Assembly (NCBI RefSeq): GCF_000009905.1 | Contig: NC_006177.1 | Location: 2,984,595-3,048,594 of the forward strand | Direction of reading: 5' to 3' | Length of the DNA: 64,000 bases | Source: Symbiobacterium thermophilum IAM 14863 | GTDB taxonomy: Bacteria > Bacillota > Sulfobacillia > Symbiobacteriales > Symbiobacteriaceae | In this document: positions 1-64,000 of the stretch, piece by piece | Numbering within the stretch: position 1 is the stretch's first letter | How the letters are laid out: every line of letters starts with the position of its first letter | The notes under the pieces: generated by a model | Databases searched by the model: none | Seen by the model: only the letters and a program-made list of their open reading frames with translations | What the model was told of the DNA's origin: nothing | Translations under genes and position numbers: made by a program

Positions 1-112
1 ACGATGATTGTTTATTGTTTCAGCACCCTGCAGGAATCTTCCTGCACCCCCGTCTCGACTCATCTAATGTGTTAAAATGATGACGGATCAGTAAACGCTG
101 GGGTGATGTCAG

Positions 113-1315
113 GTGCGCACGGTGAAGCTGTTTCAGGCCGATGCATACCGGACCGAGTTCGAAGGGCACGTTCTTTCCTGTTCCCCCGTCGGGGATGCGT
201 GGGCCGTGGTGCTGAACCAGACCTGCTTCTACCCGGCGTCTGGCGGACAGCCCAGCGACTCCGGCACGCTGGGCGGCCAGCCTGTCCTCGACGTCCACGC
301 CGAGCCGGACGGCACCATCGTCCACGTGGTGGGCGGACCCCTCTCGGGCACCGTCGTCGGCCAGGTGGACTGGACCCGTCGGCTGGACCACATGGAGCAG
401 CACACCGGGCAGCACCTCCTCTCCGCCGCCTTCGTGCACCTGCTCCAGGCGGACACCGTCAGCTGGCATCTGGGGGCAGAGGCCAGCACGGTCGACATCG
501 CCGTAGAGAACCTGAGCGCGGAGCAGGTGGAAGAGGTGGAGCTTACCTGCAACCGGCTGATCCGCGCAGGACTGCCTGTGCACGCGCACCTGTGCTCCCC
601 CGAGGAAGCGCACCGTTTCCCGCTGCGCAAGCCTCCCACGGTGAGCGGGCCCGTCCGCATCATCGAGATTGAGGGCTACGACTGGTCGCCCTGCGGCGGC
701 ACCCACCTCAGAAGCATCGGGGAGCTGGGGCTGATCAAGATCAAAACCTGGGAACGGTACAAGCGGGCCGTGCGCGTGACGTTCCTGGCAGGCCAGCGCG
801 CGCTGCACGACTACATGGCGCTGGACCGGATGACCCGGGACCTGGCGCGCCGGCTCTCCATCGGAGCCGCGGACCTGCCCCGGTGGGCCGACCGGACGCA
901 GGAAGAGGTCACCAGCCTGCGGAAACGAGTCCGCACCCAGCAGGAGGAACTGCTCGCCGTGGAGGCCGAGCGGCTGCTGGCCGGGGCCCGGCGCATCGGT
1001 CCTGCTCGGGTGGTGCGCCAGACCTTCGGCGGCCGGCCCGCGGACGAACTGCGCCTGCTCGCCGCCAAGGTGGCCGGGACTCCCGGCTGCGTCGCCGTGT
1101 TCGGCACCCGCGGGGCCCTGCCACAACTCATCTTTCACCGTGCGGCGGACCTGCGGCTGGACGTGGGCCAGATCCTCAGCGCGGTCCTGCCCATCATCGA
1201 CGGCAAGGGCGGCGGCTCGCCCGTGCAGGCCCAGGGCGGCGGCACCCGGCCGGAGCGGCTGGAGGAGGCGCTGGACGCGGCGGTGTCCCGCATTGCGGCG
1301 GCCCTGCGGGCGTAA
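113..1315 (+). CDS. alaX: AlaX-L type alanyl-tRNA editing protein (AlaRS editing domain plus C-terminal DHHA1-like Gly-rich tail)
   Basis: HxxxH (HTGQHLLSAA) and CGGTH zinc motifs of the AlaRS editing domain. C-terminal GKGGGSP...GGG as in AlaX-L. GTG start with GGGGTG about 9 nt upstream. Confidence 0.7.
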   Translation: MRTVKLFQADAYRTEFEGHVLSCSPVGDAWAVVLNQTCFYPASGGQPSDSGTLGGQPVLDVHAEPDGTIVHVVGGPLSGTVVGQVDWTRRLDHMEQHTGQHLLSAAFVHLLQADTVSWHLGAEASTVDIAVENLSAEQVEEVELTCNRLIRAGLPVHAHLCSPEEAHRFPLRKPPTVSGPVRIIEIEGYDWSPCGGTHLRSIGELGLIKIKTWERYKRAVRVTFLAGQRALHDYMALDRMTRDLARRLSIGAADLPRWADRTQEEVTSLRKRVRTQQEELLAVEAERLLAGARRIGPARVVRQTFGGRPADELRLLAAKVAGTPGCVAVFGTRGALPQLIFHRAADLRLDVGQILSAVLPIIDGKGGGSPVQAQGGGTRPERLEEALDAAVSRIAAALRA

Positions 1316-1426
1316 TGGTGATGTGCGGCAGCCCGGCAGGGCTCGGCGCCACGGGCCGCCCCGGAAGCGGTATGGGCTCCTCGGCGGACTGAGGCACACG
1401 CTACGTGCAGTTTCCATAAATGATCA

Positions 1427-1468
1427 GGGCCGGGAGCCTGCCGCTCCCGGCCCTTCTTCTGCGCTTTC
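1427..1468. terminator. Bidirectional intrinsic terminator between convergent alaX and nuoN
   Basis: GGGCCGGGAGC-ctgcc-GCTCCCGGCCC hairpin, followed by TTCTTCTGCGCTTTC on the plus strand and TGATCATTTATGG on the minus strand. Confidence 0.6.
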
Positions 1469-1471
1469 GGT

Positions 1472-2998
1472 CTAATGCAGCAGCGCCGCGGACTGCGCCG
1501 TCCACTGCACGAACGGGTTGGCGAAGATGGTCAGCGCCACAACCCCCAGCAGGGACAGCAGAACGGTGGCGGAGATGCCCGTGCTGGGCGTGAGCGCCGG
1601 GTAGTCGGACTGGTCCAGGAACATGACCTTGACCACCCGGTAGTAGTAGCCCACGGAGATGACGGAGTTGACCGCCATGAGCACCGCCAGCCAGAGATAT
1701 CCGGATGCGGCGGCCGCCCGGAACAGGAAGAACTTGCCCAGGAAGCCCACCGTCGGCGGGATGCCGATCAGGGAGACGAAGAACAGCAGCAGCGCCCAGG
1801 CGTACAGCGGGTTCCGCTTGGCCAGCCCCGCGTAGTTGTCCACCTCCACCCAGCCGCCCTCCTGGTCCATGTGGGTGAGGACGGCGAAGATGCCGAGGTT
1901 GGTCACGGCGTAGGCCATCACGTAGAAGAGCACCGACGAGATCCCCTCGACGGACTGCAGCCCCGAGGCCGCCACGCCCACCAGGATGTACCCGGCCTGA
2001 GCGATGGAGGAGTACGCCATCATGCGCTTGATGTTGGTCTGCTGCAGGGCCACCAGGTTGCCCACGGTCATCGAGGCCGCCGCGGCCAGGGCCCAGATGA
2101 GGGCCCACTTGTCGGTGAACGGCGCCACGCCCAGCCCGCCGACGAAGACCCGGAGGATGGCCGCCATGGCTGCCCCCTTGGGGCCGGCGGAGAAGAACGC
2201 CGTAACCGGCGTGGGCGCGCCCTCGTAGACGTCCGGGGCCCACTGGTGCACCGGCACCGCCGCCACCTTGAAGCCGAAGCCCACCATCAGGAAGGCCATC
2301 CCTGCCACCAGAAGGGGCGTCAGAGCCGGGCCGGCCGCGGCCACCACGTGGCTGCCTCCGGCGAGGGCCGCCGCGACCTCGGGCAGCCGCGTGCTACCGG
2401 TCACGCCGTAGATCAGCGACAGGCCGAAGAGCAGGACGGCCGAGGCGGTGGCGCCGGTGAGGAAGTACTTCAGGGCGGCCTCGTTGGACTTGGCATCCTT
2501 GCGCAGGATGCCCGCCAGCACGTACGAGGAGATGGACGTGAGCTCCAGGCCGATGTAGATGGTGAGCAGATCGCGGGAGGACACCATGAACATCATGCCC
2601 AGCGTCACCGCCAGGATGATCTCATAGAACTCCATGTGCGCCCCGCGCAGGAACTTGCCCACGTAGTCCGCCGACAGCAGGATCACCAGGGCGGCGATGC
2701 CGAGCAGCACGCCGTTCATGAAGAAGGTGAACCCGTCGGCGATGATCATGCCGCCCCAGAACTCCGGCGGCCGTCCTGCGGCAATGCCCGCCTGGATCTG
2801 CGGGTCGCTGGCGGTGTACCAAATGGACAGCATCGCCAGAACCACGCCGCCCAGCGTCACCCAGACCAGGCTCCGCTTCTCCTTGAAGTAGGCATCCAGG
2901 ACGATGACGACCAGGAGGGTTGCCGTGACGATCAGGTGCGGCAGAATGGCCACGTAACTGGGGTTGACCAGTTGGCTCCAACTGACGACTCCCGGCAA
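1472..2998 (-). CDS. nuoN: NADH-quinone oxidoreductase subunit N
   Basis: About 500-aa polytopic antiporter-like subunit, last gene of the nuo operon. Confidence 0.85.
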   Translation of the reverse strand: MPGVVSWSQLVNPSYVAILPHLIVTATLLVVIVLDAYFKEKRSLVWVTLGGVVLAMLSIWYTASDPQIQAGIAAGRPPEFWGGMIIADGFTFFMNGVLLGIAALVILLSADYVGKFLRGAHMEFYEIILAVTLGMMFMVSSRDLLTIYIGLELTSISSYVLAGILRKDAKSNEAALKYFLTGATASAVLLFGLSLIYGVTGSTRLPEVAAALAGGSHVVAAAGPALTPLLVAGMAFLMVGFGFKVAAVPVHQWAPDVYEGAPTPVTAFFSAGPKGAAMAAILRVFVGGLGVAPFTDKWALIWALAAAASMTVGNLVALQQTNIKRMMAYSSIAQAGYILVGVAASGLQSVEGISSVLFYVMAYAVTNLGIFAVLTHMDQEGGWVEVDNYAGLAKRNPLYAWALLLFFVSLIGIPPTVGFLGKFFLFRAAAASGYLWLAVLMAVNSVISVGYYYRVVKVMFLDQSDYPALTPSTGISATVLLSLLGVVALTIFANPFVQWTAQSAALLH

Positions 2999-2999
2999 C

Positions 3000-4526
3000 C
3001 TACATCCCTCCCAGCCCCATCACCTGCGTCAGCACTTCAACAGAGCTCTGCAAAAGAGCCATGACCGGCCGGGGATATACGCCGAAGAACACGATCAGCA
3101 CGGCCAGCGGGGCGAAGATGATCTTCTCCTTCAGGGTGATGTCCGCCAGCCCCTGGTACTCGGGCTTGGCCTCGCCCAGCAGCACGTTCCGCATGGTGAG
3201 CAGGTGCCAGGCGGCGGTGATCACCATGCCGAGACCGGCCACCAGCACCCAGAGCCCGAACGCCGGGTAGGAGCCGGTGAGCGAGATGAACTCGCCGATG
3301 AAACCGGCCAGGCCGGGCAGGCCCAGGTTGGCGAAGGCGACAAAGGCCGTGGCGAAGGAGACGACCGGGATCGTCAGGAACATGCCGCCCAGCTTCCGCA
3401 GGTCACGGGTGTGCGTGCGCTCGTAGAACATGCCGACGGCGAAGAAGAACAGGGGCGAGATCAGTCCGTGGGCGATGGTCACGAAGTAGCCGCCCTGCAG
3501 CGCCACCTGCGCCAGCTCAGGGCTGGTGGGCGCCAGCTTGCTCGCGGCCGCCAGGGCCATGATGAAGAAGCCCATGTGGTTGACCGACGAGTAGGCGACC
3601 TGCTTCTTGAAATCCTTCTGCGCCATCGCCGCCAGGGCTGCGTAGAGGATGCCGACCACGCCGAAGACGAACAGCAGGTCCGCGTACTTGGTCGCCAGCT
3701 GCGGCAGCATCGGATGGCTGATGCGCACCATGGCGTAGGAGCCCAGCTTCAGCAGGATGCCGGCCAGCAGCATCGAGATGGGCGTGGGCGCTTCGACGTG
3801 GGCGTCAGGCAACCAGGTGTGGAACGGGAACATGGGCACCTTCACCGCGAAGCCCACCAGCAGGGCGAAGAAGGCGAAGGTGGTGAGGCCGGTGATGGGC
3901 AGCTTGGAAGAGGCCGCCGCCATCTGCAGCAGGTTGAACGTGCCGACGCCGGTGGCGACGTAGAGGTAGATGGCGCCGACCAGCATGACGGTCGAACCGA
4001 TCAGGGTGTAGAGGAAGAACTTGATGGCCGCGTACTCGCGCCGCTCGCCGCCCCAGATGCCGATCAGGAAGTACATCGGCAGCAGCACGATCTCCCAGAA
4101 CACGTAGAAGAGCATGAAGTCCAGGGTGGCGAACACGCCGTTGGTGCCGGTGGCCAGGATGAGCAGCAGGACGAGGTAGTCCTTCACCCGGTCCTTGATG
4201 TACCCGTAGGAGGCCAGCACGGCGAGAGGGAACAGCAGCGTCGAGAGCAGCAGCATCGTGAAGGCGAAGCCGTCCACGCCCAGCGTGTAGTGCACGCCGA
4301 TGGCCTGGATCCACGGGACGTGGGTCACGAACCGCATGCCCTGGGCGTAGGGGGCCGTGGAGACCTCTGCGGTCGGCCACTGAGCGGCCAGCACCAGGGC
4401 CAGCGCGAACGGGATGAGGGTACCGATCCCCGCGAGCCAGTACAGGAGCCGCTCCTGGGTCTTCGGCACAAAGAACAGCATCACGAGGGCGAAGACCAGG
4501 GGTACAAAGATGATTAGCGACAGCAT
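3000..4526 (-). CDS. nuoM: NADH-quinone oxidoreductase subunit M
   Basis: Antiporter-like membrane subunit with NuoM-type conserved TM helices; position between nuoL and nuoN. Confidence 0.85.
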   Translation of the reverse strand: MLSLIIFVPLVFALVMLFFVPKTQERLLYWLAGIGTLIPFALALVLAAQWPTAEVSTAPYAQGMRFVTHVPWIQAIGVHYTLGVDGFAFTMLLLSTLLFPLAVLASYGYIKDRVKDYLVLLLILATGTNGVFATLDFMLFYVFWEIVLLPMYFLIGIWGGERREYAAIKFFLYTLIGSTVMLVGAIYLYVATGVGTFNLLQMAAASSKLPITGLTTFAFFALLVGFAVKVPMFPFHTWLPDAHVEAPTPISMLLAGILLKLGSYAMVRISHPMLPQLATKYADLLFVFGVVGILYAALAAMAQKDFKKQVAYSSVNHMGFFIMALAAASKLAPTSPELAQVALQGGYFVTIAHGLISPLFFFAVGMFYERTHTRDLRKLGGMFLTIPVVSFATAFVAFANLGLPGLAGFIGEFISLTGSYPAFGLWVLVAGLGMVITAAWHLLTMRNVLLGEAKPEYQGLADITLKEKIIFAPLAVLIVFFGVYPRPVMALLQSSVEVLTQVMGLGGM

Positions 4527-4539
4527 CCCCGACAGCCTC

Positions 4540-6597
4540 CTATCTAATCACCTGGACGAGGACCACACTGGCCACCAGCATCACCAGGAAGGTGAACATG
4601 TACTGCTGCACGTACCCGGTGGAGAGCCGGCGGAAGGCGGCGCCCAAGGCGCGGGCGATGTCGGCCCACATGTTGACCAGCGCGTCCACGACATGCTTGT
4701 CGAACCAGGCTGCAGCCTCCGATGCGTACACCGACAGGGTTCCCGACAGATTCACGAGGCCATCCACCACGTTGAGGTCGAACCAGGCGACCGCCCGGGA
4801 GAGCGCCTCCGTGGTCTTGACGGCGACGAGATCATAGAACTCATCGACATAATACTTGTTCCGGACGAGCGTGTAAACCGGCCGGAACCGGGCAATCCAC
4901 GCGGCCCGGGTCTCCGGGCGGACCACCGCGTACAGGTACCAGCCCAGGAAGATGCCCAGGAGCCCTGCCGCCGTGGCCATTCCAGTTACCATCAGCTCCG
5001 TGCTGAACTCGACATGGTGCTCCAGGCCGGGCAGGTGCAGGAAGTTCTGGATGAAGACCATCCAGTCGAGGTTCGTGAAGTGGTTGAACAGCGGGGTGCC
5101 CAGCCAGCCATAGAGCGCCGCCGGAACGGCCAGGATGATCAGCGGGATCGTCATCGCCTTCGGCGACTCGTGGGCCTGCTCATACAGGTGCATGTCCCGC
5201 GGCTCGCCGAAGAACGCCAGGTAGGTGGCCCGGGTCATGTAGTACGCCGTGAGGAACGCCGTCGTCAGGGCCATGGCGAACGGCAGCTTCTGCAGCCAGA
5301 TCGGCCAGGTGGCCACCAGCGGGTTGTGCCATTCCAGGGCCGCGAGCAGCAGCTCGTCCTTGGAGAAGAAGCCCGAGAAGCCGGGGATACCCGCCAGGGC
5401 CGCGTAGCCGACCATCCAGGTCCAGAAGGTGATCGGGATCTTCTTGCGCAGGCCGCCCATCTTGTGCAGCAGCTGGTTGTGGTGATGGGCGTGGATGACC
5501 GAGCCTGCCGCCAGGAACAGCAGCGCCTTGAAGAAGGCGTGGGTGAGCAGGTGGAAGTTGCCCGCCGTCCAGCCGCCCAGGCCCATGGCCATAATCATGT
5601 AGCCCAGCTGGGAGATGGTGGAGTAGGCGAGGACCTCCTTGATGTCCCAGCGGAGCGTGGCGATGGAGGCGGCGAACAGCGACGTGAAGGCGCCGACGAA
5701 GGTGACCACCACCAGCACCCAGGCAGGCACGTGCCCGAAGATCATGAAGGCGCGGCCCACCAGGTACACGCCGGCGGCGACCATCGTCGCGGCGTGGATG
5801 ATGGCGGAGCCCGGCGTCGGGCCGGCCATCGCGTCCGGCAGCCAGGTGTGCAGCGGGAACTGCGCCGACTTGCCGATCGCGCCGGTGAACAGCAGGAAGG
5901 CGCCCAGGGCCAGGAGGCTGGCCGTCGCCGGATCCTGCACCAGAACCGGCACCTTCTCCGCCAGGCCCGCCCAGGTCAGGTCGCGGGCGGCAAAGAAGAC
6001 GATGAAGATGCCGACCATCATGCCGATGTCGCCGACGCGGGTGGTGAGGAAGGCCTTGATCTGGCCGTAGCGGGGCCAGGCCTGCTCATACCAGTGACCG
6101 ATCAGCAGGTAAGAGCAGAGGCCCATGATCTCCCACGCCACCAGCAGCAGAAAGAGGTTGTCGGCCATGACCAGCACCAGCATGGCCATCGTGAACAGGT
6201 TCAGCGCCGCGTAGAAGCGGGGAATCCGCTTGTCGCCGTGCATGTAGGCGGAGGAGTAGTACTGGACGCAGACGGAGACCAGGGTGATCATCGGCAGCAT
6301 GAGGGCCGTCAGGTTGTCCACCTGGAACCCCATGCGCACCGTGTAGGGCCCGAAGCTGGCCCAGTCGAACGAGGCCTTCCAGGCGGGCACGGTGTTGTAC
6401 AGCACCTCGCCGCCGTGCCCCGGATCGGCGATCACCGCTGCGAGCACGCCCACCGACCACAGGAACGTGATCAGCATACCGACGGTCCCGGGGATCCACG
6501 CCCGGTCCCGCAGGACGCCGGCGAACATGGCGATCAGTGCGGAGACGGCCAGGGGGAGCGCAGCGATGACCCAGGCTGTGTTCAGGAAGAAGTCCAC
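4540..6597 (-). CDS. nuoL: NADH-quinone oxidoreductase subunit L
   Basis: 685-aa antiporter-like subunit with the long C-terminal amphipathic extension typical of NuoL. Confidence 0.85.
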   Translation of the reverse strand: MDFFLNTAWVIAALPLAVSALIAMFAGVLRDRAWIPGTVGMLITFLWSVGVLAAVIADPGHGGEVLYNTVPAWKASFDWASFGPYTVRMGFQVDNLTALMLPMITLVSVCVQYYSSAYMHGDKRIPRFYAALNLFTMAMLVLVMADNLFLLLVAWEIMGLCSYLLIGHWYEQAWPRYGQIKAFLTTRVGDIGMMVGIFIVFFAARDLTWAGLAEKVPVLVQDPATASLLALGAFLLFTGAIGKSAQFPLHTWLPDAMAGPTPGSAIIHAATMVAAGVYLVGRAFMIFGHVPAWVLVVVTFVGAFTSLFAASIATLRWDIKEVLAYSTISQLGYMIMAMGLGGWTAGNFHLLTHAFFKALLFLAAGSVIHAHHHNQLLHKMGGLRKKIPITFWTWMVGYAALAGIPGFSGFFSKDELLLAALEWHNPLVATWPIWLQKLPFAMALTTAFLTAYYMTRATYLAFFGEPRDMHLYEQAHESPKAMTIPLIILAVPAALYGWLGTPLFNHFTNLDWMVFIQNFLHLPGLEHHVEFSTELMVTGMATAAGLLGIFLGWYLYAVVRPETRAAWIARFRPVYTLVRNKYYVDEFYDLVAVKTTEALSRAVAWFDLNVVDGLVNLSGTLSVYASEAAAWFDKHVVDALVNMWADIARALGAAFRRLSTGYVQQYMFTFLVMLVASVVLVQVIR

Positions 6598-6610
6598 GCT
6601 GTCAACCCTC

Positions 6611-6934
6611 CTAACCCTTCAGCAGTGTGGCCTTGTCGACCTCGACCACGCCGCGGTTGCGCACCATGGCGAGGATGATGGCGAGGCCGACCGACGCCTC
6701 CGCAGCCGCCACGGTCATCACGAACAGCGTGAGGATCGGTGCGCGGGCTGCCATCTCGGGGCTGGTCTGCCAGTAATACCGGCTGAACGTGATGAGGTTC
6801 AGGTTGACCCCGTTGAGCATGATCTCGATGAACATCAGGATCCGGACGGCGTTCTTCTGGGTGAGGGCGCCCCAGAGCCCCAACCCGAACAGGAGAGCGC
6901 CGAGACCGAGTGGATAGTAAATCGGCAGTTCCAC
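6611..6934 (-). CDS. nuoK: NADH-quinone oxidoreductase subunit K
   Basis: 107-aa three-TM protein; ND4L-like sequence. Confidence 0.85.
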   Translation of the reverse strand: MELPIYYPLGLGALLFGLGLWGALTQKNAVRILMFIEIMLNGVNLNLITFSRYYWQTSPEMAARAPILTLFVMTVAAAEASVGLAIILAMVRNRGVVEVDKATLLKG

Positions 6935-7464
6935 TACGACTCCGCCTCCTTCGCCGTCAGGATGATGGCGCCGATCATGGCCACCAGGAGCAGGATCGAG
7001 GCGACCTCAAACGGGATCACGTAGGTGGTGAACAGCTGCGACCCGATCGCGCTCACCGGAACCACCTGCCGCTCACCGCCGCCGGCCGGCAGGTTGGCGG
7101 TGGAGTACAGGTACAGCATGAAGGCGGCGAACACGGCGCCGACCACCAGGACGGCCGGGTTGGAGCGCCACAGCTTCACCCGCTCCTGCTGCTGCCGCTT
7201 GATATCCCGCAGCCCGGAGAGCATGATGGCGAAGATCACCATCGTGGTGATGGCGCCGGCGTAGACAAGCACCTGGATGGCCGCGATGAACTCCGCCTGC
7301 ATGAGCAGGAAGATGCCGGCCACGGCTGTGAACGAGAGCGCCATGAACAGAGCGGCGTGGGTGATGAGCGGCGTGGTGACCATGCGGTAGGTCGACACCA
7401 GGGTGACCACCGCGAGGATGATGAAGGTCCAGAACTGGCCGCTCATGAGCAGGTCTGTTGTCAC
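6934..7464 (-). CDS. nuoJ: NADH-quinone oxidoreductase subunit J
   Basis: 176-aa membrane protein, ND6-like; overlapping start/stop with nuoK. Confidence 0.8.
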   Translation of the reverse strand: MTTDLLMSGQFWTFIILAVVTLVSTYRMVTTPLITHAALFMALSFTAVAGIFLLMQAEFIAAIQVLVYAGAITTMVIFAIMLSGLRDIKRQQQERVKLWRSNPAVLVVGAVFAAFMLYLYSTANLPAGGGERQVVPVSAIGSQLFTTYVIPFEVASILLLVAMIGAIILTAKEAES

Positions 7465-8183
7465 GGCTGCCCGGCCTCCTCCCCGTTGGTCTTGCCCGGC
7501 TCCGCTGCCGGCTGGCCCGCGGCCTCCGCCTGCTGCGCCTCCGCGGCCTCCTCGGCCGGCTTCCGGAACTGCGGCTTCAGCTCAGGCTCGTATCCCTTGG
7601 GCAGGGGCGGACGCCCCAGGTACCCGTGGATGTCCTGAATGTCGTCCTCCGTGGCGTTGGTCAGCCCGTGGAAGACCCAGGGCGGCGTGGACGAGCGGGT
7701 GGCCTTGGGGCCGGGCTCCTCGGCCTTCGAGTACTTCAGCCCGAGCCTGAGCAGGTCCTCGAACTCGAAGACCAGGTTCTCCGGGTTCACCTTGCAGAGC
7801 TCGTAGTCGTAACCCATGACCAGGGAGTCGAAGGGGCACGCCTCGACGCAGAAGTTGCAGAGCATGCACCGGGACATGTCGATGGCGAACCGGTCACAGA
7901 CCTTCTTCTTGGTCTCCGGGTCCTGGTGCCACTCGATCGTGATGACGTTCACCGGACAGGCCTGCGCGCACTGCATGCAGGACGTGCACTTGTACTCGCC
8001 GGTGCGCAGGTCGGTCTTCAGGACCGGGATGCCCCGGAACCAGGGGGGCACGTCGTCACGCTGCTCGGGGTAGAACACGGTGATGGCCGGCCGGAACATC
8101 ATCTCCCGGAACGTGATGCCGAGTCCGGTGACGATGGACTTCCCGGTGCGCCATGCCTCCCCGAAGAAGTTGGTAACGCCCAT
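7461..8183 (-). CDS. nuoI: NADH-quinone oxidoreductase subunit I (2x[4Fe-4S] ferredoxin-type) with long C-terminal low-complexity extension
   Basis: Two CxxCxxCxxxCP motifs (CTSCMQCAQACP, CMLCNFCVEACP); 240 aa, whereas NuoI is usually 160-180 aa. Confidence 0.85.
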   Translation of the reverse strand: MGVTNFFGEAWRTGKSIVTGLGITFREMMFRPAITVFYPEQRDDVPPWFRGIPVLKTDLRTGEYKCTSCMQCAQACPVNVITIEWHQDPETKKKVCDRFAIDMSRCMLCNFCVEACPFDSLVMGYDYELCKVNPENLVFEFEDLLRLGLKYSKAEEPGPKATRSSTPPWVFHGLTNATEDDIQDIHGYLGRPPLPKGYEPELKPQFRKPAEEAAEAQQAEAAGQPAAEPGKTNGEEAGQP

Positions 8184-8200
8184 GCAGGTTCACACCTCCC

Positions 8201-9385
8201 TTAGAGCCACCAGCCCAGGAGCCGCAGCGTGAAGGATCCGATGGAGATCGGCACCCCGTCGAACGCGACGGCGAGGTACCGGAGGGTTCCCGTCAGGAAG
8301 ATGTTGAACATGGAGACCGGCAGGAGGAACTTCCAGCCCAGGTCCATCAGCTGGTCGATGCGCACCCGCGGCAGGGTCCAGCGGATCCACATCGCCAGGA
8401 AGACGAAGAAGTACGTCTTCAGGACCAGCCAGAACACGCCGGCGACCCAGTTCAGGATCGTGGAGCCCGAGATCGCCAGGCCCCAGTTGAGCACGGCCGT
8501 GCCCACGGGGTTCGTGAACGCGCCGAAGCCGTTGAGCACGTTGCCGAGCCCTGCCGCCACCTGGCCCAGGGTCGGGCCGCTCCACCCGCCCAGGAAGAGG
8601 GTGGCGGCGATGGCGGACCAGGCCGCCAGGTGGATGTACTCCGCCAGCATGAACATCGCCCAGCGGAAGCCCGAGTACTCGGTGTGGTGGCCTGCCACCA
8701 GCTCCTGCTCGGCCTCCGCGAGGTCGAAGGGGGCGCGGTTCAGCTCCGCCAGCGAGGCGATCAGGTAGACGATGAACCCGATGATCTGCGGGAACAGGAA
8801 CCAGCCGAGGAAGCCCCGCTGCTGCTGCGCCAGCACGATGTCCGACAGCCTGAGCGACCCGGCCATCATCACCACGCCGATGACCGCCATCACCATGGTG
8901 ACCTCGTAGGAGATCAGCTGCGCCGCACCGCGCATCGCGCCCAGCATGGAGTACTTGTTGTTGGAGCCCCAACCGGCCATGAACGTGGCGATCACGTCGT
9001 ATCCCATGACCGCGGCGATGAAGATGATGCCGATTTCGAAGTCGGTGGCGATCAACTTGTCGCCAAAGGGAACAATGAGCCAGACGAGGTTAGCCGAGAC
9101 GAAGCCGATGAAGGGGGCGATGAGGTACAGCCACTTGTCGACGTTGTTCGGCCGGATGTACTCCTTCACCCACAGCTTGATCAGGTCGGCGACGGGCTGA
9201 ATCCAGCCCCACAGGCCGACCCGCCAGGGGCCGACTCGGTTCTGCATCCACGCCGACAGCTTCCGCTCCAGCATGAGGCAGAGGTAGAAGTTGATCAGCC
9301 CCCAGACCAGGATCAGGCTCGCCTTCAGGACCCCGCCGAGCCAGACCTGCACGGTGGGCGAGAGGCTGTTCCACCACTCCATCAC
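8201..9385 (-). CDS. nuoH: NADH-quinone oxidoreductase subunit H
   Basis: 394-aa ND1-like membrane protein. Confidence 0.85.
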
Positions 9386-10539
9386 TACCGGTCCACCTCC
9401 CCGAGCACGACGTCGATGGAGCCCAGGATTGCGATGATGTCGGCGATCTTATGGCCCGGGCACAGGAGCGGCATCAGCTGCAGGTGGGTGAACGCCGGCG
9501 AGCGCCACTTGACCTTGTACGGGTTGGTGGAACCGTCGGAGACCACGTAGCAGGCGACCTCGCCCCGGGCGCCCTCGATGCGGTGGTAGACCTCGCCCTT
9601 CGGGGGCTTCAGGACGCGCGGCATCTTCGGCGCCATGACCGGGCCCGGGTTCTCGGCCAGCCACTCCAGGCACTGCTTGACGATGCGGGAGGACTGGTAC
9701 ATCTCCTCCTGCCGGACCCACCACCGGTCAAAACTGTCGCCGTTCTGGCCCACGGGGATGTCGAACTCGAACCGGTCGTAGATGGCGTAGGGCAGGTTCT
9801 TGCGCAGGTCCCACTTCACACCCGAGCCGCGCAGCACCGCGCCCGAGCACGAGTAGGCAATGGCCTGCTCGGCCGTGAGCACGCCGATGTTCTTCGTGCG
9901 GTACTGGAAGATGCGGTTGCCCGTCACCAGGGCCTTCCACTCCGGGTAGACGTACGAGTCAAAGTAGTTGATGAAGCCCCAGATGGTCTTGTCGGCCTTG
10001 TCCTCGCCATCCTGCGGGGTGCCGAGGATGCCCTCGGGCAGGTCGTTGCGCACGCCGCCGATGCGCAGGTAGTTGTAGAGCATGCGCCCGCCGGTGATGC
10101 GCTCGAAGAGGGAGTACAGCTTCTCGCGGTCACGCCAGCAGTACAGGAACGGCGTCGTCGCCCCCAGGTCCATCGCCATCGAGCCCAGGGCGAGCAGGTG
10201 CGAGGTGATCCGCTGCAGCTCCGCCAGCATCACCCGGATGTACTGCGCCCGCTCCGGCACCTGGATGGCGTCGCCGAACAACTTTTCCACGGCCTCCACG
10301 TAGCAGAGCTCGTTGAGCATGGCGGCCAGGTAGTCCGTCCGGTCGGTGAACGGAATCACCTGAGGATAGGTCTTCTGCTCCGCCAGCTTCTCGAAGCAGC
10401 GGTGCAGGTAGCCGATGTCGGGCTCGCACCAGGTCACCTGTTCCCCGTCCAGTTTGATCATCAGGCGGAGCACGCCGTGGGTGGAGGGGTGCTGCGGGCC
10501 CATGTTGACCAGTAGCTCTTGCGTCCGTTCCACGTTCAC
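9385..10539 (-). CDS. nuoD: NADH-quinone oxidoreductase subunit D (49 kDa)
   Basis: NuoD/NiFe-hydrogenase large-subunit-like sequence; ATGA overlap with nuoH. Confidence 0.85.
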
Positions 10540-10552
10540 ACCTCCGCACCGG

Positions 10553-11023
10553 CTATTCGGCGAAGCGATGCCGCACCAGCCGCGGGCGCTTGGGCCGCCG
10601 ATCGGCGAAGTCCTTCAGCAGCGGGTGGCCACCCTGCCAGTTGTCGGGCAGCAGGATGCGGCGATGATTCGGATGTCCGTCGAACCGGATACCGTACATG
10701 TCGTAGGTCTCCCGCTCGTGCCAGTTGGCGCCGGGATACAGGTTGGCGATGGACGGGATGTGCGCGCCCTGCCGCGGCAGGTCGACCTTGATGTGGATGT
10801 TGCGCACGCCCACCTCGTCCGGGTTGATGCGGGCGAGGCTGGTGACCAGGGTCAGGCGATCCTGCCAGTCGATCGCGGTGACGACGCTGCAAAAGGTGAA
10901 TCCCGCCTCATAGCAGGCGCGCACGACCTCCTCGTACCGGTCGGCCGGCACGAGGATCTCGGTGTCCCCGTTGATGTGGGTCTCAAACTGGGCGTCCGGG
11001 AAACGCTCCTTCAAGAAGTCCAA
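10553..11023 (-). CDS. nuoC: NADH-quinone oxidoreductase subunit C (30 kDa), not fused to D
   Basis: 156-aa NuoC-like sequence. Confidence 0.8.
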   Translation of the reverse strand: MDFLKERFPDAQFETHINGDTEILVPADRYEEVVRACYEAGFTFCSVVTAIDWQDRLTLVTSLARINPDEVGVRNIHIKVDLPRQGAHIPSIANLYPGANWHERETYDMYGIRFDGHPNHRRILLPDNWQGGHPLLKDFADRRPKRPRLVRHRFAE

Positions 11024-11089
11024 GCGGACTCACCCCCTGGAGTACTCTAAGCGGCGAATGCTGGGCGAAAGCGAGATGGCGCCCGGGAC

Positions 11090-11449
11090 TCAGACCCAGT
11101 GCAGCACGCCCTTCTTGTACGCGTAAAACAGCCCGACCGCCAGAACCAGGAGGAAGAGGAACATCTCGATAAGGGCACCGGCGCCGAGCACGTTGAACAC
11201 GACCGCCCAGGGGTACAGGAAGATCGCTTCCATATCAAACACAAAAAAGGTGAGTGCGAACACGTAGTACCGGATGTTGAAGTTCACCAGTGCATCGTCG
11301 AAGGGGAGCTCGCCGCACTCGTAGGTCTCGAGCTTTTCACCCTGGTTGGGATTGCGGGGCGCAAACAGCGCAACGAGTCCATAGTTCATGAGGGCAAAAC
11401 CGACGGCGACGATGATCGTCACCACCAGGTCTACGTAAGAGTAGCTCAC
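11090..11449 (-). CDS. nuoA: NADH-quinone oxidoreductase subunit A
   Basis: ND3-like (ECGELPF...FVFDMEAIFLYPW); GTG start with AAAGGGG upstream. Confidence 0.8.
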   Translation of the reverse strand: MSYSYVDLVVTIIVAVGFALMNYGLVALFAPRNPNQGEKLETYECGELPFDDALVNFNIRYYVFALTFFVFDMEAIFLYPWAVVFNVLGAGALIEMFLFLLVLAVGLFYAYKKGVLHWV

Positions 11450-11542
11450 CGGGCATTATCCCCTTTCCGAGAGCGACGTCGGAGGCCGCAGTGACCCGGC
11501 CTCCGGTCAAAGGGCAGGGCAACCGGCCCTGCCCAGATGATG

Positions 11543-12091
11543 CTAACCCTTCGTGATCAGGCCGCGCTTGCCGGTCTTGATCATCTCCTGGATCTCCATG
11601 AGTCCCTGGAGCAATGCCTCAGGCCGGGGCGGGCACCCCGGCACGTACACGTCGACCGGCACGACCTTGTGAACGCCATCGACCACGTTGTACGTGTCCC
11701 AGTAAGGGCCGCCGTTGGATGCGCACGCACCCATGGCAATCACAAATTTAGGCTCCGACATCTGGTCGTAGAGCCGCCGAACCACGACTGCCATCTTCTC
11801 GTTCACCGTGCCGGCCACGATCATCACGTCGGCCTGGCGCGGCGACATGCGCATCGCCTCGGAGCCGAAGCGGGCGATATCGTACTTCGAACTGCAGGCC
11901 GCCATCATCTCGATGGCGCAGCACGCGATGCCGAAGCCCAGGGGCCAGGTCGAGTTGCCGTAGCCCCACCCCAACACCTTCTTGATGACGTCGGGCAGTT
12001 TGCCGGCAATGACGTTCTCGTTGACGACGTCAATTTCCGAGACGACTACCTCGTCGTTGAGCCAATCCAGCTCGTGGCGCGCCTGGCTCAA
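11543..12091 (-). CDS. nuoB: NADH-quinone oxidoreductase subunit B (PSST, N2 cluster)
   Basis: [15 protein letters not shown] and VPGCPP cluster-ligand motifs. TTG start 5 nt after GGGGAGGTG; the longer ATG-initiated ORF to 12157 has no SD. Confidence 0.8.
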
Positions 12092-12169
12092 GGTGTCACC
12101 TCCCCTGTTCTGGGAAGAGTCAGTTCGTACTAGGCGACCCCATGCACCTTCCGTCACACACTACTGCCC

Positions 12170-12199
12170 ATTATACTGTCATGTTTCTTTAAGAGTCAA
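12170..12199 (-). promoter_or_regulatory. Sigma-A type promoter of the nuo operon
   Basis: Minus strand reads TTGACT-18 nt-TATAAT in an AT-rich island about 70 nt upstream of the nuoB TTG start. Confidence 0.6.
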
Positions 12200-12285
12200 C
12201 GACGGCGGGGCGCCAAAGGGCTACGGCCCCGCGCCCTTCAAGATGAAAAGGCGTTATATGGCGGATGCACCGCAGGCATGCTGCC

Positions 12286-13041
12286 CTACAGCCCCGTCAC
12301 CAGCCGTTCGCGGAACTCGGCCAGGGAGCCCGACCGGCCCGGCGGAAGCGGCCGCCCCTCCCGGTCGATGAGGAAGTCCGTGATGAAGAAGACGTCGATC
12401 CCTGCCCGGGCAGCCGCGCCGTCCTCCTGCACGTCGTTGCCCACCATCAGGCACTCCTCGGGTCTGCGCCCGATTCTTTCCAGCACCTCGAGGAAGTACT
12501 CGGGCTGCGGCTTGCAGGCGTGCATCTCCTCGTATGCCGTCACCAGCCGCCACGGCAGGTCGTGCACCTCGATCCAGCGCATGCGCTCCTCGATGGCGAG
12601 GCGGGGGAAGAGCGGGTTGGTGGCAAGGACGATCTCGTACCCCTTTTCCAGCGCCGCCTCGACCACGGACCGGGCCATCCCGGGCAGCCCCGGGCAGGCC
12701 GCGCGCAGCTCAGGGAACCGGGTGCGGTAGAACTCCTCGAAAACCGGCATCAGCGCGGCCTCGTCGTGCCCCACGGCGGGGAAGAACGCCCGGGCGAAGA
12801 CCTGGGCGTTGGTGAGCGTGGGGTCGGTGTTGCGCACCATCGCCCCGGTGGCCGCCCACACCTCCTTCACCAGTTGCTCGGGAGGGATGATGTGGCCGAC
12901 GTACTCGGCCAGCGCCTGCATGTAGCCTCTGATGAACGCGTCGGTGTCGATGGGGAGAAGCGTGCCGTCCAGGTCAAACAGGATCGTCCGGACCAACGGA
13001 TCACCTCGTTCCACAAGTTTACGTCCTGGAGTATTGGGCAT
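12286..13041 (-). CDS. HAD-superfamily hydrolase (subfamily IA-like)
   Basis: ILFDLDGTLL motif I and later GNDVQED motif. Start placed at the ATG (MPNTPG) preceded by GGAG; the track ORF extends upstream only for lack of a stop. Confidence 0.65.
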   Translation of the reverse strand: MPNTPGRKLVERGDPLVRTILFDLDGTLLPIDTDAFIRGYMQALAEYVGHIIPPEQLVKEVWAATGAMVRNTDPTLTNAQVFARAFFPAVGHDEAALMPVFEEFYRTRFPELRAACPGLPGMARSVVEAALEKGYEIVLATNPLFPRLAIEERMRWIEVHDLPWRLVTAYEEMHACKPQPEYFLEVLERIGRRPEECLMVGNDVQEDGAAARAGIDVFFITDFLIDREGRPLPPGRSGSLAEFRERLVTGL

Positions 13042-13248
13042 TCCGCCGCCAACTCCTGCTCGCGCTTGGTGCTCACCGCTGCTCACGGCTCCGGGCAGGC
13101 GAGCCAGCAGGGCGATTGTCGAAGTAATGTCGAACGATTCTGCACACTTCGACACGGAATCCCCTTGCGCGAGGGTCACCGAGCAGCTAACATAGGGTTA
13201 GCGCGAATCACCATATGTTTCTGCAAATCTTCGTAGGGGGGAAAGCCG

Positions 13249-14136
13249 TTGCCGCTGTCACGCCTGCGTCGCCTACTCGAAGAGGAACGCTACCGCGAAG
13301 CGCAGCTAGAGGGAGAGCGGCTCATTCATGCAGGAACACTGACGGCAGAAGAGTTGGCCCACGCCTACAAGGGAACCGCCATGGCCAGCTATTACCGGCG
13401 GGAGGTCTACGCCGCGATCAAGCTGGGCGAATATGCGTTGGCGGTTGCGGAACGCACGACCAACTGGGAACTCATCAACAAATGCCGCTATGACCTCGGT
13501 GAGTACTACCTGACCCTCGGCGACTACCCCCAGGCCTTTGACCACCTATTTCAGTGCCTCGATGATCTACATCGCACGCCGCATCTGATGGAGGTGGAAG
13601 CCGGTACCCACCACAAGTTGGCCCTGCTCTTCCGCTACCGCCGGCAGTACGCGGACGCGATCGGATCGCACCACCTCTCCCTGGACCTGCTCCGGCGCTG
13701 CGGCCACTGGCCGCTGCTCATGGAGGCGCTGCGCGGCCTGGTCTACTGCTACCTGGCCCTCGACCAACCCGACGAGGCGCTCCCTTACCTGGAGCAGCTG
13801 GAGCATCTCCTGGGCGAGCACCCGAACGACCAAGTCGCCGCCAGCCTGCTCACCGACTGGGCTTATTACCATCAGAGGACTGGCGACCTGCGCCAGTCCA
13901 TGGCCTTCTGCACCCGGGCGATGGCCCCCGGCCTGCCCGGCCAGGACGAAAACGTCCTCTCCACCGCATCGGTCATCGCCGGCGAGAACGCCCTGTCCCT
14001 GGGCCGGTACGACGAGGCCCAGCTCTTCGCGAACCTGGCGATGCAGTACGCCCTGGAGTCCCGCCAGTCGGCCCTGATGAACCGGGCAGCGGCCCTGCGC
14101 CGAAAGCTATATGAGCGGGGCCAAGCCCGCCCCTGA
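13249..14136 (+). CDS. TPR-repeat protein (Rap/RNPP-like helical repeat domain, no HTH)
   Basis: All-helical repeat sequence with repeated Y/L/A spacing; TTG start after GGGGGGAAAG. Confidence 0.5.
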   Translation: MPLSRLRRLLEEERYREAQLEGERLIHAGTLTAEELAHAYKGTAMASYYRREVYAAIKLGEYALAVAERTTNWELINKCRYDLGEYYLTLGDYPQAFDHLFQCLDDLHRTPHLMEVEAGTHHKLALLFRYRRQYADAIGSHHLSLDLLRRCGHWPLLMEALRGLVYCYLALDQPDEALPYLEQLEHLLGEHPNDQVAASLLTDWAYYHQRTGDLRQSMAFCTRAMAPGLPGQDENVLSTASVIAGENALSLGRYDEAQLFANLAMQYALESRQSALMNRAAALRRKLYERGQARP

Positions 14137-14239
14137 CACGGCCTTCGAGGTTCGGGCGGATGCAAAAAGAGACCCGGTACAGCGTACCGGGAGCCCGACT
14201 GGTTGCTTCATCGACAAACAACGGAAAGGGGAGAATCGA

Positions 14240-14341
14240 ATGCGCCGGATCCTCATCAGCCTGTTCATCATGGCCAGCATGCTCGCCATGGCCGCGACCG
14301 CCCTGGCCGAGCCGCGGAGCGGCGGTCCTTCCTCTTTCTAA
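14240..14341 (+). CDS. 33-aa secreted pre-peptide (candidate signalling pro-peptide), MRRILISLFIMASMLAMAATALA/EPRSGGPSSF
   Basis: Strong SD AAAGGGGAG 7-8 nt before the ATG. Canonical signal peptide with AxA cleavage site. Sits about 100 nt downstream of the TPR gene. Confidence 0.5.
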   Translation: MRRILISLFIMASMLAMAATALAEPRSGGPSSF

Positions 14342-14418
14342 GCTTTACGGACAACAACTTAGGCGCTGCATTCATGCAAGGTCGGCGGAGGCCTGTCCTC
14401 CACACAGGAGGACGGGCC

Positions 14419-15099
14419 TCACCCTTTGTGCGCCTGCGACGCGCCCCGGATGAGCAGGACGAGCTCCTCCGGCGTGATCTGCGCCTCGGCCGCCATCGAG
14501 ATCGCCTCGGCGTATCGAATCATCTGGGCCGGGGTTATGTCCACCGGCGCCGACTCCATGCGGCCCCGGGCGTAGAAAGAGAGCGGGATGCCCGTGATGG
14601 AGACCATCTGGCTCAGCACCATCGGGCCGACCTCGCAGTTGCGCTCCATGATGTCGTTCAGCGCCCGCACCGAAAGGCCGAGCTGGTACGCGACCACGGG
14701 ACGTGTGAAGGTCTCGGGGAATTCCTGGCACAGGAAGTCGACTACCCGGGCGAAGCGCTGCTCGACGGTCTCCAGCTCGATCTTGCGCCGCTCCTCCGGT
14801 GACAGTTGCTCGTAGTAGCGGGCAAAGCGCTGCCCCACCGTCCAGGCCTGTCCACCGATGAGCAGGGCGGCGCGGTCGTCATAAGGCGGCGCGTGCACCT
14901 CGCCCAGGAGGAACGCGATGCTCACGCCCAGCGCCTTGGCCAGGCGCCCCAGGGCATCGATGGTCGGGTTGACCTTCGCCCCCTTCTCCAGTTGCGAGAT
15001 GTACCCGACCGCGAGGCCGCTCTTCTCGCTAACCTGCTGAAGGATCAACCCCTGCTGGTTCCGCGCCCAGGCCAGCCTTTCACCCATGGTACTGTGCAT
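14419..15099 (-). CDS. XRE-family HTH transcriptional regulator with about 150-aa helical C-terminal domain
   Basis: N-terminal HTH_XRE (LAWARNQQGLILQQVSEKSGLAVGYISQLEKG); start at the ATG 5 nt after GAAGGGGGGG. Confidence 0.65.
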   Translation of the reverse strand: MHSTMGERLAWARNQQGLILQQVSEKSGLAVGYISQLEKGAKVNPTIDALGRLAKALGVSIAFLLGEVHAPPYDDRAALLIGGQAWTVGQRFARYYEQLSPEERRKIELETVEQRFARVVDFLCQEFPETFTRPVVAYQLGLSVRALNDIMERNCEVGPMVLSQMVSITGIPLSFYARGRMESAPVDITPAQMIRYAEAISMAAEAQITPEELVLLIRGASQAHKG

Positions 15100-15152
15100 G
15101 GTCGCCCCCCCTTCGCCACACACGCTCCCCACATCAAGAGTTTGGGACCTTC

Positions 15153-15190
15153 ATTTTAACAGCACGTGAGACTGCGAGTCAACTGTTGAC
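15153..15190 (-). promoter_or_regulatory. Promoter of the XRE gene with overlapping palindromic operator GTCAACTGTTGAC
   Basis: Minus strand reads TTGACT-17 nt-TTAAAAT; perfect 6-1-6 inverted repeat overlaps the -35. Confidence 0.5.
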
Positions 15191-15273
15191 AGATTATTTC
15201 GCGTTCAACGACATAACCGGGAGGGACGCACCGTCTGTCGAACCGGCACGCCCCTCCCGCTGCTGCCGCCGCG

Positions 15274-16596
<1,323 letters not shown>

Positions 16597-16654
16597 CTAA
16601 CACGGCCCTGCCGGCGGATCCAGCAACTGTACTACGATATGCATACAGTTGGGG

Positions 16655-16692
16655 ACAAAAAACCAGGGCCCCTCCCGCTCGGGGAAGGGCCC
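16655..16692 (-). terminator. Intrinsic terminator downstream of the yaaR-like gene
   Basis: Minus strand: GGGCCCTTCCCC-gagc-GGGAGGGGCCC hairpin followed by TGGTTTTTTG. Confidence 0.65.
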
Positions 16693-16698
16693 AGGGTC

Positions 16699-17148
16699 TC
16701 ACATCCGGACGTCCAGGAGCAGCCCGCGGATCTCGTCCACCGCGGCGAGGATCGCCAGCCGGTCCTGCTCCTGCTCCAGCACCATGCGGGCGAGCTCCTC
16801 CAGCCGCTGGTCCACCCGCTGGATGGTGACCATCGTCCGCTGCTCCCAGGCGTAGGAATCCCACTCCAGGTTCTGCCGGACTTCCATCATGTGGTGGGTC
16901 AGGTCGCGGAAGAGCCGGCCGATGGCCTCCCGGTAAAGTTGCAGGTCGTGCTGGCTGAGCGACTCCGTCAGCCGGCGCCCCAGCTCGTCGATCTCCTGCA
17001 GCGCGCGGTCAATCCGCTCGTTGAACTGCATGGCGTGCGACCGCGCCAGCTGTTCGCGAAACGGCACCCGGGTTGCGGGCGTGGCCCGCTCTCCGTGGCC
17101 TGTGGTCGCGATGCGGGTCAGGCCGGTGATCAGCCTTACCCGTTCCAT
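16699..17148 (-). CDS. YaaR/DUF327-family protein
   Basis: Resemblance to Bacillus YaaR over the C-terminal half; start at the second ATG, 6 nt after AAAGGGGG. Confidence 0.5.
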   Translation of the reverse strand: MERVRLITGLTRIATTGHGERATPATRVPFREQLARSHAMQFNERIDRALQEIDELGRRLTESLSQHDLQLYREAIGRLFRDLTHHMMEVRQNLEWDSYAWEQRTMVTIQRVDQRLEELARMVLEQEQDRLAILAAVDEIRGLLLDVRM

Positions 17149-17161
17149 CGGCATCCCCCTT

Positions 17162-17605
17162 TCACGCCTGCTCCCCGAGCGCGTCCACGGCTGCCAGAAT
17201 CGTCTCGGTGGCGGGCATCCCCGGCTGTACCCAGCGCACGATGCCGTTGCGGTCCACCAGGACCACCGTGCGGGCGATGAACCCCAGCGCGTTCAGCACG
17301 CCGTACGCTCGCGCCACGTGCTTCCCCTCGTCCGCGCAGATCGGGAAGCCGAAGCGGTTCTTCTCCGCCCACCGCTGGTGCGAGGCCAGGCTGCCGGGAT
17401 TGACGGCCACGACCTGCACATCCCGCGCGGCGTACGCCGCGGCCGCGTCACGCGCAGCCGCCAGCTGCCGGTTTCAGCCCGGGGTGTTGTCCTTCGGGTA
17501 AAAGATGATCAGCGCCCGCTTCCGCCCCCGCAGTGCGGAGAGCGTGAACGGCCCCTCCGTGGACTCGAGGGTGAAATCCGGAGCCACCTCGCCCGGTTGA
17601 ACCAT
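17162..17605 (-). CDS. bcp: Bcp-type peroxiredoxin with in-frame TGA (17474-17476) at the peroxidatic-Cys position: probable selenocysteine peroxiredoxin
   Basis: N-terminal piece MVQPGEVAPDFTL...ALIIFYPKDNTPG stops at TGA. Same frame continues NRQLAAARD...VQVVAVNPGSLASHQRWAEKNRFGFPICADEGKHVARAYGVL, colinear with Bcp FYPKDxTPGCTxEACxFRD...GVSxDSxESHxKFAEKxxLxFPLLSD. GGGAG SD before the ATG at 17605. Hairpins GCAGC-UGGCG-GCUGC and CGCGGC-GUAC-GCCGCG lie just 3' of the UGA. Confidence 0.6.
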
Positions 17606-17679
17606 CGGCGCCTTCACTCCCGTTTCCTTTTGATCGGCTATTCGCCGCAGCCCGCCAGATTCCTCCAGCCCCGCGGCGA

Positions 17680-18723
17680 TCAGTGCCACACCGGATGGCC
17701 GAGGAAGGCGGAAATGGGTTCCGCCAGGCGGTGCGCTTCCAGAAGCGCCGCCCGGTGACCGGCCAGCGACTCCAGGACCCACACCTCCGCACGGCCGCCG
17801 TAGGTCCGGACCAGATCCGCGAACTCCCGGCCGGCGGACGGCGGGAACAGGATGTCGCTGGAGACCGGGATCAGCAGGATCTCCGCGGCGATCTTCTGCG
17901 CCGCGACGTCCAGGTCCCGGTTTCCGTGGGCGATGTTGTGCAGGAGAGCCATGCGGGCGGCGGCCGCGAACCGGCCGGGGTCCAGGTGCGCCGCCAGTCG
18001 TTCCGCCTCCGCCTCTACCTCCGCCTGGAAGGCATACCGCCCCTCCGGCCCGGTCCAGGGGTGGGGCGAAGCCGGCGCCGTGCGCCGCCCCCACACGGCG
18101 TCGAGCCAGTCGTTGGACGACGAGAGCGTCAGGTACAGCCGCAGGGCGTACAGCAGCCCTTCGGCCGGGTCGGTCCGGATGGCGTCGATGGCGGCCTGGC
18201 AGACCGCCAGGGCGAAGAGCGGACTCGCCTGGTGGCCGCTGGCCACCGCGATGACCTGGTCCACCCGGTCCGGATAGGTGACGGCCCACTCCAGGGCCTG
18301 GAAACCCCCGGTCGAGGGGCCCGCGACGCAGGCCAGCCGCTCGATGCCCAGCGACTTCAGCAGTTGCCGCTGCAGCCGGACGTTGTCGCGCACCGTGATC
18401 TGCGGGATCGCCTCCCCCGTACCCCAGCCGCAGAAGGTGTCGGCCGCGATCACGAAGTAACGGTCGGTGTCAAATGCCCGGCCGGGCCCGATCAGCGGCT
18501 CCCACCAGCCCGGTCGGGGGTCAGCCGGGCCCGCGGCCGCGTGGCAGTCCGCCGCGAGCGGGTGACAGAGCAGCACCGCGTTGTCCCGCCGGGCGTTCAG
18601 CCGCCCGTAGGTCTCGTAACCCACGGTGGCCGAAATCGTCTCCCCCACCTCCAGCCGCAGCCGATCAGTAGAGAAGAGCTGTCTGGTGTTGGTCACGCGC
18701 GTTGTCGCCTCCTGAGCGCGCAT
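17680..18723 (-). CDS. metX: Homoserine O-acetyltransferase (alpha/beta hydrolase)
   Basis: GYETYGRLNARRDNAVLLCHPL...GPSTGGF matches the MetX N-terminus and nucleophile elbow. The track ORF is an upstream run-on; start set at MRAQEATT. Confidence 0.75.
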   Translation of the reverse strand: MRAQEATTRVTNTRQLFSTDRLRLEVGETISATVGYETYGRLNARRDNAVLLCHPLAADCHAAAGPADPRPGWWEPLIGPGRAFDTDRYFVIAADTFCGWGTGEAIPQITVRDNVRLQRQLLKSLGIERLACVAGPSTGGFQALEWAVTYPDRVDQVIAVASGHQASPLFALAVCQAAIDAIRTDPAEGLLYALRLYLTLSSSNDWLDAVWGRRTAPASPHPWTGPEGRYAFQAEVEAEAERLAAHLDPGRFAAAARMALLHNIAHGNRDLDVAAQKIAAEILLIPVSSDILFPPSAGREFADLVRTYGGRAEVWVLESLAGHRAALLEAHRLAEPISAFLGHPVWH

Positions 18724-18848
18724 GAAGGGCGCGTCGCGCTGCGCCCCGCTGCGCCGGTCTTCAGGACTTGGCGAACCAGACCGGCATCTCCTGTCTTCCT
18801 GCGGCGGGGAATGCTGGATTCCAGCCGTTTCGGCGGCCGCTGCCGGGG

Positions 18849-19556
18849 TTACCGCGCCGGTCCCCCCGCCCGCCGGGCCGCACGACCCGATGAGACCCTC
18901 GCCCGCTGCACCGACCCCTTCCCGGCCTGCCGGCCGAACCGGCAGTGGGGCAGGAGCGGGCACTGACTGCACTGCGGGTTCCGGGCGTGGCACACCTGGC
19001 GGCCGTGGTAGATCAGCCAGTGGTGCGCCTGCGACCAGTACTCCCGAGGGATCCGCTCCATCAGCTGCCGCTCGGTCTCCTCGGGCGTCTTCGCCTCCGC
19101 CAGCCCCAGCCGGTTGGCCACGCGGAACACGTGGGTATCCACCGCGATCGCCGGAATCCCGAAGGCGTTGGAGAGCACCACGTTGGCGGTCTTCCGGCCG
19201 ACGCCGGGCAACTGAATCAGCTCCTCCATCGTCGACGGCACCTCGCCGCCGTGCTTCTCCAGCAGCATCTGGCTGAGCCCCTGGATGTTCTTCGCCTTGC
19301 TCTTCCACAGCCCGCAGTCGCGGATCATCTCGCCGATCTCGTCCACCGACAGCGCCGCGAAGTGTTCGGGACGGTTGTAGCGGGGGAAGATGCGGGCGGT
19401 GACGATGTTGACCCGGGCGTCGGTGCACTGGGCCGAGAGGACGGTCGCCACCAGCAGTTCAAACGCATTCCGGTGGTTGAGCGCGCACTTGGCGTCCGGG
19501 TACATCTCCTCCAATTTCCTCAGAATCGCCTCGGTGTCCACGGACTTGCGTGCCAT
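18849..19556 (-). CDS. nth: Endonuclease III (DNA glycosylase/AP lyase, HhH-GPD with 4Fe-4S)
   Basis: LVATVLSAQCTD, HhH LPGVGRKTANVV, C-x6-C-x2-C-x5-C cluster loop; the long upstream track ORF is a run-on. Confidence 0.8.
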   Translation of the reverse strand: MARKSVDTEAILRKLEEMYPDAKCALNHRNAFELLVATVLSAQCTDARVNIVTARIFPRYNRPEHFAALSVDEIGEMIRDCGLWKSKAKNIQGLSQMLLEKHGGEVPSTMEELIQLPGVGRKTANVVLSNAFGIPAIAVDTHVFRVANRLGLAEAKTPEETERQLMERIPREYWSQAHHWLIYHGRQVCHARNPQCSQCPLLPHCRFGRQAGKGSVQRARVSSGRAARRAGGPAR

Positions 19557-19706
19557 GCTGTCACTCCTGTCTCGGTTCGCCGGCCGGAACCCGCGGGGAT
19601 CCCGCGGAGAACCGCTGCCGCTTTTCGGGTGGGCGGCGCGTTCCGCCGCACGCCCGCCTGACGTCGAAACAAGGGTACGCTCTATGTCTTGAAAGGGGGT
19701 CGGGCG

Positions 19707-20432
19707 ATGGAGGCCCTGCTCGCACAGATCCTGGTCGGGCTGGCTTCGCCGGACGGGGAGCGGCGGGTGCAGGCAGCCCGCGAACTGGAGGCGCTGCTGT
19801 CCGCCCGGCTGGACGAAGGCGAAACGGAATGGACCCCGGTGATCGACGCCCTGCTGCCCTCCATGGTGGCGGGGCTGGGCGACCCCGAGAAGGGGGTGCA
19901 GGTGCACTGCGCCAACTGCCTGGAGTTCCTGGCGTACCAGTCGGGAGCGGTGGTGCCGGCCCTCCGGGCGGCCCTGAAGCCGCCGGACGGGCGGCAGGCC
20001 TGGACGGCCGCCTTCGTCCTGGCCCGCCTCGGCCTGTGGTCGGACGAGGTGGGCGAGGCCCTGTCCGCGGCGATGGGCGCCCCGGACCGGGACACGCGCT
20101 GGGCCGCAGCCGGCTTCGCGCTGGGCCTCGGCCGTGCGCACCCCGAGTGCGTGGCGATGGTCAGGCGGACGCTCCGTGCACCCGTGCCCAACGCCCGCAA
20201 GATGGCCGCCTACTGCCTGGGCGCCATGGGGGAGTACGCCGATGTCGCCGCGGACCTGGCCGATCGGCTGGCTGACCCCGACCGGGACGTCCGCCGGGCC
20301 GCGGTCCTGGCCCTGAACCGGCTCCCCCATGTGGATGCGGCGATCCGGCAGGCCGTGGCCCGGCTGCGGCAGGATCCCGACGAGTTCGTGCGCCGGGCCG
20401 CCGACGCCGTGGCGGCACGCTGGGGCGTCTGA
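19707..20432 (+). CDS. HEAT/PBS-lyase-like repeat protein
   Basis: Repeated (D/E)xxVRxxAxxALGxxG units; ATG after AAAGGGGGT. Confidence 0.55.
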   Translation: MEALLAQILVGLASPDGERRVQAARELEALLSARLDEGETEWTPVIDALLPSMVAGLGDPEKGVQVHCANCLEFLAYQSGAVVPALRAALKPPDGRQAWTAAFVLARLGLWSDEVGEALSAAMGAPDRDTRWAAAGFALGLGRAHPECVAMVRRTLRAPVPNARKMAAYCLGAMGEYADVAADLADRLADPDRDVRRAAVLALNRLPHVDAAIRQAVARLRQDPDEFVRRAADAVAARWGV

Positions 20433-20453
20433 CCGCGGCCCAGGCAGGCGGGG

Positions 20454-20837
20454 TCACACAGACGGGCCGAGCATGGCCGCCACCAGGTCTGTGAAGGACC
20501 GGGTGAGCCGGGACTTGGTGACCACCCTGGCGCCCAGGCCCTCGGCGGCCCGGCGGGCCTCCACGTCCACGTGTGCGCCGAAGGCCAGGACCGGAATGCC
20601 CCGCTCCCGGGCGGCCCGGACCAGCGCCAGGGCCGCCTCGCCGGCCTCCAGGTCGACGATGGCCAGGTCGACGCCCCCGGGCAGGCTGACCTGTGTGATC
20701 GCCGCGTTCCCGGGGGCCTGCCCGGACCCGCCGGCGCTGAGGTCCCGCACCTCCGGCTTGTGTCCGAGGTCACGCAGGGCCCGCTCCAGCCGTTCGGCGA
20801 AGAACAGGTCCGCGGCCAGCGCGTAGACGGACGCCAT
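20454..20837 (-). CDS. Receiver-like (degenerate REC) domain protein
   Basis: REC-like pattern DLAIVDLE...PVLAFGAH...GA..VVTKS, but the N-terminal acidic pair is replaced by ALAAD. Confidence 0.35.
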   Translation of the reverse strand: MASVYALAADLFFAERLERALRDLGHKPEVRDLSAGGSGQAPGNAAITQVSLPGGVDLAIVDLEAGEAALALVRAARERGIPVLAFGAHVDVEARRAAEGLGARVVTKSRLTRSFTDLVAAMLGPSV

Positions 20838-20936
20838 CTACGGATTCCCCCTCGATCAGTTGTACACCTTTTGGTCGCCGGCGGCCCGCTCAGCGGCGCG
20901 CCGCCGGCGGAAGCCACTATCCGGGAGGATGTGCGC

Positions 20937-22238
20937 ATGACAGCCAGGTATGAACGATCCGCAGCCCTGTACGAGCGCGCCGTGGCCCGCATCGTCGGCG
21001 GCGTCAACTCGCCCGCCCGCTCCTTCAAGTCCGTGGGCGGCGGCGCTCCGGTCTTCATGGCCCGCGGGCAGGGTCCCTACCTCTATGACGTGGACGGCAA
21101 CCGGTACATCGACTACATCGGGGCGTTCGGCGCCGGGATGTTCGGCCACGGCCACCCGGAGCTCGTCGCCGCCGTCGCCCGCGCGGCGGAAGGCGGCACG
21201 ATCTACGGCACCCCCAACCCGTGGGAGGTGGAGTTGGCCGAGCGCATCCACCAGGCGCTTCCGTCCATGGAGCGGATCCGCTTCGTCACCACGGGTACCG
21301 AGGCGGTCATGTCCGCGGTGCGGGTCGCCCGGGCCTTCACCGGCCGGCCGAAGATCATCAAGATGGAGGGCTGTTACCACGGTCACTCCGACTTCGCCCT
21401 CATCGCCGCGGGCTCCGGCCCGTCTCAGCTGGGAACGCCCGATTCAGCCGGCGTCACCGAGGGGGTCGCCCAGGACGTCATCACCGTGCCGTACAACGAC
21501 CTGGACAGCCTGGGCGAGGCGCTGGACGTCTGGGGCCCGCAGGTGGCCGCCGTCCTGGTGGAGCCCATCGTGGGCAACTTCGGCGTGGCCATGCCCAAGC
21601 CCGGCTACCTGGAAGGGGTCAAGCGGCTGGCCCACGCGCACGGAGCGCTGCTGATCTTCGACGAGGTCATCACGGGCTTCCGGGTGGCGTACGGCGGCGC
21701 GCAGACCCTGCTGGGGATCGAGCCGGACCTGACGACGCTGGGCAAGATCATCGGCGGCGGGCTGCCGCTGGCCGCCTACGGGGGCCGGGCCGAGATCATG
21801 GACTGGGTCGCGCCCCTGGGGCCCGCCTACCAGGCCGGCACCCTGGCCGGAAACCCGCTCTGCATGCAGGTCGCGCTGACCGGCTTGGAGATCCTCTCCC
21901 GCCCGGGAGTCTACGAGCGGCTGGACGCCGACGCCGCCTACCTGGCCGACGGGCTGGTGCGGTCCGCCCGCAGCCACGGTCACACGGTGCAGCTGGGCCG
22001 CGCGGGCTCGATGTTCACCCTGTTTTTCTGCGACGAGCCCGTGGTCGACTACAGGACGGCCCAGCGGTCGGACCCCGCCAAGTTCGCCGCCATGTTCCGG
22101 GGGCTGCTGGACCGGGGCATCGCGCTGGCCCCCAGCCGCTTCGAGGCATGGATGCTCACCGTGCAGCACACCCGGGCCGACCTGGAGGAGACGCTGCAGA
22201 TCGCCGACGAGGTCTTCGCGCAGATGGCGGGACAGTAG
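20937..22238 (+). CDS. hemL: Glutamate-1-semialdehyde 2,1-aminomutase
   Basis: Class-III aminotransferase with HemL sequence throughout; ATG 8 nt after GGGAGG. The track ORF start at 20571 is an upstream run-on. Confidence 0.9.
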   Translation: MTARYERSAALYERAVARIVGGVNSPARSFKSVGGGAPVFMARGQGPYLYDVDGNRYIDYIGAFGAGMFGHGHPELVAAVARAAEGGTIYGTPNPWEVELAERIHQALPSMERIRFVTTGTEAVMSAVRVARAFTGRPKIIKMEGCYHGHSDFALIAAGSGPSQLGTPDSAGVTEGVAQDVITVPYNDLDSLGEALDVWGPQVAAVLVEPIVGNFGVAMPKPGYLEGVKRLAHAHGALLIFDEVITGFRVAYGGAQTLLGIEPDLTTLGKIIGGGLPLAAYGGRAEIMDWVAPLGPAYQAGTLAGNPLCMQVALTGLEILSRPGVYERLDADAAYLADGLVRSARSHGHTVQLGRAGSMFTLFFCDEPVVDYRTAQRSDPAKFAAMFRGLLDRGIALAPSRFEAWMLTVQHTRADLEETLQIADEVFAQMAGQ

Positions 22239-22253
22239 GCACATACGGACGGA

Positions 22254-22290
22254 GGGAGCCGGGGTTACCCCACGGCTCCCTCTTCGTATC
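22254..22290 (+). terminator. Intrinsic terminator after hemL
   Basis: GGGAGCCG-gggttacccca-CGGCTCCC followed by TCTTCGTATC. Confidence 0.5.
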
Positions 22291-22356
22291 ACCCGGTCCT
22301 TCCTCGTGCCGGGGACCGGCTCCGTGCCGTGTGCCGCCGCGGGGCGCCTCCCCGGG

Positions 22357-23031
22357 CTACAGCGTCGGGATCCGACCGACCATGCTGACCAGGGCGACCG
22401 CCAGGCCCACGCCCACCAGCACCGCCAGCGCCACGGCGACGCCGACCGGAATCAGGAAGATCACCACGGCCTGCCCGGTATCCACCCGCAGGGCGGCCCG
22501 CAGGGCCAGCACCGTGAGGACCAGCAGCCAGACCCAGAACACGATTCCGACGAGCGCGGAGAGCCAGGTCAGGCCCAGCCGGCTCAGCATGAGGTTCAGC
22601 GGGGCCTGAAGCAGCGCCGGCAGTCCGGCAAAGCCCAGGGTGGCGAGCATCGCCCGGCCGTCCCGCGCCGCGCCCATCAGCTCGCCGATCAACCCGTAGA
22701 TGGCCGCCCGGCCAAACCACCACAGCACGCTGGCGAGGATCCCGACGACCGCGCCGAACACCGAGGCCGACCCCGTCAACGCCTGGATGACCTCCACGAC
22801 CTCCGGCGGGACGTCCGAGGGCAACAGGCCGGGGTCCAGCGCCATGGCATCCCGCGCGGAGGCCATCCCCAGGAGGCCCGTGAAGACCGCGAGCCCCGTC
22901 ACCACCCATGCGGCGGCGCCCACGGGCCGCTCGTCCGCGATCTTGGCCATCGCCCTCCCCGGGGCGATGAAGACGTCGAGCATCAGATCCCACACCGAAG
23001 TCGCGCCGTTCTGCGCAGACGGTTCCGTCAT
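22357..23031 (-). CDS. Yip1-domain membrane protein
   Basis: Five to six TM helices with a Yip1-like pattern. Confidence 0.5.
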   Translation of the reverse strand: MTEPSAQNGATSVWDLMLDVFIAPGRAMAKIADERPVGAAAWVVTGLAVFTGLLGMASARDAMALDPGLLPSDVPPEVVEVIQALTGSASVFGAVVGILASVLWWFGRAAIYGLIGELMGAARDGRAMLATLGFAGLPALLQAPLNLMLSRLGLTWLSALVGIVFWVWLLVLTVLALRAALRVDTGQAVVIFLIPVGVAVALAVLVGVGLAVALVSMVGRIPTL

Positions 23032-23052
23032 CGGTCTAACCCTCCACTCGCA

Positions 23053-23991
23053 CTAACGGATGCTCACCGGCCCCGGCTCCAGGGCGTACAGGCCGCTCGG
23101 CAGCCCCAGGGAGGCGGGCGGGAGGATCCCCCGGCCCAGCAGAGCCCCCAACAGCCCGTTGGCGCGGTTCATCTCCCGCACTTCCGGCTCCCCCGGCAGG
23201 CCGGCCAGCTCTGCCGCCACCTGCACCGCGCGCTTCAGGTCGCCCAGCTCATCGACCAGCCCCAGCTCCAACGCCTTCCGGCCGGTCAGGATGCGCCCGT
23301 CGGCGATCTTCCGGACTTGTGCCTCGTCCATGCCACGGCCCTCGGCCACGACCGGGACGAAGGCCTCGTAGGTCTCGTCCACCAGGTCCTGCAGGAGGTC
23401 CCGCTCGGCGTCGGTCATCTCCCGATCCGGGCTGCCCATGTCCTTGAACGGTCCGCTCTTAAAGGTGTACGTCTTGTAGCCGACCTTCTCATATACCTCG
23501 GACAGGTTCCCCACCTGCAGGATGACCCCGATGGAACCGGTCATCGTGTCCGGGCTGGCGATGATCCGGTCCGCCCCGGCCGAGATCCAGTAGCCGCCCG
23601 AGGCGGCGCTCTCGCCCATGGAGACCACCACCGGCTTCCCGGCGTCCTGCACCCGCCGGACCGCCTCCGCGATCTCCCAGGAGGCGACCACGCTTCCGCC
23701 CGGGCTGTTGACCCGCAGGACGACGGCCTTCACCGCCGGGTCCTCCGCCGCCCGGTCCAGGTGTTTCACGATGGTCTCCGAACCGGCGCCGGCGCCGCTC
23801 AGGAGGCTGCCGGAGCCTTCCCCGGACACGATGGTCCCCTCCACCCGCACCAGGGCCACCTGTCCGCCGGATGGCCCTTTCGGGCTGCCGACCTCCCGGC
23901 CGGTGCCCTGCCAAAAGGCCACGGCGAGCGACAAAACGACGATGGCGACGATCGCGCCGGCCGCAATCCAACGCTTCATGGTGTTCTTCAC
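23053..23991 (-). CDS. sppA: Signal peptide peptidase SppA (36K type, S49)
   Basis: N-terminal TM, S49 core (VVLRVNSPGGSV, GESAASGGYWIS, Ser-Lys dyad context). Confidence 0.8.
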   Translation of the reverse strand: MKNTMKRWIAAGAIVAIVVLSLAVAFWQGTGREVGSPKGPSGGQVALVRVEGTIVSGEGSGSLLSGAGAGSETIVKHLDRAAEDPAVKAVVLRVNSPGGSVVASWEIAEAVRRVQDAGKPVVVSMGESAASGGYWISAGADRIIASPDTMTGSIGVILQVGNLSEVYEKVGYKTYTFKSGPFKDMGSPDREMTDAERDLLQDLVDETYEAFVPVVAEGRGMDEAQVRKIADGRILTGRKALELGLVDELGDLKRAVQVAAELAGLPGEPEVREMNRANGLLGALLGRGILPPASLGLPSGLYALEPGPVSIR

Positions 23992-24020
23992 TCCTCTTCA
24001 GGGGATTTGTCAGCTTCCTT

Positions 24021-25205
24021 CTAGTCCTCTCGCGCGATGCGCCTGATCCACGGCCCCAGGGTCAGGCTCAGGCCGCCGAGGGCCAGGCTGACCGCGAGGA
24101 ACGAGCCCACGTACCGTACGTAGGGCAGACGGGAGAACAGGGTGAGGCAGACCAGCCCCAGCAGGAAGGCCGCAGACCGCGGTGCCTGCCCGTCGCCCCG
24201 CACCCGGCCCAGAATCGCCCATCCCAGCCAGCCCGCGACGAAGACCTGGCCCAGGTAGATGGCCGCCGCGTACAGCGGCAGCACCACCATCAGCGCGGCG
24301 GGAATGCCGCCGACCGTGAGCATCAGCACCAGCGCCAGCACGGGGACGCCGGCCAGCAGCCCGGCCCCGACGGCCAGGGTGGCCCAGAAGTGGCCTGAAA
24401 CCCGCCTCTGAAACGAGCCGAGCAGCCCCGGCGCCAGCCAGGTGACCAGAAGCCCGACCGCTGCGAAGCCGGCCAGACGCCCGAGCGCGAAGCCGTCCAT
24501 GGTCAGCAGGGGCTGTGTCGCCCCCTCGCGGGCGACGAAGCGCACCTCGCCGACGCTGGCCCCGTCGTCGACCACCGGCGGCCGGTCGGCGACAGCCAGG
24601 ATGCCGCCACGCACCACGGCGCCGGGCAGCACCCGGGCCTGGTCGTACCCGTGGAGGCTGAGATCCCCGCCGACCTCCCCCGACACGGTAACGCGGCTAG
24701 CCGTGGCAAACAGGCTCCGCCCGACCGTTCCCCCCAGCTCCACGTCACCGCTCAGGGCGAACCACGTGGTCCCGATCTCCGCCTCCGGGCCCAGGGTCGC
24801 CCTCTGGCTGACGGTTATGGCGCTCCGGCCCACCCGGCCCTCGATGGTCACCGCTTCCAGGGCCAGCACTCGCACGTTGCCCAGCACCTGGCCCGAGATC
24901 CACACCCGGTTGGCGTAGCCGATCACGTCCCCCTCCACCGTGCCGGTGATCACCGCATCGGCGCCCAGGAGGATGAGGTCGCCCGCCAGCGTACCGTAGA
25001 CCGCCGCGCCCTTCTCCGCGTTGACGACCAGGTCATCCTCCAGCCTCTCCCCTTCCGGGATGATCACCTGCTCCTCGCCGGCGGCGATCGGGGGCCGGCC
25101 CGCCTCGGGACCGCCCGCGGCGGCCGCCCCGACGGTGGACACAGCCGCGGCCAGCGCGGCCAGGGTCAGGACCAGCCAGATTCTCCATCGGCGCATTCGG
25201 TTCAC
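24021..25205 (-). CDS. Membrane protein: N-terminal signal/TM, bactofilin-like beta-helical repeat ectodomain, C-terminal polytopic region
   Basis: Repeats of VxGxVxGD(V/L) typical of polymer-forming/bactofilin-like (DUF342/DUF583-type) domains, then about 4 TM helices. Directly downstream of the anti-sigma gene. Confidence 0.5.
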   Translation of the reverse strand: MNRMRRWRIWLVLTLAALAAAVSTVGAAAAGGPEAGRPPIAAGEEQVIIPEGERLEDDLVVNAEKGAAVYGTLAGDLILLGADAVITGTVEGDVIGYANRVWISGQVLGNVRVLALEAVTIEGRVGRSAITVSQRATLGPEAEIGTTWFALSGDVELGGTVGRSLFATASRVTVSGEVGGDLSLHGYDQARVLPGAVVRGGILAVADRPPVVDDGASVGEVRFVAREGATQPLLTMDGFALGRLAGFAAVGLLVTWLAPGLLGSFQRRVSGHFWATLAVGAGLLAGVPVLALVLMLTVGGIPAALMVVLPLYAAAIYLGQVFVAGWLGWAILGRVRGDGQAPRSAAFLLGLVCLTLFSRLPYVRYVGSFLAVSLALGGLSLTLGPWIRRIARED

Positions 25206-25211
25206 CTGCCT

Positions 25212-25754
25212 TCAGTGGTGGAAAGGAGACAGCCGGCGCCGGCGGTGCCGGAGGTTCAGCAGGATGATCACCAGGCCGGCGGCCAGCAGGGGGACGAGGA
25301 CGTTGTGCCGCGACGTAGGCGGGGCGAAAAGGAACGAACGGGCGGACCGCAGGAGGCGGCCGGCGAGCTCAGGCGCCCAGTGGCCGGCGGTCATCCACCC
25401 TCCCAGGGGCAAGCCCTGCAGCCACGGAAGCACCGCGCCCTGCAGCCCGGCCACGGCCGCCAGACCCAGGCCGGACAGCCCGACGGCCAGCGCCCGGGCC
25501 CCGTTCCGGCCGACGCTCACCCGGGCCGCCAGCCGCCCCGGCAGGTCCGCGGCCGCCAGGGCCTTCGCCTCCTCCCGGGTCAGTGCGAGGGCGGCCTCAA
25601 GACGCAGGTCCTCCAGGTCCAGCGCGCCCAGGCGGACCTGACACGCTGCGCACCTCTGCACGTGGCCGCGCACCGCCTCGGCCTCTGCTTCCTCCAGGAG
25701 CCCCATGCGGAACAGGTCCAGCGTCATATCGTCCCAGCAGCCCTTGGCGTTCAC
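25212..25754 (-). CDS. Anti-sigma factor (zinc-binding HxxxCxxC, single TM)
   Basis: HVQRCAACQ motif, central TM, GTGA start/stop overlap with the upstream sigma gene. Confidence 0.65.
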   Translation of the reverse strand: MNAKGCWDDMTLDLFRMGLLEEAEAEAVRGHVQRCAACQVRLGALDLEDLRLEAALALTREEAKALAAADLPGRLAARVSVGRNGARALAVGLSGLGLAAVAGLQGAVLPWLQGLPLGGWMTAGHWAPELAGRLLRSARSFLFAPPTSRHNVLVPLLAAGLVIILLNLRHRRRRLSPFHH

Positions 25755-26299
25755 GTGGCCACCTCCTGTTCCACCAGACGCTTCCGGAGGAGTCGCTTGG
25801 CCCGGTGGAGATGCGTGCCGACCGTTCCCACCGGGATGTTCAGAACCTCGCTGATCTCCTGGTACGACAGGTGGTTGAAGTAGTGCAGGGTCACCGCAGT
25901 CCGATACGGCTCAGGCAGTTCTGCCACCGCCTGCCGCACGGCGGCCCGGTCGTGCACCGCGAGGACCTGGCCGGGCGGCGGGGGGGCCGGGTCCGGCAAG
26001 TCGGCCAGCACCGCGTCCTCCACGGGGGCGGGACGCTGCTGCCGGGCCCGCAGGTGGTCGCGGCAGAGGTTGGCCGCGATGCGCAGAAGCCAGGGGCGGA
26101 AGGGCTGGGTGACATCGAAGCCGGCCAGGGAACGGTAGGCCCGGAGGAAGGCCTCGCTGGTGAGGTCCAGCGCGTCCTCCCGCCTGCCCGTCATCCGCAG
26201 GCAAAAGCCGTAGACGCCGTCCTGATGCAGCCGGACCAGCGCGGCGAAGGCTTCGGCATCGCCGCCCTGCGCCCGCCGGATCCACTCCTGCTCGACCAC
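25751..26299 (-). CDS. ECF (sigma-70 family group IV) RNA polymerase sigma factor
   Basis: Region 2 (FRPWLLRIAANLCRDHLR) and region 4 (LSYQEISEVLNIPVGTVGTHLHRAKRLL). GTG start after GGGGGGAAAGGGG. Confidence 0.8.
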   Translation of the reverse strand: MVEQEWIRRAQGGDAEAFAALVRLHQDGVYGFCLRMTGRREDALDLTSEAFLRAYRSLAGFDVTQPFRPWLLRIAANLCRDHLRARQQRPAPVEDAVLADLPDPAPPPPGQVLAVHDRAAVRQAVAELPEPYRTAVTLHYFNHLSYQEISEVLNIPVGTVGTHLHRAKRLLRKRLVEQEVAT

Positions 26300-26324
26300 C
26301 CCTTTCCCCCCTTCCACTCTTACC

Positions 26325-26351
26325 TACCGGCCATCCCGCGGTTTTCTTTCA
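26325..26351 (-). promoter_or_regulatory. Possible autoregulated ECF-type promoter (TGAAAG-N16-CGGTA)
   Basis: Resembles the sigma-W/X/M-type TGAAAC-N16-CGTA consensus; position fits a short leader. Confidence 0.3.
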
Positions 26352-26371
26352 CCCTGCCGTGCAGAGTTCTG

Positions 26372-26412
26372 TTCCCAAGGAAAAGGCCGCCCCGACTGCC
26401 CACGGCAGGGGG
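26372..26412 (-). terminator. Hairpin terminator downstream of the mazG-like gene
   Basis: Minus strand: GCCGCCCC...GGGGCGGC stem with inner CTGCC-gtg-GGCAG, followed by CTTTTCCTTGGG. Confidence 0.4.
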
Positions 26413-26421
26413 CGGCGCGCC

Positions 26422-26799
26422 CTACTGGTGATTCCCCGGCGGCGGCGCGGTCCACTGGCGCTGGACGTTCTTCGCCATCTTGGCCTTGTAGGCCGCCTCC
26501 AGGTCGATCCCCGCGTTGTTCGCGATCTTGAAGATGTAGGCCAGGCAGTCCGCCAGCTCGAAGCCCAGGTTCTCCCGGTACTCCGCCAAAGCGGCCTCCC
26601 GGGCCGCCTCCTCGCCCATCTCGGGTTCCAGCAGGCTGGCCCGCCAGAAGATGTTGCGCAGCTCGTTGGCCACCTCGCCCACCTCACCGGCGAGCAGCAC
26701 CATGTTCAGCTTCAGATCCGGGCCCCATCCCTTCTGCTCATCCAGCCACCGGTGGAAGGCCTGGAAATCGGCAATGGTACGCATCGCGTTCGGGAACAT
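26422..26799 (-). CDS. MazG-like nucleotide pyrophosphohydrolase
   Basis: EVGEVANEL...LGFELADCLAYIFKIAN motifs of the MazG/NTP-PPase fold; GAGGAGG SD. Confidence 0.7.
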   Translation of the reverse strand: MFPNAMRTIADFQAFHRWLDEQKGWGPDLKLNMVLLAGEVGEVANELRNIFWRASLLEPEMGEEAAREAALAEYRENLGFELADCLAYIFKIANNAGIDLEAAYKAKMAKNVQRQWTAPPPGNHQ

Positions 26800-26835
26800 G
26801 GCATGCCTCCTCTGCGGTGGTTGTGCGTATCCCGC

Positions 26836-27681
26836 TCAGTCTGCCTGCGGCGCCAGTCCGTGGGCGCGCAGCCAGTCCAGGATCTCGGCGAAGACCTCCT
26901 CGCGGCCGGGATCGTTGAAGATCTCGTGGTACTTCTCCGGATAGAGCTTGAACCGCTTGTCCCCGTGCCCAATGCGATCGAAGACCGCGCGGGTGGCCTC
27001 CGGATCCACCAGATGATCCGTGCCGGCCACCAGGAAGAGCGCAGGCAGCCCCTCGGGGAAGGCGACGCGGGTGCGGCACTCCGCGGCGGCGCGGGTGCAC
27101 TCCACGAACCAGCGGGGCGTGGCCGTCTGGCAGCGCAGCGGGTCCTTCTGGTCCAGGGCGATCCGCTCAGCGTCCCGGGTGCAGATCTCGGGCGGGATGC
27201 CCGACTTCACCTGCAACCGCGGGGAGATCACCGCCAGGACCGGCGCCAGCGCCTGCTCCAGCCGGCTCACCTTCGCCCGGCTCAGGAACCATGGCGACGA
27301 GAGCACCAGGGCCGAGATGGTCTCCGGGTGCGCCGCGGCATACCGGTAGGCGATGAGCCCGCCCATGGAGTGGCCGATCATCACCGGCCGGCCGTGCGCC
27401 TCCGCGGCCAGCTTCACGAACGCCGCCAGATCCACCAGGTAGTCGGAGAACCGGTCCACGTGCATCCGCGTGCCTTCGGACCGCCCGTGCCCCCGGTGGT
27501 CCATCGCCCAGACCGCGAAGCCCCGGCCGGCGAACCAGGCCGCGACGTGCTCGTATCGCCCCACATGCTCGCCCGCCCCGTGCACGAGCACCAGGTTGCC
27601 CTGAACATGCTCGGGCTCCCAGCAGCGGTAGTACAGTTTCAGCCCGCCGAGGCCCGACAGGGTGCCGCTTCTCTCCCTCAT
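26836..27681 (-). CDS. Alpha/beta hydrolase (lysophospholipase/monoacylglycerol lipase-like)
   Basis: HGxGEH...GHSMGG nucleophile elbow; start at the ATG right after GGAGAGG. The 569-aa track ORF is an upstream run-on. Confidence 0.7.
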   Translation of the reverse strand: MRERSGTLSGLGGLKLYYRCWEPEHVQGNLVLVHGAGEHVGRYEHVAAWFAGRGFAVWAMDHRGHGRSEGTRMHVDRFSDYLVDLAAFVKLAAEAHGRPVMIGHSMGGLIAYRYAAAHPETISALVLSSPWFLSRAKVSRLEQALAPVLAVISPRLQVKSGIPPEICTRDAERIALDQKDPLRCQTATPRWFVECTRAAAECRTRVAFPEGLPALFLVAGTDHLVDPEATRAVFDRIGHGDKRFKLYPEKYHEIFNDPGREEVFAEILDWLRAHGLAPQAD

Positions 27682-27810
27682 GGCCTCTCCTCCGTTCGGC
27701 TCTGTTATGGAAGCCAGATTCGTTAACCTGTCGCACATTTCCTCTTGGCAGGGATTCTCTGACAGGGGCACGAATGTGTGAAGCATCAGCGAACGGAGGC
27801 GAGCTCGGCG

Positions 27811-29028
27811 ATGACCCAATTGCGATTGAACTGGAAGAATACGTTCATCATCGGTCTCGGCTTCTTCGGGGTCAGCCTGGTGTGGCCGCTCTACAACGCC
27901 TACATGCCCATCTTCTATGCCAGGTACATCGAAGCGAAGGCGACCATCGGGTATCTGATGACCATCGACAACTGGCTGGCGCTCACGCTGACGCCACTGG
28001 TCGGCTTCCTGAGCGACCGCACGCGGACCCGCTTCGGGCGCCGCATCCCGTACCTGCTGGTCTTCGCCCCGCTCTCCGCCCTCTTCCTCATGCTCATCCC
28101 GGTGGGCTGGGAGACCAGCCTCTGGCTCCTGCTCGGGGCAGCCGTCCTGATGAACCTCTCCATGGCCTGCTGGCGCTCGCCGATCGTGGCGCTCATGCCT
28201 GACGTCACCCCGCCGCCGCTGCGCTCCAAGGCCAACGGCATCATCAACTTCATGGGCGGCCTGGCGTACATCGTGGCCATGTTCGGCGGCGCCATCCTCT
28301 ACCGCATGTACCCCGGCTTGCCCTTCGTCGCCTCGGCGCTGCTGCTGCTGGGGATCACCGCGATCTTCTACTTCTTCATCCGTGAGCCGGAGCACAGCAC
28401 CGAGAAGTCCGAACGGTTCCAGTTCGCCCTCATCCGGGACCGCAGCGCCATCTTCATGCTCCTGGCCATCTTCTGCTGGTTCGTTGCCTACAACTCCCTG
28501 GAGACGTGGGTGACCACCTACGGCCGCGAACATCTTGGGATGCACGAGGCCGACGTCGCCGGCCTGCTCACGTTCTCCGGCGGGGCGTTCCTCCTCTTCG
28601 CCATCCCCTCAGGCTTCCTGGCCGACGGCATCGGCCGGTTCAAGGGGCTGGGCCGCAAGCGGACCATCCTCGGCGGCCTCCTCCTGATGATCCTGGCCTT
28701 CTTCCTGCTGGATCTGCAGGCGAACCTGAAGTCCGCCTGGTACCTGTTCGCCCTGGTCGGCTTCGCCTGGTCGTGGGTGAGCATCAACTCCTACCCGATG
28801 ATCACGCAGATGGCCGGTCCCGGCCAGATCGGCGCCTACACCGGCATGTACTACCTCTTCTCGTCGATGGCCAACATCGCCGGACCGCCCCTGTTCGGCT
28901 GGGTCTTCGACCATTACGGCTACCGCTTCTTCTTCCCGCTGGGCATCCTGTTCATGGCCCTGGCCGCCCTCTGCATGCTGCTGGTGACCAAGGGCGAGAA
29001 GGAGCCCGCTGCGGAGGCCCGGGCCTGA
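27811..29028 (+). CDS. MFS transporter
   Basis: 12-TM profile, MFS motif A-like GRRIPY; ATG after GGAGG. Confidence 0.7.
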   Translation: MTQLRLNWKNTFIIGLGFFGVSLVWPLYNAYMPIFYARYIEAKATIGYLMTIDNWLALTLTPLVGFLSDRTRTRFGRRIPYLLVFAPLSALFLMLIPVGWETSLWLLLGAAVLMNLSMACWRSPIVALMPDVTPPPLRSKANGIINFMGGLAYIVAMFGGAILYRMYPGLPFVASALLLLGITAIFYFFIREPEHSTEKSERFQFALIRDRSAIFMLLAIFCWFVAYNSLETWVTTYGREHLGMHEADVAGLLTFSGGAFLLFAIPSGFLADGIGRFKGLGRKRTILGGLLLMILAFFLLDLQANLKSAWYLFALVGFAWSWVSINSYPMITQMAGPGQIGAYTGMYYLFSSMANIAGPPLFGWVFDHYGYRFFFPLGILFMALAALCMLLVTKGEKEPAAEARA

Positions 29029-29049
29029 TCGCCCGGTCCCCGGCCCCGC

Positions 29050-29976
29050 TCAGCCGCCCGCGGCCCGGAGGATCTCCTCCGCCAGCCGCTGCGTGGCCAG
29101 CGCCTCGGCCACGGAGGTCTCCGGCGTCCGCCCCTCCCGCAGGCAGGCGAGGAAGTGCTCCAGCTCGGGCGCGATGCCCCGCTTCTGCAGGGTGGGCGTC
29201 CACGACCCGAAGAGCGGCTCCACCCGCTCGGCCCCGTCCTCCCGGACGACCAGCCGCTCCATCTCCTCGACGATGACCGTCAGGCCGCCGCCGTGCAGCT
29301 CGACCCGCTCGGTGACCGCCCCGGCGCTGAAGCTCTGGGACAGCTGCACCAGGGTGGCGTCTGCCGACTCCATCTGCGCGGCCACCAGCCCGGTGCGGGC
29401 GCAGGCCGTCCGCAGCTGCAGGTCGCCGGCGAAGAACCGGGCCAGGTCGATGATGTGGATGACGTCGTCGGTCACGTAGAACCGGAGCGGCCAGCGCGTC
29501 CCGCCACCGGTGCGGTGTTTCTGGACCAGCACGTACTCGATCCTTCTGCCCGAGTCGTGAAACAAGGCCTTCGCCCGGCGGTAGGCGGGAGCGTAACGGC
29601 GGTTGAAGCCGACCATCAGCAGCCGGCCCGTGCGGCCGGCTGCTTCCGCGATCGCCTCGGCGTCGACCAGGTTGTCGGCCAGGGGCTTCTCCATGAACAC
29701 GTCGATGCCGGCTTCCATAAGGGCGATCGCCTGCTCCCGGTGCGCCGGCGTGGCGCTGAGCAGGTAGGCGGCCCGGGGCCGCGCGGCCAGGATCTCGGCA
29801 AACGTGCGGGCCCGGAGCCGCAGCCGGTACTGCGCGGCCAGCTCATCCACGTTCCGCCCGGTGCGGCTGGACAGGCCGATGATCTCCACCTCCGGATGGC
29901 TGGTGAGCACCGGCAGGTGAGCCTTCCGGGCGATGTTGCCCAGCCCGACCACGGCCAGGGTGATGGGAGCGCGCAC
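29050..29976 (-). CDS. Gfo/Idh/MocA-family NAD(P)-dependent oxidoreductase
   Basis: N-terminal Rossmann LAVVGLGNIARKAHLP; GTG start after GAGGAGGGG. Confidence 0.75.
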   Translation of the reverse strand: MRAPITLAVVGLGNIARKAHLPVLTSHPEVEIIGLSSRTGRNVDELAAQYRLRLRARTFAEILAARPRAAYLLSATPAHREQAIALMEAGIDVFMEKPLADNLVDAEAIAEAAGRTGRLLMVGFNRRYAPAYRRAKALFHDSGRRIEYVLVQKHRTGGGTRWPLRFYVTDDVIHIIDLARFFAGDLQLRTACARTGLVAAQMESADATLVQLSQSFSAGAVTERVELHGGGLTVIVEEMERLVVREDGAERVEPLFGSWTPTLQKRGIAPELEHFLACLREGRTPETSVAEALATQRLAEEILRAAGG

Positions 29977-29993
29977 GGTATCCCCTCCTCAGA

Positions 29994-30023
29994 AACGGCG
30001 GCGGAGAGCTCTCCGCCGCCGTT
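29994..30023. terminator. 30-nt perfect palindrome AACGGCGGCGGAGAGCTCTCCGCCGCCGTT (terminator of the cotF-like transcript)
   Basis: Perfect inverted repeat between the cotF-like stop and the gfo start; the minus strand follows it with TTTCTGAGG. Confidence 0.5.
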
Positions 30024-30037
30024 GTTGTGCCGGTTGA

Positions 30038-30493
30038 CTACTGACGGTTGGCCTGCATCCCGCCTCCCTGGCCGCCGGCCTGGCCGGAGGCCGTCTGCGC
30101 GGCCATCTGCGCGACCTGCGGGCCCGGGGGGAACGGGAACTGGGTCTGGTACTGCACGAACTGCTGGAAGGTGTGCTGCACCATCTGCGCGTCGGCCACG
30201 GGCAGCTTGTACCAGCCCTTCTTGAACATGAGGTTGAAAATCTGCCGCTGCATCTGGTAGCTGGCGTCGCAGTTCTGCTTGATCACGTCGAACAGCGCAT
30301 CGTGGCTGGCCTCAATCAGGGCCATGTTGTAGCCGGACGTCAGGTACTTCTCCTGCGCCAGCAGGTCCTGCATGCGGTCGCGGTCGTTCATCGACGGGTC
30401 CTTGACCTTGGGCAGGCCGGTCTGCTCCTGGTGCGCCATGATCAGGTGGCCGCCCTGCATGCTGAACTGGGGCTGCACCCCTTGCTGCTGCAT
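30038..30493 (-). CDS. Spore coat protein F (CotF) family protein
   Basis: Coat-F domain pattern (DLLAQEKYLTSGYNMALIEASHDALFDVIKQ); ATG after GGAGGGGAGAG. Confidence 0.6.
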   Translation of the reverse strand: MQQQGVQPQFSMQGGHLIMAHQEQTGLPKVKDPSMNDRDRMQDLLAQEKYLTSGYNMALIEASHDALFDVIKQNCDASYQMQRQIFNLMFKKGWYKLPVADAQMVQHTFQQFVQYQTQFPFPPGPQVAQMAAQTASGQAGGQGGGMQANRQ

Positions 30494-30506
30494 GGCTCTC
30501 CCCTCC

Positions 30507-30776
30507 TCACATGACGACGGTCGGCGCATCGGCGCCCGACACGGCGATCGTCGTGGGCTGGTTGACATGCTCGTGGAGGTGGGTGAGCAACCGCTCCAGG
30601 TTGCGCTGGTGCTGTTCGGCGATCTGGAACATCGCCTGCCGGCACTCCGCGTCCTGGGTCTCGTTGGCGTAGTGGTACGCCTTCTTGGCCGCCAACAGCT
30701 CCCAGGACATCATGTCCTTCAGGTAGGACAGGTCCTTCTCGGTGAGCGGCATCATGCCGCCCGTCTGGTACTGCAT
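30507..30776 (-). CDS. Coat-F domain small protein
   Basis: DLSYLKDMMSWELLAAKKAYHYANETQD resembles the Coat-F N-terminal helix; GAGGAGG SD. Confidence 0.5.
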   Translation of the reverse strand: MQYQTGGMMPLTEKDLSYLKDMMSWELLAAKKAYHYANETQDAECRQAMFQIAEQHQRNLERLLTHLHEHVNQPTTIAVSGADAPTVVM

Positions 30777-30854
30777 CCTGGCATCATCCTCCTCTCGACA
30801 GGGCACGCCCATAGGTTGCCCTTGTGCCGGGAGGCGCATGCCGCGTCCGACAGC

Positions 30855-31130
30855 TCAGACGCCGAGGTACTGGCCGGCCAGCCAGCCGATGCCGAGCAGG
30901 ATGAGGATGGCGACCAGCTCCACCCCGGCCCGCTCGCCCAGCTCCAGCGGGTCCCGGCTGCGGTCTCGGCCGCGCAGGACCGCCAGCGCCGGCCCGATGG
31001 TGAGCACGCTCAGCATGTAGGTCACCGTGATGGGCCACCGGAAGAGGAGCGCACCGACGACGCCGATCGCCGTCGCGCCCAGGAAACTCCAACCGACGAT
31101 GGCCAGGGTCTCGTGCAGCATGCGGTTCAT
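30855..31130 (-). CDS. Small membrane protein (3 TM)
   Basis: Hydrophobic helices; ATG 9 nt after GGAGGA. Confidence 0.4.
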   Translation of the reverse strand: MNRMLHETLAIVGWSFLGATAIGVVGALLFRWPITVTYMLSVLTIGPALAVLRGRDRSRDPLELGERAGVELVAILILLGIGWLAGQYLGV

Positions 31131-31134
31131 ACCG

Positions 31135-31491
31135 TCAGTCCTCCAGGTCGACGCCGAGTTGGCGGAGAGCCTCCTCACCCGCCGGGGTCAGGGCGAACCC
31201 GTCCGGCGTCCGCTCGATCCAGCCCGCCTCCAGCAGATGCCGGCGCAGCAGGAAACCCAGATGGGCGCCGATGTGCTTCCCGCACAGGGCCACGGGCTTG
31301 CGCCGTCCTGCCGGCAGGGGAGAGAGGTCCAGGCCGAGCCGGGCGAAGCCCCCCCACCCCTCCGGGGTCACGCCGGGGGCCGGCTCCGCCGTCACCCACC
31401 CCAGTTCCATGAGCCGACGGGCGAGGCGCTCGCCCAGCGGCCCGCCCAGATGATCATAGCACGACGTCGCGATCGCCGCGCGCTCGCTCAC
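31135..31491 (-). CDS. Winged-helix DNA-binding protein-like (ArsR/MarR-like fold)
   Basis: CYDHLGG...LMELGWV...LTPAGEEALRQLG pattern. Confidence 0.3.
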   Translation of the reverse strand: MSERAAIATSCYDHLGGPLGERLARRLMELGWVTAEPAPGVTPEGWGGFARLGLDLSPLPAGRRKPVALCGKHIGAHLGFLLRRHLLEAGWIERTPDGFALTPAGEEALRQLGVDLED

Positions 31492-31546
31492 AGCAGGCTC
31501 ACCTCGTGCCTAGTGTGGCCCGGTGAGAGCCGGGCGGCGCGCCCCG

Positions 31547-32455
31547 CTAGCGCGCCAGCGGCAGGGTCGGCGTGGCGGCGCGGTCGCTGGTGAGGACGAC
31601 CAGCAGGTTTGCCACCAGCTCAGCCTTCCGCTCCGGCGTGAGCTCCACCTTCCGGTGCTGGTCCAGCATGTCGAGGGCCATCTCCACCATGGAGACCGCG
31701 CCCTCGACAATCTTCTGCCGGGCCGCGATGATGGCCGCGGCCTGCTGCCGCTGCAGCATGGCGCCGGCGATTTCGGGGCTGTACGCCAGGTGCGAGATGC
31801 GGGCCTCGATGACCGCGATGCCGGCCATCTCCAGCCGGTCCTGCAGTTCTTTCTTCAGGGCCAGCGCAACCTCCTCCGCCGATCCCCGGAGGGACAGTTC
31901 GCCCTCGTTCAGGCCGTCATCGTAGGGGTACTGGCTGGCCAGGTGGCGGATGGCGGTCTCGGACTGGACCTCCACAAAGGCGTTGTAGTCCTCCACGCTG
32001 AACACCGCCCGGGCGGTGTCCACCACCCGCCACACCACCACCGCCGCGATCTCGATGGGGTTGCCGTTGGCGTCGTTCACCTTCAGCTGCGGCGAGGTGA
32101 AGTTGCGCACCCGCAGGCTGACCGGCCGCTTGGAGACCAGTGGATTGACGAAATACCACCCGTCGGCCTTCACGGTGCCGGTGTAGCGGCCGAACAGAAC
32201 CAGCACACGCGCCTGGTTCGGCTGCACGACGAAGAGCCCGTTGCAGCAGATGCAGGCGACCAGGAACAGCACGGCCGAGGCCGCCAGGAGGACAGGCGAC
32301 GGCCTGAGCCACGGGGCGTCAGGCAGACCCAGGGCAAACAGCCAGATGGAAAGCCCGATGAGGAGCAGCACAGTCACGAGGCCGATCCAGCCGGGCAACG
32401 CCTTCACCATACGTTCCGGGACCGCGACCACGGGTTCCTGCTCACGCGTCTGCAA
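31547..32455 (-). CDS. SPFH/band-7 (stomatin/prohibitin-like) membrane protein
   Basis: N-terminal TM pair then SPFH core and C-terminal coiled-coil. Confidence 0.75.
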
Positions 32456-32610
32456 CCCGGATCCCTCCTCTTCTTCTCATTCGGCTCCTTCAGGCTGCCA
32501 CAGCCATTGATTCGCCGCTGCGCCGCCGAATCCCGTCGCCCGCGCAAAAAACCGTCCCTCCGGCAGAGCCCGGGAGGGACGGCTCCAGCATATGCGCAGG
32601 TTCCGGCCGA

Positions 32611-33897
32611 TTAGCCGGCCGCCGCCCGGAGCGCCTGGCGGGCCGGCGCCCTGAGCAGCCCCCGCATCCGCAGCGATTCGGCGATGCGGTGGATGGCGTA
32701 CATGTAGGCCGCCGTCCGGGTGTAGGCACCGTGCCGCTCGGCCATGGCGACCACGTCGCGGAAGGAGGCCACCATGCGCTGTTCCAGCCGGGCGTTGACC
32801 TCCTCCGCCGTCCAGTAATACTGGTTCCGGTTCTGCACCCACTCAAAATACGAAACGGTCACGCCGCCTGCGTTGGCGAGGATGTCCGGGATGAGAAAAA
32901 TCTTCCGCTGCGCCAGGACGTGGTCACCGTCGGGCGTCGTCGGGCCGTTGGCCGCCTCGGCCACCACGCGGGCCCGGATGGACCTGGCCACCTCGGCGTC
33001 GATCTGGTTCTCCAGGGCCGCCGGCACCAGGATGTCGCAGTCGGCCGTCAGCACCCCGAACTGGTCGGTGGCCCGGCTGCCAGGGAAGCCGACGACGCTG
33101 CCCGTCGCCTGCTTGTACGCGATGAGGTCGGCCACGCGCATTCCGCCGGGGCAGACGATGCCGCCACGGCTGTCGCTGGCCGCGACCAGGACGGCTCCCA
33201 GCTCCTCCAGCAGCCGCGCCGCGTGCTGTCCGGCGTTGCCGAAGCCCTGCACCGCCACCCGGGCGCCCGCCACGGGCAGCCCCAGGTACGCCAGGGCCTC
33301 GCGGATGGTGATGACGGTGCCCCGGCCGGTGGCCTCCTCGCGGCCCAGCGAGCCGCCCATGGAGAGCGGCTTGCCCGTGAACACGGCCGGACAGCTGGCG
33401 CCCACGATGGTCTCGTACTCGTCGGTCATCCAGCCCATGATCTGCGCGTTGGTGTTCACGTCTGGGGCAGGAATGTCCTTGTCGGGCCCGAGGTAGGGCC
33501 AGATCGCCCGCACGTAGCCGCGGGAGAGCCGCTCCAGTTCGCCCAGGCTGAGCTTGCGCGGGTCGACGACGACGCCGCCCTTGCCGCCGCCGTAGGGGAG
33601 CCCCACCACGGACGTCTTGAACGTCATCCACATGGAGAGGGCCTTCACCTCATCGGCGGTGACCGCCGGGTGGAACCGGATGCCTCCCTTGGCGGGCCCG
33701 AGGGTCGTGAGGTGCTGGCTCCGGTACCCGGTGAACACGCGCAGGCTCCCGTCATCCATGCGCACCGGGATCTGCACCTCGATGAAATGGGCCGGCGCCT
33801 TCAGGAGCTCGAACAGCTCCTCGCTCTCGCCCAACGCCGCCACCGCGTTCCGAACCTGCTGTTGCGCAATCAGAAACGGATTTTGAGCGCCGCCCAT
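32611..33897 (-). CDS. gdhA: NAD(P)-specific glutamate dehydrogenase
   Basis: GDH signature LPYGGGKGG and Rossmann GFGNAGQHAA; ATG after GGGGGGAAAGAG. Confidence 0.9.
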   Translation of the reverse strand: MGGAQNPFLIAQQQVRNAVAALGESEELFELLKAPAHFIEVQIPVRMDDGSLRVFTGYRSQHLTTLGPAKGGIRFHPAVTADEVKALSMWMTFKTSVVGLPYGGGKGGVVVDPRKLSLGELERLSRGYVRAIWPYLGPDKDIPAPDVNTNAQIMGWMTDEYETIVGASCPAVFTGKPLSMGGSLGREEATGRGTVITIREALAYLGLPVAGARVAVQGFGNAGQHAARLLEELGAVLVAASDSRGGIVCPGGMRVADLIAYKQATGSVVGFPGSRATDQFGVLTADCDILVPAALENQIDAEVARSIRARVVAEAANGPTTPDGDHVLAQRKIFLIPDILANAGGVTVSYFEWVQNRNQYYWTAEEVNARLEQRMVASFRDVVAMAERHGAYTRTAAYMYAIHRIAESLRMRGLLRAPARQALRAAAG

Positions 33898-34070
33898 CTC
33901 TTTCCCCCCATTCGTGACGCCTCTCACTTTATGCCTTTAGGGCTTTAGTATAGCGGAGGGAAAGGGGCTGTGCCAAGACAAAAAAACGAATCAAATCGAT
34001 TTGAACAGCGAATAAGGCGAAGCCGCCTGCACACAAAGTTCCCCGCCCACCGAGGGGCGGGGGTTGATCC

Positions 34071-34250
34071 CTAGTTCTCGGAACGCCCGAACAGGAAGTA
34101 GGCGATGATCGCGATCGGCCCCAGTGCCAGCACCGCCAGGGCCCAGAGGCACCCGATGTTCTGGCCGTGCCGCCGCGTCGCGTCGTCCCAGATCCACAGG
34201 AAAATCAAGATGGAAGCGAGCCAGAGCAGCGCGACAAGGAATCCAGCCAT
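34071..34250 (-). CDS. PLDc_N-domain small membrane protein (59 aa)
   Basis: WIWDDATRR...IAYFLFGR matches the PLD-nuclease N-terminal membrane domain; GGAGGGGGAGGG SD. Upstream TTGACA-18/19-CATTAT-like promoter at about 34320-34350. Confidence 0.5.
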   Translation of the reverse strand: MAGFLVALLWLASILIFLWIWDDATRRHGQNIGCLWALAVLALGPIAIIAYFLFGRSEN

Positions 34251-34536
34251 TCCGAGGCCCTCCCCCTCCGTCGGTCCCGGCTGCCAACCCGGGCCGCCCG
34301 GGGTTGGCACCCAGTTACGATAATGGGGCAGTGGACAATAATCTGTCAAGCATTTCTGATACGACTGCACATCCGCCATGCGCAGCGGGGGAGCATGCGA
34401 TGGACAGGGCTCGGACCGGCGAAGACGAAGCCTGCAAAGATGAACCGGGCGGCCTCTGTAACGAGGCGCGCCCGGTCTGCGCATGCAGCCCGCGCCGTTT
34501 TCCGTGGCGACGGCGCGGCATCCCCGCGTGTCCATG

Positions 34537-35031
34537 CTACTCTTCCTCGGGCTTCGTCGGGTGGATGGTTCCGAACGGGTGCTCCGGCGGCGCGTAGATC
34601 ACGTAGACCTTCAGCGGCCGGTTGCCCGTGTTGGTGATGTTGTGCCACGTCCCCGCCGGGATCATCACGGCGGAGCCGGGGTACGCCATCTGCCGGAACT
34701 CCAGCCGGTCGCGGGTCGGGCCCATCTGCACCAGGCCCTGGCCCTCTTCGATCCGCACGAACTGGTCCGTCGTGGGGTGGACCTCCAGCCCGATGTCCTC
34801 GCCCACCGGGATGCTCATCAGCGTGACCTGGAAGTGCTCGCCGGTCCACAATGCGGTGCGGAAGTTGCGGTTCTGCCTGGCCGCCTGGGCGATATTCACC
34901 ACGTACGGCGTCCTCCCGCGGTCCCTGAGCGCCGGCTGTGGCTGCGGGACGCGCGGTGGACTGCCCGGCCACCAGTAGTGGGGGGGCATATACCAGGGAT
35001 ATGGATAGGCGGGTTGACCGTACACGCCCAT
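34537..35031 (-). CDS. Cupin-domain protein with Pro/Tyr/Trp-rich N-terminus
   Basis: Cupin beta-barrel motifs (G(x)5HxH-like...GxxxxxP(x)4H region) after the N-terminal YPYPWYMPPHYWWPG segment. Confidence 0.5.
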   Translation of the reverse strand: MGVYGQPAYPYPWYMPPHYWWPGSPPRVPQPQPALRDRGRTPYVVNIAQAARQNRNFRTALWTGEHFQVTLMSIPVGEDIGLEVHPTTDQFVRIEEGQGLVQMGPTRDRLEFRQMAYPGSAVMIPAGTWHNITNTGNRPLKVYVIYAPPEHPFGTIHPTKPEEE

Positions 35032-35125
35032 GCTCCTCTCCGCGGTTTACCCCTATATTATGTTCCCCGGCCCTCCGGCGCACCCCGTCCTGGGCAGCCC
35101 CGCGCAAAATGCGGCCCTGCCGGAC

Positions 35126-36085
35126 CTACGGCTCCAGCGCCGGTTCCAGGATCGTCAGCGTGCCGCCCGCCGCATCCAGCCGGGTCCGCACGCCCAGCGG
35201 CAGGGTTGCCCGGTGCGGGCCGTGACCGCAGGGAAAACCGTAGAGGACAGGGATTCCCAAAGGGCCCAGCAGTTCCGTCAGCACCTCCGGCAGCGTCAGC
35301 GAGGGCCGGTCCGGCGGCCCGTGCATGCACGTGGGCGAGTCCCCGAAGAGGATGCCGGCCGCCCCCTGGAGTTTGCCGGCCAGCAGCAGCTGGACCAGCA
35401 TCCGGTCCACCCTGTAGGGAGCCTCATCCACGTCCTCCAGCAGCACGATGCAGCCGGTGAAGTCCGGCTCCCACGGGGTGCCCAGCAGCGAGACGATCAG
35501 GGTGAGGTTACCCCCGATCAGCCGACCCTCGGCCACGCCCGACCGGATCGTCAGGGGCCGGGGCGCCCCCTCCTCCGCCGGGTCCGGCCATGGCATCTCC
35601 CCCAGCGGCCCCACCTGCTGCAGCGCCCGGCGCAGCCCAGCACCGTTGTACCCGTGCGCGCCGCCAAAGGCCGCGACCATCGGGCCGTGGAAGGTGACGA
35701 GGCCCGCCTCCCGAGCCATGGCCAGATGCAGCGCCGTGATGTCGGAGAAGCCGCAGAAGAACTTGGGGTTGCGCCGAATCAGCTCCCAGTCGATCCGCCG
35801 CAGGATCCGCATCGCCCCGTATCCGCCCCGGGCGCAGATCACCGCATCCACCGCGGGATCGGCCCACATCCGGTTGAAGTCCTCCGCCCGCCGGTCGTCG
35901 GCGCCGGCCAGGTAACCCCGCCGGTCCAGCACCGCCTCCCCGACGACGGTTCGGTACCCCCACGCCCGGAGCCGCCTCAGCCCTTCCTCCAGCGCCTCCG
36001 GCGGCACCGGTCCCGCAGGGGCCACCACGCCCACCGTCCCGCCCAGCGGCACGGGCCGGGGTCTGCGCACCGCGGCACCCGTCAT
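35126..36085 (-). CDS. ldcA: LD-carboxypeptidase (peptidase S66)
   Basis: S66 family sequence (GYLAG...FCGFSDITALH...Ser-Glu-His region). Confidence 0.75.
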   Translation of the reverse strand: MTGAAVRRPRPVPLGGTVGVVAPAGPVPPEALEEGLRRLRAWGYRTVVGEAVLDRRGYLAGADDRRAEDFNRMWADPAVDAVICARGGYGAMRILRRIDWELIRRNPKFFCGFSDITALHLAMAREAGLVTFHGPMVAAFGGAHGYNGAGLRRALQQVGPLGEMPWPDPAEEGAPRPLTIRSGVAEGRLIGGNLTLIVSLLGTPWEPDFTGCIVLLEDVDEAPYRVDRMLVQLLLAGKLQGAAGILFGDSPTCMHGPPDRPSLTLPEVLTELLGPLGIPVLYGFPCGHGPHRATLPLGVRTRLDAAGGTLTILEPALEP

Positions 36086-36151
36086 CCCGCGTCCCCTCCT
36101 CCGCTGCACGTGGGGTCACACCCGACGGACGATCTCCCGCCCGCCGGCCGC

Positions 36152-36997
36152 TCACCCGGCCTTTCGCTCATCGATGGCAAACCGGCCGTCCCGGCCGTAG
36201 ATGCCGCGATGGACGTGTTCGACGTACCGCACCGCCAGGTACGCAAGGAGGATGCTCTCGGCCAGCGCCACCGGAAGCAGGCTCAGCAGGAGCCCCGGCA
36301 GCCCGGGGATGATCCTGGCCACCAGCCAGCCTGCCGCCTCGCCGGCGACCGAGATCAGGATGAACATGAGCGCGGCCCCCACAGCCTCCCGCCAGCGTTC
36401 GGTGAGCACGCCGACGCTGTCTCCCATCGCCTCGGTGGCGGTGCCTTCCTCGACCACCAGCGCGAAATCCGCGTAGAGCACCGCGCTGATGCCCGCCAAG
36501 AGGGCCGCCAGGCCGGCGATGGGCACCAGCCAGCCCGCCAGCACGGACCCGGCCAGCACGTACACCAGACCAGCCGCCAGGGCGGCCGCCACCAGCACCA
36601 GGCCGCACAGCACCCGCACCCCGACCAGCCGGCCCGCGTACCGCCGGATGCCCCCGAGGAAATCCGACGCCTTCGGCGCGCGGCCCTCATGCACCACGGT
36701 CCACAGGATGCCCAGGATTCCGGCGGATCCCAGAAGGACGAGCACGCCGTACAGCACCAGGAGAACCCACGAACCTTTCTGCCCGAAGAATAGGGTCACG
36801 TCCGCCCCCTGACCGGCGAACTGCACGGGCAGCAGCAGGACCAGCGCGTCCGCCAGACTGACCGGAAGCAGCCCGAGCAGCGCCCCCACCAGCGCGACCG
36901 TGAGCCCCGGCACCACCGCGACCGCCAGGCACGCGAGGAACAGCCCCGGCCAGTGGCGCCGCCACACCGCGATCCCGCGCTCCAGGACATTCGCCAA
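36152..36997 (-). CDS. Polytopic membrane protein of unknown function
   Basis: Six to seven TM helices, no recognisable motif. Confidence 0.4.
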   Translation of the reverse strand: MANVLERGIAVWRRHWPGLFLACLAVAVVPGLTVALVGALLGLLPVSLADALVLLLPVQFAGQGADVTLFFGQKGSWVLLVLYGVLVLLGSAGILGILWTVVHEGRAPKASDFLGGIRRYAGRLVGVRVLCGLVLVAAALAAGLVYVLAGSVLAGWLVPIAGLAALLAGISAVLYADFALVVEEGTATEAMGDSVGVLTERWREAVGAALMFILISVAGEAAGWLVARIIPGLPGLLLSLLPVALAESILLAYLAVRYVEHVHRGIYGRDGRFAIDERKAG

Positions 36998-37191
36998 CGA
37001 ACATCACCCTTTCGGTCATACGCCTGCCTTCCGTGCGCCGTCGCACGACTCGATATTAAGAAGGAATGTTCGCTGAATGGCGAATAGTCCTCCCCTATGG
37101 GGGAATGAACGGAACCCCCCCCAGCGGCGGGAGACCGCCATTCCGGGGGCGAGATGGCCTACCCCAGTACCACAGGGGGGCTACGGCGAAG

Positions 37192-37809
37192 ATGGACCGG
37201 AAACGGAAAACCGACGCGCTGCGGCGTAAACTCGATCGGAACGCCCGCTGGTTCGACATGGGGGCGGGGTACGCCCCGTGGCGGGAGCGGCTGGTCCGTG
37301 AGGCGCGGGGCCGCGTGCTGGAGATCGGGGTGGGCACGGGTCACAACCTGCCGTTCTACCACCCGTCGGTCACCACGGAGCTGGTGGGCATCGACCTCAG
37401 CCCGGGGATGCTCGCCCGCGCCCGCAGCAAGCCCTGTCGGGTGCCGGTGACGTTGCTGGAGATGGACGCCCAGGAGATGGCGTTCCCCGACGCCAGCTTC
37501 GACACGGTGGTGGCCAGCTACGTCTTCTGCACCATCCCCGATCCGGTCCGGGCGCTGCGCGAGGCAGGCCGGGTGTGCCGGCCCGACGGGCGCATCCTGC
37601 TGCTGGAACACGTGCGCATTGACCGCCCGATCATCGGCCCGCTTATGGACCTGGCGGCCCCCCTGGTCGCGGGCATTATCGGCTGCCATATCAACCGCCG
37701 GACGGTGGAGAACGTCCGGCTGGCGGGCCTGAAGGTGGAGAAGGTGGAGCCGGTCAGGGGCGACCTGCTGAAGCTGATCCACGCCCGGCCCGGCGCCGGT
37801 TCCGCCTGA
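37192..37809 (+). CDS. Class I SAM-dependent methyltransferase
   Basis: Motif I LEIGVGTGHN, motif post-I IDLS, motif II. Confidence 0.7.
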   Translation: MDRKRKTDALRRKLDRNARWFDMGAGYAPWRERLVREARGRVLEIGVGTGHNLPFYHPSVTTELVGIDLSPGMLARARSKPCRVPVTLLEMDAQEMAFPDASFDTVVASYVFCTIPDPVRALREAGRVCRPDGRILLLEHVRIDRPIIGPLMDLAAPLVAGIIGCHINRRTVENVRLAGLKVEKVEPVRGDLLKLIHARPGAGSA

Positions 37810-37850
37810 GCGGGTCCGCCGGTCGGCGCCCCGGCTCGCCGGGGTCGCTC

Positions 37851-38633
37851 CTACCCCGGCACCAACCCGAAACAGACGCCCACCGGGTCCTGGATGGCTG
37901 CGCAGACGTACGCGCCGTCCCGGTCCCTCACTTCCTTGATCACCCTTCCGCCCTCCGCCTCGGCCCGGCGGAGGCTCTCCGCGATGTCCCCCACGGTCAG
38001 GTACAGCATCCAGACCGGCGGCAGACCGGCGTTGGGGCCGCGCGCGTGGCGGATGGTCGCCGCGCCCTGGCCGTCGCCGCCGAGCATGGCGTAGTCGGCG
38101 TACCGCCCGTCGCCGTCCTCCACCGGCACGTCCTGCACCGACCAGCCGATGACCTCCCGGTAGAAGTCGCGGGCGGCGGCTGCGTCGGAAACCGTGAGAT
38201 CGAGCCGGGCGATGCGGCCGACCGGGCCGGCGGCAGGGGGCACAGGCGGGATCGCCTCCCGGGGAATGACCGGGATGACGCCGAAGGCCGCCCCGTTCGG
38301 ATCCTGCAACACGGCCCACTGGCTGTTGCCGGCTGCGTCCTTCTGGTGCATGAGCGCGCGCCCGCCCAGGTCCAGCGCTCGGCGCACGCTGGCGGCGACG
38401 TCCGCCACCTGGATGTGCGGCATCCACTGGAGCGGCAGGTGTGCGTACTCCGGCATCCGCGGCCCCAGGCCGATGATGGGGATGCCCAGGTTGTTCATGA
38501 GATCCTCGCACCAGAGGGGATTCGGCCCCGTGCGGAGCACCCGGGCATAGAAGCGCAGCTCCCGTTCGTGTTCGGGAACGGCGATGTCGGCGCTGAAGAC
38601 CCCGCCGAGGCGCGGCGCAAACAGTGCTTCCAT
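37851..38633 (-). CDS. Tandem VOC/glyoxalase-fold protein
   Basis: Two VOC-like modules; ATG after AGGAGAAACCGG. Confidence 0.55.
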   Translation of the reverse strand: MEALFAPRLGGVFSADIAVPEHERELRFYARVLRTGPNPLWCEDLMNNLGIPIIGLGPRMPEYAHLPLQWMPHIQVADVAASVRRALDLGGRALMHQKDAAGNSQWAVLQDPNGAAFGVIPVIPREAIPPVPPAAGPVGRIARLDLTVSDAAAARDFYREVIGWSVQDVPVEDGDGRYADYAMLGGDGQGAATIRHARGPNAGLPPVWMLYLTVGDIAESLRRAEAEGGRVIKEVRDRDGAYVCAAIQDPVGVCFGLVPG

Positions 38634-38698
38634 CCGGTTTCTCCTGCTTGGGTGTGATGGGGCGAGCACGGCCGGGACCGTTCCCGGATCACGCGCGG

Positions 38699-41600
38699 CT
38701 ACGAGAAGTACCTGGCGATGATCGCCTCAGCGTCCTTGCTCAGGTTGCCGGACTCAAAGGTCACCACCAGCCTCCCGGGGAAGAAGCGGTCGTACCATTT
38801 CCGCTTCTCTTCCCAGTGCCTGCGGTAGCGCTCGTCGGTAAGCAGACCCACGTGCTCCCAGTACCATTCTTCCCCGTGCCACGTGATTGTAAAGTCCGGC
38901 AGGTAGAAGGTCCCGTCGGGGGCGTAGAGCGGCACTTCGTACTGGAACCGGATGTCCCGCTCGAACAGCATGTTCGCAATGATGACCTCGGACTTGGAGC
39001 GCACCATGATGTCGGCCAGGGTTCGGTGGATCTTGCCTTCCGCGTACCAGTCCGCCCGCTGCTTCAGCGCCTCGGGCACAGGCTGGAACCGGAACAGGGA
39101 GGAATTGATCGTCACCAGGCTCGAGTTCTCCCGGCGGCGCATGCTGAGCAGGGGCGAGATGTCCTCCTCCACCAGCAGGGTGCAGTGGCGACGGGCTCTG
39201 GTGAGTCCGGTGTAGAACAGCTCCGGCGAGAGCAGTGTGCGCCTGTTCTTGGGGACCACAAAATAGACCCGGTCGAACTCGCTGCCTTGAGACTTGTGCA
39301 CGGAGATGGCGTAAGCCAGTTCCAGGTTGTCCTCCACCGGCTCCGCGGGCAGGGGACGCCGGTTCGGGCCGAAGCCGGGATTGCGACCGTAACCCACCCG
39401 GTAAGAGCCTTTCCGGGGGAACACGACCTGAAACCGCTCCAGCGACCTGAGCCGCAGCTTGTCCAGTTTATGAGGATACACAAACCCGAGTTCGCCGTTG
39501 TACACCTCTATCTGTTCCGGCCTCCCCTGGTCTGCGTTCCACGCCCAGATGGGGTTAGACCGCGGGCGGTTCCGGACTTGGATCACCTTGTCATACAGGG
39601 TGACGCCCCCTAGCGTTCCCGGCTCTTCCAACATGCGCTGGTTGGCGCACTGCTGCAGGACGCTGTTCAGGTACTCGGTTCCGACCGTGTCCCCCCGGTA
39701 CGGAGAGAGTACCTGCTGGTACTCCGGCCTGCCGGGCCCCCGGTCCCGGCCGAACGCCGCAGCCCACAGCTCCCAGGGCCTATCCGGATCGTACTTCCTG
39801 CCGGTGTCGGCTTCCATGTCCCGGATGATGCAGTCGATCAGGGCAGCCTCGAGCTCCTCGTAGCCCGACCAGTAGATCACCCGGAGGTCCTTATCGACGT
39901 CGCCGCCTTCCTGGACCCTCCGAAGAATCTCTTCCGCGGCCTCCGTCTCGTCGGCGGAGTCCGTCTCGGCGCAGGGGCGCTGTTGGTACAGCGCCGCGAG
40001 GTCGAGGATGCCAGTCCCCTGGCCCAGCAGCCGGTTCTCCATCTGGCGCAGGTTGGTGGTGAGCATGCCGACGCTCTGATCGAACCCGGCCTCCCGGAGC
40101 CACGCGATCAGGTCCGCGAACACCTTTCCCCGGCCGATCGGTGGCAGCTGGTTGGTGTCCCCAACGAAGATCACACGCTGCACGCTGCCCCAGTGGATGG
40201 CGCGACACAGCGCCGCCACGAGTTCGAGGTTCAGCATCGAGGCTTCGTCGATGATGTAGGTTCGGACCGAGTCCTCCTGCCTACCCCCGCTCCGCTTGAA
40301 CGTCAGGTTGTCGTTGAGCCAGCCCAGCCGGGCGAGGAAGGCATGGACGGTTTCGGCTTCCTTGCCGGTCCGCTCCCGGATCCGGTCGGCGGCCTTGCCG
40401 GTGGGCGCAAGCAACCGGAACGACGAACCCGACCCGTGCGCCTTCTCAATGGCCTGGATCAACGCCCTGATGACCGTCGTCTTGCCGGTGCCTGCCGACC
40501 CCGACAGTACGCACAGCGGGCGGACGAAGATCTTCTGGCACACCTCGACCTGGCTTTGGATCGCGGCCTCGTATTCGCCGGCGTCGAGCCTGCAGAGCGG
40601 ACTGTGCGGATCGTACAGGAACGCGCGCCAGTGCTGGGCCGTTACCGGCGACCTAAGGGAAATGTCCGGCCGGCGGACCAAGCCGAGGATCGTCTCCTCC
40701 ACCAGCCGCTCGTCCTCGTACACGGTCCGGAGGTAGAGGTACGGCTTTCCGTCGTGTTCCCGAACGACCAGGGCGGCCGCCAGCTCTTCCCGGTAAGCGC
40801 GCAGGTAGCCCTCGGAGAAGTGCGTCCGCTTCCACTCCGGTAGGGGATCCAGGCGGCGGTTGACCCGCTCCAGCACCTCCGCGGCCGGCAGGAAGGTGCT
40901 GCGCGTCTCCCGCTTCAAATGCTCGACGCACAGGGCCCGCAGCCTCCGCCAGTCGTCAACCTCCGCCAGCGGTGCGCCGCCGAGGTGCGGCGACGGCAGC
41001 ATCCCGTGGTCGATTTTGTGGAACGAGATCGTGTCGTCCTGGTCCTCCCCGACGAACTCCTCCGCGAGGATGTACGGGTTGGCCGCGATCTCCCGCAGGG
41101 ACGACCGGATGCCGTACGCCTCCCGGTCGTCCGCCAGGATCCGCTCCAGTTGGTCTTCCCGAAGGTCGAAGCGCGGGAACACCTCCCGCAGCAGATGCCG
41201 CTGGTCGTCGTTGTAAAGCAGCCACCGCTTGCGAACGCCGGCGATCTCGTTCGGGGCGAGCGTCAGGCCGGGCACAGCCGAGGCATTTCCGTCCAGGAAG
41301 TCGAACAGAAGGTCCCGGGCCGCCGCCTCGCGTCCGCTCCCTACCTGCACCTTGAACCACGGGATGGCCTGGGTGAAGCGGATTAGCTTCAGCACCGCGG
41401 GAAGGCCGGGGTAGAGCCCCCGCTCCCTCCACAGCTCCGCGATCAGGCCCTGCAGCCACGCAATGCGCCGTGGCCAGTCCTCGGTCTGGTCGCCGATCTC
41501 CTGCAAGGTCGTCGCCACTTCGAGGAAGCGCTCCACCAGTACCAGTGCGTCGTCGTCCGAAATGTGCCGCGTTCCATATTTGAAGTTGCGCGGGTTGTCC

Positions 41601-42289
41601 GGGAACAGGGCGATGCGGTGAAGGACTTCGGGCCGGTCCATGTACACGTGGTACGGGATTCGCATCCCCTCGTCCGGATAGTGTGAGGTCACGGCGCGCT
41701 GCCAGACGTACCCGCCCCAACGCTCCCGCGTCTCGCGGCTCACGTTCCGGTACACCAGCTCGGGGCCGACCGCCTTCACCCGGGAGAGACCCACCAGAAC
41801 GTATCGCCGCTGCTCGTCGTCGCTGAATGGGTTGCTGTAGTTTGCATAGTAGAAGATTAAGCTCTTGCTCTCCTGGATCTCCTCGAAGTACCGACGCGCC
41901 TTCTCCCGCCGCAGCTCGTAGTTGAAGCCGCCGTTGGGCTGGCGTACGTCGTCTTCATACATCAGTTCATACGGCCAGATGCAGACCGTGGACGGCGGCA
42001 TCTCCCATTCGACTCTGTCCTCATCGTGGAACCACTCCGGCGTGACGGCATACGCCGTGGTGGTCTCGGAACCGAAGGCGTTCACGCTGTACATACAGGG
42101 CGGAATAACGTCCTTGGTGCAGGTGCAGCCGCGATGGGCCTGCTCCCACGGCAGGTCCCGCTGCTCGGCGATCATCGTGCCCGGGTACGAATAGGGGCCG
42201 ATGCAGTACGTGTTGGCCTCGGGCCGCGAGCAGATGCGCCCGTTCCATCCGTCCAGATGCCAGGCCACGCGGGCAGAAATGTGAACCAT
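38699..42289 (-). CDS. 1196-aa multidomain protein: unknown Cys/Trp-rich N-terminal domain + RecD2-like SF1 helicase + C-terminal PD-(D/E)xK (Vsr/DUF559-like) nuclease; candidate defence/DNA-processing protein
   Basis: Walker A GSAGTGKTT, Walker B YIIDEASM, VGDTNQLPPIGRG, YAISVHKSQGSEFDRVYFVV, LFYTGLTRARRHCTLL. RecD2-like N-terminal segment IAANPYILAEEFVG. C-terminal IIANMLFERDIRFQYEVPLY...YLPDFTI...EEWYWEHVG. ATG (MVHISA) after GGTGGGAG. Confidence 0.6.
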   Translation of the reverse strand: MVHISARVAWHLDGWNGRICSRPEANTYCIGPYSYPGTMIAEQRDLPWEQAHRGCTCTKDVIPPCMYSVNAFGSETTTAYAVTPEWFHDEDRVEWEMPPSTVCIWPYELMYEDDVRQPNGGFNYELRREKARRYFEEIQESKSLIFYYANYSNPFSDDEQRRYVLVGLSRVKAVGPELVYRNVSRETRERWGGYVWQRAVTSHYPDEGMRIPYHVYMDRPEVLHRIALFPDNPRNFKYGTRHISDDDALVLVERFLEVATTLQEIGDQTEDWPRRIAWLQGLIAELWRERGLYPGLPAVLKLIRFTQAIPWFKVQVGSGREAAARDLLFDFLDGNASAVPGLTLAPNEIAGVRKRWLLYNDDQRHLLREVFPRFDLREDQLERILADDREAYGIRSSLREIAANPYILAEEFVGEDQDDTISFHKIDHGMLPSPHLGGAPLAEVDDWRRLRALCVEHLKRETRSTFLPAAEVLERVNRRLDPLPEWKRTHFSEGYLRAYREELAAALVVREHDGKPYLYLRTVYEDERLVEETILGLVRRPDISLRSPVTAQHWRAFLYDPHSPLCRLDAGEYEAAIQSQVEVCQKIFVRPLCVLSGSAGTGKTTVIRALIQAIEKAHGSGSSFRLLAPTGKAADRIRERTGKEAETVHAFLARLGWLNDNLTFKRSGGRQEDSVRTYIIDEASMLNLELVAALCRAIHWGSVQRVIFVGDTNQLPPIGRGKVFADLIAWLREAGFDQSVGMLTTNLRQMENRLLGQGTGILDLAALYQQRPCAETDSADETEAAEEILRRVQEGGDVDKDLRVIYWSGYEELEAALIDCIIRDMEADTGRKYDPDRPWELWAAAFGRDRGPGRPEYQQVLSPYRGDTVGTEYLNSVLQQCANQRMLEEPGTLGGVTLYDKVIQVRNRPRSNPIWAWNADQGRPEQIEVYNGELGFVYPHKLDKLRLRSLERFQVVFPRKGSYRVGYGRNPGFGPNRRPLPAEPVEDNLELAYAISVHKSQGSEFDRVYFVVPKNRRTLLSPELFYTGLTRARRHCTLLVEEDISPLLSMRRRENSSLVTINSSLFRFQPVPEALKQRADWYAEGKIHRTLADIMVRSKSEVIIANMLFERDIRFQYEVPLYAPDGTFYLPDFTITWHGEEWYWEHVGLLTDERYRRHWEEKRKWYDRFFPGRLVVTFESGNLSKDAEAIIARYFS

Positions 42290-42366
42290 GCAACCAACTC
42301 CCACCCTTCCCGACCCAGGGTCGTCTTGCCACAGACATTTCCAGCCTGCGTCCGGAATTCCCTGCC

Positions 42367-42828
42367 TCAGTCCCGCCCCCCGAACCGCGCCTTCAGCCGC
42401 TCCACTTCGGCGGCCTCCAGGCGGCGGAACAGCGGCGGGATGAGCTGGAACTGCCTGCCCGGAGCCAGCGCAGACAGGTCGACGCACCGCTGCAGGGGGA
42501 CCTTCCGTTCATCCGGCGTCAACTGCAGGGCGTCGAACACCCTCTGGGCGGTGAAGGGGAGGATCGGCTCCGCCGCAAGCGCGAAGATGCGGACCAGGTT
42601 CAGCGCGGTGCGCAGGACCATGGCCCCCGCCTCCCGGTCCTCCTTCACCAGGTTCCAGGGGGCCCGGTCCTCTAGGTAGCGGTTGCCCAGGGTGCAGAGC
42701 CGACGCATCGCCTGCACGGCCTTGCGGAACTCCACGCTCCGCAGGTGCGACCGGTACTCCCCGACGGCCGCGGCGCACTCCCGGGCCAGCGCCTGCTCCC
42801 GCTCCCCGGGCTCGCCGCCGGCCGGCAC
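42367..42828 (-). pseudogene. metG: 3' remnant (C-terminal about 150 codons) of a methionyl-tRNA synthetase gene, truncated at the IS left end
   Basis: NRYLEDRAPWNLVKEDRE and the C-terminal ...IPPLFRRLE match the MetRS anticodon-binding/C-terminal region. In-frame upstream sequence runs straight into the IS inverted repeat, where a TGA occurs. Confidence 0.5.
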
Positions 42829-42834
42829 GTAGCT

Positions 42835-44545
42835 GTCAAGTCAAAGTGGGGTAAGCGTCCTCTCCCTGAGTATGCGTTCAGCAATTGCGAAGGCAAATAT
42901 CGAAGCACAGTGCGCCCCTGGACAAACCCTCCTGCGCTTTCTACGCACTCGCCTGCCGCGTGGGGATCATGCGGCTGCGCCACGGAGCCGGCTGTCCGCG
43001 GGAGATGAGTTCTGAGGTCGGCACGGCCTGCGCCAGACGCTTCAATCGCCGGCCCAGTTCGCTGTTTCCTGCCGCGCTCGCCAACAGAGGCAGCCGTGCC
43101 GCCAACCAGCCTGCAGGGTCCGTCGTGGCCAATCTCTCGATGACCCGGCACGGACCATGGCGCCGGTCGACAGCCTTCGCCTCGGGCCAGCGCCGCTTCT
43201 GCCATCCGCCCAGCCAGTGCTTGAGCTGCCCTTCGGCCTCCAGAGAGCGAATCTGCGCCATGTGGTGCGCCCCGCTCGTTCCCCAGCTCATCCCCTTCTT
43301 TGTCATCCGCACCGCAAGGACATGGTTAATCTCGGCCTCCGCCGCACCGAGACCTCTCGCGCCTTCAGGCGCAGGCTTTGGGCCGCCACGCCAATCCAAC
43401 AACCCGTCCCAGTTCGCCTTCAGGTAGCGCCGCAGTTCCTTCACTCACTTTACCTGGTCCTCGCCCCGGGCCACAGCCACCGCCTCGTTCAACACTCGCC
43501 CAAGACCCTTCAGGTCCCCGCTGCGCACCGCATTCAGCGCTCGCCTGACCAGATCCGGCGCAAAGCCCAGCGCCTCTTGAATTGCCCGATTCCGGTGGAA
43601 CGGGTCCAGGTACAGTTCTACGTTCGAAAAGTGCTTTCGCGCTTCCTTGATCCACTCCGCTCCATCGCCATTTACGATCACCCGTCCCACCTTCTCCGGG
43701 TCGTACCGTTGCGCAAAGCAGATATCCCCACGCTCCCAAAACGCCTCTGCCTGCATGTACCCGGCCCAGACCGCCTTGTTCATTAACCGGAACCGCTCGC
43801 CTGCCGGGCTCTCGGCCTCCCATCCCTCGTGCATCACGGCCAGCTTCAACTCCGCCACTCTCTGGCGTTCCCGCTGCAGGGGAATGTACATGCCGTCTGC
43901 CTCGATCACCACCATCTCAGCGCCACGGCCTTCGCTCTCAGGTGCCTGACCCCGTTCAAAAACCGCCTGCACCTCTTCACGAAACTGCCGATCCCGCTCC
44001 TGTCCCGCCTCCTGCAGCCACCGGTGCACCTCCTGGTGGCTGACAGGTACCCTCAGGTGTTCCCGCAGCACAGTCGCCGCCTCGCGAAACGACATCCTGG
44101 CCGCCAGCTCCACCGCCAGTTCCTGCACCAGCGGGCAGAAGCGCTCCTCCGGCAATAGCCCCAGCATCTCGTCCAGCGGATAGCGGTATGCCCAGCTGCC
44201 GTCCGGTCGCCGCTGTCGGTAGCCACGGGGCCGAAACCGGATCTCCATCCCGAAGAGGCTGACCAGCGTCCGCTCACGCGGCCCGATCGATTCCCACCCC
44301 TTCAAGCTCTCCTCTCGCTCCCGCTGGTTCTCTATCTCGGCCAGCACCGTCTCAACCTGCTGGCAGAAATCCGCCGCCAGCTTCTCCAACAGCCACTGAA
44401 CAAGATCCTTGAAGGACGTCACAGAATCCGCTACCTTGAACATAGGACCTCCCCCCGGAATCCTTCGGGATTCTGAGTGTGTCGCCACTCAGGGGAGGTC
44501 TTTACTATTTCACGTTCGCTGATCCTGCTTGCCCCAATTTGATGT
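42835..44545 (-). mobile_element. ISLre2-family-like insertion sequence (about 1.7 kb)
   Basis: Imperfect terminal inverted repeats TCAAAGTGGGGTAAGCG (left) and TCAAATTGGGGCAAGCAG (right, reverse complement); internal UPF0236-type transposase. Confidence 0.6.
42941..44443 (-). CDS. ISLre2/UPF0236-family transposase interrupted by one in-frame TGA (43445-43447)
   Basis: A 333-aa N-part (starting MFKVADSV after GGGGGGAGG) and a 167-aa C-part are contiguous in the same frame, separated by TGA only. Confidence 0.55.
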
Positions 44546-44837
44546 TACTCATAGGGCGGCGTAGCCGGTGCCGCCCCGGGCCGTGCGGTCTATCGTGTCT
44601 GCCAGAGAACGGGGCAGGAGGATCGTCCAGCACCGGATCGGCGGCGGACTCGTCTGAACTGGGGGAGGCTCCATCGGCGCCTGTGCGGACCAACATCCTC
44701 GGGGCGCCGTCCCCGATGTGCAGCGTCGCCTCGGCCCCTCCTCTCGATCTGGGCCTGGAACAAAGCTGCCGGCAAAGCGGGGCACGCTTCCCAACCGAAC
44801 CGCAGGGGGCTGCGGTCGACAGCAGGGAGGAACGGGG

Positions 44838-45578
44838 ATGGAGAAAGGGCAGATCCGCCAGTGGGTGTGGGATGAACTGACCCGTCGCGGCCAGGCGGCC
44901 TTTCCGAAGCCGGTCCACGGGCGGATCCCCAACTTTGTGGGCAGCGCGGCCGCTGCAGCGCGGCTGCGGGAGCTGGAGGTCTACAGGCAGGCCAGGGTCG
45001 TCAAGGTCGGGCCGGACTCCCCGCTCCACCCCATCCGGGCGATGGTCCTGCGGGACGGCAAGAAGCTCTACATGCCGACGCCGCGGCTGACGGCCGGCTT
45101 TGTCGTCCTGGAGGGCGTAGAACCCGGACGGGAGCGGGAGGCGACCAGCCTGACCAACTTCCGTCGCTTCGGCCGGGAGGTGCGGCTGGAGGAGATCGAC
45201 CCGATCGATCTCGTCGTCGCCGGGACGGTGGCCGTCAGCCAGTCCACGGGGGTGCGGATCGGGAAGGGGGCCGGGTACGGCGACATGGAGTTCGCCCTGC
45301 TCTGCCGGCTGGGCAAGCTCCGGCCCGACACCCCGGTGGTGACCGCCGTCCACGATCTCCAGGTGGTGGATGCGCCGGACCACCCGCTGGGGGTGGAGCT
45401 GCCGTGGGACCCCCACGACATCTCGGTCGACTACATCGTCACCCCCACCCGGACCATTGCCGTGCGCCGGGCTCACCCGCAGCCGACCGAAATCGACTGG
45501 TCGCTCCTGGAGCCGGAGCGGCTCCGCGCGCTTCAGCCCTTGCTCGAGTTGCGGCGGATGCAGGGCGGCAACCCGTAA
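44838..45578 (+). CDS. 5-formyltetrahydrofolate cyclo-ligase family protein
   Basis: GKGAGYGD motif and family-length sequence; ATG after GGGAGGAACGGGG. Confidence 0.6.
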   Translation: MEKGQIRQWVWDELTRRGQAAFPKPVHGRIPNFVGSAAAAARLRELEVYRQARVVKVGPDSPLHPIRAMVLRDGKKLYMPTPRLTAGFVVLEGVEPGREREATSLTNFRRFGREVRLEEIDPIDLVVAGTVAVSQSTGVRIGKGAGYGDMEFALLCRLGKLRPDTPVVTAVHDLQVVDAPDHPLGVELPWDPHDISVDYIVTPTRTIAVRRAHPQPTEIDWSLLEPERLRALQPLLELRRMQGGNP

Positions 45579-45738
45579 CCGGGTCCCATCCCCTTGCGCA
45601 CGGGACCCGCGCGGGCAGACTGAACGATGCGGTCCTACCTTCGCCGGGCCGCCGGACGTTCCCTGGAGCACAGCTTGTCCGTGAAAACGCTCCCCAGCAA
45701 CCGCCACAGAAGCCCGATCGGCCGAGGTGACCTCACCG

Positions 45739-46920
45739 ATGCAGTCGCTGCTCCTCTTCGGGCTGGCCATCCTCCTCTTCGGCGCCAGCCTGGCCAAGCT
45801 TCTGGAAGGGCTTTACGCCATCCGGGCGGTACCCAGCCTGGCCCATGAGGTGCCCCCGAACGCCTCCCTGGGACCCAACCCGCCGCCCCGGGTCTCTGCG
45901 ATCGTTCCGGCATGCAACGAGGCCCGGTCCATCGAGAGCGCCGTCCGCTCCCTGATCCGCCAGGACTACCCGAATCTGGAGGTGGTGCTGGTCAACGACC
46001 GCTCCACCGATGGGACCGGCGCGATCATGGACCGGCTTGCCAGGGAGTTTCCGCAGGTGACGGTGGTCCACATCGACCGCCTCCCCGCGGGATGGCTGGG
46101 GAAGAATCACGCCCTCTGGGTGGGCGCCCGGCACGCCTCGGGCGAGATCCTCCTCTTCACCGACGCCGACGTTCACTATGACCCGACCACCGTCAGGCGG
46201 GCGGTCGCCTTTATGGAGCAGCGCCGGCTCGATCATCTGACCCTCGCCCCTGATCTGACGGTCCGGGGCTATTGGCTGGAGGCCTGGGTCGGCTTCTTCG
46301 TCATGGCCTTCCTCGCCTACAAGACCCCGTATCGGGCCAATGACCCGCGCTCGAAGGTCGGCACGGGGATCGGCGCCTTCAACATGATCCGGCGGACGGC
46401 CTACGAGGCGATCGGCACGCACCGGGCGATCTCGCTCCGCCCCGATGACGACCTGCGCCTCGGGCAGCGGCTGAAGCGGATGGGGCACTCGTCCCACGTG
46501 GCCATGGGCCGGGGGCTGGTCTCCGTCGAGTGGTACACCTCGCTGCGGGAGGCGATACGCGGGCTGGAGAAGAACGCCTTCGCAGGCTTGGAGTACAACC
46601 TCGGCACGGTCTTCGCCTCCGTGGTGGGCATCCTGGCGATCATGGTCTGGCCGTACGTTGCGCTCTTCCTCACCGAGGGCTGGACCCTCGGCCTCTACGC
46701 CGGAGCCATCCTGCTGCAGCTGGCGCTCTACGTCCTGGCAAACGGAGCGGGTGGGCCCCGGATGTGCCAGCTCGCCCTGGCGTACCCCGTTGCAGCGCTC
46801 CTCTTTGCCTATGCCATCGCCCGCGCTACCTACCTCACCCTGCGCCGGGGCGGCATCGCCTGGCGGGGAACCTTCTACCCGCTGGCGCTGCTGCGGAGCC
46901 AGAGCGGGCTCCCGGACTAG
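45739..46920 (+). CDS. Family-2 glycosyltransferase, membrane-anchored
   Basis: GT2 motifs (VSAIVPACNE, VVLVNDRSTDGT, DAD) and C-terminal TM helices. Confidence 0.7.
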   Translation: MQSLLLFGLAILLFGASLAKLLEGLYAIRAVPSLAHEVPPNASLGPNPPPRVSAIVPACNEARSIESAVRSLIRQDYPNLEVVLVNDRSTDGTGAIMDRLAREFPQVTVVHIDRLPAGWLGKNHALWVGARHASGEILLFTDADVHYDPTTVRRAVAFMEQRRLDHLTLAPDLTVRGYWLEAWVGFFVMAFLAYKTPYRANDPRSKVGTGIGAFNMIRRTAYEAIGTHRAISLRPDDDLRLGQRLKRMGHSSHVAMGRGLVSVEWYTSLREAIRGLEKNAFAGLEYNLGTVFASVVGILAIMVWPYVALFLTEGWTLGLYAGAILLQLALYVLANGAGGPRMCQLALAYPVAALLFAYAIARATYLTLRRGGIAWRGTFYPLALLRSQSGLPD

Positions 46921-46945
46921 CGGCCGTTTCCGGTCAGGCTGTAGA

Positions 46946-46977
46946 TAAGAACGGGCACCCCATCGCGGGTGCCCGTT
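46946..46977. terminator. Bidirectional hairpin terminator
   Basis: AACGGGCACCC-catcgc-GGGTGCCCGTT with T-rich flanks on both strands. Confidence 0.5.
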
Positions 46978-47298
46978 GTTGATCACACGACGGTGGTACA
47001 AGCCTGAGTTATCGGCGGTGAACCAGTGAAGCTGGAACTCACGCCTGGGTCCCGCAGCTACTCTGCTTTCTTCATCCTAACCAGGTTTCCCAGCACCATC
47101 GCGGCCTCGGCGCGGGTAACGGGCTGGTCGGCGGCGAAGGCGGCGCGGGCCGGTGCCTTCCACAATACCCCGGGCAGCCAGTTCCACCACGGCGTCGCAC
47201 CAGGGCGTGCCGGCGCAGACGTCTGCGCAGGTGAACGCGGTGCTACGTGAGCATGAACAAGCGATCGTGTCTCGGCGCCTTGGCAGGGCACAGGGGGG

Positions 47299-48684
47299 CT
47301 ATCCCTCCCTCTCCACCCGCGCGACGCACTCCACGTGCGCCGTGTGCGGGAACATATCCACCGGCTGCACCTCGACGGTGCGGTACCCCATCTCCGCCAG
47401 CCGGCCCAGGTCCCGGGCGAGGCTGGCGGGGTTGCACGACACGTAGACCACCCGCCGCGGCGCCACCTGCGCGATCGCCTCCAGCACCGGCCCGTCGCAG
47501 CCCTTGCGGGGCGGGTCCAGCACGATCACGTCCGCCCGCACCCCCTCCGCCGCCAGCCGGGGCATCTCCACCGCCGCGTCGCCGGCGATGAACCGCACGT
47601 TCCCGATGCCATTGCGGGCCGCGTTCTCCCGGGCGTCCGCCACCGCCTCCTCCACCCACTCGATGCCGACGACCTCCCGGCACCGGCGCGCCAGGAACAG
47701 CGAGATCGTGCCGATGCCGCAGTAGAGGTCGATCACCGTCTCCGAACCGGTGAGGCCGGCGTACTCCAGGGCCTTGTCGTACAGCACCTCGGTCTGCGCC
47801 GGGTTCACCTGGAAGAAGGAGACGGGGGAGATGCTGAACTGCAGGTCGCCGATGTAGTCGGTGATCGCATCCCGCCCCGCGAGCACGCGGCTCTCCCGGC
47901 CCAGCACCACGTTGGTGCGGGCCGGGTTGATGTTCTGCACCACGCTGACCAGCTCGGGGATGCGGGTCATCAGCTCCCGGGCGATGTCCTTGCCGCGGGG
48001 CAGATGCGGGCCGTTGGTCACCAGCACCGCCATCGCCTCGCCGGTCCCCCGGCCCACCCGTGCGAGCACGTGGCGCAGGACGCCGGTGTGGCTGCGCTCA
48101 TCGTAGATCGGCACGCCGAACCGCCCGGCCAGCTCCTTCACCTCGGCCATGATCCGGTTGGCCAGCGGGTGCTGGATGGCGCACCGCTCGATGTCCACGA
48201 TGCGGTGGCTGCCCGGGGCGAAGAAACCGGCGATCACCCGGCCGGAGCGCCGTCCCACCGGGAACTGCGCCTTGTTGCGGTACCCCCAGGGATCCGCCAT
48301 GCCCAGGGTCGGGTGCACCGTCACCCCACTCAGCCTCCCCAGCCGCTCCACGGCGTCGACCACCTGCTGCCGCTTCAGCCCGAGCTGCGCCTCGTAGGCG
48401 ATGTGCTGCAGCTGGCACCCGCCGCACTTCCCCACCACCGGGCAGGGCGGAGCCACCCGGTCCGGCGACGGCTCCTCCACCCGCACCAGCGCCGCCCGGG
48501 CGTAGTTCCGCTTCACCTCCTGCACGCGCGCGGACAGGCGGTCGCCGGGGGCGCCGCCGGGGATAAATACGGTCAGTCCCTCATAGCGGGCCACGCCCTC
48601 GCCGCTGCTGCCGAGGCCGTGGACCGTCACCTCGATCTCCTGCCCCGGGCGAACCGGGGGCTTCTGCGTCTCCTGCATGCTCAT
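47299..48684 (-). CDS. rlmD: 23S rRNA (uracil-C5)-methyltransferase RlmD/RumA (TRAM + 4Fe-4S + MTase)
   Basis: TRAM domain; Cys cluster CPVVGKCGGCQ; SAM motifs DLYCGIGT, DPPRKG; nucleophile Cys (VYVSCNP). Confidence 0.8.
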   Translation of the reverse strand: MSMQETQKPPVRPGQEIEVTVHGLGSSGEGVARYEGLTVFIPGGAPGDRLSARVQEVKRNYARAALVRVEEPSPDRVAPPCPVVGKCGGCQLQHIAYEAQLGLKRQQVVDAVERLGRLSGVTVHPTLGMADPWGYRNKAQFPVGRRSGRVIAGFFAPGSHRIVDIERCAIQHPLANRIMAEVKELAGRFGVPIYDERSHTGVLRHVLARVGRGTGEAMAVLVTNGPHLPRGKDIARELMTRIPELVSVVQNINPARTNVVLGRESRVLAGRDAITDYIGDLQFSISPVSFFQVNPAQTEVLYDKALEYAGLTGSETVIDLYCGIGTISLFLARRCREVVGIEWVEEAVADARENAARNGIGNVRFIAGDAAVEMPRLAAEGVRADVIVLDPPRKGCDGPVLEAIAQVAPRRVVYVSCNPASLARDLGRLAEMGYRTVEVQPVDMFPHTAHVECVARVEREG

Positions 48685-48753
48685 AGGCAGAGTGTACCAC
48701 AGAGCGCCCGCCCGCGCACAAGCCCAGGGCCCTTGGCCACCTTTGGACCCCAC

Positions 48754-49782
48754 CTAGTTGCCGGTCCGGGACGCCTCCGCCTGGCGTGCCTTGTACGCCT
48801 GCAGCCACTGCAGGGTCTCCCGGAAGGCGGCCGCGGTGTCGGTAGGCACCAGCCCCAGCTCCCGGCGGGCTTTGTCGTCGCTCATGATCCAAGGGGCGGT
48901 CCAGTTGCGGATCTCGTGGGGATGGACCAGCGAGCGCCGCCGGAAGGTCAGGCGCGCGCCGATGGTGGCCAGGCGCGCCGCGCCCATCAGCACCGGCACC
49001 GGCATCGCCCAGCGGGGGCTGCGGCCGCCGCTCACCTGCGCCAGGAGGCCGAAAAGCTGCTCCTGGGTCAGGTTGGGCCCCACCAGGTGGTACACCTCGC
49101 CCGGCCGCCCCCGCTCCATCGCCGCGACCGTGCCGCGCACCACGTCCCGCACGAAGACCAGGTTGACCACCGCCTGCCCCGACCCCAGGTAGAAGGGCAA
49201 CCGGCCGTTCTTCACCATCCAGATCAGCGTGTTCATGCCGTCGGGGTCGCCCGGACCGAAAACCGCGCTGGGCCGGACCACGACCACCTCCAGCCCCCGT
49301 TCCTGGTAAGAGAGCGCCAGCCGCTCCTGCTCCAGCTTGGTAATCCCGTAGGCATCGGGCAGGGGCGCAGCCTCGTCCTCCTCCGTGCGGGCGCGGTAGC
49401 GGCCGTTTTCGTCCTTCACCGCCGGCCCCCCGGCCGCGATGGAGGACATGTGCACCACCCGCTTCACGCCCGCGGCCGCGCAGGCGTCCAGCAACCGCCG
49501 CGTGCCCTCCACGTTGATGGCGCGCATCCGGCGAAGCGATCCCTGGAAGTTGATCCGCGAGGCCAGGTGGTAGACCCGGTCCACGCCCGCGGCCGCCCGC
49601 GCCAGGGAGGCCTCGTCCCCCAGGTCGCCCTCGGCCACCTCCAGCGCCGCGCAGAGCGGGCCGAAAACCGCTTCCGCCTTCTGCCGGGAACGAACGAGGA
49701 TCCGCACCTGCCTCCCCTGCTCCACCAGATGAGGCACCAGCTGCGAGCCGATGAAGCCGGTGGCGCCGGTTACCAGGTCCAC
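48754..49782 (-). CDS. NAD-dependent epimerase/dehydratase (extended SDR)
   Basis: GATGFIGS Rossmann motif and YxxxK region. Confidence 0.7.
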   Translation of the reverse strand: MDLVTGATGFIGSQLVPHLVEQGRQVRILVRSRQKAEAVFGPLCAALEVAEGDLGDEASLARAAAGVDRVYHLASRINFQGSLRRMRAINVEGTRRLLDACAAAGVKRVVHMSSIAAGGPAVKDENGRYRARTEEDEAAPLPDAYGITKLEQERLALSYQERGLEVVVVRPSAVFGPGDPDGMNTLIWMVKNGRLPFYLGSGQAVVNLVFVRDVVRGTVAAMERGRPGEVYHLVGPNLTQEQLFGLLAQVSGGRSPRWAMPVPVLMGAARLATIGARLTFRRRSLVHPHEIRNWTAPWIMSDDKARRELGLVPTDTAAAFRETLQWLQAYKARQAEASRTGN

Positions 49783-49856
49783 GGGCCACGCCTCCTTTCA
49801 ATCTTTACCGAAAAGATTAGACGCCCCCGCCGCAGTTCCTACGGCGGGGGGCGTCC

Positions 49857-51329
49857 TTACTTCTGCGCCTGCTCTTCGAGCGCCTGGGTCACCAGCTTCA
49901 GGGCCATCTGCGGGTTGGCCCGCCCACGGGTCCGCTTCATGATCTGGCCGACGAACCACTGGGCGGCCGACTGCTTGCCGGCCTTCCAGTCCTCGAAGAC
50001 CTTCGGGTTGGAGGCCACCACCTCCCGGGCGATGGCGAGCAGCTCGCCCTCATCGGCCACCTGGGTGAGCCCCTCTTCCTTGACGATGGTCTCGGCGTCC
50101 TTGCCCGTCTCCACCATCTTGTCGAAGACGGTCTTGGCGATCTTGCCGGTGATGGTTCCCTGCTCGATCAGCTTCAGCATGCCCACCAGCTGCTCGGGCG
50201 TGACGGGGATCTGTTCGGGGCCGAGCCCCTTCTCGTTCATCACCCGGTACAACTCGTTGATCTGCCAGTTGGCGACGGTCTTGGCCTGGCCGGCGCCGGC
50301 CAGCTCCACCGCGTGCAGGAACCACTGGGCGTACTCCCGCTCGGCGACGATGACGGAGGCGTCGTAAGCGGAGAGGCCGTACTCGGTCATCAGCCGCTGC
50401 ATGAGGGCGTCGGGCAGCTCGGGCAGGCCGGCCCGGATGCGTTCGATCTCCTCGGCCGACACCTCCAGCGGCGGCAGGTCGGGCTCGGGGAAGTAGCGGT
50501 AGTCCTCGGCGTCCTCCTTGGAGCGCAGCAGCACCGAGATGCCCTGGGCGTCGCGCCAGGAACGGGTCTCCTGCTCGGGCTGGCCGCCCTCCTCCAGGAT
50601 ACGGATATGCCGCTTCTCCTCGTACTCGATGCCCCGCATGACGGCCGAGAAGGAGTTGACGTTCTTCAGCTCCGTCCGCACGCCGTACTCGCTGGACCCC
50701 GCCGGGCGCACCGACAGGTTCACGTCGCAGCGCATGGAGCCCTCTTCCATCTTCACGTCGCTGACGCCCGAGTACTTCAGGATCGTGCGCAGCTTCTGCA
50801 GGAACAGGCCGGCCTCCTCGGCCGAGCGCAGGTCCGGTTCGGTGACGATCTCGATGAGCGGCACGCCGGCGCGGTTGAAGTCGACCAGCGAGTAATCCGC
50901 CGCCGCGACGTCGTCGCCGGCATGGAGCAGCTTCCCCGCGTCGGTCTCCAGGTGGATCCGCTTGATGCGGATGCGGCGGGTGGTACCGTCCTTCTTCGTG
51001 ATGTCCACGTAGCCGTCGTAGCACAGCGGCAGGTCGAATTGGCTGATCTGGTAGCCCGAGGGCAGATCGGCGTAGAAGTAGTTCTTCCGGTCGAACTTGG
51101 AGTGCCGCTGGATCTTGCAGTTCAGGGCCAGTCCCGCGCGGATGGTGTACTCCACGGCCTTGTAATTCAGGACCGGCAGCGCGCCGGGCAGGGCGAGGCA
51201 CACCGGGCAGACGTTGGTGTTCGGCTCGGCCCCGAACTCGTTCTTGCAACCGCACCAGATCTTGGTCTCAGTGGACAGCTCCACGTGGACCTCGAGGCCG
51301 ATAACGGTCTCCCACTTGGCGGTGGACAC
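49857..51329 (-). CDS. gatB: Asp/Glu-tRNA amidotransferase subunit B
   Basis: GatB N-terminal and C-terminal YqeY-like domains. Confidence 0.9.
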   Translation of the reverse strand: MSTAKWETVIGLEVHVELSTETKIWCGCKNEFGAEPNTNVCPVCLALPGALPVLNYKAVEYTIRAGLALNCKIQRHSKFDRKNYFYADLPSGYQISQFDLPLCYDGYVDITKKDGTTRRIRIKRIHLETDAGKLLHAGDDVAAADYSLVDFNRAGVPLIEIVTEPDLRSAEEAGLFLQKLRTILKYSGVSDVKMEEGSMRCDVNLSVRPAGSSEYGVRTELKNVNSFSAVMRGIEYEEKRHIRILEEGGQPEQETRSWRDAQGISVLLRSKEDAEDYRYFPEPDLPPLEVSAEEIERIRAGLPELPDALMQRLMTEYGLSAYDASVIVAEREYAQWFLHAVELAGAGQAKTVANWQINELYRVMNEKGLGPEQIPVTPEQLVGMLKLIEQGTITGKIAKTVFDKMVETGKDAETIVKEEGLTQVADEGELLAIAREVVASNPKVFEDWKAGKQSAAQWFVGQIMKRTRGRANPQMALKLVTQALEEQAQK

Positions 51330-51331
51330 GG

Positions 51332-52816
51332 CTACCGACCTCCTTCCTCAGTCAGGGCCGGACGGGCCTCGTGATGCTTGGTCACCTTCTGGTACGCCCA
51401 GGCGATCTGCAGGATCTGGGTGTCGGCAAAGGGCTTGCCGATCAGCTGCATCCCGACCGGCAGGCCGTCCACGAACCCGCAGGGGACGGAGACGGCCGGC
51501 AGCCCCGCCAGGTTGACCGGAATGGTGCAGATATCGCCCAGGTACATGGAGACCGGGTCGTCGACCTTCTCCCCGATCTTCCAGGCGGTGAACGGCGTGG
51601 TGGGGGTCACCAGGGCGTCGTACCGCTCAAAGGCGCGCTCGAAGTCGCGCACGACCAGGGTGCGTACCTGCTGCGCCCGCCGGTAGTAGGCGTCGTAATG
51701 GCCTGCGGAGAGGACGTAGGTGCCCAGCATGATGCGGCGCTTCACTTCCGTGCCGAAGCCCTCGCCGCGGGTCTTGCTGTACATCTCGTGCAACCCGCCG
51801 GCCTGGGCGGCGCGGTAGCCGTACCGCACGCCGTCGAACCGGGCCAGGTTTGAAGAGGCCTCGGCGACCGCGATGACGTAGTACGCCGACAGCGCGTACT
51901 CGGTGGAGGGCAGCGAGCACTCCTCCACGGTCGCGCCGAGCTCCTCCAACTGGGCAATGGCCTCCTCGACCCGGGCCTTCACACCGGGGTCGATGCCGGG
52001 GCCGAGCAGCTCCTTCGGCACGCCGAGGCGCACGCCGCTGAGGGACGGTTCGCCGCCGAACTTCAGCGCCGGCGGGGTGCGCCCGGCGTTGGTCGCGTCG
52101 CGCCGGTCGGGTCCGGCGATCACCTCGAAGAGCCGGGCCACGTCCTCCACATCGCGGCCCATCGGACCCACCTGGTCCAGCGACGAGGCGAACGCGACCA
52201 CGCCGTAGCGGCTGACGTACCCGTAGGTGGGCTTCAGCCCGACGATGCCGGTGAATGCGGCCGGCTGCCGGATGGAGCCGCCCGTGTCCGTGCCCAGGGC
52301 GAGAGGGGCCTCCCCGGCCGCGACCGCCGCGGCCGACCCGGAGGATGAGCCGCCGGGCACGCGCTCCAGGTCCCACGGGTTGCGGGTCACGCCGAACGCA
52401 GAGGATTCGCCCGAGGAGCCCATCGCGAACTCGTCCATGTTCGCCTTGCCGATGATCATCGCGCCGGCGGCACGCAGCCGCTCCACCACCGTCGCGTCGA
52501 AGGGCGAGACGTACCCCTTCAGGATGCGGGAGGCGCAGGTGGTCTCCATCCCGCTGGTGCAGATGTTATCCTTCACCGCGATCGGCACGCCGGCCAGCGG
52601 GCCCAGCTCCGTGTCGCCGGCCTTGCGGCGCGCGTCCAGCTTCTTCGCCCGCTCGATCACGTGATCGGCCGCCACCGTGATGAACGCGCCCACCGCGGGT
52701 TCAACCTGTGCGATGCGGCTCAGGGCAGATTCCGCAATTTCCACCGCCGACAGCTCCCCGGCCAGAAAGAGCCGGTTGAGCCGGGCCGCGCTCAGCATGT
52801 GCGTCATCCCAGACAT
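51332..52816 (-). CDS. gatA: Glutamyl-tRNA(Gln) amidotransferase subunit A
   Basis: Amidase signature GGSSGGSAAAVAAG. Confidence 0.9.
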   Translation of the reverse strand: MSGMTHMLSAARLNRLFLAGELSAVEIAESALSRIAQVEPAVGAFITVAADHVIERAKKLDARRKAGDTELGPLAGVPIAVKDNICTSGMETTCASRILKGYVSPFDATVVERLRAAGAMIIGKANMDEFAMGSSGESSAFGVTRNPWDLERVPGGSSSGSAAAVAAGEAPLALGTDTGGSIRQPAAFTGIVGLKPTYGYVSRYGVVAFASSLDQVGPMGRDVEDVARLFEVIAGPDRRDATNAGRTPPALKFGGEPSLSGVRLGVPKELLGPGIDPGVKARVEEAIAQLEELGATVEECSLPSTEYALSAYYVIAVAEASSNLARFDGVRYGYRAAQAGGLHEMYSKTRGEGFGTEVKRRIMLGTYVLSAGHYDAYYRRAQQVRTLVVRDFERAFERYDALVTPTTPFTAWKIGEKVDDPVSMYLGDICTIPVNLAGLPAVSVPCGFVDGLPVGMQLIGKPFADTQILQIAWAYQKVTKHHEARPALTEEGGR

Positions 52817-52819
52817 CCC

Positions 52820-53110
52820 TTAGCCCTCCGTAATCTTCGGCACCTTGTAACAGCCGGCCTCCGCCTCCGGGGCCAGCGCCAGAACCGCCTCCCGGTCCAG
52901 CGACGGCAGAGGCTTGTCCTCCCGGAAGGGGTGCTGCAAGGCGACGCCGTGGTAGGTGGGAGGCACATCCGCCACGTCCAGCCGATTGATGCGTTCCACG
53001 TGTTCGAGAATGCGGTTGAGTTGCTCCGCGAAGGTCTCGATCTCTTCCTCGGAGAGGCTCAGGCGGGCCAGCCGGGCCACGCGCTGAATCTCGTCCCGCG
53101 TTACCGCCAC
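52820..53110 (-). CDS. gatC: Asp/Glu-tRNA amidotransferase subunit C
   Basis: 96-aa GatC sequence, first gene of gatCAB. Confidence 0.85.
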   Translation of the reverse strand: MAVTRDEIQRVARLARLSLSEEEIETFAEQLNRILEHVERINRLDVADVPPTYHGVALQHPFREDKPLPSLDREAVLALAPEAEAGCYKVPKITEG

Positions 53111-53280
53111 TGTCGATCACCACCATCCCGAATTTCGGACAACTTGTTCAGCCGGAGCGTGCGCGTAACTACCTGATTCTAACACACCGCATCCCAGACA
53201 AGCAATGTCGCTGCCAGCGCCTGTACGCGCCGGATGGCCGGACCCACAGGGTCCGGCCATCGTCGGGTTGGATTCTTCCT

Positions 53281-54297
53281 CTACTTCGTCCGCATGTGGC
53301 AGGCGACCCAGTGGTCGTTGCCCACGTCCACCAGCGGCGGCTCCTCCTCCTTGCAGATGTCGCCGACCTGCGGCTGATAGCGGCACCGGGTGTGGAACCG
53401 GCAGCCCGAAGGCGGATTGACCGGCGAGGGCACGTCGCCCTCCAGCACGATCCGCTCCCGCTTCAGCGTCGGATCGGGGATCGGAATGGCGGACATCAGC
53501 GCCTCGGTGTACGGGTGCAGCGGATTGGTGTACAGCTCGTTCGCCGGCGAGATCTCCATCATCTTGCCCAGGTACATCACGCCGACCCGGTCGGAGACGT
53601 GCTTCACCACCGCCAGGCCGTGGGCGATGAACAGGTAGGTCAGCCCGAACTCCTTCTGCAGGTCCTCCAGCAGGTTGAGCACCTGCGACTGGATCGACAC
53701 GTCCAGCGCCGACACCGGCTCGTCGCAGACGATCAGCTTCGGGTTCAGCGCCAGCGCCCGGGCGATGCCGATACGCTGCCGCTGGCCGCCGGAGAACTCG
53801 TGCGGATACCGCCGGGCGTGGAACGAGGCCAGGCCCACCACGTCCAGCAGCTCGTGGACCCGCTTGGTCTTGGCCGCGCCCCGGGCCACGCCGTGGATCT
53901 CCAGCGGCTCGCCGATGATGTCGCCCACCGTCATGCGGGGGTTCAGCGAGGAGTACGGGTCCTGGAAGATGATCTGCATCTCCCGCCGGAGCTTGCGCAT
54001 CTCCTCGCGGTTCAGTTCGTAGATGTTCCTTCCCTCAAAGTAGACCTGGCCTTCCGTGGGCTCCTGCAGCCGCAGCAGAACCTTGCCCATCGTGGTCTTG
54101 CCGCAGCCGGACTCGCCCACCAGACCCAGCGTCTCACCGCGGCGGATCTGGAAGGAGACGCCGTCCACCGCCTTGGCGTAACCCACTGTGCGGGCGATGA
54201 TGCCGCCGCCGGTGACGGGGAAGTGCTTCTTCAGGTTGCGCACGTCGACCAGGACGTCGCCGGTCTGCGCCTTGGTGCCAACCGCGGTGCTCATCAC
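53281..54297 (-). CDS. Oligopeptide/dipeptide ABC transporter ATP-binding protein (OppF/DppF-like)
   Basis: Walker [10 protein letters not shown], signature LSGGQRQR, C-terminal oligopeptide-ABC extension with Cys motif. Confidence 0.8.
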
Positions 54298-55343
54298 GCC
54301 GTGACCCCCTTCATGAGCCGTTCTTCAGCGAGGAAGCAGGCAACTTTCCGCCCGGGCGCCACCTGCTGAAGGGTGGGCTGTTCGGCCCGGCACCGGTCGG
54401 TTGCCACGGGGCACCGCGGATGGAACCGGCAGCCTTCGGGCAGGTTCAGCGGATTCGGCACCGCGCCCTCGATCACGTGCAGCTTCTCAACCTCCTGATC
54501 GAGGCGCGGGATCGACTTCAGCAGACCCTCGGTGTACGGGTGAAGGGGATTCTGGAAGAGAGCGACCGCATCGGCCTCCTCCACCACCTTGCCGGCGTAC
54601 ATGACGACCACGCGCTCGCACATCTCCGCCACGACGCCCAGGTCGTGGGTGATGAGCATGATCGCCATGCCCAGCTCCTTCTTCAGCTTCTTCATCAGCT
54701 CCAGGATCTGGGCCTGGATCGTCACGTCCAGCGCGGTGGTGGGCTCGTCCGCGATGAGCAGCTTCGGGTTGCAGGACAGCGCCATCGCGATCATGACGCG
54801 CTGCCGCATACCGCCCGACAGCTGGTGCGGATACTCCTTCACCCGCTGCTCGGGCAGCGGGATGCCAACCAGCCGCAGCATCTCGATGGCCTTCTCGATC
54901 GCTTCCTTGTGCGACAGGCCCTGATGCAGCTCGATGGCCTCGGCGATCTGATCCCCGATGGTGTAGACCGGGTTCAGCGAGGTCATCGGCTCCTGGAAGA
55001 TCATGGAGATCTCGTTCCCCCGGATCTTCCGCATCTCCGCCTCGGACTTCTTGAGCAGATCCTCACCCTCGAACAGGATCTCGCCACCCACGATCTTGCC
55101 CGGGGGATTGGGAATGAGCCTCATGATCGAGAGGGAGGTTACACTCTTCCCGCAGCCGGACTCGCCCACGACACCCAGGGTTTCACCACGGTTGATATAG
55201 AGATCCACCCCGTCAACGGCCTTTACGACGCCGTCTTCGGTGAAATAGTGGGTCTGAAGGTTTCGGATTTCGACCAGCTTCTCGCTCACAGGCTCACTCC
55301 TCTTCTCCTTCACACCTACACATGACTCCGCCCGGCGTTTCAT
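54294..55343 (-). CDS. Oligopeptide/dipeptide ABC transporter ATP-binding protein (OppD/DppD-like)
   Basis: Walker [10 protein letters not shown], signature LSGGMRQR; ATGA overlap with the downstream ATPase gene. Confidence 0.8.
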
Positions 55344-55471
55344 GCCCGCCTCATGACAATACTCCCTTTGTGCTCATGAGACGCAGTTTCGCGCGGGTTG
55401 GTTTAGATTTTTTCGCTCAGCCTATACGCGAATCCTCCCGATTCCCCCTGCATCATCTTGGCGAGGTTTCC

Positions 55472-60036
<4,565 letters not shown>

Positions 60037-60159
60037 GATCGCGGGTCACCTACCTCACGACAGGGGGATTTCTCGCCCGCCCGCCGGTCCTCCTTCCTCC
60101 CCCTCTTTTCCGCCACTTTCGACAATGGGTTGACCCGTTCCATCATCTGGCAATAAGGG

Positions 60160-60189
60160 TTGACAGTCGGTTTCGGCTCCTGGTAAAGT
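60160..60189 (+). promoter_or_regulatory. Sigma-A type promoter of the slt gene
   Basis: TTGACA-18 nt-TAAAGT in a 236-bp AT-rich divergent intergenic region. Confidence 0.5.
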
Positions 60190-60272
60190 GGGTAGCGTTG
60201 CCAAGAACTACATGTGACACTTCTTATTATTCAGATATATTGACCGTATGAGGTCTAAAGGAGGAACCGACT

Positions 60273-60911
60273 GTGCGCCAACGACTCCGCCGGCGCGGCT
60301 TCCTCTGGGCGGCCCTGGCGCTCGGAGTGGCGGCCGTTCCCACCATGCTCGCGGCGACGGCGGCCGAGCCCGCGCAAGACGCCGAACCGGTTCTGCCCGA
60401 ACCTGAACCCGATCCGACGGCGGAGCTGCCGCCCGACCCCGCGGAGCTGGGGCGGGCCCGCCTGGAAGAGCTGGCCGCCCGCATCGAGGACCTGGCCCCG
60501 GAGGAATACCGCCCCCTGGTGGTAGAGGTCGCGGACCGGTACGGGGTCGACCCCCGGCTGATCGCGGCCGTCATCACCGTGGAGAGCCGGTGGGATCCGG
60601 ACGCCGTGGGCGCCCACGGCGAGCGCGGCCTCATGCAGATCCTGCCCTCCACCGGCCAGTGGCTGGCCGGCGTCATGGGGCTGGAGGCGTACGACCTGAG
60701 CGACCCCGCCACGTCCGTGGAGATGGGCACGTTCTACCTGTCCGCCCTCATCGCCGAGTACGGCTCGGTGGACGTCGCCCTGGCCGTGTACAACGGCGGG
60801 CCGCGCGCGGCGGCCGGCTGGGAGACCAACCCGTACCGGGAACGGGTACTGGCCGCCTACAGCTCGACCTTCCCGCGCGAGCAGCGCGAGCTGCTCGACC
60901 TCGCGTCCTGA
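60273..60911 (+). CDS. Lytic transglycosylase (SLT domain), secreted
   Basis: Signal peptide; SLT catalytic motif ESRWDPDAVGAHGERGLMQI and AYNGG; GTG after AAAGGAGGAA. Confidence 0.75.
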   Translation: MRQRLRRRGFLWAALALGVAAVPTMLAATAAEPAQDAEPVLPEPEPDPTAELPPDPAELGRARLEELAARIEDLAPEEYRPLVVEVADRYGVDPRLIAAVITVESRWDPDAVGAHGERGLMQILPSTGQWLAGVMGLEAYDLSDPATSVEMGTFYLSALIAEYGSVDVALAVYNGGPRAAAGWETNPYRERVLAAYSSTFPREQRELLDLAS

Positions 60912-60962
60912 TCGGGCGCGCGCTTGCCCCCGGCCGCCTGTGCGACCGGGGGCCGCTGTCTG

Positions 60963-61460
60963 TCATTGACCGCCGCCACCGCCGCCCTGCTGGCCTCCGC
61001 TCTGACCGCCACCCTGTCCACCACCCTGTCCACCGCCCTGGCCGCCGCCCTGTCCGCCGCCCCGGCGGGAGTCTTGGGTTCCCTTGGACAGGATGTCCTG
61101 CAGCGTCTCACGGATCGCCTGCTGCAGCTGTTGCTGGACGATGGGGTCCTCCAGCATCTCCGCCAGCTTCTGCTGAATCAGCTGCTCGCCGGTCGGCGAG
61201 CCCATGACTTCCTTCACGGCATCGGTCAGCGCGTCCTTGCCCTCCTGCGTGTCGAGGGCCATCTCAAGGATCTCCACGCCGGCCTGCTCCTTGACCTGAA
61301 GACGGATGTAGTCCTTCATCTCCGGCTCGCTCAGGCTCTCCCTGACGGCCTTCCGTACCTGCTCCGAACTGGGTTCCGGCGACTGCTGCGGCTGCTGCTG
61401 CGCCATGCACCCGGAAAGGAGCAGGGCGCAGAACGCCATGGCTGCCCACCGTGCTCGCAC
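60963..61460 (-). CDS. Lipoprotein with C-terminal (GGGQ)n tail
   Basis: GTG start (MRARWAAMAFCALLLSGC lipobox) after GGAGGGGGA; helical Gln/Glu-rich middle; C-terminal GGGQ repeats. Confidence 0.55.
   Translation of the reverse strand: MRARWAAMAFCALLLSGCMAQQQPQQSPEPSSEQVRKAVRESLSEPEMKDYIRLQVKEQAGVEILEMALDTQEGKDALTDAVKEVMGSPTGEQLIQQKLAEMLEDPIVQQQLQQAIRETLQDILSKGTQDSRRGGGQGGGQGGGQGGGQGGGQSGGQQGGGGGGQ
60966..61070 (-). repeat. 12-nt periodic tandem repeat encoding (GGGQ)n
   Basis: Visible GGCGG(A/T)CAGGG(C/T) periodicity at the 3' end of the lipoprotein gene. Confidence 0.6.
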
Positions 61461-61569
61461 CGTACGCAATCCCCCTCCAACTGGCCATCGCACGGGTTTG
61501 CCTTTAGCGTTCACCAGCGGAAGGGCGTTGATTCGGAGCGCGTCCGGAGCGGGCGGGCGACGCGGAGCA

Positions 61570-61615
61570 GAAGCGACGGTGGGCCGTGCACCTGCACGGC
61601 CCACCGTCGCTTCTG
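61570..61615. other. 46-nt near-perfect palindrome (22-bp stem)
   Basis: AGAAGCGACGGTGGGCCGTGCA-cc-TGCACGGCCCACCGTCGCTTCT immediately 3' of tRNA-Ser copy 1 and upstream of the lipoprotein gene; no clear U-tract. Confidence 0.5.
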
Positions 61616-61620
61616 TCGTC

Positions 61621-61711
61621 TGGCGGAGAGAGAGGGATTCGAACCCTCGCGGGGCTTGCGCCCCCTACAGCTTTAGCAAAGCCGCCCCTTCAACCACTTG
61701 GGTATCTCTCC
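61621..61711 (-). tRNA. tRNA-Ser (anticodon GCT), class II, CCA encoded
   Basis: Manual fold: 7-bp acceptor stem, 3-bp D-stem, anticodon loop TTGCTAA, long variable arm, T-loop TTCGAAT, 3' CCA. Confidence 0.8.
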
Positions 61712-61743
61712 GCGGCGGAATGCTTCCGCCGCCCGATGGGCGG

Positions 61744-61772
61744 CGCAAAAGATAATATACCATGTCCGTGCC
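61744..61772 (-). promoter_or_regulatory. Promoter of tRNA-Ser copy 1
   Basis: Minus strand TTGCAT-17 nt-TATATT; two leader hairpins precede the mature 5' end. Confidence 0.55.
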
Positions 61773-61818
61773 CGTCATGCAACCTGGTGGCAGAATGCGG
61801 CAGACCGCCGGGCAGGAA

Positions 61819-61848
61819 TGAGAAAAGCCGTGCTCGCACGAGCACGGC
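61819..61848 (-). terminator. Intrinsic terminator after tRNA-Ser copy 2
   Basis: Minus strand GCCGTGCTCG-tg-CGAGCACGGC followed by TTTTCT. Confidence 0.65.
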
Positions 61849-61851
61849 CGC

Positions 61852-61942
61852 TGGCGGAGAGAGAGGGATTTGAACCCTCGCGGGGCTTGCGCCCCCTACA
61901 GCTTTAGCAAAGCCGCCCCTTCAGCCACTTGGGTATCTCTCC
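61852..61942 (-). tRNA. tRNA-Ser (anticodon GCT), second tandem copy
   Basis: Differs from copy 1 at two positions (T-loop TTCAAAT, one variable-arm base). Confidence 0.8.
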
Positions 61943-61984
61943 GCGAGGGATTGCATCCGCCGCCGCAGCGGCAGCGCAAGTGAT

Positions 61985-62013
61985 ACTATATCATGTCTGC
62001 GCGTTCTGTGCAA
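61985..62013 (-). promoter_or_regulatory. Promoter of tRNA-Ser copy 2
   Basis: Minus strand TTGCAC-17 nt-TGaTATAGT (extended -10). Confidence 0.55.
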
Positions 62014-62067
62014 CAGGGATTCCTTGTACAAGCGACGATCGCACGCGCGGTGCGGCGCGTCTCTCCG

Positions 62068-63024
62068 CTATCTGTGCGTGAAGACGAAGGTAAAGTAGCT
62101 GGTCGTCTCGATCAGGTCGTCGCGCAGGATCGCGCCGGAGTTGGTGTGCCCGAGCACGGTGGGGCCGTCGGCGCCCGCGGCCGCCATCGCGGTCAGCAGC
62201 ACGGCCACGGACCCCGGCGAGTCCAGGTGTTCAGGGCCCATCTGCAGCAGCCGGTCCAGGTCGCCGGCGGTGATCGTCGCCAGGGTCTCCCGGTCCATCG
62301 CCTCGGCCTCAGGGCGGGTGAGGTAATGGGAAAAGTCGACGGAGGCGACCAGGATCCGGCCGGGGCCCAGCTCCGCCGCCAGCGCGCCGGCCAGCCGCTC
62401 CAGGTCTGCGCGGGAGAGGCCGCGGTGCAGGATCAGCGGCACGACCCGCGCCTCCGGTGCGTGGAACTTAATGTAGGGCATCAGCGTGCCCATGGCGTGC
62501 TCCCGCGCAAGCACGTCCTCTTCCACCGCGGCGAGGCCGAGGCCCACGAGGGCGTCCACCGCGCCCGGGTCCACCTCCACCAGCCCGAAGTCGGTCTGCC
62601 ACGGGCGCCGGCCCGTGATGACCGGGGGCCCGGCCGCCTCGTGGTTCGGCCCCACCAGGAAGATGACCTCCGGCGGATCTTCCTCCAGCAGCAGGAAGAA
62701 CCCGGACAGCAGTTCCGCAGCCAGGTCGTGGTGCGGCACCAGCCCGCCGGCCAGACGGCCCGCAGCGGAGGCGGTCACGGGGCCGGCGCCGGATGCCGAC
62801 CGCCGTGCCGCCTCCAGACCCTGGTAGAACAGCGTGGGGTTGAAAAAGGCGTTGGGATGGGCCCGTTGAGTGGCTGCCCTTCCGGCGCCGGTAGGGGGCG
62901 TCGTATCCACCGCTGCGCGGGGCGCCGCGCCCTTTCCGACCACACCGGCGGCCAGGGCCGCCGCGCACACCGCCGCCACCGCGGCCAACCGCCACCGCCG
63001 CCCGACGTGCCTCTCGCCTACCAT
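62068..63024 (-). CDS. MEMO1-family protein (AmmeMemoRadiSam system protein B-like)
   Basis: N-terminal signal/TM, then HHDLAAELLS...FLVGPNH...MPYIKFH...SVDFSHY motifs. Confidence 0.6.
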   Translation of the reverse strand: MVGERHVGRRWRLAAVAAVCAAALAAGVVGKGAAPRAAVDTTPPTGAGRAATQRAHPNAFFNPTLFYQGLEAARRSASGAGPVTASAAGRLAGGLVPHHDLAAELLSGFFLLLEEDPPEVIFLVGPNHEAAGPPVITGRRPWQTDFGLVEVDPGAVDALVGLGLAAVEEDVLAREHAMGTLMPYIKFHAPEARVVPLILHRGLSRADLERLAGALAAELGPGRILVASVDFSHYLTRPEAEAMDRETLATITAGDLDRLLQMGPEHLDSPGSVAVLLTAMAAAGADGPTVLGHTNSGAILRDDLIETTSYFTFVFTHR

Positions 63025-63983
63025 CCGATCCTCACCGTCCCGGCCGGGGCCATGCCGTACACCAGCCCGTTCTTCTGGTCCTGGAGCACGGCCTCCTCGA
63101 TCCGGTACTCGCCGGCGGTCACCACCCGGGCGTAGTACTGGATGGGCTGGCCCTTCTTCCCGGCCCAGAACGTCACCCGCTGCCCGTCCACCAGCGTGGC
63201 CCGGGTGGTGTAGTTCGACCAGTTGATCCGCTCTCCCCAGGACCAGGGCCGCTCCAGGTAGCGGAGTCCCGAAGGCAGCGTGTCCGTCAGCTCATACGCC
63301 CCCTCCGGCGCGTCGGCCGGCAGGCCGTACGTGAGGGTGACCGTGACGATGTCACCCGGCTTCCACGCCTCCGGCGCCGGAGAGTAGCTGCGCACCACGT
63401 TGCCTCCCGCCATGGTCACGGCGGGGCGTCCGGGGGCGGCGTAGGTGACGACCGCCGCAACGCTGCCCTCGACCGACGTGACCCGCAGCGAGGCCAGCTC
63501 CTCCGGCCGCAGGGCGAGGCTGACCCGCTCGCCGGGCTGCAGGATCTTCTCGACCAGCTGGCCGTTCAACCGGTAGGCGAGCCCCACGGGCGCGCCCCGG
63601 AGGCCTTCCAGCCCGCTCCGGGCGGCGAGCACGAGCTCCAGGTTGATCAGGCTCTCCCGCGGCGGATTGTCCAGCAGGTAGCCGAGCATGCTCGTCGCTT
63701 CCGGCTCCCCGAGCCGGGCCGCCAGGGCCGCCGCCAGCGCGGTGGCCTCCAGCTGCTCGTCGCGGCCCGCGCCCGCCGTCAGCCGCAGGTCCTGGCCGAT
63801 CTGGTCACCATGGGCCGCCACCAGGGCCCGGTAGCGCGGGCGCACCGTCTCCAGGTCGCCCAGCGCCGCGGCGGCGAGCATGCCGCAGAGCTCCTCCGCC
63901 GGCGAGAGGTCCGGTTGGGCGAGCAGCTCGTGCGCGGCGAGCAGCACCGGCTCTCCCAGGCCGGCCAGGCCGTAGAGCGCCAT
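63018..63983 (-). CDS. Hypothetical protein, C-terminal region (gene probably continues past the window end)
   Basis: Open frame reaching the window edge; beta-rich sequence without recognisable motif; 4-nt overlap with the MEMO-like gene start. Confidence 0.35.
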   Translation of the reverse strand: MALYGLAGLGEPVLLAAHELLAQPDLSPAEELCGMLAAAALGDLETVRPRYRALVAAHGDQIGQDLRLTAGAGRDEQLEATALAAALAARLGEPEATSMLGYLLDNPPRESLINLELVLAARSGLEGLRGAPVGLAYRLNGQLVEKILQPGERVSLALRPEELASLRVTSVEGSVAAVVTYAAPGRPAVTMAGGNVVRSYSPAPEAWKPGDIVTVTLTYGLPADAPEGAYELTDTLPSGLRYLERPWSWGERINWSNYTTRATLVDGQRVTFWAGKKGQPIQYYARVVTAGEYRIEEAVLQDQKNGLVYGMAPAGTVRIGW

Positions 63984-64000
63984 GGCCTTCCGCTCCCGGC

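Follow-up and report, generated by a model that had tools for sequence, protein, structure and literature searches.

Peptide quorum sensing of the RRNPP type has been studied mainly in Bacilli, Lactobacillales, some Clostridia and the mobile elements of these groups. Rap proteins are about 380 aa long. In the SinI-SinR pair of Bacillus subtilis, the gene for an XRE-type repressor lies beside the gene for its antagonist under Spo0A control. The N-terminal three-helix bundle that serves as effector domain is part of the definition of Rap (PMC9765709), and tandem repeats of pheromone units have been described for Phr propeptides (PMC11343458). The system formed by Rap-pLS20, Rco-pLS20 and Phr*-pLS20 includes a TPR protein that has no DNA-binding domain; its target is a repressor bound to DNA, and an imported peptide inactivates it (PMC7641744).

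We analysed a window of 64,000 nt from Symbiobacterium thermophilum IAM 14863, a spore former, in which a TPR gene, a 33-codon ORF and a convergent XRE gene are all present. The gene order nuo-HAD-TPR-pep-XRE is syntenic in all Symbiobacteriaceae loci, and an Opp-type ATPase gene pair lies elsewhere in the window (53284-55343). A literature search on Symbiobacterium quorum sensing or STH2778-2781 returned nothing relevant. The features of the first-pass annotation (a TPR ORF, a micro-ORF with a Shine-Dalgarno sequence (SD), a convergent XRE regulator and a palindrome) were all recovered from the sequence, with one correction: the peptide start had been implied at about 14241, and the actual ATG is at 14240. 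The features of the locus are as follows.

13117-13123 (+), 13128-13134 (+) and 13148-13154 (-): three perfect Spo0A boxes (TGTCGAA), forming a cluster at 13117-13154
13166-13194 (+): sigma-A-like TPR promoter, read from the sequence (TTGCGC, 17 nt, TAACAT)
13249-14136 (+): TPR-only protein, 295 aa, TTG start (BAD41764 / WP_011196898); candidate cytoplasmic peptide receptor
14149-14202 (no strand assigned): conserved structured spacer, outer stem TTCGGGC/GCCCGA around an A-rich stretch and a hairpin
14226-14341 (+): SD GAAAGGGGAG and 33-codon pre-peptide gene, ATG at 14240, stop ending at 14341
14388-14420 (+): hairpin GAGGCCTGTCCTCC / GGAGGACGGGCCTC (inverted repeat I17), after the peptide gene and abutting the XRE stop codon
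14419-15099 (-): XRE-family regulator, 226 aa from the ATG at 15099 (full ORF 14419-15132)
15153-15190 (-): XRE promoter match TTGACT-18-TAAAAT, with overlapping palindrome GTCAACTGTTGAC at 15178-15190

The 33-codon ORF encodes MRRILISLFIMASMLAMAATALAEPRSGGPSSF, which divides into a signal peptide (MRRILISLFIMASMLAMAATALA), a predicted cut after ALA and the tail EPRSGGPSSF. It starts 103 nt past the TPR stop and ends 77 nt short of the stop of the convergent XRE gene, the distance given in the first-pass annotation, and it is in frame with a longer 76-aa ORF (14111-14341), within which alone it had been said to be visible. No plus-strand promoter of its own was found. The exact 33-aa sequence is present in public collections, unnamed and recorded only on contigs up to 2.6 kb; S. 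terraclitae and a Bacillota MAG have close variants, listed there as hypothetical proteins.

Conservation of the peptide ORF with the TPR gene had been proposed as a check and holds in related genomes: the ORF lies downstream of the TPR gene in 18 of the 18 TPR-bearing loci that cover the spacer, as TPR identity falls from 92% to 43%. Kept across these loci are the SD, a signal peptide of 23-24 aa, A or V at -3, A at -1 and a [DE]-x-R-x-x-G-P core. We judged the signal peptide from n-region, h-region and A/V-x-A features in the sequence; as expected of exported pro-peptides, all 16 distinct sequences are ORFs of 30-44 aa preceded by an SD, in which a basic n-region and a hydrophobic h-region lead up to A/V-x-A ahead of the tail. 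The retained small residues at -3 and -1 and the 23-aa length agree with the Sec-type signal peptide that had been predicted. NCBIfam matches of the peptides were weak and confined to residues 1-30 (1-25 and 1-26 for the window peptide); they fell on the N-terminal part of the models, whose names in most cases are those of exported or outer-membrane proteins. Among loci, the ORF differs at codon positions 1, 2 and 3 in 321, 178 and 600 cases, respectively, with 404 synonymous vs. 395 nonsynonymous codon differences. Because it is conserved in 18 of 18 loci and shows this third-position bias, the small ORF is, by its pattern of substitution, clearly a real gene and not a chance one. Comparison of the loci shows purifying selection on both the TPR gene and the peptide gene.

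Some properties of the peptide count against reading the locus as a signalling module. Its core is nearly invariant (DVRTSGPGPL / EVRTGGPG) over receptors just 45-50% identical, a lower degree of diversification than pherotype systems typically show. The conserved motif is placed right after the signal peptide, unlike the C-terminal placing in most Phr peptides, and the h-region of the signal peptide is so unusually conserved that it could have a function of its own.

The TPR gene keeps its TTG start among relatives, and its product matched only TPR families in Pfam; no HTH was found by Pfam, NCBIfam or the structure model, in line with the earlier description of a 295-aa all-TPR protein. The model is a bare superhelix of 15 helices, read as seven pairs and a cap, which leave no room for an extra N-terminal domain, and its nearest bacterial structural matches are Rap, NprR, AimR and PlcR. 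Rap chains in this comparison have 332-359 residues, of which 258-277 aligned to the model, and we read the aligned portion as their TPR part. The protein thus modelled has the TPR-type peptide-binding superhelix of a cytoplasmic RRNPP receptor and nothing recognisable as an output domain: HTH and Rap three-helix bundle are both missing. The label "Rap-like" in the first-pass annotation is apt for the fold and misleading for the architecture, from which the N-terminal three-helix bundle of Rap is missing. The family profile matched RapI (E = 9e-5) and RapF (E = 4e-3), with designed TPR proteins, LGN and kinesin light chain scoring better, and NCBIfam returned no Rap model match. The 59 family members in the broad alignment were too divergent for DNA search patterns; about 55 further distant clusters at 50% identity belong to the family, and no relatives were found in the phage-contig scan.

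As far as sequence can tell, the TPR and peptide genes are shown to have been gained, lost and exchanged together. The count of 18 of 18 mostly reflects vertical inheritance, because all Symbiobacteriaceae loci are syntenic, and the independent evidence for the coupling consists of the losses, a single allele exchange and a single distant locus. Neither the TPR gene, which is dispensable in this sense, nor the peptide is present in five lineages that carry XRE (L016/17, L018, L020, L021 and L022), and in the XRE tree three of the five nest among TPR-bearing lineages. The peptide was never seen apart from the TPR gene and is missing wherever the TPR gene is missing. Between locus L006, from a near-identical strain, and the window, flanking genes including XRE are 99.8-99.9% identical, whereas positions 13200-14400 are only 88.5% identical (11.5% divergent) and contain 147 of the 159 differences; dS is 0.42 in the TPR gene vs. 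0.003-0.013 in its neighbours, and the L006 peptide, with the tail EPRSAGPSSL, differs from the window peptide at two residues. Joint presence, joint absence in the five lineages and exchange as a unit are what co-inheritance and co-diversification of an RRNPP receptor and its peptide look like.

The distant locus carries P0184, a TPR homologue 30% identical to the window protein over its full length. Its gene lies between deoB and dacF-spoIIAA-spoIIAB-sigF, with no XRE or convergent gene beside it. A 48-aa ORF 83 nt downstream encodes MRVLAAGLLTVFALSVWGGIGLF-EHREMFSLRPI-EHREMLS-EHREMGS, a pre-peptide with three EHREM repeats.

The hexamer pair of the TPR promoter occupies the same position in related loci and was missed by a strict consensus scan. 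The three Spo0A boxes, which the first-pass annotation does not mention, lie 12-49 nt upstream of its -35 hexamer. Members of the Spo0A regulon have at least one 0A box near the promoter, and three putative boxes, perfect copies of the core motif TGTCGAA (PMC3485338), are read here. The motif has 10 matches in the 64 kb vs. 3.8 expected, three of them within 38 nt. Most TPR-bearing loci have perfect or one-off boxes at the corresponding relative position, and perfect boxes are about 23-fold denser in the 200 nt upstream of the TPR gene than in the remainder of the loci; none was seen in the XRE-HAD spacers of TPR-less loci.

The spacer between the TPR and peptide genes encloses a hairpin, CCCGGTAC-AGC-GTACCGGG (14173-14191, terminator scan), which with TCTCTTTTT forms a terminator on the minus strand, that is, for the strand opposite to the two genes. 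Covariation analysis of the spacer found 96% of cells paired and three pairs with compensatory changes, and a homologous hairpin directly follows XRE in the TPR-less lineages L016, L018 and L021. No Rfam family matched the spacer significantly in the window or two deeper loci. A sigma-54 promoter suggested there by a TGGCAC motif was rejected by eye, its spacing to TGCA being two bases short. The hairpin at 14388-14420 is likely the terminator of the TPR-peptide transcript; an equivalent hairpin with a T-rich tail follows the peptide gene in other loci.

We favour, with some reserve, the reading that the locus is a chromosomal two-gene RRNPP (Rap/Phr-like) peptide-signalling module with a TPR-only receptor, the XRE regulator probably not included. 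The core of the first-pass idea, a TPR protein with a downstream Sec-type pre-peptide in the Rap/Phr style, is upheld by joint loss, unit exchange, P0184 and the fold; its inclusion of XRE and the palindrome is not. We infer co-transcription, Spo0A control, export, cleavage, re-import, peptide-TPR binding and output in the following scheme. A sigma-A-type promoter behind the three Spo0A boxes would give a transcript for the 295-aa cytoplasmic TPR protein, and the same transcript, past the structured 103-nt spacer, would encode the 33-aa pre-peptide. Sec would export the latter and signal peptidase would cut after ALA to release EPRSGGPSSF (core [D/E]-x-R-x-x-G-P), possibly trimmed further. The peptide would build up outside the cell, re-enter, and bind the concave face of the TPR superhelix, and this may alter the hold of the TPR protein on a partner protein. 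The XRE regulator would most likely be an unrelated older gene next to the module. The conserved Spo0A boxes in a spore former and the Opp-type ATPase genes of the window, Opp being the importer of mature peptides in RRNPP systems, also speak for this reading. Besides the peptide properties named above, the missing output domain, the failure to find a plus-strand promoter specific to the peptide gene, the opposite-strand terminator in the spacer and the absence of Symbiobacterium from what we covered of the RRNPP_detector survey weigh against it.

The closest rival gives XRE a part: in a three-component circuit, the TPR protein would act on XRE as an anti-repressor that responds to the peptide, as Rap-pLS20 does on Rco, with the palindrome as operator. 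There is a precedent for a TPR anti-repressor whose target is a DNA-bound repressor and whose activity a Phr peptide abolishes (PMC7641744). The full XRE ORF carries HTH_3 at residues 20-75 (Pfam), its orthologues start at the ATG equivalent to 15099, and the exact 226-aa protein is in public collections. The TPR and XRE genes are adjacent and convergent in all TPR-bearing Symbiobacteriaceae loci, an adjacency explained by vertical synteny of the nuo-HAD-TPR-pep-XRE order, and the XRE transcript probably continues across the peptide gene in antisense, as far as the hairpin at 14173-14191, which would couple both units. Against this, XRE orthologues (89 clusters in all) are highly conserved in the five lineages without TPR and peptide, the P0184 pair has no XRE neighbour, and the L006 exchange took in TPR and peptide with XRE outside it. 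The palindrome does overlap the XRE promoter match, as the first-pass annotation had noted, and its proposed role as operator of the cassette fares poorly: at up to two mismatches 1.5 chance matches are expected in the window, so that it is unremarkable on its own as a sequence pattern; no further copy was found in the window, and none close to the promoters of TPR or peptide. Only the closest relatives have it in perfect form, with an intact left arm, although the -35 hexamer and an upstream AATAATCTGT motif of the XRE promoter are conserved in relatives. The structure model of XRE (mean pLDDT 74) gave weak, generic XRE-HTH fold matches only, on which ground we rejected its C-terminal domain as an Rgg/PlcR-like peptide receptor; this part resembles a further HTH-like helical domain and not a TPR domain that binds peptides. 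From its distribution, XRE is a more conserved, older core gene and probably lies outside the module, contrary to its earlier placing in the cassette, and we regard the three-component circuit as rather unlikely.

Somewhat less probable still is that the two genes are coupled and the small product is not diffusible, being a single-pass membrane microprotein or an active hydrophobic segment that anchors or regulates the TPR protein locally. The strong conservation of the h-region fits this idea (the signal peptides of the window and L003 share 15 of 23 residues, at 53% identity of the two TPR proteins), as do the short predicted extracellular tail (7-21 residues) and a TPR protein without an output domain of its own. 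It is opposed by the AxA-type cleavage motif in all 16 distinct sequences and by the most conserved motif lying in the hydrophilic tail. In L008, an in-frame deletion has removed the hydrophobic core and the tail is retained, and the three tandem hydrophilic repeats of the P0184 peptide are typical of processed pro-peptides.

A further reading, in which the small ORF encodes a toxin-like peptide of type I, controlled by the antisense 3' end of the XRE transcript, and the TPR gene is unrelated, we consider very improbable. The product is short and hydrophobic, and antisense RNA over the whole peptide ORF is plausible because the sole canonical minus-strand terminator (14191-14173 plus a T-run) lies beyond it. 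The peptide is, however, strictly tied to the presence of the TPR gene, its cleavage site and hydrophilic motif are conserved, and the P0184 locus has the same arrangement with no convergent gene; no antisense promoter was found. A chance frame beside a housekeeping TPR scaffold is hardly credible, since, generic as TPR repeats are and unannotated as the 33-aa ORF apparently is on the reference chromosome, third-position bias, SD and frame are kept over 43-92% TPR identity, the ORF is called a hypothetical protein in S. terraclitae and MAGs, and several lineages dispense with the TPR gene.

The TPR protein and the peptide point, on this comparison, to a previously undescribed peptide signalling pair, which may be tied to spore formation. 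If the two-gene module is real, RRNPP-like signalling reaches Symbiobacteriaceae and related high-GC Bacillota, and, with a receptor that is no more than the peptide-binding superhelix, one must ask by what route the signal is relayed. Symbiobacterium grows only alongside a partner bacterium and is hard to culture alone; EPRSGGPSSF would be a candidate signal for it that can be synthesised. The Spo0A boxes and the position of P0184 beside the spoIIA-sigF operon suggest that entry into sporulation is linked to cell density, in a lineage apart from the Bacillus species in which Rap-Phr has been studied. A tentative extension is that minimal TPR-only RRNPP-like receptors form a family across high-GC, deep-branching, spore-forming Bacillota, with the window protein as its founding example, in which a [D/E]xRxxGP-type peptide is coupled to the start of sporulation and the receptors, Spo0A-controlled, act on proteins of the Spo0A pathway and not on DNA; Symbiobacterium would then have a self-made density signal. 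Comparative genomics can recover micro-ORFs of this kind, which annotation often overlooks.

Among known systems, Bacillus Rap-Phr (including the phage pairs Rap105-Phr105 and Rap3T-Phr3T) shares with the window a receptor gene without HTH followed by a Sec-type pre-peptide gene on the same strand. The window peptide has a core with E/D and R (compare ERGMT or ERPVG), the P0184 relative has tandem peptide units as do Phr105 and Phr3T, and a Spo0A/sporulation link is common to both, in the window as putative Spo0A boxes. Unlike Rap, the window protein has 295 aa, lacks the N-terminal three-helix bundle and shows no clear specific sequence similarity to Rap; unlike that of Phr, the motif lies directly behind the signal-peptidase site and not at the C-terminus; and the host belongs to high-GC basal Bacillota (Symbiobacteriaceae), with no relatives on phage contigs. 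Rgg, NprR, PlcR, PrgX and AimR have an HTH, which the window TPR protein does not. As in the pLS20 system, genes for a TPR-only protein, a peptide and an XRE-type regulator are neighbours in the window; the difference is that XRE here is an older core gene, also found where the module is missing, and that the P0184 pair has no XRE. The candidates of RRNPP_detector (PMC10075063) resemble the window pair as TPR proteins of Bacillota with a small ORF that has an RBS and a signal-peptide-like N-terminus, and differ in that the window family lacks an HTH; Symbiobacterium is absent from the text and the supplementary tables of that survey that we covered. SinI-SinR likewise sets the gene for an XRE-type repressor beside a Spo0A-controlled gene, but SinI belongs to the small helical proteins, unlike the TPR protein here, and the system has no secreted peptide. 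With the peptide-binding TPR superhelices of eukaryotes, LGN/Pins and APPBP2, there is no evolutionary or functional link; they do show that short linear motifs of this kind can be recognised by such a superhelix.

All of the features that the first-pass annotation had assembled into a cassette, namely a TPR ORF, a small ORF with an SD, a convergent XRE-family regulator gene, and a palindrome over a −35 hexamer, are present in this part of the Symbiobacterium thermophilum IAM 14863 genome. The locus is laid out as follows:

13117 (+), 13128 (+), and 13148 (−): three perfect TGTCGAA, just upstream of the TPR promoter
13166-13194: conserved sigma-A-like TPR promoter, TTGCGC-17-TAACAT, upstream of the TTG start
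13249-14136, + strand: TPR ORF, 295 aa
14149-14202: conserved TPR-peptide spacer structure with three compensatory base pairs
14240 (ATG) to 14341 (end of stop), + strand: peptide ORF, 33 codons, SD GAAAGGGGAG, 103 nt after the TPR gene
14419-15099, − strand (convergent): XRE gene, 226 aa, ending 77 nt past the peptide gene; HTH_3 at residues 20-75
15178-15190: palindrome GTCAACTGTTGAC, overlapping the −35 hexamer of a TTGACT-18-TAAAAT promoter match

Sequence comparison shows that the 33-codon ORF, whose product is MRRILISLFIMASMLAMAATALAEPRSGGPSSF, is a genuine gene. Scans of genomes and metagenomes for the TPR family, with individual protein look-ups, gave 18 distinct loci, each with a TPR homologue and its downstream spacer. 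The co-conservation that the first-pass annotation had proposed as a check was seen throughout: all 18 loci, where TPR identity ranges from 92% down to 43%, have a co-oriented small ORF preceded by the same SD. The 16 distinct peptide sequences share a signal peptide of 23-24 residues (A or V at −3, A at −1), followed by [D/E]-[V/P/A]-R-[S/T]-x-G-P; in most of them x-x-[L/F/W] comes next, and then a variable extension of 0-11 residues. Pairwise nucleotide differences in the peptide gene number 321, 178, and 600 at codon positions 1, 2, and 3, respectively, and codon differences are 404 synonymous vs 395 non-synonymous. Public protein collections contain the exact 33-aa sequence, nameless, and a close variant in S. 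terraclitae is annotated as a hypothetical protein. The sole NCBIfam matches are weak, aligning residues 1-25 and 1-26 with N-terminal positions of two small-protein models. At one related locus (L008, contig k87-505932, ~4941-4988), an in-frame deletion in a natural peptide-gene variant removes the hydrophobic core of the signal peptide (MRKKAEPRSGGPSSL); should this variant be genuine, its tail would be produced intracellularly, without export.

The order nuoDCAB, HAD hydrolase, TPR, peptide, XRE is syntenic throughout Symbiobacteriaceae, whose loci form a mutually non-independent sample, and because the whole neighborhood is syntenic, adjacency by itself carries little information. Other comparisons point to the TPR gene and the peptide gene as one unit, with XRE outside it. 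XRE orthologues are far more numerous (89 clusters), and five lineages (L016/17, L018, L020, L021, and L022) keep XRE but have neither a TPR gene nor a peptide ORF. Three of the five nest among TPR-bearing lineages in the XRE tree, implying joint loss of TPR and peptide. Furthermore, in L006, a contig from an S. thermophilum MAG, identity to the window is 99.8-99.9% in the nuo, HAD, XRE, and sulfhydrylase genes but drops to 88.5% over 13200-14400, with 147/159 differences falling within the 5′ UTR, TPR, spacer, peptide gene, and its 3′ spacer. Because TPR dS is 0.42 vs 0.003-0.013 in the neighbors, and TPR dN/dS is 0.12, the L006 segment is, on this divergence, an imported allele under purifying selection and not a product of local decay; its peptide tail reads EPRSAGPSSL, against EPRSGGPSSF in the window. 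The exchange starts just 3′ of the −10 hexamer and ends before the terminal hairpin, thus matching the predicted TPR-peptide transcription unit.

We also examined the genomic context of one distant TPR family member, P0184 (30% identity to the window protein over the whole length):

L028 4001-5117 (also L029, L030): TPR homologue plus 48-aa pre-peptide with three EHREM repeats, directly upstream of dacF-spoIIAA-spoIIAB-sigF; Bacillota, 66% GC

On its other side lies deoB, and no XRE gene was found in this context. An SD and the 48-aa ORF, MRVLAAGLLTVFALSVWGGIGLF-EHREMFSLRPI-EHREMLS-EHREMGS, stand 83 nt 3′ of P0184, followed by a terminator. The claim that XRE belongs to the cassette was therefore not supported: XRE is kept without the pair, and the P0184 pair occurs without XRE.

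The TGTCGAA heptamer corresponds to the core Spo0A box (PMC3485338) and occurs 10 times in the window vs 3.8 expected; three copies inside 38 nt is, from sequence, far beyond chance. Perfect or one-off boxes occupy the matching relative position in most TPR-bearing loci, and no box was seen in the spacers where TPR is missing; S. thermophilum is a spore former according to the literature. The HAD hydrolase ORF (12286-13179, − strand), as called, extends too far 5′: both the length of its orthologues (233-238 aa) and a DxDGT motif close to the N-terminus suggest a start near 13041, so that the divergent HAD-TPR spacer would span ~207 nt and contain the boxes. A fourth perfect TGTCGAA (15236-15242), between inverted-repeat arms (15209-15233 and 15244-15268) that follow the O-acetylhomoserine sulfhydrylase gene, lies ~55 nt upstream of the XRE −35 hexamer and may be there by chance.

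The TPR protein has the exact sequence of BAD41764 / WP_011196898. Its description as all-TPR was borne out, with Pfam matching TPR families only and returning no HTH. The predicted structure is confident (pLDDT 95, pTM 0.87) and comprises 15 helices, interpreted as seven pairs capped by one further helix; no other domain is present, and the fold is generic TPR. Neither Pfam nor NCBIfam has a family specific to this protein or to the peptide. An exhaustive HMMER search added ~55 full-length representatives of roughly 295 aa, a broader family than a word-indexed search had indicated. The start codon is TTG in nearly all related loci, including the window (13249), and GTG in L007; a conserved TTG would fit a regulatory protein whose translation is purposely kept low.

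The XRE start (ATG 15099) was set from orthologues. In its protein, an HTH at the N-terminus is invariant and is followed by five helices that appear to form another HTH-like unit, with two more helices at the C-terminus; mean pLDDT is only 74, and the fold search gave weak matches to generic XRE regulators only. At L019 (JAWLHU010000013.1, 5001-5861), gatCAB and a pair of oppD/oppF-like ATPase genes flank a 286-aa XRE paralogue whose C-terminus is extended. The gatB-gatA / oppDF / ligA synteny is shared by the window (49860-57514), where the ~470 nt separating gatA from the ATPase genes are too few to accommodate this paralogue.

Several hairpins are conserved in the TPR-peptide spacers (window 14149-14202; L002-L005, L013, and L014): TTTGGTGGCC..GGCCACCAAA, TTTTCGC-N5-GCGAAAA, nested TTCGGGC/GCCCGAA, and GGACCG-CTGGCA-CGGTCC. 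No Rfam family matched them. Read on the minus strand, the spacer structure is the sole canonical terminator in the region; none immediately follows the XRE stop codon, the first on that strand lying beyond the peptide ORF (window 14173-14419). TPR-less genomes carry a degenerate TTTTCGC-type hairpin and a terminator hairpin downstream of XRE. Since this homologous terminator hairpin directly follows XRE there, XRE mRNA probably ends at the spacer hairpin, and the S. thermophilum XRE 3′ UTR would run fully antisense across the peptide mRNA.

Elsewhere in the window (17162-17620, − strand), the frame of an AhpC/TSA (BCP-like) peroxiredoxin is broken by a single in-frame TGA (17474-17476; FYPKDNTPG-TGA-NRQ...) and runs on into an 85-aa ORF. 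The TGA falls at what we take to be the catalytic-cysteine position of these enzymes, and in L023 this gene is likewise called in two parts. The gene is a candidate for encoding a peroxiredoxin with selenocysteine.

We consider it fairly probable that the TPR-peptide pair is a signaling system resembling RRNPP, the class of cytoplasmic peptide receptors that includes Rap, NprR, and PlcR. The transcript would be modulated by Spo0A, and the pre-peptide, once exported, would be cleaved following ALA; the resulting decapeptide, or a shorter version retaining R-x-x-G-P, would build up outside the cell, be re-imported, and bind the TPR groove, altering the protein's hold on a partner. The Spo0A boxes and the distant homologue beside spoIIA-sigF suggest sporulation-initiation proteins as candidates for that partner. 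The precedent of Rap-pLS20 and its target Rco (PMC7641744) makes the neighboring XRE regulator a candidate as well, but a less likely and on balance improbable one, given its persistence in lineages without the pair and its absence near P0184.

Symbiobacterium was not found in the searchable content of two large RRNPP surveys, and a literature search found no publication on peptide signaling in this genus. If the RRNPP-like reading is true, the pair would be an RRNPP-type receptor and pro-peptide with the receptor cut down to its TPR domain. Most RRNPP receptors have an HTH, whereas the TPR protein here has none. The proposed likeness to Rap stood in part: the anatomy is RRNPP-receptor-like, but sequence similarity to Rap does not exceed that to generic TPR proteins, and the protein has no three-helix bundle, the defining feature of Rap (PMC9765709). 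For these reasons we do not file the protein as Rap and instead place it in a separate family. The peptide core is conserved beyond typical pherotype systems, and conservation of the hydrophobic leader is unusually high. The P0184-linked peptide, a hydrophobic leader with three tandem repeats of a short charged motif, shows the arrangement reported for duplicated Phr pro-peptides (PMC11343458).

Follow-up and report, generated by a model that had tools for sequence, protein, structure and literature searches.

A probable selenocysteine peroxiredoxin encoded across an in-frame UGA codon in Symbiobacterium thermophilum

A locus that public databases carry as two fragments very probably constitutes one gene in Symbiobacterium thermophilum, encoding a 147-residue peroxiredoxin (Prx) of the 1-Sec type in which an internal UGA would be recoded as selenocysteine (Sec) by means of SelB and a hairpin in the mRNA. 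The underlying observation, an in-frame TGA at the peroxidatic position, is confirmed, and the selenoprotein reading is supported since every in-silico test for a bacterial selenoprotein that could be applied came out in its favor. As a computational prediction for this very protein, the main claim is already known. The exact sequence with U is listed under 'Symbiobacterium_thermophilum' in Additional file 4 of Zhang et al. (2006, Genome Biol 7:R94), as an entry that starts GEVAPDFTLESTEGPFTLSALRGRKRALIIFYPKDNTPGUNRQLAAARD and matches positions 5-147 of the protein described here without a difference, and 'peroxiredoxin' is found among the 12 S. thermophilum selenoproteins in Table 3 of the same study (Zhang, Romero, Xu, Gladyshev 2006, Genome Biol 7:R94). 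The Prx family (COG1225, TxxU) is among the most abundant bacterial selenoprotein families, and in the table of a 2026 review it is placed above the heading 'Predicted with high confidence'. With Sec-peroxiredoxins being such a common family and the exact sequence already published, the biological addition made here is small. What is added to the literature is covariation support for the hairpin, the persistent mis-annotation of the locus, and at least four Sec/Cys switches in close relatives.

Within the 64-kb stretch of DNA that was analyzed (the window), translation of the minus strand from 17605 to 17162 yields a single frame with one internal stop, MVQPGEVAPDFTLESTEGPFTLSALRGRKRALIIFYPKDNTPG-TGA-NRQLAAARDAAAAYAARDVQVVAVNPGSLASHQRWAEKNRFGFPICADEGKHVARAYGV...ALGEQA-TGA, in which the part following the internal stop begins with NRQLAAARD (Table 1). 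One Prx frame interrupted by a TGA was what the preliminary description had proposed, and both the 147 codons and a full-length AhpC-TSA match bear this out. In the list of open reading frames the locus is divided over two separate ORFs on the minus strand, 17474..18289 and 17162..17419, the former of which is for the most part an out-of-frame overlap with the upstream metX. The orthologues indicate ATG 17605 as the true start. In a scan for in-frame TGA codons, the one at codon 44 was the only one in the window with coding-like composition on both sides. Since it is unique in this respect, and is present in two assemblies and in seven diverged orthologues, a chance TGA was rejected.

Table 1. 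Features of the peroxiredoxin locus, in window positions
Feature	Position	Strand	Evidence
Prx coding sequence, 147 codons plus terminal TGA (17164..17162)	17162..17605	-	translation through the internal UGA; Cys orthologues of equal length at 60-84% identity
Internal TGA, codon 44, proposed selenocysteine at the peroxidatic (CP) position	17474..17476	-	sequence and orthologues
Thr41 codon in the P-x3-T-x2-U motif	17483..17485	-	read from sequence; invariant in alignment A3
Arg112 codon, conserved peroxiredoxin active-site Arg	17270..17272	-	column R112 invariant in 28-sequence alignment
Cys90 codon (FP[IL]C)	17336..17338	-	alignments
Purine-rich Shine-Dalgarno-like stretch GGGAGTGAAGG, 5' of ATG 17605	17611..17621	-	sequence reading only
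SECIS-like hairpin	17441..17459	-	8/8 TGA forms, covariation, RNAalifold
Hairpin parts	5' arm 17459..17453; loop CGUGA 17452..17448 (G17451, U17450); 3' arm 17447..17441	-	
Arg52 codon CGT, supplying the loop G-U	17450..17452	-	fixed across TGA forms

When Cys was substituted at codon 44, the protein matched the Pfam domain AhpC-TSA (PF00578) with an E-value of 7.9e-34 and 116.7 bits, against a cut-off of 26, over residues 4-125 and profile positions 1-123 of 124. The active-site motif P(x3)T(x2)C, said in the preliminary description to be intact apart from its last residue, can indeed be read from the sequence as P37-K-D-N-T41-P-G-U44, and alignment A3 shows no variation at P37, T41, P42 and G43. 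The more specific assignment to Bcp holds only in part. The protein carries the FYPKDNTPG signature and its top NCBIfam match is Bcp (NF006960; E-value 4.5e-18), but at 65.7 bits it stays below the equivalog cut-off of 140 bits, and the closest solved structure is instead AhpE of M. tuberculosis (E-value 2.2e-18 over residues 2-132, approximately 35% identity). The NCBIfam model for PrxU (NF040737) scored 39.9 bits, below its cut-off of 270. On these profile scores, the predicted protein is best filed under the AhpC/TSA family and the Prx selenoprotein family, rather than as a Bcp or PrxU equivalog, and lies in the BCP/PrxQ-AhpE region of the AhpC/TSA family.

The resolving Cys of BCP-type enzymes is situated five positions after the peroxidatic residue, and this site is occupied by Ala49 in S. 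thermophilum, just as had been noted beforehand. Among the eight TGA forms found in total (see below), Ala or Ser is present at this position without exception, while five out of 12 close Cys forms have Cys there. As no Sec form has a Cys at +5, the protein would be a 1-Sec enzyme, and the pattern hints that Sec may remove the need for a resolving Cys. The sole Cys in the protein is Cys90, which is invariant within the syntenic clade and missing both from the outgroups P0012, P0013 and P0015 and from AhpE. It may speculatively be regarded as a candidate resolving thiol.

The identity of codon 44 was addressed using other assemblies as well as homologues. The same locus with the same TGA is present in assemblies of two read sets, SRR18352856 and SRR23005540, which represent independent samples as one of them carries a distinguishing synonymous C/T SNP nearby. 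A sequencing or assembly error hiding a real TGC or TGT, which lie only one base away from TGA, is thereby extremely improbable: resequencing, which might have turned up a Cys codon, retained the TGA in both of these SRA-derived assemblies as well as in the window, both fragments are present on the published complete genome, and seven other species or strains have the TGA too.

A protein search returned ten full-length homologues (146-170 aa) that are 61-84% identical and have Cys at the position of codon 44. The comparison with Cys orthologues suggested in the preliminary description thus gave a clear result, and its statement that the UGA sits where the catalytic Cys belongs agrees with the TGC or TGT codons of the closest full-length homologues. 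For the database protein P0014, the record gives Trp at the corresponding site. More distant peroxiredoxins (at most 43% identity), obtained from metagenome contigs in a profile search with the orthologue alignment, were set aside. The protein search also returned a series of 81-104-aa 'C-terminal only' proteins, and the DNA was retrieved for seven of these truncated matches. All seven are syntenic orthologues with an identical TGA codon, exactly one in-frame TGA each and no frameshifts, and are 66-86% identical over 145 aligned columns. The neighborhood nth-metX-prx-DUF327 (with nth encoding endonuclease III and metX a homoserine O-acetyltransferase-like hydrolase) is shared by all of them, and in several an O-acetylhomoserine sulfhydrylase gene comes next.

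Among the eight TGA forms, i.e. S. thermophilum and the seven orthologues, approximately 50-57% of the synonymous sites differ, with pN/pS amounting to 0.29 upstream (40 codons) and 0.41 downstream (92 codons) of the TGA. Both halves are therefore maintained as protein-coding under purifying selection, which neither a dead gene nor a translation product that stops at codon 44 could account for. A decaying pseudogene, in which a nonsense mutation killed a Cys-peroxiredoxin and left two pieces that are not expressed as protein, would agree with the short separate fragments in the public records and with the Cys of the closest full-length relatives. It is nonetheless a very improbable account of a TGA kept in eight lineages that differ at about half of their synonymous sites, with the pN/pS values given above, without a second stop and, in all seven orthologues, without the additional frameshifts that had been named as the mark of decay; synonymous positions in the hairpin downstream of the TGA moreover covary, and a rare codon in it is fixed. 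A version of this account in which the orthologues are contaminant copies of one sequence is excluded by their divergence. Equally improbable is that the locus yields two products, a 43-residue peptide ending at the TGA and an independently initiated C-terminal protein of 82-100 residues. Gene callers do find in-frame GTG and ATG starts downstream, but the position of this start varies among the orthologues (giving fragments of 81 to 104 aa), neither piece has the catalytic residue or a complete thioredoxin fold, and in every case the two pieces share one frame and jointly match the full-length homologues residue for residue.

Returning to the reading of the locus as one recoded gene, two stable hairpins had been described 3' of the UGA, where a bacterial SECIS would be expected. 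The first of these (17459..17441) is conserved and covarying. Counted from the U of the UGA, its 5' arm occupies nt 18-24, the loop nt 25-29 and the 3' arm nt 30-36. The stem of 7 bp is perfect in all eight TGA forms, with standard pairs in 56 out of 56 cells, and slid registers drop to 11-61% pairing. Pair 18/36 is C-G in five, G-C in two and U-A in one of the eight, while pair 21/33 is U-A in four, C-G in three and U-G in one, and in both pairs the two partners are located at synonymous third codon positions. The covariation score was reached by none of 500 shuffles, a control that overstates the significance as the eight sequences are related, and the 7-bp helix was also recovered by RNAalifold. 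The Arg52 codon that contributes the G-U of the loop is CGT in all eight TGA forms and CGG, CGC, CGT and CGC in four Cys forms that were fetched, and CGT makes up 4.5% of the Arg codons in the coding-like ORFs of the window. This distribution points to selection on the loop G-U in the TGA forms only. Taken together, synonymous-site covariation and a fixed rare loop codon make a comparative case for a SECIS.

The published bSECIS model (PMC13188914) prescribes a loop of 3-9 nt on an upper stem of 4-16 bp; a G within the first two loop positions; 16-37 nt between the UGA and the loop; and a minimum free energy of at most -7.5 kcal/mol. With a loop of 5 nt, a stem of 7 bp, a G as the second loop nucleotide with a U after it, a UGA-to-loop spacing of 21 nt and energies from -12.2 to -21.0 kcal/mol (in 30-nt segments), the hairpin lies within all four published constraints, and the expectation of a SECIS 3' of the UGA thus has a fitting candidate. 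The hairpin on its own is weaker evidence than it appears, because four of the seven pairs in the stem, and the greater part of the loop, are forced by the conserved peptide A-A-R-D-A-A, and because the stem is intact in two of the four fetched Cys forms (it is broken in the other two). Folded as a single sequence, the 81 nt after the UGA gave a z of -0.12 against shuffles, so that its energy does not stand out from them and is uninformative in DNA of 68% GC; the comparative analysis took its place. Searches against Rfam, at gathering as well as permissive thresholds, gave no match to a SECIS or tRNA-Sec family, and weak matches to M23 RNA and archaeal snoRNAs were attributed to chance (E-values above 0.6). 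The second of the two hairpins (17441..17426) is not conserved: it is absent from every orthologue and occurs only in the S. thermophilum sequence, and was consequently rejected as part of a SECIS. Likewise rejected was a 3-bp lower stem drawn by RNAalifold (columns 12-14 and 41-43), which is broken in two of the eight forms and lacks covariation.

By exact-sequence look-up, S. thermophilum was found to encode SelB (BAD40058.1 / WP_011195205.1), which answers in the affirmative the search for SelB in this genome that the preliminary description had proposed. As SelB and both Prx fragments are each placed on a contig of 3,566,135 bp, they presumably share the same S. thermophilum chromosome. 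No tRNA-Sec, selA, selB or selD was found within the window, nor were tRNA-Sec and selA adjacent to the selB loci of the relatives examined; SelA, SelB and SelD sequences are given for S. thermophilum, together with 12 selenoproteins, by Zhang et al. (2006, Genome Biol 7:R94). These data bear on a readthrough in which no Sec is inserted, e.g. with Cys mis-charged on tRNASec or with near-cognate Trp or Cys, giving a thiol or an inactive variant at least under low selenium. The sequence data do not discriminate the inserted residue, Cys and TGA forms often interconvert in the clade, and there is the Trp of P0014, all of which would be in keeping with such a readthrough. We nevertheless consider it improbable, in view of a hairpin that fits the SelB-dependent SECIS model with a loop G-U selected solely in the TGA forms, a genome with SelB and, according to the literature, 11 other selenoproteins, and the fact that an organism with the standard code gains nothing from TGA over TGC unless Sec is inserted. 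The suggestion of a probable selenocysteine-Prx accordingly finds support in the conserved UGA, the covarying hairpin and the SelB of the genome.

The mis-annotation as two fragments, also part of the preliminary description, is evident in GenBank and RefSeq, which carry a 43-aa piece and pieces of 82, 85 and 100 aa for the locus. The N-terminal fragment is annotated as the 'redoxin domain-containing protein' WP_148205598.1 (43 aa). The C-terminal fragment has BAD41769.1 (82 aa) and WP_083766130.1 (100 aa) as cluster-mates and matches, at 99% identity, an S. thermophilum entry in NCBI titled 'peroxiredoxin family protein', the sole difference being a GTG start read as Met. The split annotation has persisted for twenty years after the published prediction and merits correction, and what we take to be a real recoding event was correctly called from raw sequence.

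By analogy with characterized systems, we infer the Sec insertion, the peroxidase activity and the nature of the reductant as follows. In translation, the UGA at codon 44 would not be read as a stop. Instead, on the model of E. coli and Moorella, SelB in a SelB-GTP-Sec-tRNASec complex would use its C-terminal domain to bind the loop G-U of the mRNA hairpin, located 14 nt 3' of the UGA, and would bring selenocysteine to this codon in the A site of the ribosome. Under the general peroxiredoxin mechanism, Sec44 would then reside in the P-x3-T-x2-U pocket and be activated by Thr41 and Arg112, the latter corresponding to an Arg with an active-site role in peroxiredoxins at large. Its selenolate would attack the peroxide to form a selenenic acid, which would subsequently be reduced by a thiol. 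Because there is no resolving Cys at +5, either a thiol or redoxin from outside the protein would act as reductant, or possibly Cys90, which is specific to the clade.

In a neighbor-joining tree, built with the Sec/Cys column masked, at least four clades with bootstrap values of 75-93% have Sec and Cys forms intermixed. One of the Cys forms, P0003, originates from a metagenome-assembled genome (GCA_023623185.1) whose SelB shares 88% identity with the S. thermophilum protein, and the switch therefore seems to occur inside Sec-competent lineages. Tentatively, and with slightly more doubt than confidence, we propose that in the orthologue group of the Symbiobacteriaceae the A-A-A-R-D-A-A peptide encodes most of the hairpin and thereby provides a latent SECIS, so that a change of one nucleotide together with synonymous tuning would convert Sec forms into Cys forms and vice versa. 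The well-supported Sec/Cys switches among syntenic orthologues, at least four in number and including the Cys form P0003 with SelB in its genome, would be accounted for in this way. Repeated reversion from a Sec ancestor to Cys and repeated, easy gain of Sec from Cys on a latent SECIS are both possible, since most of the hairpin follows from the peptide sequence and is still present in two Cys forms. If the former is true, an ancestral Sec with repeated Sec-to-Cys changes would run contrary to the published trend for Prx, for which only Cys-to-Sec events were scored (Table 1 in Zhang et al. 2006, Genome Biol 7:R94). The series of syntenic Sec and Cys orthologues offers a possible natural experiment on how Sec and Cys are exchanged, and is also usable for studying SECIS decay.

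Several known systems invite comparison. The bacterial Prx selenoproteins with a T-x-x-U motif (COG1225/PF00578; Kryukov & Gladyshev; Zhang et al. 2005 Genome Biol 6:R37) have the same domain as the S. thermophilum Prx, the same TxxU/PxxxTxxU active site and a SECIS directly 3' of the UGA. Compared with the Cys-to-Sec events only in Zhang et al. (2006, 7:R94), the Sec and Cys forms found here are interleaved. The 1-Cys enzyme AhpE (Rv2238c; PDB 1XXU, 1XVW and 4X0X) resembles the S. thermophilum Prx in its size, in the LRD and FPLLSD framework, and in having a single catalytic residue and no resolving Cys at +5. It differs by its catalytic Cys, by 'PLAFTGIC' in place of 'PKDNTPGU' and by the lack of Cys90, and a mycoredoxin/mycothiol reductant of the AhpE type would not be expected in Symbiobacterium. 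With the thioredoxin-dependent thiol peroxidases Bcp of E. coli and PrxQ of plants and bacteria, the protein has the signature 'FYPKDNTPG[C/U]' in common. Cys orthologues in its own clade carry the BCP-type CP-x4-CR pair, whereas the S. thermophilum Prx would be unable to form the intramolecular CP-CR bond of BCP because of the Ala at +5.

PrxU of Eubacterium (Peptoclostridium) acidaminophilum, which Sohling et al. (2001) reportedly studied experimentally as a Sec-peroxiredoxin, shares the AhpC/TSA fold and the Sec at the peroxidatic position, and its host is similarly a Sec-decoding Firmicute-like anaerobe. It nevertheless belongs to another, Prx1/AhpC-like subfamily and has approximately 230 residues, compared to 147 in S. 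thermophilum. Lastly, the candidate SECIS differs from the known bacterial ones (E. coli fdhF and fdnG, Moorella thermoacetica fdhA and the bSECISearch consensus) in having neither a conserved bulged U nor any primary-sequence similarity to them. Like these, it is a hairpin within the coding region 3' of the UGA, with a small apical loop in which G is followed by U. Counted from the U of the UGA, this G-U is found at nt 23-24 in E. coli fdhF and at nt 26-27 in S. thermophilum.

The peroxiredoxin gene, in which an in-frame TGA at codon 44 is the proposed selenocysteine (Sec) codon, is tightly placed on the minus strand, with the stop of a metX-like homoserine O-acetyltransferase gene at 17680 on one side and the start of a DUF327/YaaR-like gene at 17148-17154 on the other. 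The DUF327/YaaR-like gene is followed by a metY-like O-acetylhomoserine sulfhydrylase gene, and the pairing of the peroxiredoxin and DUF327 genes beside methionine-biosynthesis genes was kept in all fetched orthologous loci long enough to show it. By exact-sequence look-up, the 429-aa MetY product matched only two short Logan contigs and had no NCBI accession, even though the complete genome of S. thermophilum contains exact matches to the two annotated peroxiredoxin fragments adjacent to this ORF. This points either to a different choice of start codon in the NCBI records or to a slightly different strain as the source of the window.

Features located in and around the peroxiredoxin gene and elsewhere in the window
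Feature	Position	Strand	Remark
Peroxiredoxin neighbourhood	15274-19428	minus	metX-like, prx, DUF327/YaaR-like, then metY-like
MetY ORF	15274-16563	minus	429-aa product
Cys90 codon (FP[IL]C)	17336-17338	minus	sole cysteine of the protein
Perfect 6-bp hairpin, CGCGGC-GUAC-GCCGCG	17426-17441	minus	directly adjoins the SECIS stem
tRNA-Ser(GCT)	61621-61711	minus	ARAGORN and Rfam
tRNA-Ser(GCT)	61852-61942	minus	ARAGORN and Rfam

The two tRNA-Ser(GCT) genes lie in tandem, separated by about 140 nt, and no other RNA genes were detected in the 64-kb window by ARAGORN or Rfam. The perfect hairpin abutting the SECIS stem was found in the window sequence only, being absent from all seven TGA orthologues compared. 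It probably arises incidentally from a coding sequence rich in Ala codons and in GC.

Among the searched species-representative genome contigs, matches for the S. thermophilum SelB reached at best 88% identity. A SelB with 88% identity to it is encoded by a close relative, the metagenome-assembled genome GCA_023623185.1 ('Bacillota bacterium Bin_10'; loci L003, JAMNXV010000169.1, and L178, JAMNXV010000211.1). The orthologous peroxiredoxin of this relative is a Cys (TGC) form, and its hairpin is decayed. In the database record of another homologue, P0014, encoded on a JGI metagenome contig of 1034 bp and 55% identical to the peroxiredoxin of S. thermophilum, the catalytic residue is Trp (NTPGWNGQLC). 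Its codon must be a genuine TGG or else a TGA that the gene caller translated under genetic code 4; in the latter case, P0014 would represent a Sec form that has the BCP-type resolving Cys five residues past the catalytic position.

Within the syntenic clade, Cys90 showed no variation across the aligned forms, whether Sec or Cys. Judging from this sequence comparison, Cys90 may be a clade-specific resolving thiol; outgroup peroxiredoxins and AhpE, the 1-Cys peroxiredoxin of M. tuberculosis, have Ala, Leu or Val at the same position.

Follow-up and report, generated by a model that had tools for sequence, protein, structure and literature searches.

The gene at the centre of the locus in the thermophile Symbiobacterium thermophilum encodes a protein of 1196 aa on the minus strand of the window (the whole 64,000-nucleotide stretch of DNA that was analysed), and the reading frame, as called in an earlier note made from the sequence alone, is real and complete, running from an ATG at 42289 to a stop codon at 38699-38701 (Table 1). 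An alternative GTG start, reading to 42487, would make the frame share sequence with the last part of the metG-like ORF upstream (stop at 42367-42369), and the ATG, which is immediately preceded by the purine-rich GGGTGGGAG, is therefore the sensible start. The reading as a pseudogene or decaying relic was rejected, as all family-invariant residues are present; it is also countered by an intact 1196-aa copy on a contig from a separate sequencing run (SRR23005522), which aligns to the window over 4308 bp at 99.77% identity. A scan for promoters and terminators returned nothing informative.

On one side the gene is adjoined by what had been described as an ISLre2-like IS and a truncated metG, and these were recovered as a decayed UPF0236 transposase gene and a remnant of the MetRS anticodon domain. 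The other flank consists, again in keeping with the first reading, of unrelated housekeeping-type genes (glyoxalase-like, methyltransferase, LD-carboxypeptidase, and Gdh), with gdh, gatAB, ligA, and pcrA nearby in the window. The copy in the window is solo, i.e., without an RM, BREX, or DISARM neighbour and outside any defence island. Its GC content is 64.9% vs 68.1% for the window (7th percentile of equal-sized windows) and its GC3 is 0.87 vs about 0.90-0.95 in most neighbouring genes; hence, the AT-richness remarked on earlier holds as a slightly lower GC and GC3 than the surroundings, but is only mild. Its solitary position in a housekeeping region, with the degraded IS and the metG fragment at its side, is consistent with horizontal acquisition, and seen from the S. 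thermophilum genome alone this is an unremarkable gene of defence type, probably acquired horizontally. The inverted-repeat search for the IS ends recovered weak, chance-like pairs only. Exact-protein look-ups with the window protein and two of its neighbours, made for synteny in other Symbiobacterium strains, returned no record, and the cupin neighbour was found elsewhere only on short contigs that do not extend as far as the gene.

Table 1. Features of the locus and predicted domains of the encoded protein (coordinates are positions in the window)
Feature	Residues	Coordinates	Strand	Basis or remark
Complete ORF, member of PADLOC candidate family PDC-S68		38699..42289	-	1196 aa + stop
Vsr/DUF559-like PD-(D/E)xK nuclease domain	1086-1196	38702..39034	-	
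SF1B RecD-like helicase/translocase core (predicted)	578-1040	39170..40558	-	Pfam, PDB RecD/RecD2, motifs
RecD2 N-terminal (pre-motor) equivalent	438-577	40559..40978	-	TIGR01448 alignment
All-helical domain after the sensor domain	246-437	40979..41554	-	
Beta-rich N-terminal domain, putative PUA-like (YTH/EVE-like) sensor	1-245	41555..42289	-	
MetRS anticodon-domain remnant		42367-42828		153 aa
UPF0236 (ISLre2-type) transposase		42941-44488		Broken by in-frame stop

The three-part anatomy proposed earlier, namely an N-terminal domain, a helicase, and a C-terminal nuclease, proved correct. The central segment is a predicted SF1B motor, for which Pfam recovers AAA_30 (E 6.5e-32), AAA_19, UvrD_C_2, and a weak SH3_13, and searches of PDB sequences recover RecD (E 1.8e-25) and RecD2 (E 5e-22). 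It carries Walker A (GSAGTGKT, 597-604, with K603), Walker B (IIDEASM, 679-685, with D681/E682), motifs III-VI, and an SH3-like insert, with further conserved stretches at 709-719 (VGDTNQLPPIG), 995-1006 (ISVHKSQGSEFD), and 1026-1033 (YTGLTRAR). All these motifs are intact, bearing out the earlier reading of a complete RecD2-like SF1 core, and the complete SF1B set predicts an NTP-driven translocase. The preceding residues 246-577 are predicted to be helical and to resemble the N-terminal region of RecD2: the NCBIfam RecD2 model (TIGR01448) aligns residues 396-730 to its positions 165-462, and one homologue shows a weak HHH_RecD2 match at the place equivalent to residues 438-577. Thus, the motor and the region before it align to RecD2 and share the SH3-like insert with it; however, the TIGR01448 match reaches 238 bits vs a curated cutoff of 500, covering only residues 396-730 and a second stretch, and the protein differs from RecD2/RecD in its additional ~395 N-terminal residues, its C-terminal nuclease, and its defence-type context.

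The nuclease fold of the Vsr-like C-terminal domain was confirmed, the top fold match being to a homing endonuclease, and the invariant nuclease residues are E1101, D1132 (LPDF), E1145-H1146 (WEHVG), and K1162; a nuclease domain with its catalytic residues, as expected of type IV restriction, is present. Pfam on the C-terminal 158 residues searched separately gave no match at E<=10, and phmmer of this segment against PDB sequences returned chance matches to sorting nexin only. The effector is modular across the family, with a Schlafen AlbA_2 domain at the C-terminus of one homologue and no nuclease in another.

At the N-terminus, the earlier note had set aside ~470 aa as unassignable. This stands with respect to Pfam, which finds no match within residues 1-~570 even at E<=10 (with the N-terminal 597 residues searched separately), but the RecD2 model covers residues ~396-577 with its N-terminal part and residues 1-245 give a grey-zone fold match to PUA-like (YTH/EVE-like) domains. 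The latter region, which is specific to the PDC-S68 family, is rich in conserved aromatics (W10, H11, W15, W105, Y107, Y147, Y148, W196, and Y213) and has three near-invariant cysteines (C20, C29, and C65). Of these, W10, W15, Y147, and W196 would line a putative aromatic reader pocket, and the cysteines may form a metal site. Its alpha/beta fold matches fall in just two families, YTH (the best) and EVE, both modified-base readers, and we consider it a probable, if putative, modified-base-reader-like domain. A Foldseek search of PDB with the structure model of the N-terminus recovered nothing at E<0.26, the profile of the domain matched no PDB sequence, and hhalign of that profile with the EVE protein from locus L001 gave a probability of 0.1%.

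Two earlier statements, that the protein is an orphan and that it matches no nameable system, did not survive a search with the PADLOC models: it matches PDLC05066 (PDC-S68) from end to end (E=0, 1779 bits, with residues 2-1193 aligned to model positions 3-1199 of 1202), and PDLC05065 and PDLC05064 match it too. PDC-S68 is a single-gene candidate among the 145 phage defence candidates that were computationally proposed on the principle of guilt-by-embedding, from genes nested in BREX, DISARM, and type I RM loci (Payne et al., bioRxiv 10.1101/2024.01.29.577857). It is, therefore, a catalogued family, and the proposal of a defence candidate is reasonable rather than new. A literature search for PDC-S68, including the supplements of that preprint, returned no mention of it and no published domain analysis or experimental report, and it is absent from the PDC candidates tested in PMC12881386. 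The search with the N-domain profile yields 1373 clusters at 50% identity, placing PDC-S68 among the larger candidate defence families. It extends over most bacterial phyla, with members in 205 species-representative genomes and a patchy, cross-phylum spread at 45-60% identity. Among the best 150 N-domain profile matches, all proteins of full length fall in the same length class, and the alignment extends over ~residues 2-1196 in 74 of 79 loci, indicating an architecture conserved end to end. Relatives are also carried on 24 plasmids, 22 of which are typed as non-mobilizable.

The homologues occur within or beside type I, ISP, and III RM, BREX type 3, DISARM class 1, Druantia, pAgo-SIR2, DRT, and PARIS loci. 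Genes for HsdMSR, BrxC-PglXI-BrxHI, DrmD/DrmMI, a type III MTase, or TmtA/Mokosh-like products lie within 10 kb in 40 of the 74 loci that extend over at least 12 kb, and recurrent RM, BREX, or DISARM neighbour clusters are absent from the other ~34. The gene is often sandwiched between the components of one system, in the same orientation and a few bases away from them: between PglXI and BrxHI at five loci, between HsdS and HsdR at four, and embedded in DISARM at another. One homologue adjoins a type I RM system with SIR2, 19 further sampled loci include DruE, pAgo+SIR2, DRT1a, AriA, and OLD, and two of the plasmid homologues lie beside a type ISP RM enzyme and a type I RM system, respectively. 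The S. thermophilum protein matches the PDC-S68 HMM along its whole length, over all three modules, and its homologues nest in BREX, DISARM, and type I RM loci as the definition of the family has it; the S. thermophilum copy departs from that definition in standing alone among housekeeping genes, with an IS next to it. These contexts strongly support the single-protein defence candidate that had been put forward; neither a conserved housekeeping or relaxase context nor an N-terminal domain with a known non-defence role, the two observations named earlier as telling against it, was found.

Taken together, we favour, with a probability of about 0.6, an autonomous single-polypeptide ATP-driven helicase-nuclease that defends against phages or other invading DNA, possibly in a modification-dependent (type IV-like) manner. 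A defence function of the PDC-S68 family as such is quite probable. Counted for it are the PDC-S68 match, the conserved architecture, the contexts of the homologues, the modular effector, the patchy spread, the slightly atypical composition, and the fold matches; counted against it is the position of the window copy outside a defence island. In the order of events that we infer, the beta-rich N-terminal domain would act as a sensor selecting the target nucleic acid, the RecD2-like SF1B motor would then translocate 5'->3' along DNA using ATP, and the Vsr-like PD-(D/E)xK domain would then cut the DNA. The trigger is the most conjectural of these steps: because the fold of the N-domain resembles the YTH/EVE modified-base readers, a base modification on phage DNA, as in type IV restriction, would be the likeliest one, and we put it forward only tentatively. 

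The clustering of type IV enzymes with RM and BREX genes, or their nesting among these, has precedents in the hsd-mrr-mcrBC region of E. coli and in BrxU of BREX, and a nuclease, a helicase, and a reader are united in a single chain in the type IV enzyme SauUSI. SauUSI, from S. aureus, follows the logic proposed here in that one polypeptide combines nuclease, ATP-driven helicase-like motor, and modified-base reader (10.1101/2025.10.16.682607). However, its modules are a PLD nuclease, an SF2 motor, and a DUF3427 reader, whereas the present protein runs in the reverse direction, from a PUA-like N-domain through an SF1B RecD-like motor to a PD-(D/E)xK nuclease, and none of the SauUSI Pfam domains was found in it; the two are analogous, not homologous. 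PvuRts1I/AbaSI and the YTH-like or EVE-fused type IV enzymes (MspJI-like, McrB N-terminal variants) differ in being without a helicase motor or in having the McrB GTPase, and the reader match of our protein is at the level of the fold, in the grey zone. It is doubtful, though worth stating, that residues 1-245 are a previously undescribed Cys/Trp-rich branch of the PUA-like (YTH/EVE) domains and PDC-S68 a new, widespread class of ATP-dependent modification-sensing restriction with an SF1B RecD-type motor. Two versions of such a class are possible, viz., an attack on modified phage DNA or, more unusually, a reading of host m6A as 'self' and hence a piggybacking on any neighbouring adenine methylase. 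If the sensor does read base modifications, it would add both a new reader domain and a new type of motor to type IV restriction and would help explain the nesting inside RM, BREX, and DISARM loci. The present analysis adds a testable domain model (sensor, SF1B motor, and Vsr-like nuclease), candidate residues for point mutants, and quantified neighbourhoods of the homologues.

A defence helicase-nuclease with a trigger other than modification, such as ssDNA, DNA ends, replication or recombination intermediates, RNA, or a phage protein, after the logic of Nhi, Hna, Hhe, and DruE, would account equally for the defence contexts, and we regard it as an unlikely, yet serious, alternative. PUA-like domains bind RNA and unmodified nucleic acids too, and the SF1B RecD-type motor of RecD2 loads on ssDNA ends, both of which count in its favour, as does the grey-zone nature of the PUA-like fold match. 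Hhe (HheA) and Nhi are likewise single-protein defence enzymes combining an SF1 helicase with a nuclease, and Hhe shares the C-terminal Vsr/DUF559 endonuclease. However, the motor is RecD-type (SF1B) here rather than Upf1-like, the N-terminal domain is peculiar to PDC-S68, no significant Hhe or Nhi model is among the PADLOC matches listed, and Gabija GajB matches at E of at least 2e-4 in ~residues 579-654 around Walker A, with no match beyond the P-loop. The restriction of the alpha/beta fold matches to two modified-base reader families also speaks against a trigger of this kind.

The tight link to m6A-methylase-based systems could mean that the protein depends on them functionally and does not act independently. 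In this case the protein would be a generic accessory of methylation-based immunity, whose YTH-like domain reads host m6A as 'self', stopping or releasing the motor-nuclease so that unmethylated DNA is attacked, with the protein piggybacking on the m6A methylase that happens to be at hand, be it from type I, ISP, or III RM, BREX, or DISARM. The partners are strikingly consistent, all being adenine-methylase-based, with the gene often between their components, and the best fold match is to YTH, an m6A reader. We nevertheless consider such dependence improbable, given the solo window copy, the ~34 loci without the recurrent clusters, and the many homologues beside unrelated systems (pAgo, DRT, and Druantia). 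Moreover, the embedding of unrelated autonomous systems in such loci is common (10.1101/2024.01.29.577857).

A housekeeping repair or recombination helicase, i.e., a RecD2 paralogue with an added nuclease, is suggested by RecD2 being the best NCBIfam match and by the gdh, gatAB, ligA, and pcrA genes near it in the window, but is highly improbable and was rejected in view of the below-cutoff RecD2 score, the patchy cross-phylum spread, the variable and defence-rich neighbourhoods, the flanking IS and gene remnant, and the GC3 below that of the neighbours. Scarcely credible is a mobile-element function, either as a conjugative relaxase-helicase (TraA/TraI-like) or as a selfish homing-endonuclease-like gene tied to the IS, which the weak TraA/TraI matches over the helicase core, the homing endonuclease among the fold matches, the adjoining IS, and the plasmid-borne relatives might evoke: TraA_Ti scores 58.7 vs a cutoff of 590 and TraI 52.2 vs 2212, both over the motor only, Pfam finds no relaxase domain, an IS is not a recurrent neighbour of the homologues, and the largely non-mobilizable plasmids carry the gene by RM genes.

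The 1196-aa product of the gene under study, which the earlier note had described from the sequence as a RecD2-like helicase flanked by an unassigned N-terminal region and a nuclease, is encoded as described there. A mechanical reading of the ORF reaches a GTG at 42487; however, as this extension overlaps the 3′ end of an upstream MetRS-like ORF (stop at 42367–42369) and GGGTGGGAG precedes the ATG at 42289, the latter is the likely start. Ten housekeeping proteins encoded in the window match BAD417xx/WP_0111968xx entries exactly, in line with its origin in Symbiobacterium thermophilum IAM 14863. Run SRR23005522 yields a Logan contig, 99.77% identical to positions 38431–42738 of the window, in which the 1196-aa ORF is uninterrupted and its product is listed as 100% identical to the window protein; the gene is therefore neither an artefact of assembly nor a copy in decay.

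The protein had been thought to match no known system, but a PADLOC search recovers a full-length match (PDLC05066, 1779 bits, residues 2–1193 against 3–1199 of the 1202 model positions) to PDC-S68, a candidate phage defence family. The PDC systems are 145 candidates proposed from their embedding in BREX, DISARM, or type I restriction-modification (RM) loci (Payne et al., 10.1101/2024.01.29.577857). A literature search including the supplements of that study found no mention of PDC-S68, and the PDC candidates put to the test in PMC12881386 do not include it. At 55–61% identity, the protein is a further member of this already catalogued family, which is large: at E≤1e-10 it recovers more than 800 clusters (90% identity), the best 120 of which are 1132–1249 aa long and 54–61% identical to it, with the exception of one identical entry. 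Searches with a profile of the N-terminal domain gave 1373 representatives at 50% identity, the full-length ones nearly all being 1150–1320 aa, and the homologues are labelled in RefSeq simply as 'AAA family ATPase'. Among the GTDB species representatives there are 205 PDC-S68 loci, distributed across Planctomycetota, Chloroflexota, Acidobacteriota, Bacillota, Actinomycetota, Bacteroidota, Proteobacteria, and other phyla; the highest identity of the window protein to any of these is 58%, and the alignment spans approximately residues 2–1196 in 74 of 79 loci. Variants include a 1370-aa protein with a C-terminal Schlafen AlbA_2 domain (P0323), a 1068-aa version that stops after the motor and has no nuclease (P0258), and a subfamily of about 1300 aa (P0344, P0363, P0382) with 90–100 or so additional N-terminal residues lacking a Pfam match. 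Relatives occur on 24 plasmids and essentially none were found in phages. A distant plasmid subfamily retains about 25% identity across the whole N-terminal domain; it comprises versions from Rhizobium plasmids (H4–H5) and from many Bacillus cereus megaplasmids of roughly 300–460 kb (H6–H20), the latter again annotated as 'AAA family ATPase'.

The three-part anatomy stands. The motor contains AAA_30 (residues 578–729, E 6.5e-32), AAA_19, and UvrD_C_2 (991–1038) domains with a weak match to the RecD SH3 domain, and the SF1 motif set is complete (see table). Its best NCBIfam match, to RecD2, scores 238 bits where the cutoff is 500 and aligns from residue 396; among sequences with solved structures, RecD (E 1.8e-25) and RecD2 (E 5e-22) come closest. 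The C-terminus has no match by sequence methods; an AlphaFold model of residues 1038–1196 built from 31 homologues (core pLDDT 88–97) supports the previously suggested Vsr/DUF559-like nuclease at the fold level, with E1101, D1132 (LPDF), E1145-H1146 (WEHVG), and K1162 invariant in all 31 sequences.

The N-terminus shows no Pfam match even at E≤10, and a profile search of solved structures found no relative. Its model (residues 1–437, from 22 sequences; pLDDT 82, pTM 0.84) displays a β-rich domain (approximately 1–245) followed by a confident helical domain (246–437). The former is highly conserved, its invariant or near-invariant residues including W10, H11, W15, C20, C29, C65, W105, Y107, the stretch F146-Y147-Y148-A149-N150-Y151-S152-N153-P154, W196, and Y213-H214. 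Of the cysteines that might serve the possible metal-binding module of the earlier note, C20, C29, and C65 are thus near-invariant, and C57 and C103 less conserved. We take the strand-turn-strand element 'LIFYYANYSN...RYVLVGLSRV' of this domain to resemble the YTH core 'vyLlFSvNgSG.F.GvAeM' and the EVE core 'lvlfYhS...ivGiaev', purely as a lead. Foldseek with this model returned nothing significant, the EVE-like protein MJECL36 ranking third (E 0.78, not significant), and hhalign against one EVE protein was negative; hence, a PUA-like sensor is a grey-zone assignment, to which we give slightly better than even odds.

Clustering of the ORFs from 82 loci of homologues, a survey the earlier note had called for, uncovered recurrent neighbors of RM, BREX, and DISARM type: SNF2 helicases scoring as DrmD or BrxHI (21 loci), HsdM (10), HsdR (9), HsdS (9), PglXI methylase (7), BrxC (6), Eco57I/type IIG methylase (6), TmtA/Mokosh-like helicases (4), EcoEI-type HsdR (4), and type III methylase (3). 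Of the 74 loci that extend over 12 kb or more, 40 contain at least one such cluster; in 19 of the others, DruE, pAgo with SIR2, DRT1a, AriA, and OLD are among the neighbors found within 5 kb. The homologue often lies between components of a single system, separated from them by just a few bases, e.g., BrxC-PglXI-[gene]-BrxHI or HsdM-HsdS-[gene]-HsdR. One copy (L002) is lodged in a class 1 DISARM locus, in the order SNF2 helicase, MmeI/Eco57I methylase, GmrSD, HNH, UvrD, homologue, Helicase_C, MZB, and PLD protein; another (L001) is preceded by an Eco57I methylase and followed by a DEAD/Helicase_C/MZB protein, with an EVE protein also in the locus; a third (L004) adjoins a type I RM system with SIR2. 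On plasmids, a Paracoccus version begins 19 nt after a type ISP RM enzyme and a Bartonella version adjoins a type I RM system. As no further neighbor family recurs among the clustered loci, PDC-S68 is best read as a single-gene system. Very large ORFs (1400–1900 aa) also lie beside some homologues (L024:16237–20550, L034:9948–14297, L029:81–5606, and L005:4191–9980, the last with a Druantia DruE score of 560 bits). In the 713-aa metagenomic P0118, an N6_N4 DNA methylase ORF continues directly into MTVHISARIAWH..., where a PDC-S68 homologue begins; this is probably a read-through or gene-calling fusion of two adjacent genes, and a further instance of a methylase directly upstream.

Given the conserved three-module layout with an intact SF1B motor and PD-(D/E)xK site, the PDC-S68 match, and the fact that homologues are persistently found at immune loci, the defence role suggested earlier holds as a candidate function, and we infer an autonomous defence enzyme. 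The N-terminal domain would pick the target, the motor translocate, and the nuclease cut. From the putative YTH/EVE-like fold, our most specific guess for the trigger is a modified base. Such a type IV-like role fits the locations of the homologues, since known type IV enzymes nest in or beside RM or BREX loci, as in the E. coli hsd-mrr-mcrBC region and BrxU; SauUSI, which combines nuclease, motor, and reader in one chain, is a precedent for the layout. A rival is that the trigger is instead ssDNA, DNA ends, RNA, or a phage protein; another is that the domain reads a 'self-mark', so that the protein would piggyback on adenine methylases. There is little support for either a housekeeping RecD2 paralogue or a mobile-element function. 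The fold-level reading of the terminal domains and the quantified neighborhood survey are new here; within this genome the gene itself is unremarkable, yet it flags a large family worth testing.

The window copy is solo. Downstream, a glyoxalase-like gene on the same strand lies 29 nt away, followed by genes for a SAM methyltransferase, a protein without a Pfam match, LD-carboxypeptidase, cupin, and Gdh. Upstream, the ISLre2-like IS and truncated metG noted before are both present, and beyond them lie genes for 5-FTHF cyclo-ligase, a GT2 glycosyltransferase, a TRAM-domain uracil-5 RNA methyltransferase (Pfam tRNA_U5-meth_tr), gatB, gatA, ligA, and pcrA. Across the IS, the MetRS catalytic part is absent and the 5-FTHF cyclo-ligase gene sits there on the opposite strand; the metG fragment is therefore left over from a rearrangement rather than from a simple insertion. 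The transposase gene has the lowest GC3 in the region, and no terminal inverted repeats were found for the IS, which is probably a decayed copy. These flanking remnants, the lower GC of the gene (64.9% versus 68.1% for the window) and GC3 (0.87 versus about 0.90–0.95 in most neighbors), and the 58% best identity to species representatives fit an old horizontal acquisition at an IS-scarred spot.

Features of the window and helicase motifs of the window protein
Feature	Position	Strand	Details
Helicase-nuclease gene	ATG 42289 to stop 38699–38701	-	1196 aa
ORF without Pfam match (E≤1e-3)	36152–36997	-	281 aa; GC3 0.90, good coding statistics; between LD-carboxypeptidase and methyltransferase genes
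MetRS anticodon-domain remnant	42367–42828	-	153 aa, PF19303; C-terminal anticodon-binding domain only
ISLre2-type (Pfam UPF0236) transposase gene	42941–44488	-	GC3 0.76; one in-frame stop at 43445–43447, giving 347-aa and 167-aa ORFs
SF1 motif GSAGTGKT	residues 597–604
SF1 motif IIDEASM	residues 679–685
SF1 motif VGDTNQLPPIG	residues 709–719
SF1 motif ISVHKSQGSEFD	residues 995–1006
SF1 motif YTGLTRAR	residues 1026–1033

Elsewhere in the window, an oligopeptide-type ABC ATPase gene (54294–55343, minus strand) has an unusually low GC of 62.5% and a GC3 of 0.85; the GC3 of its paralogous neighbor (53281–54297) is 0.95.
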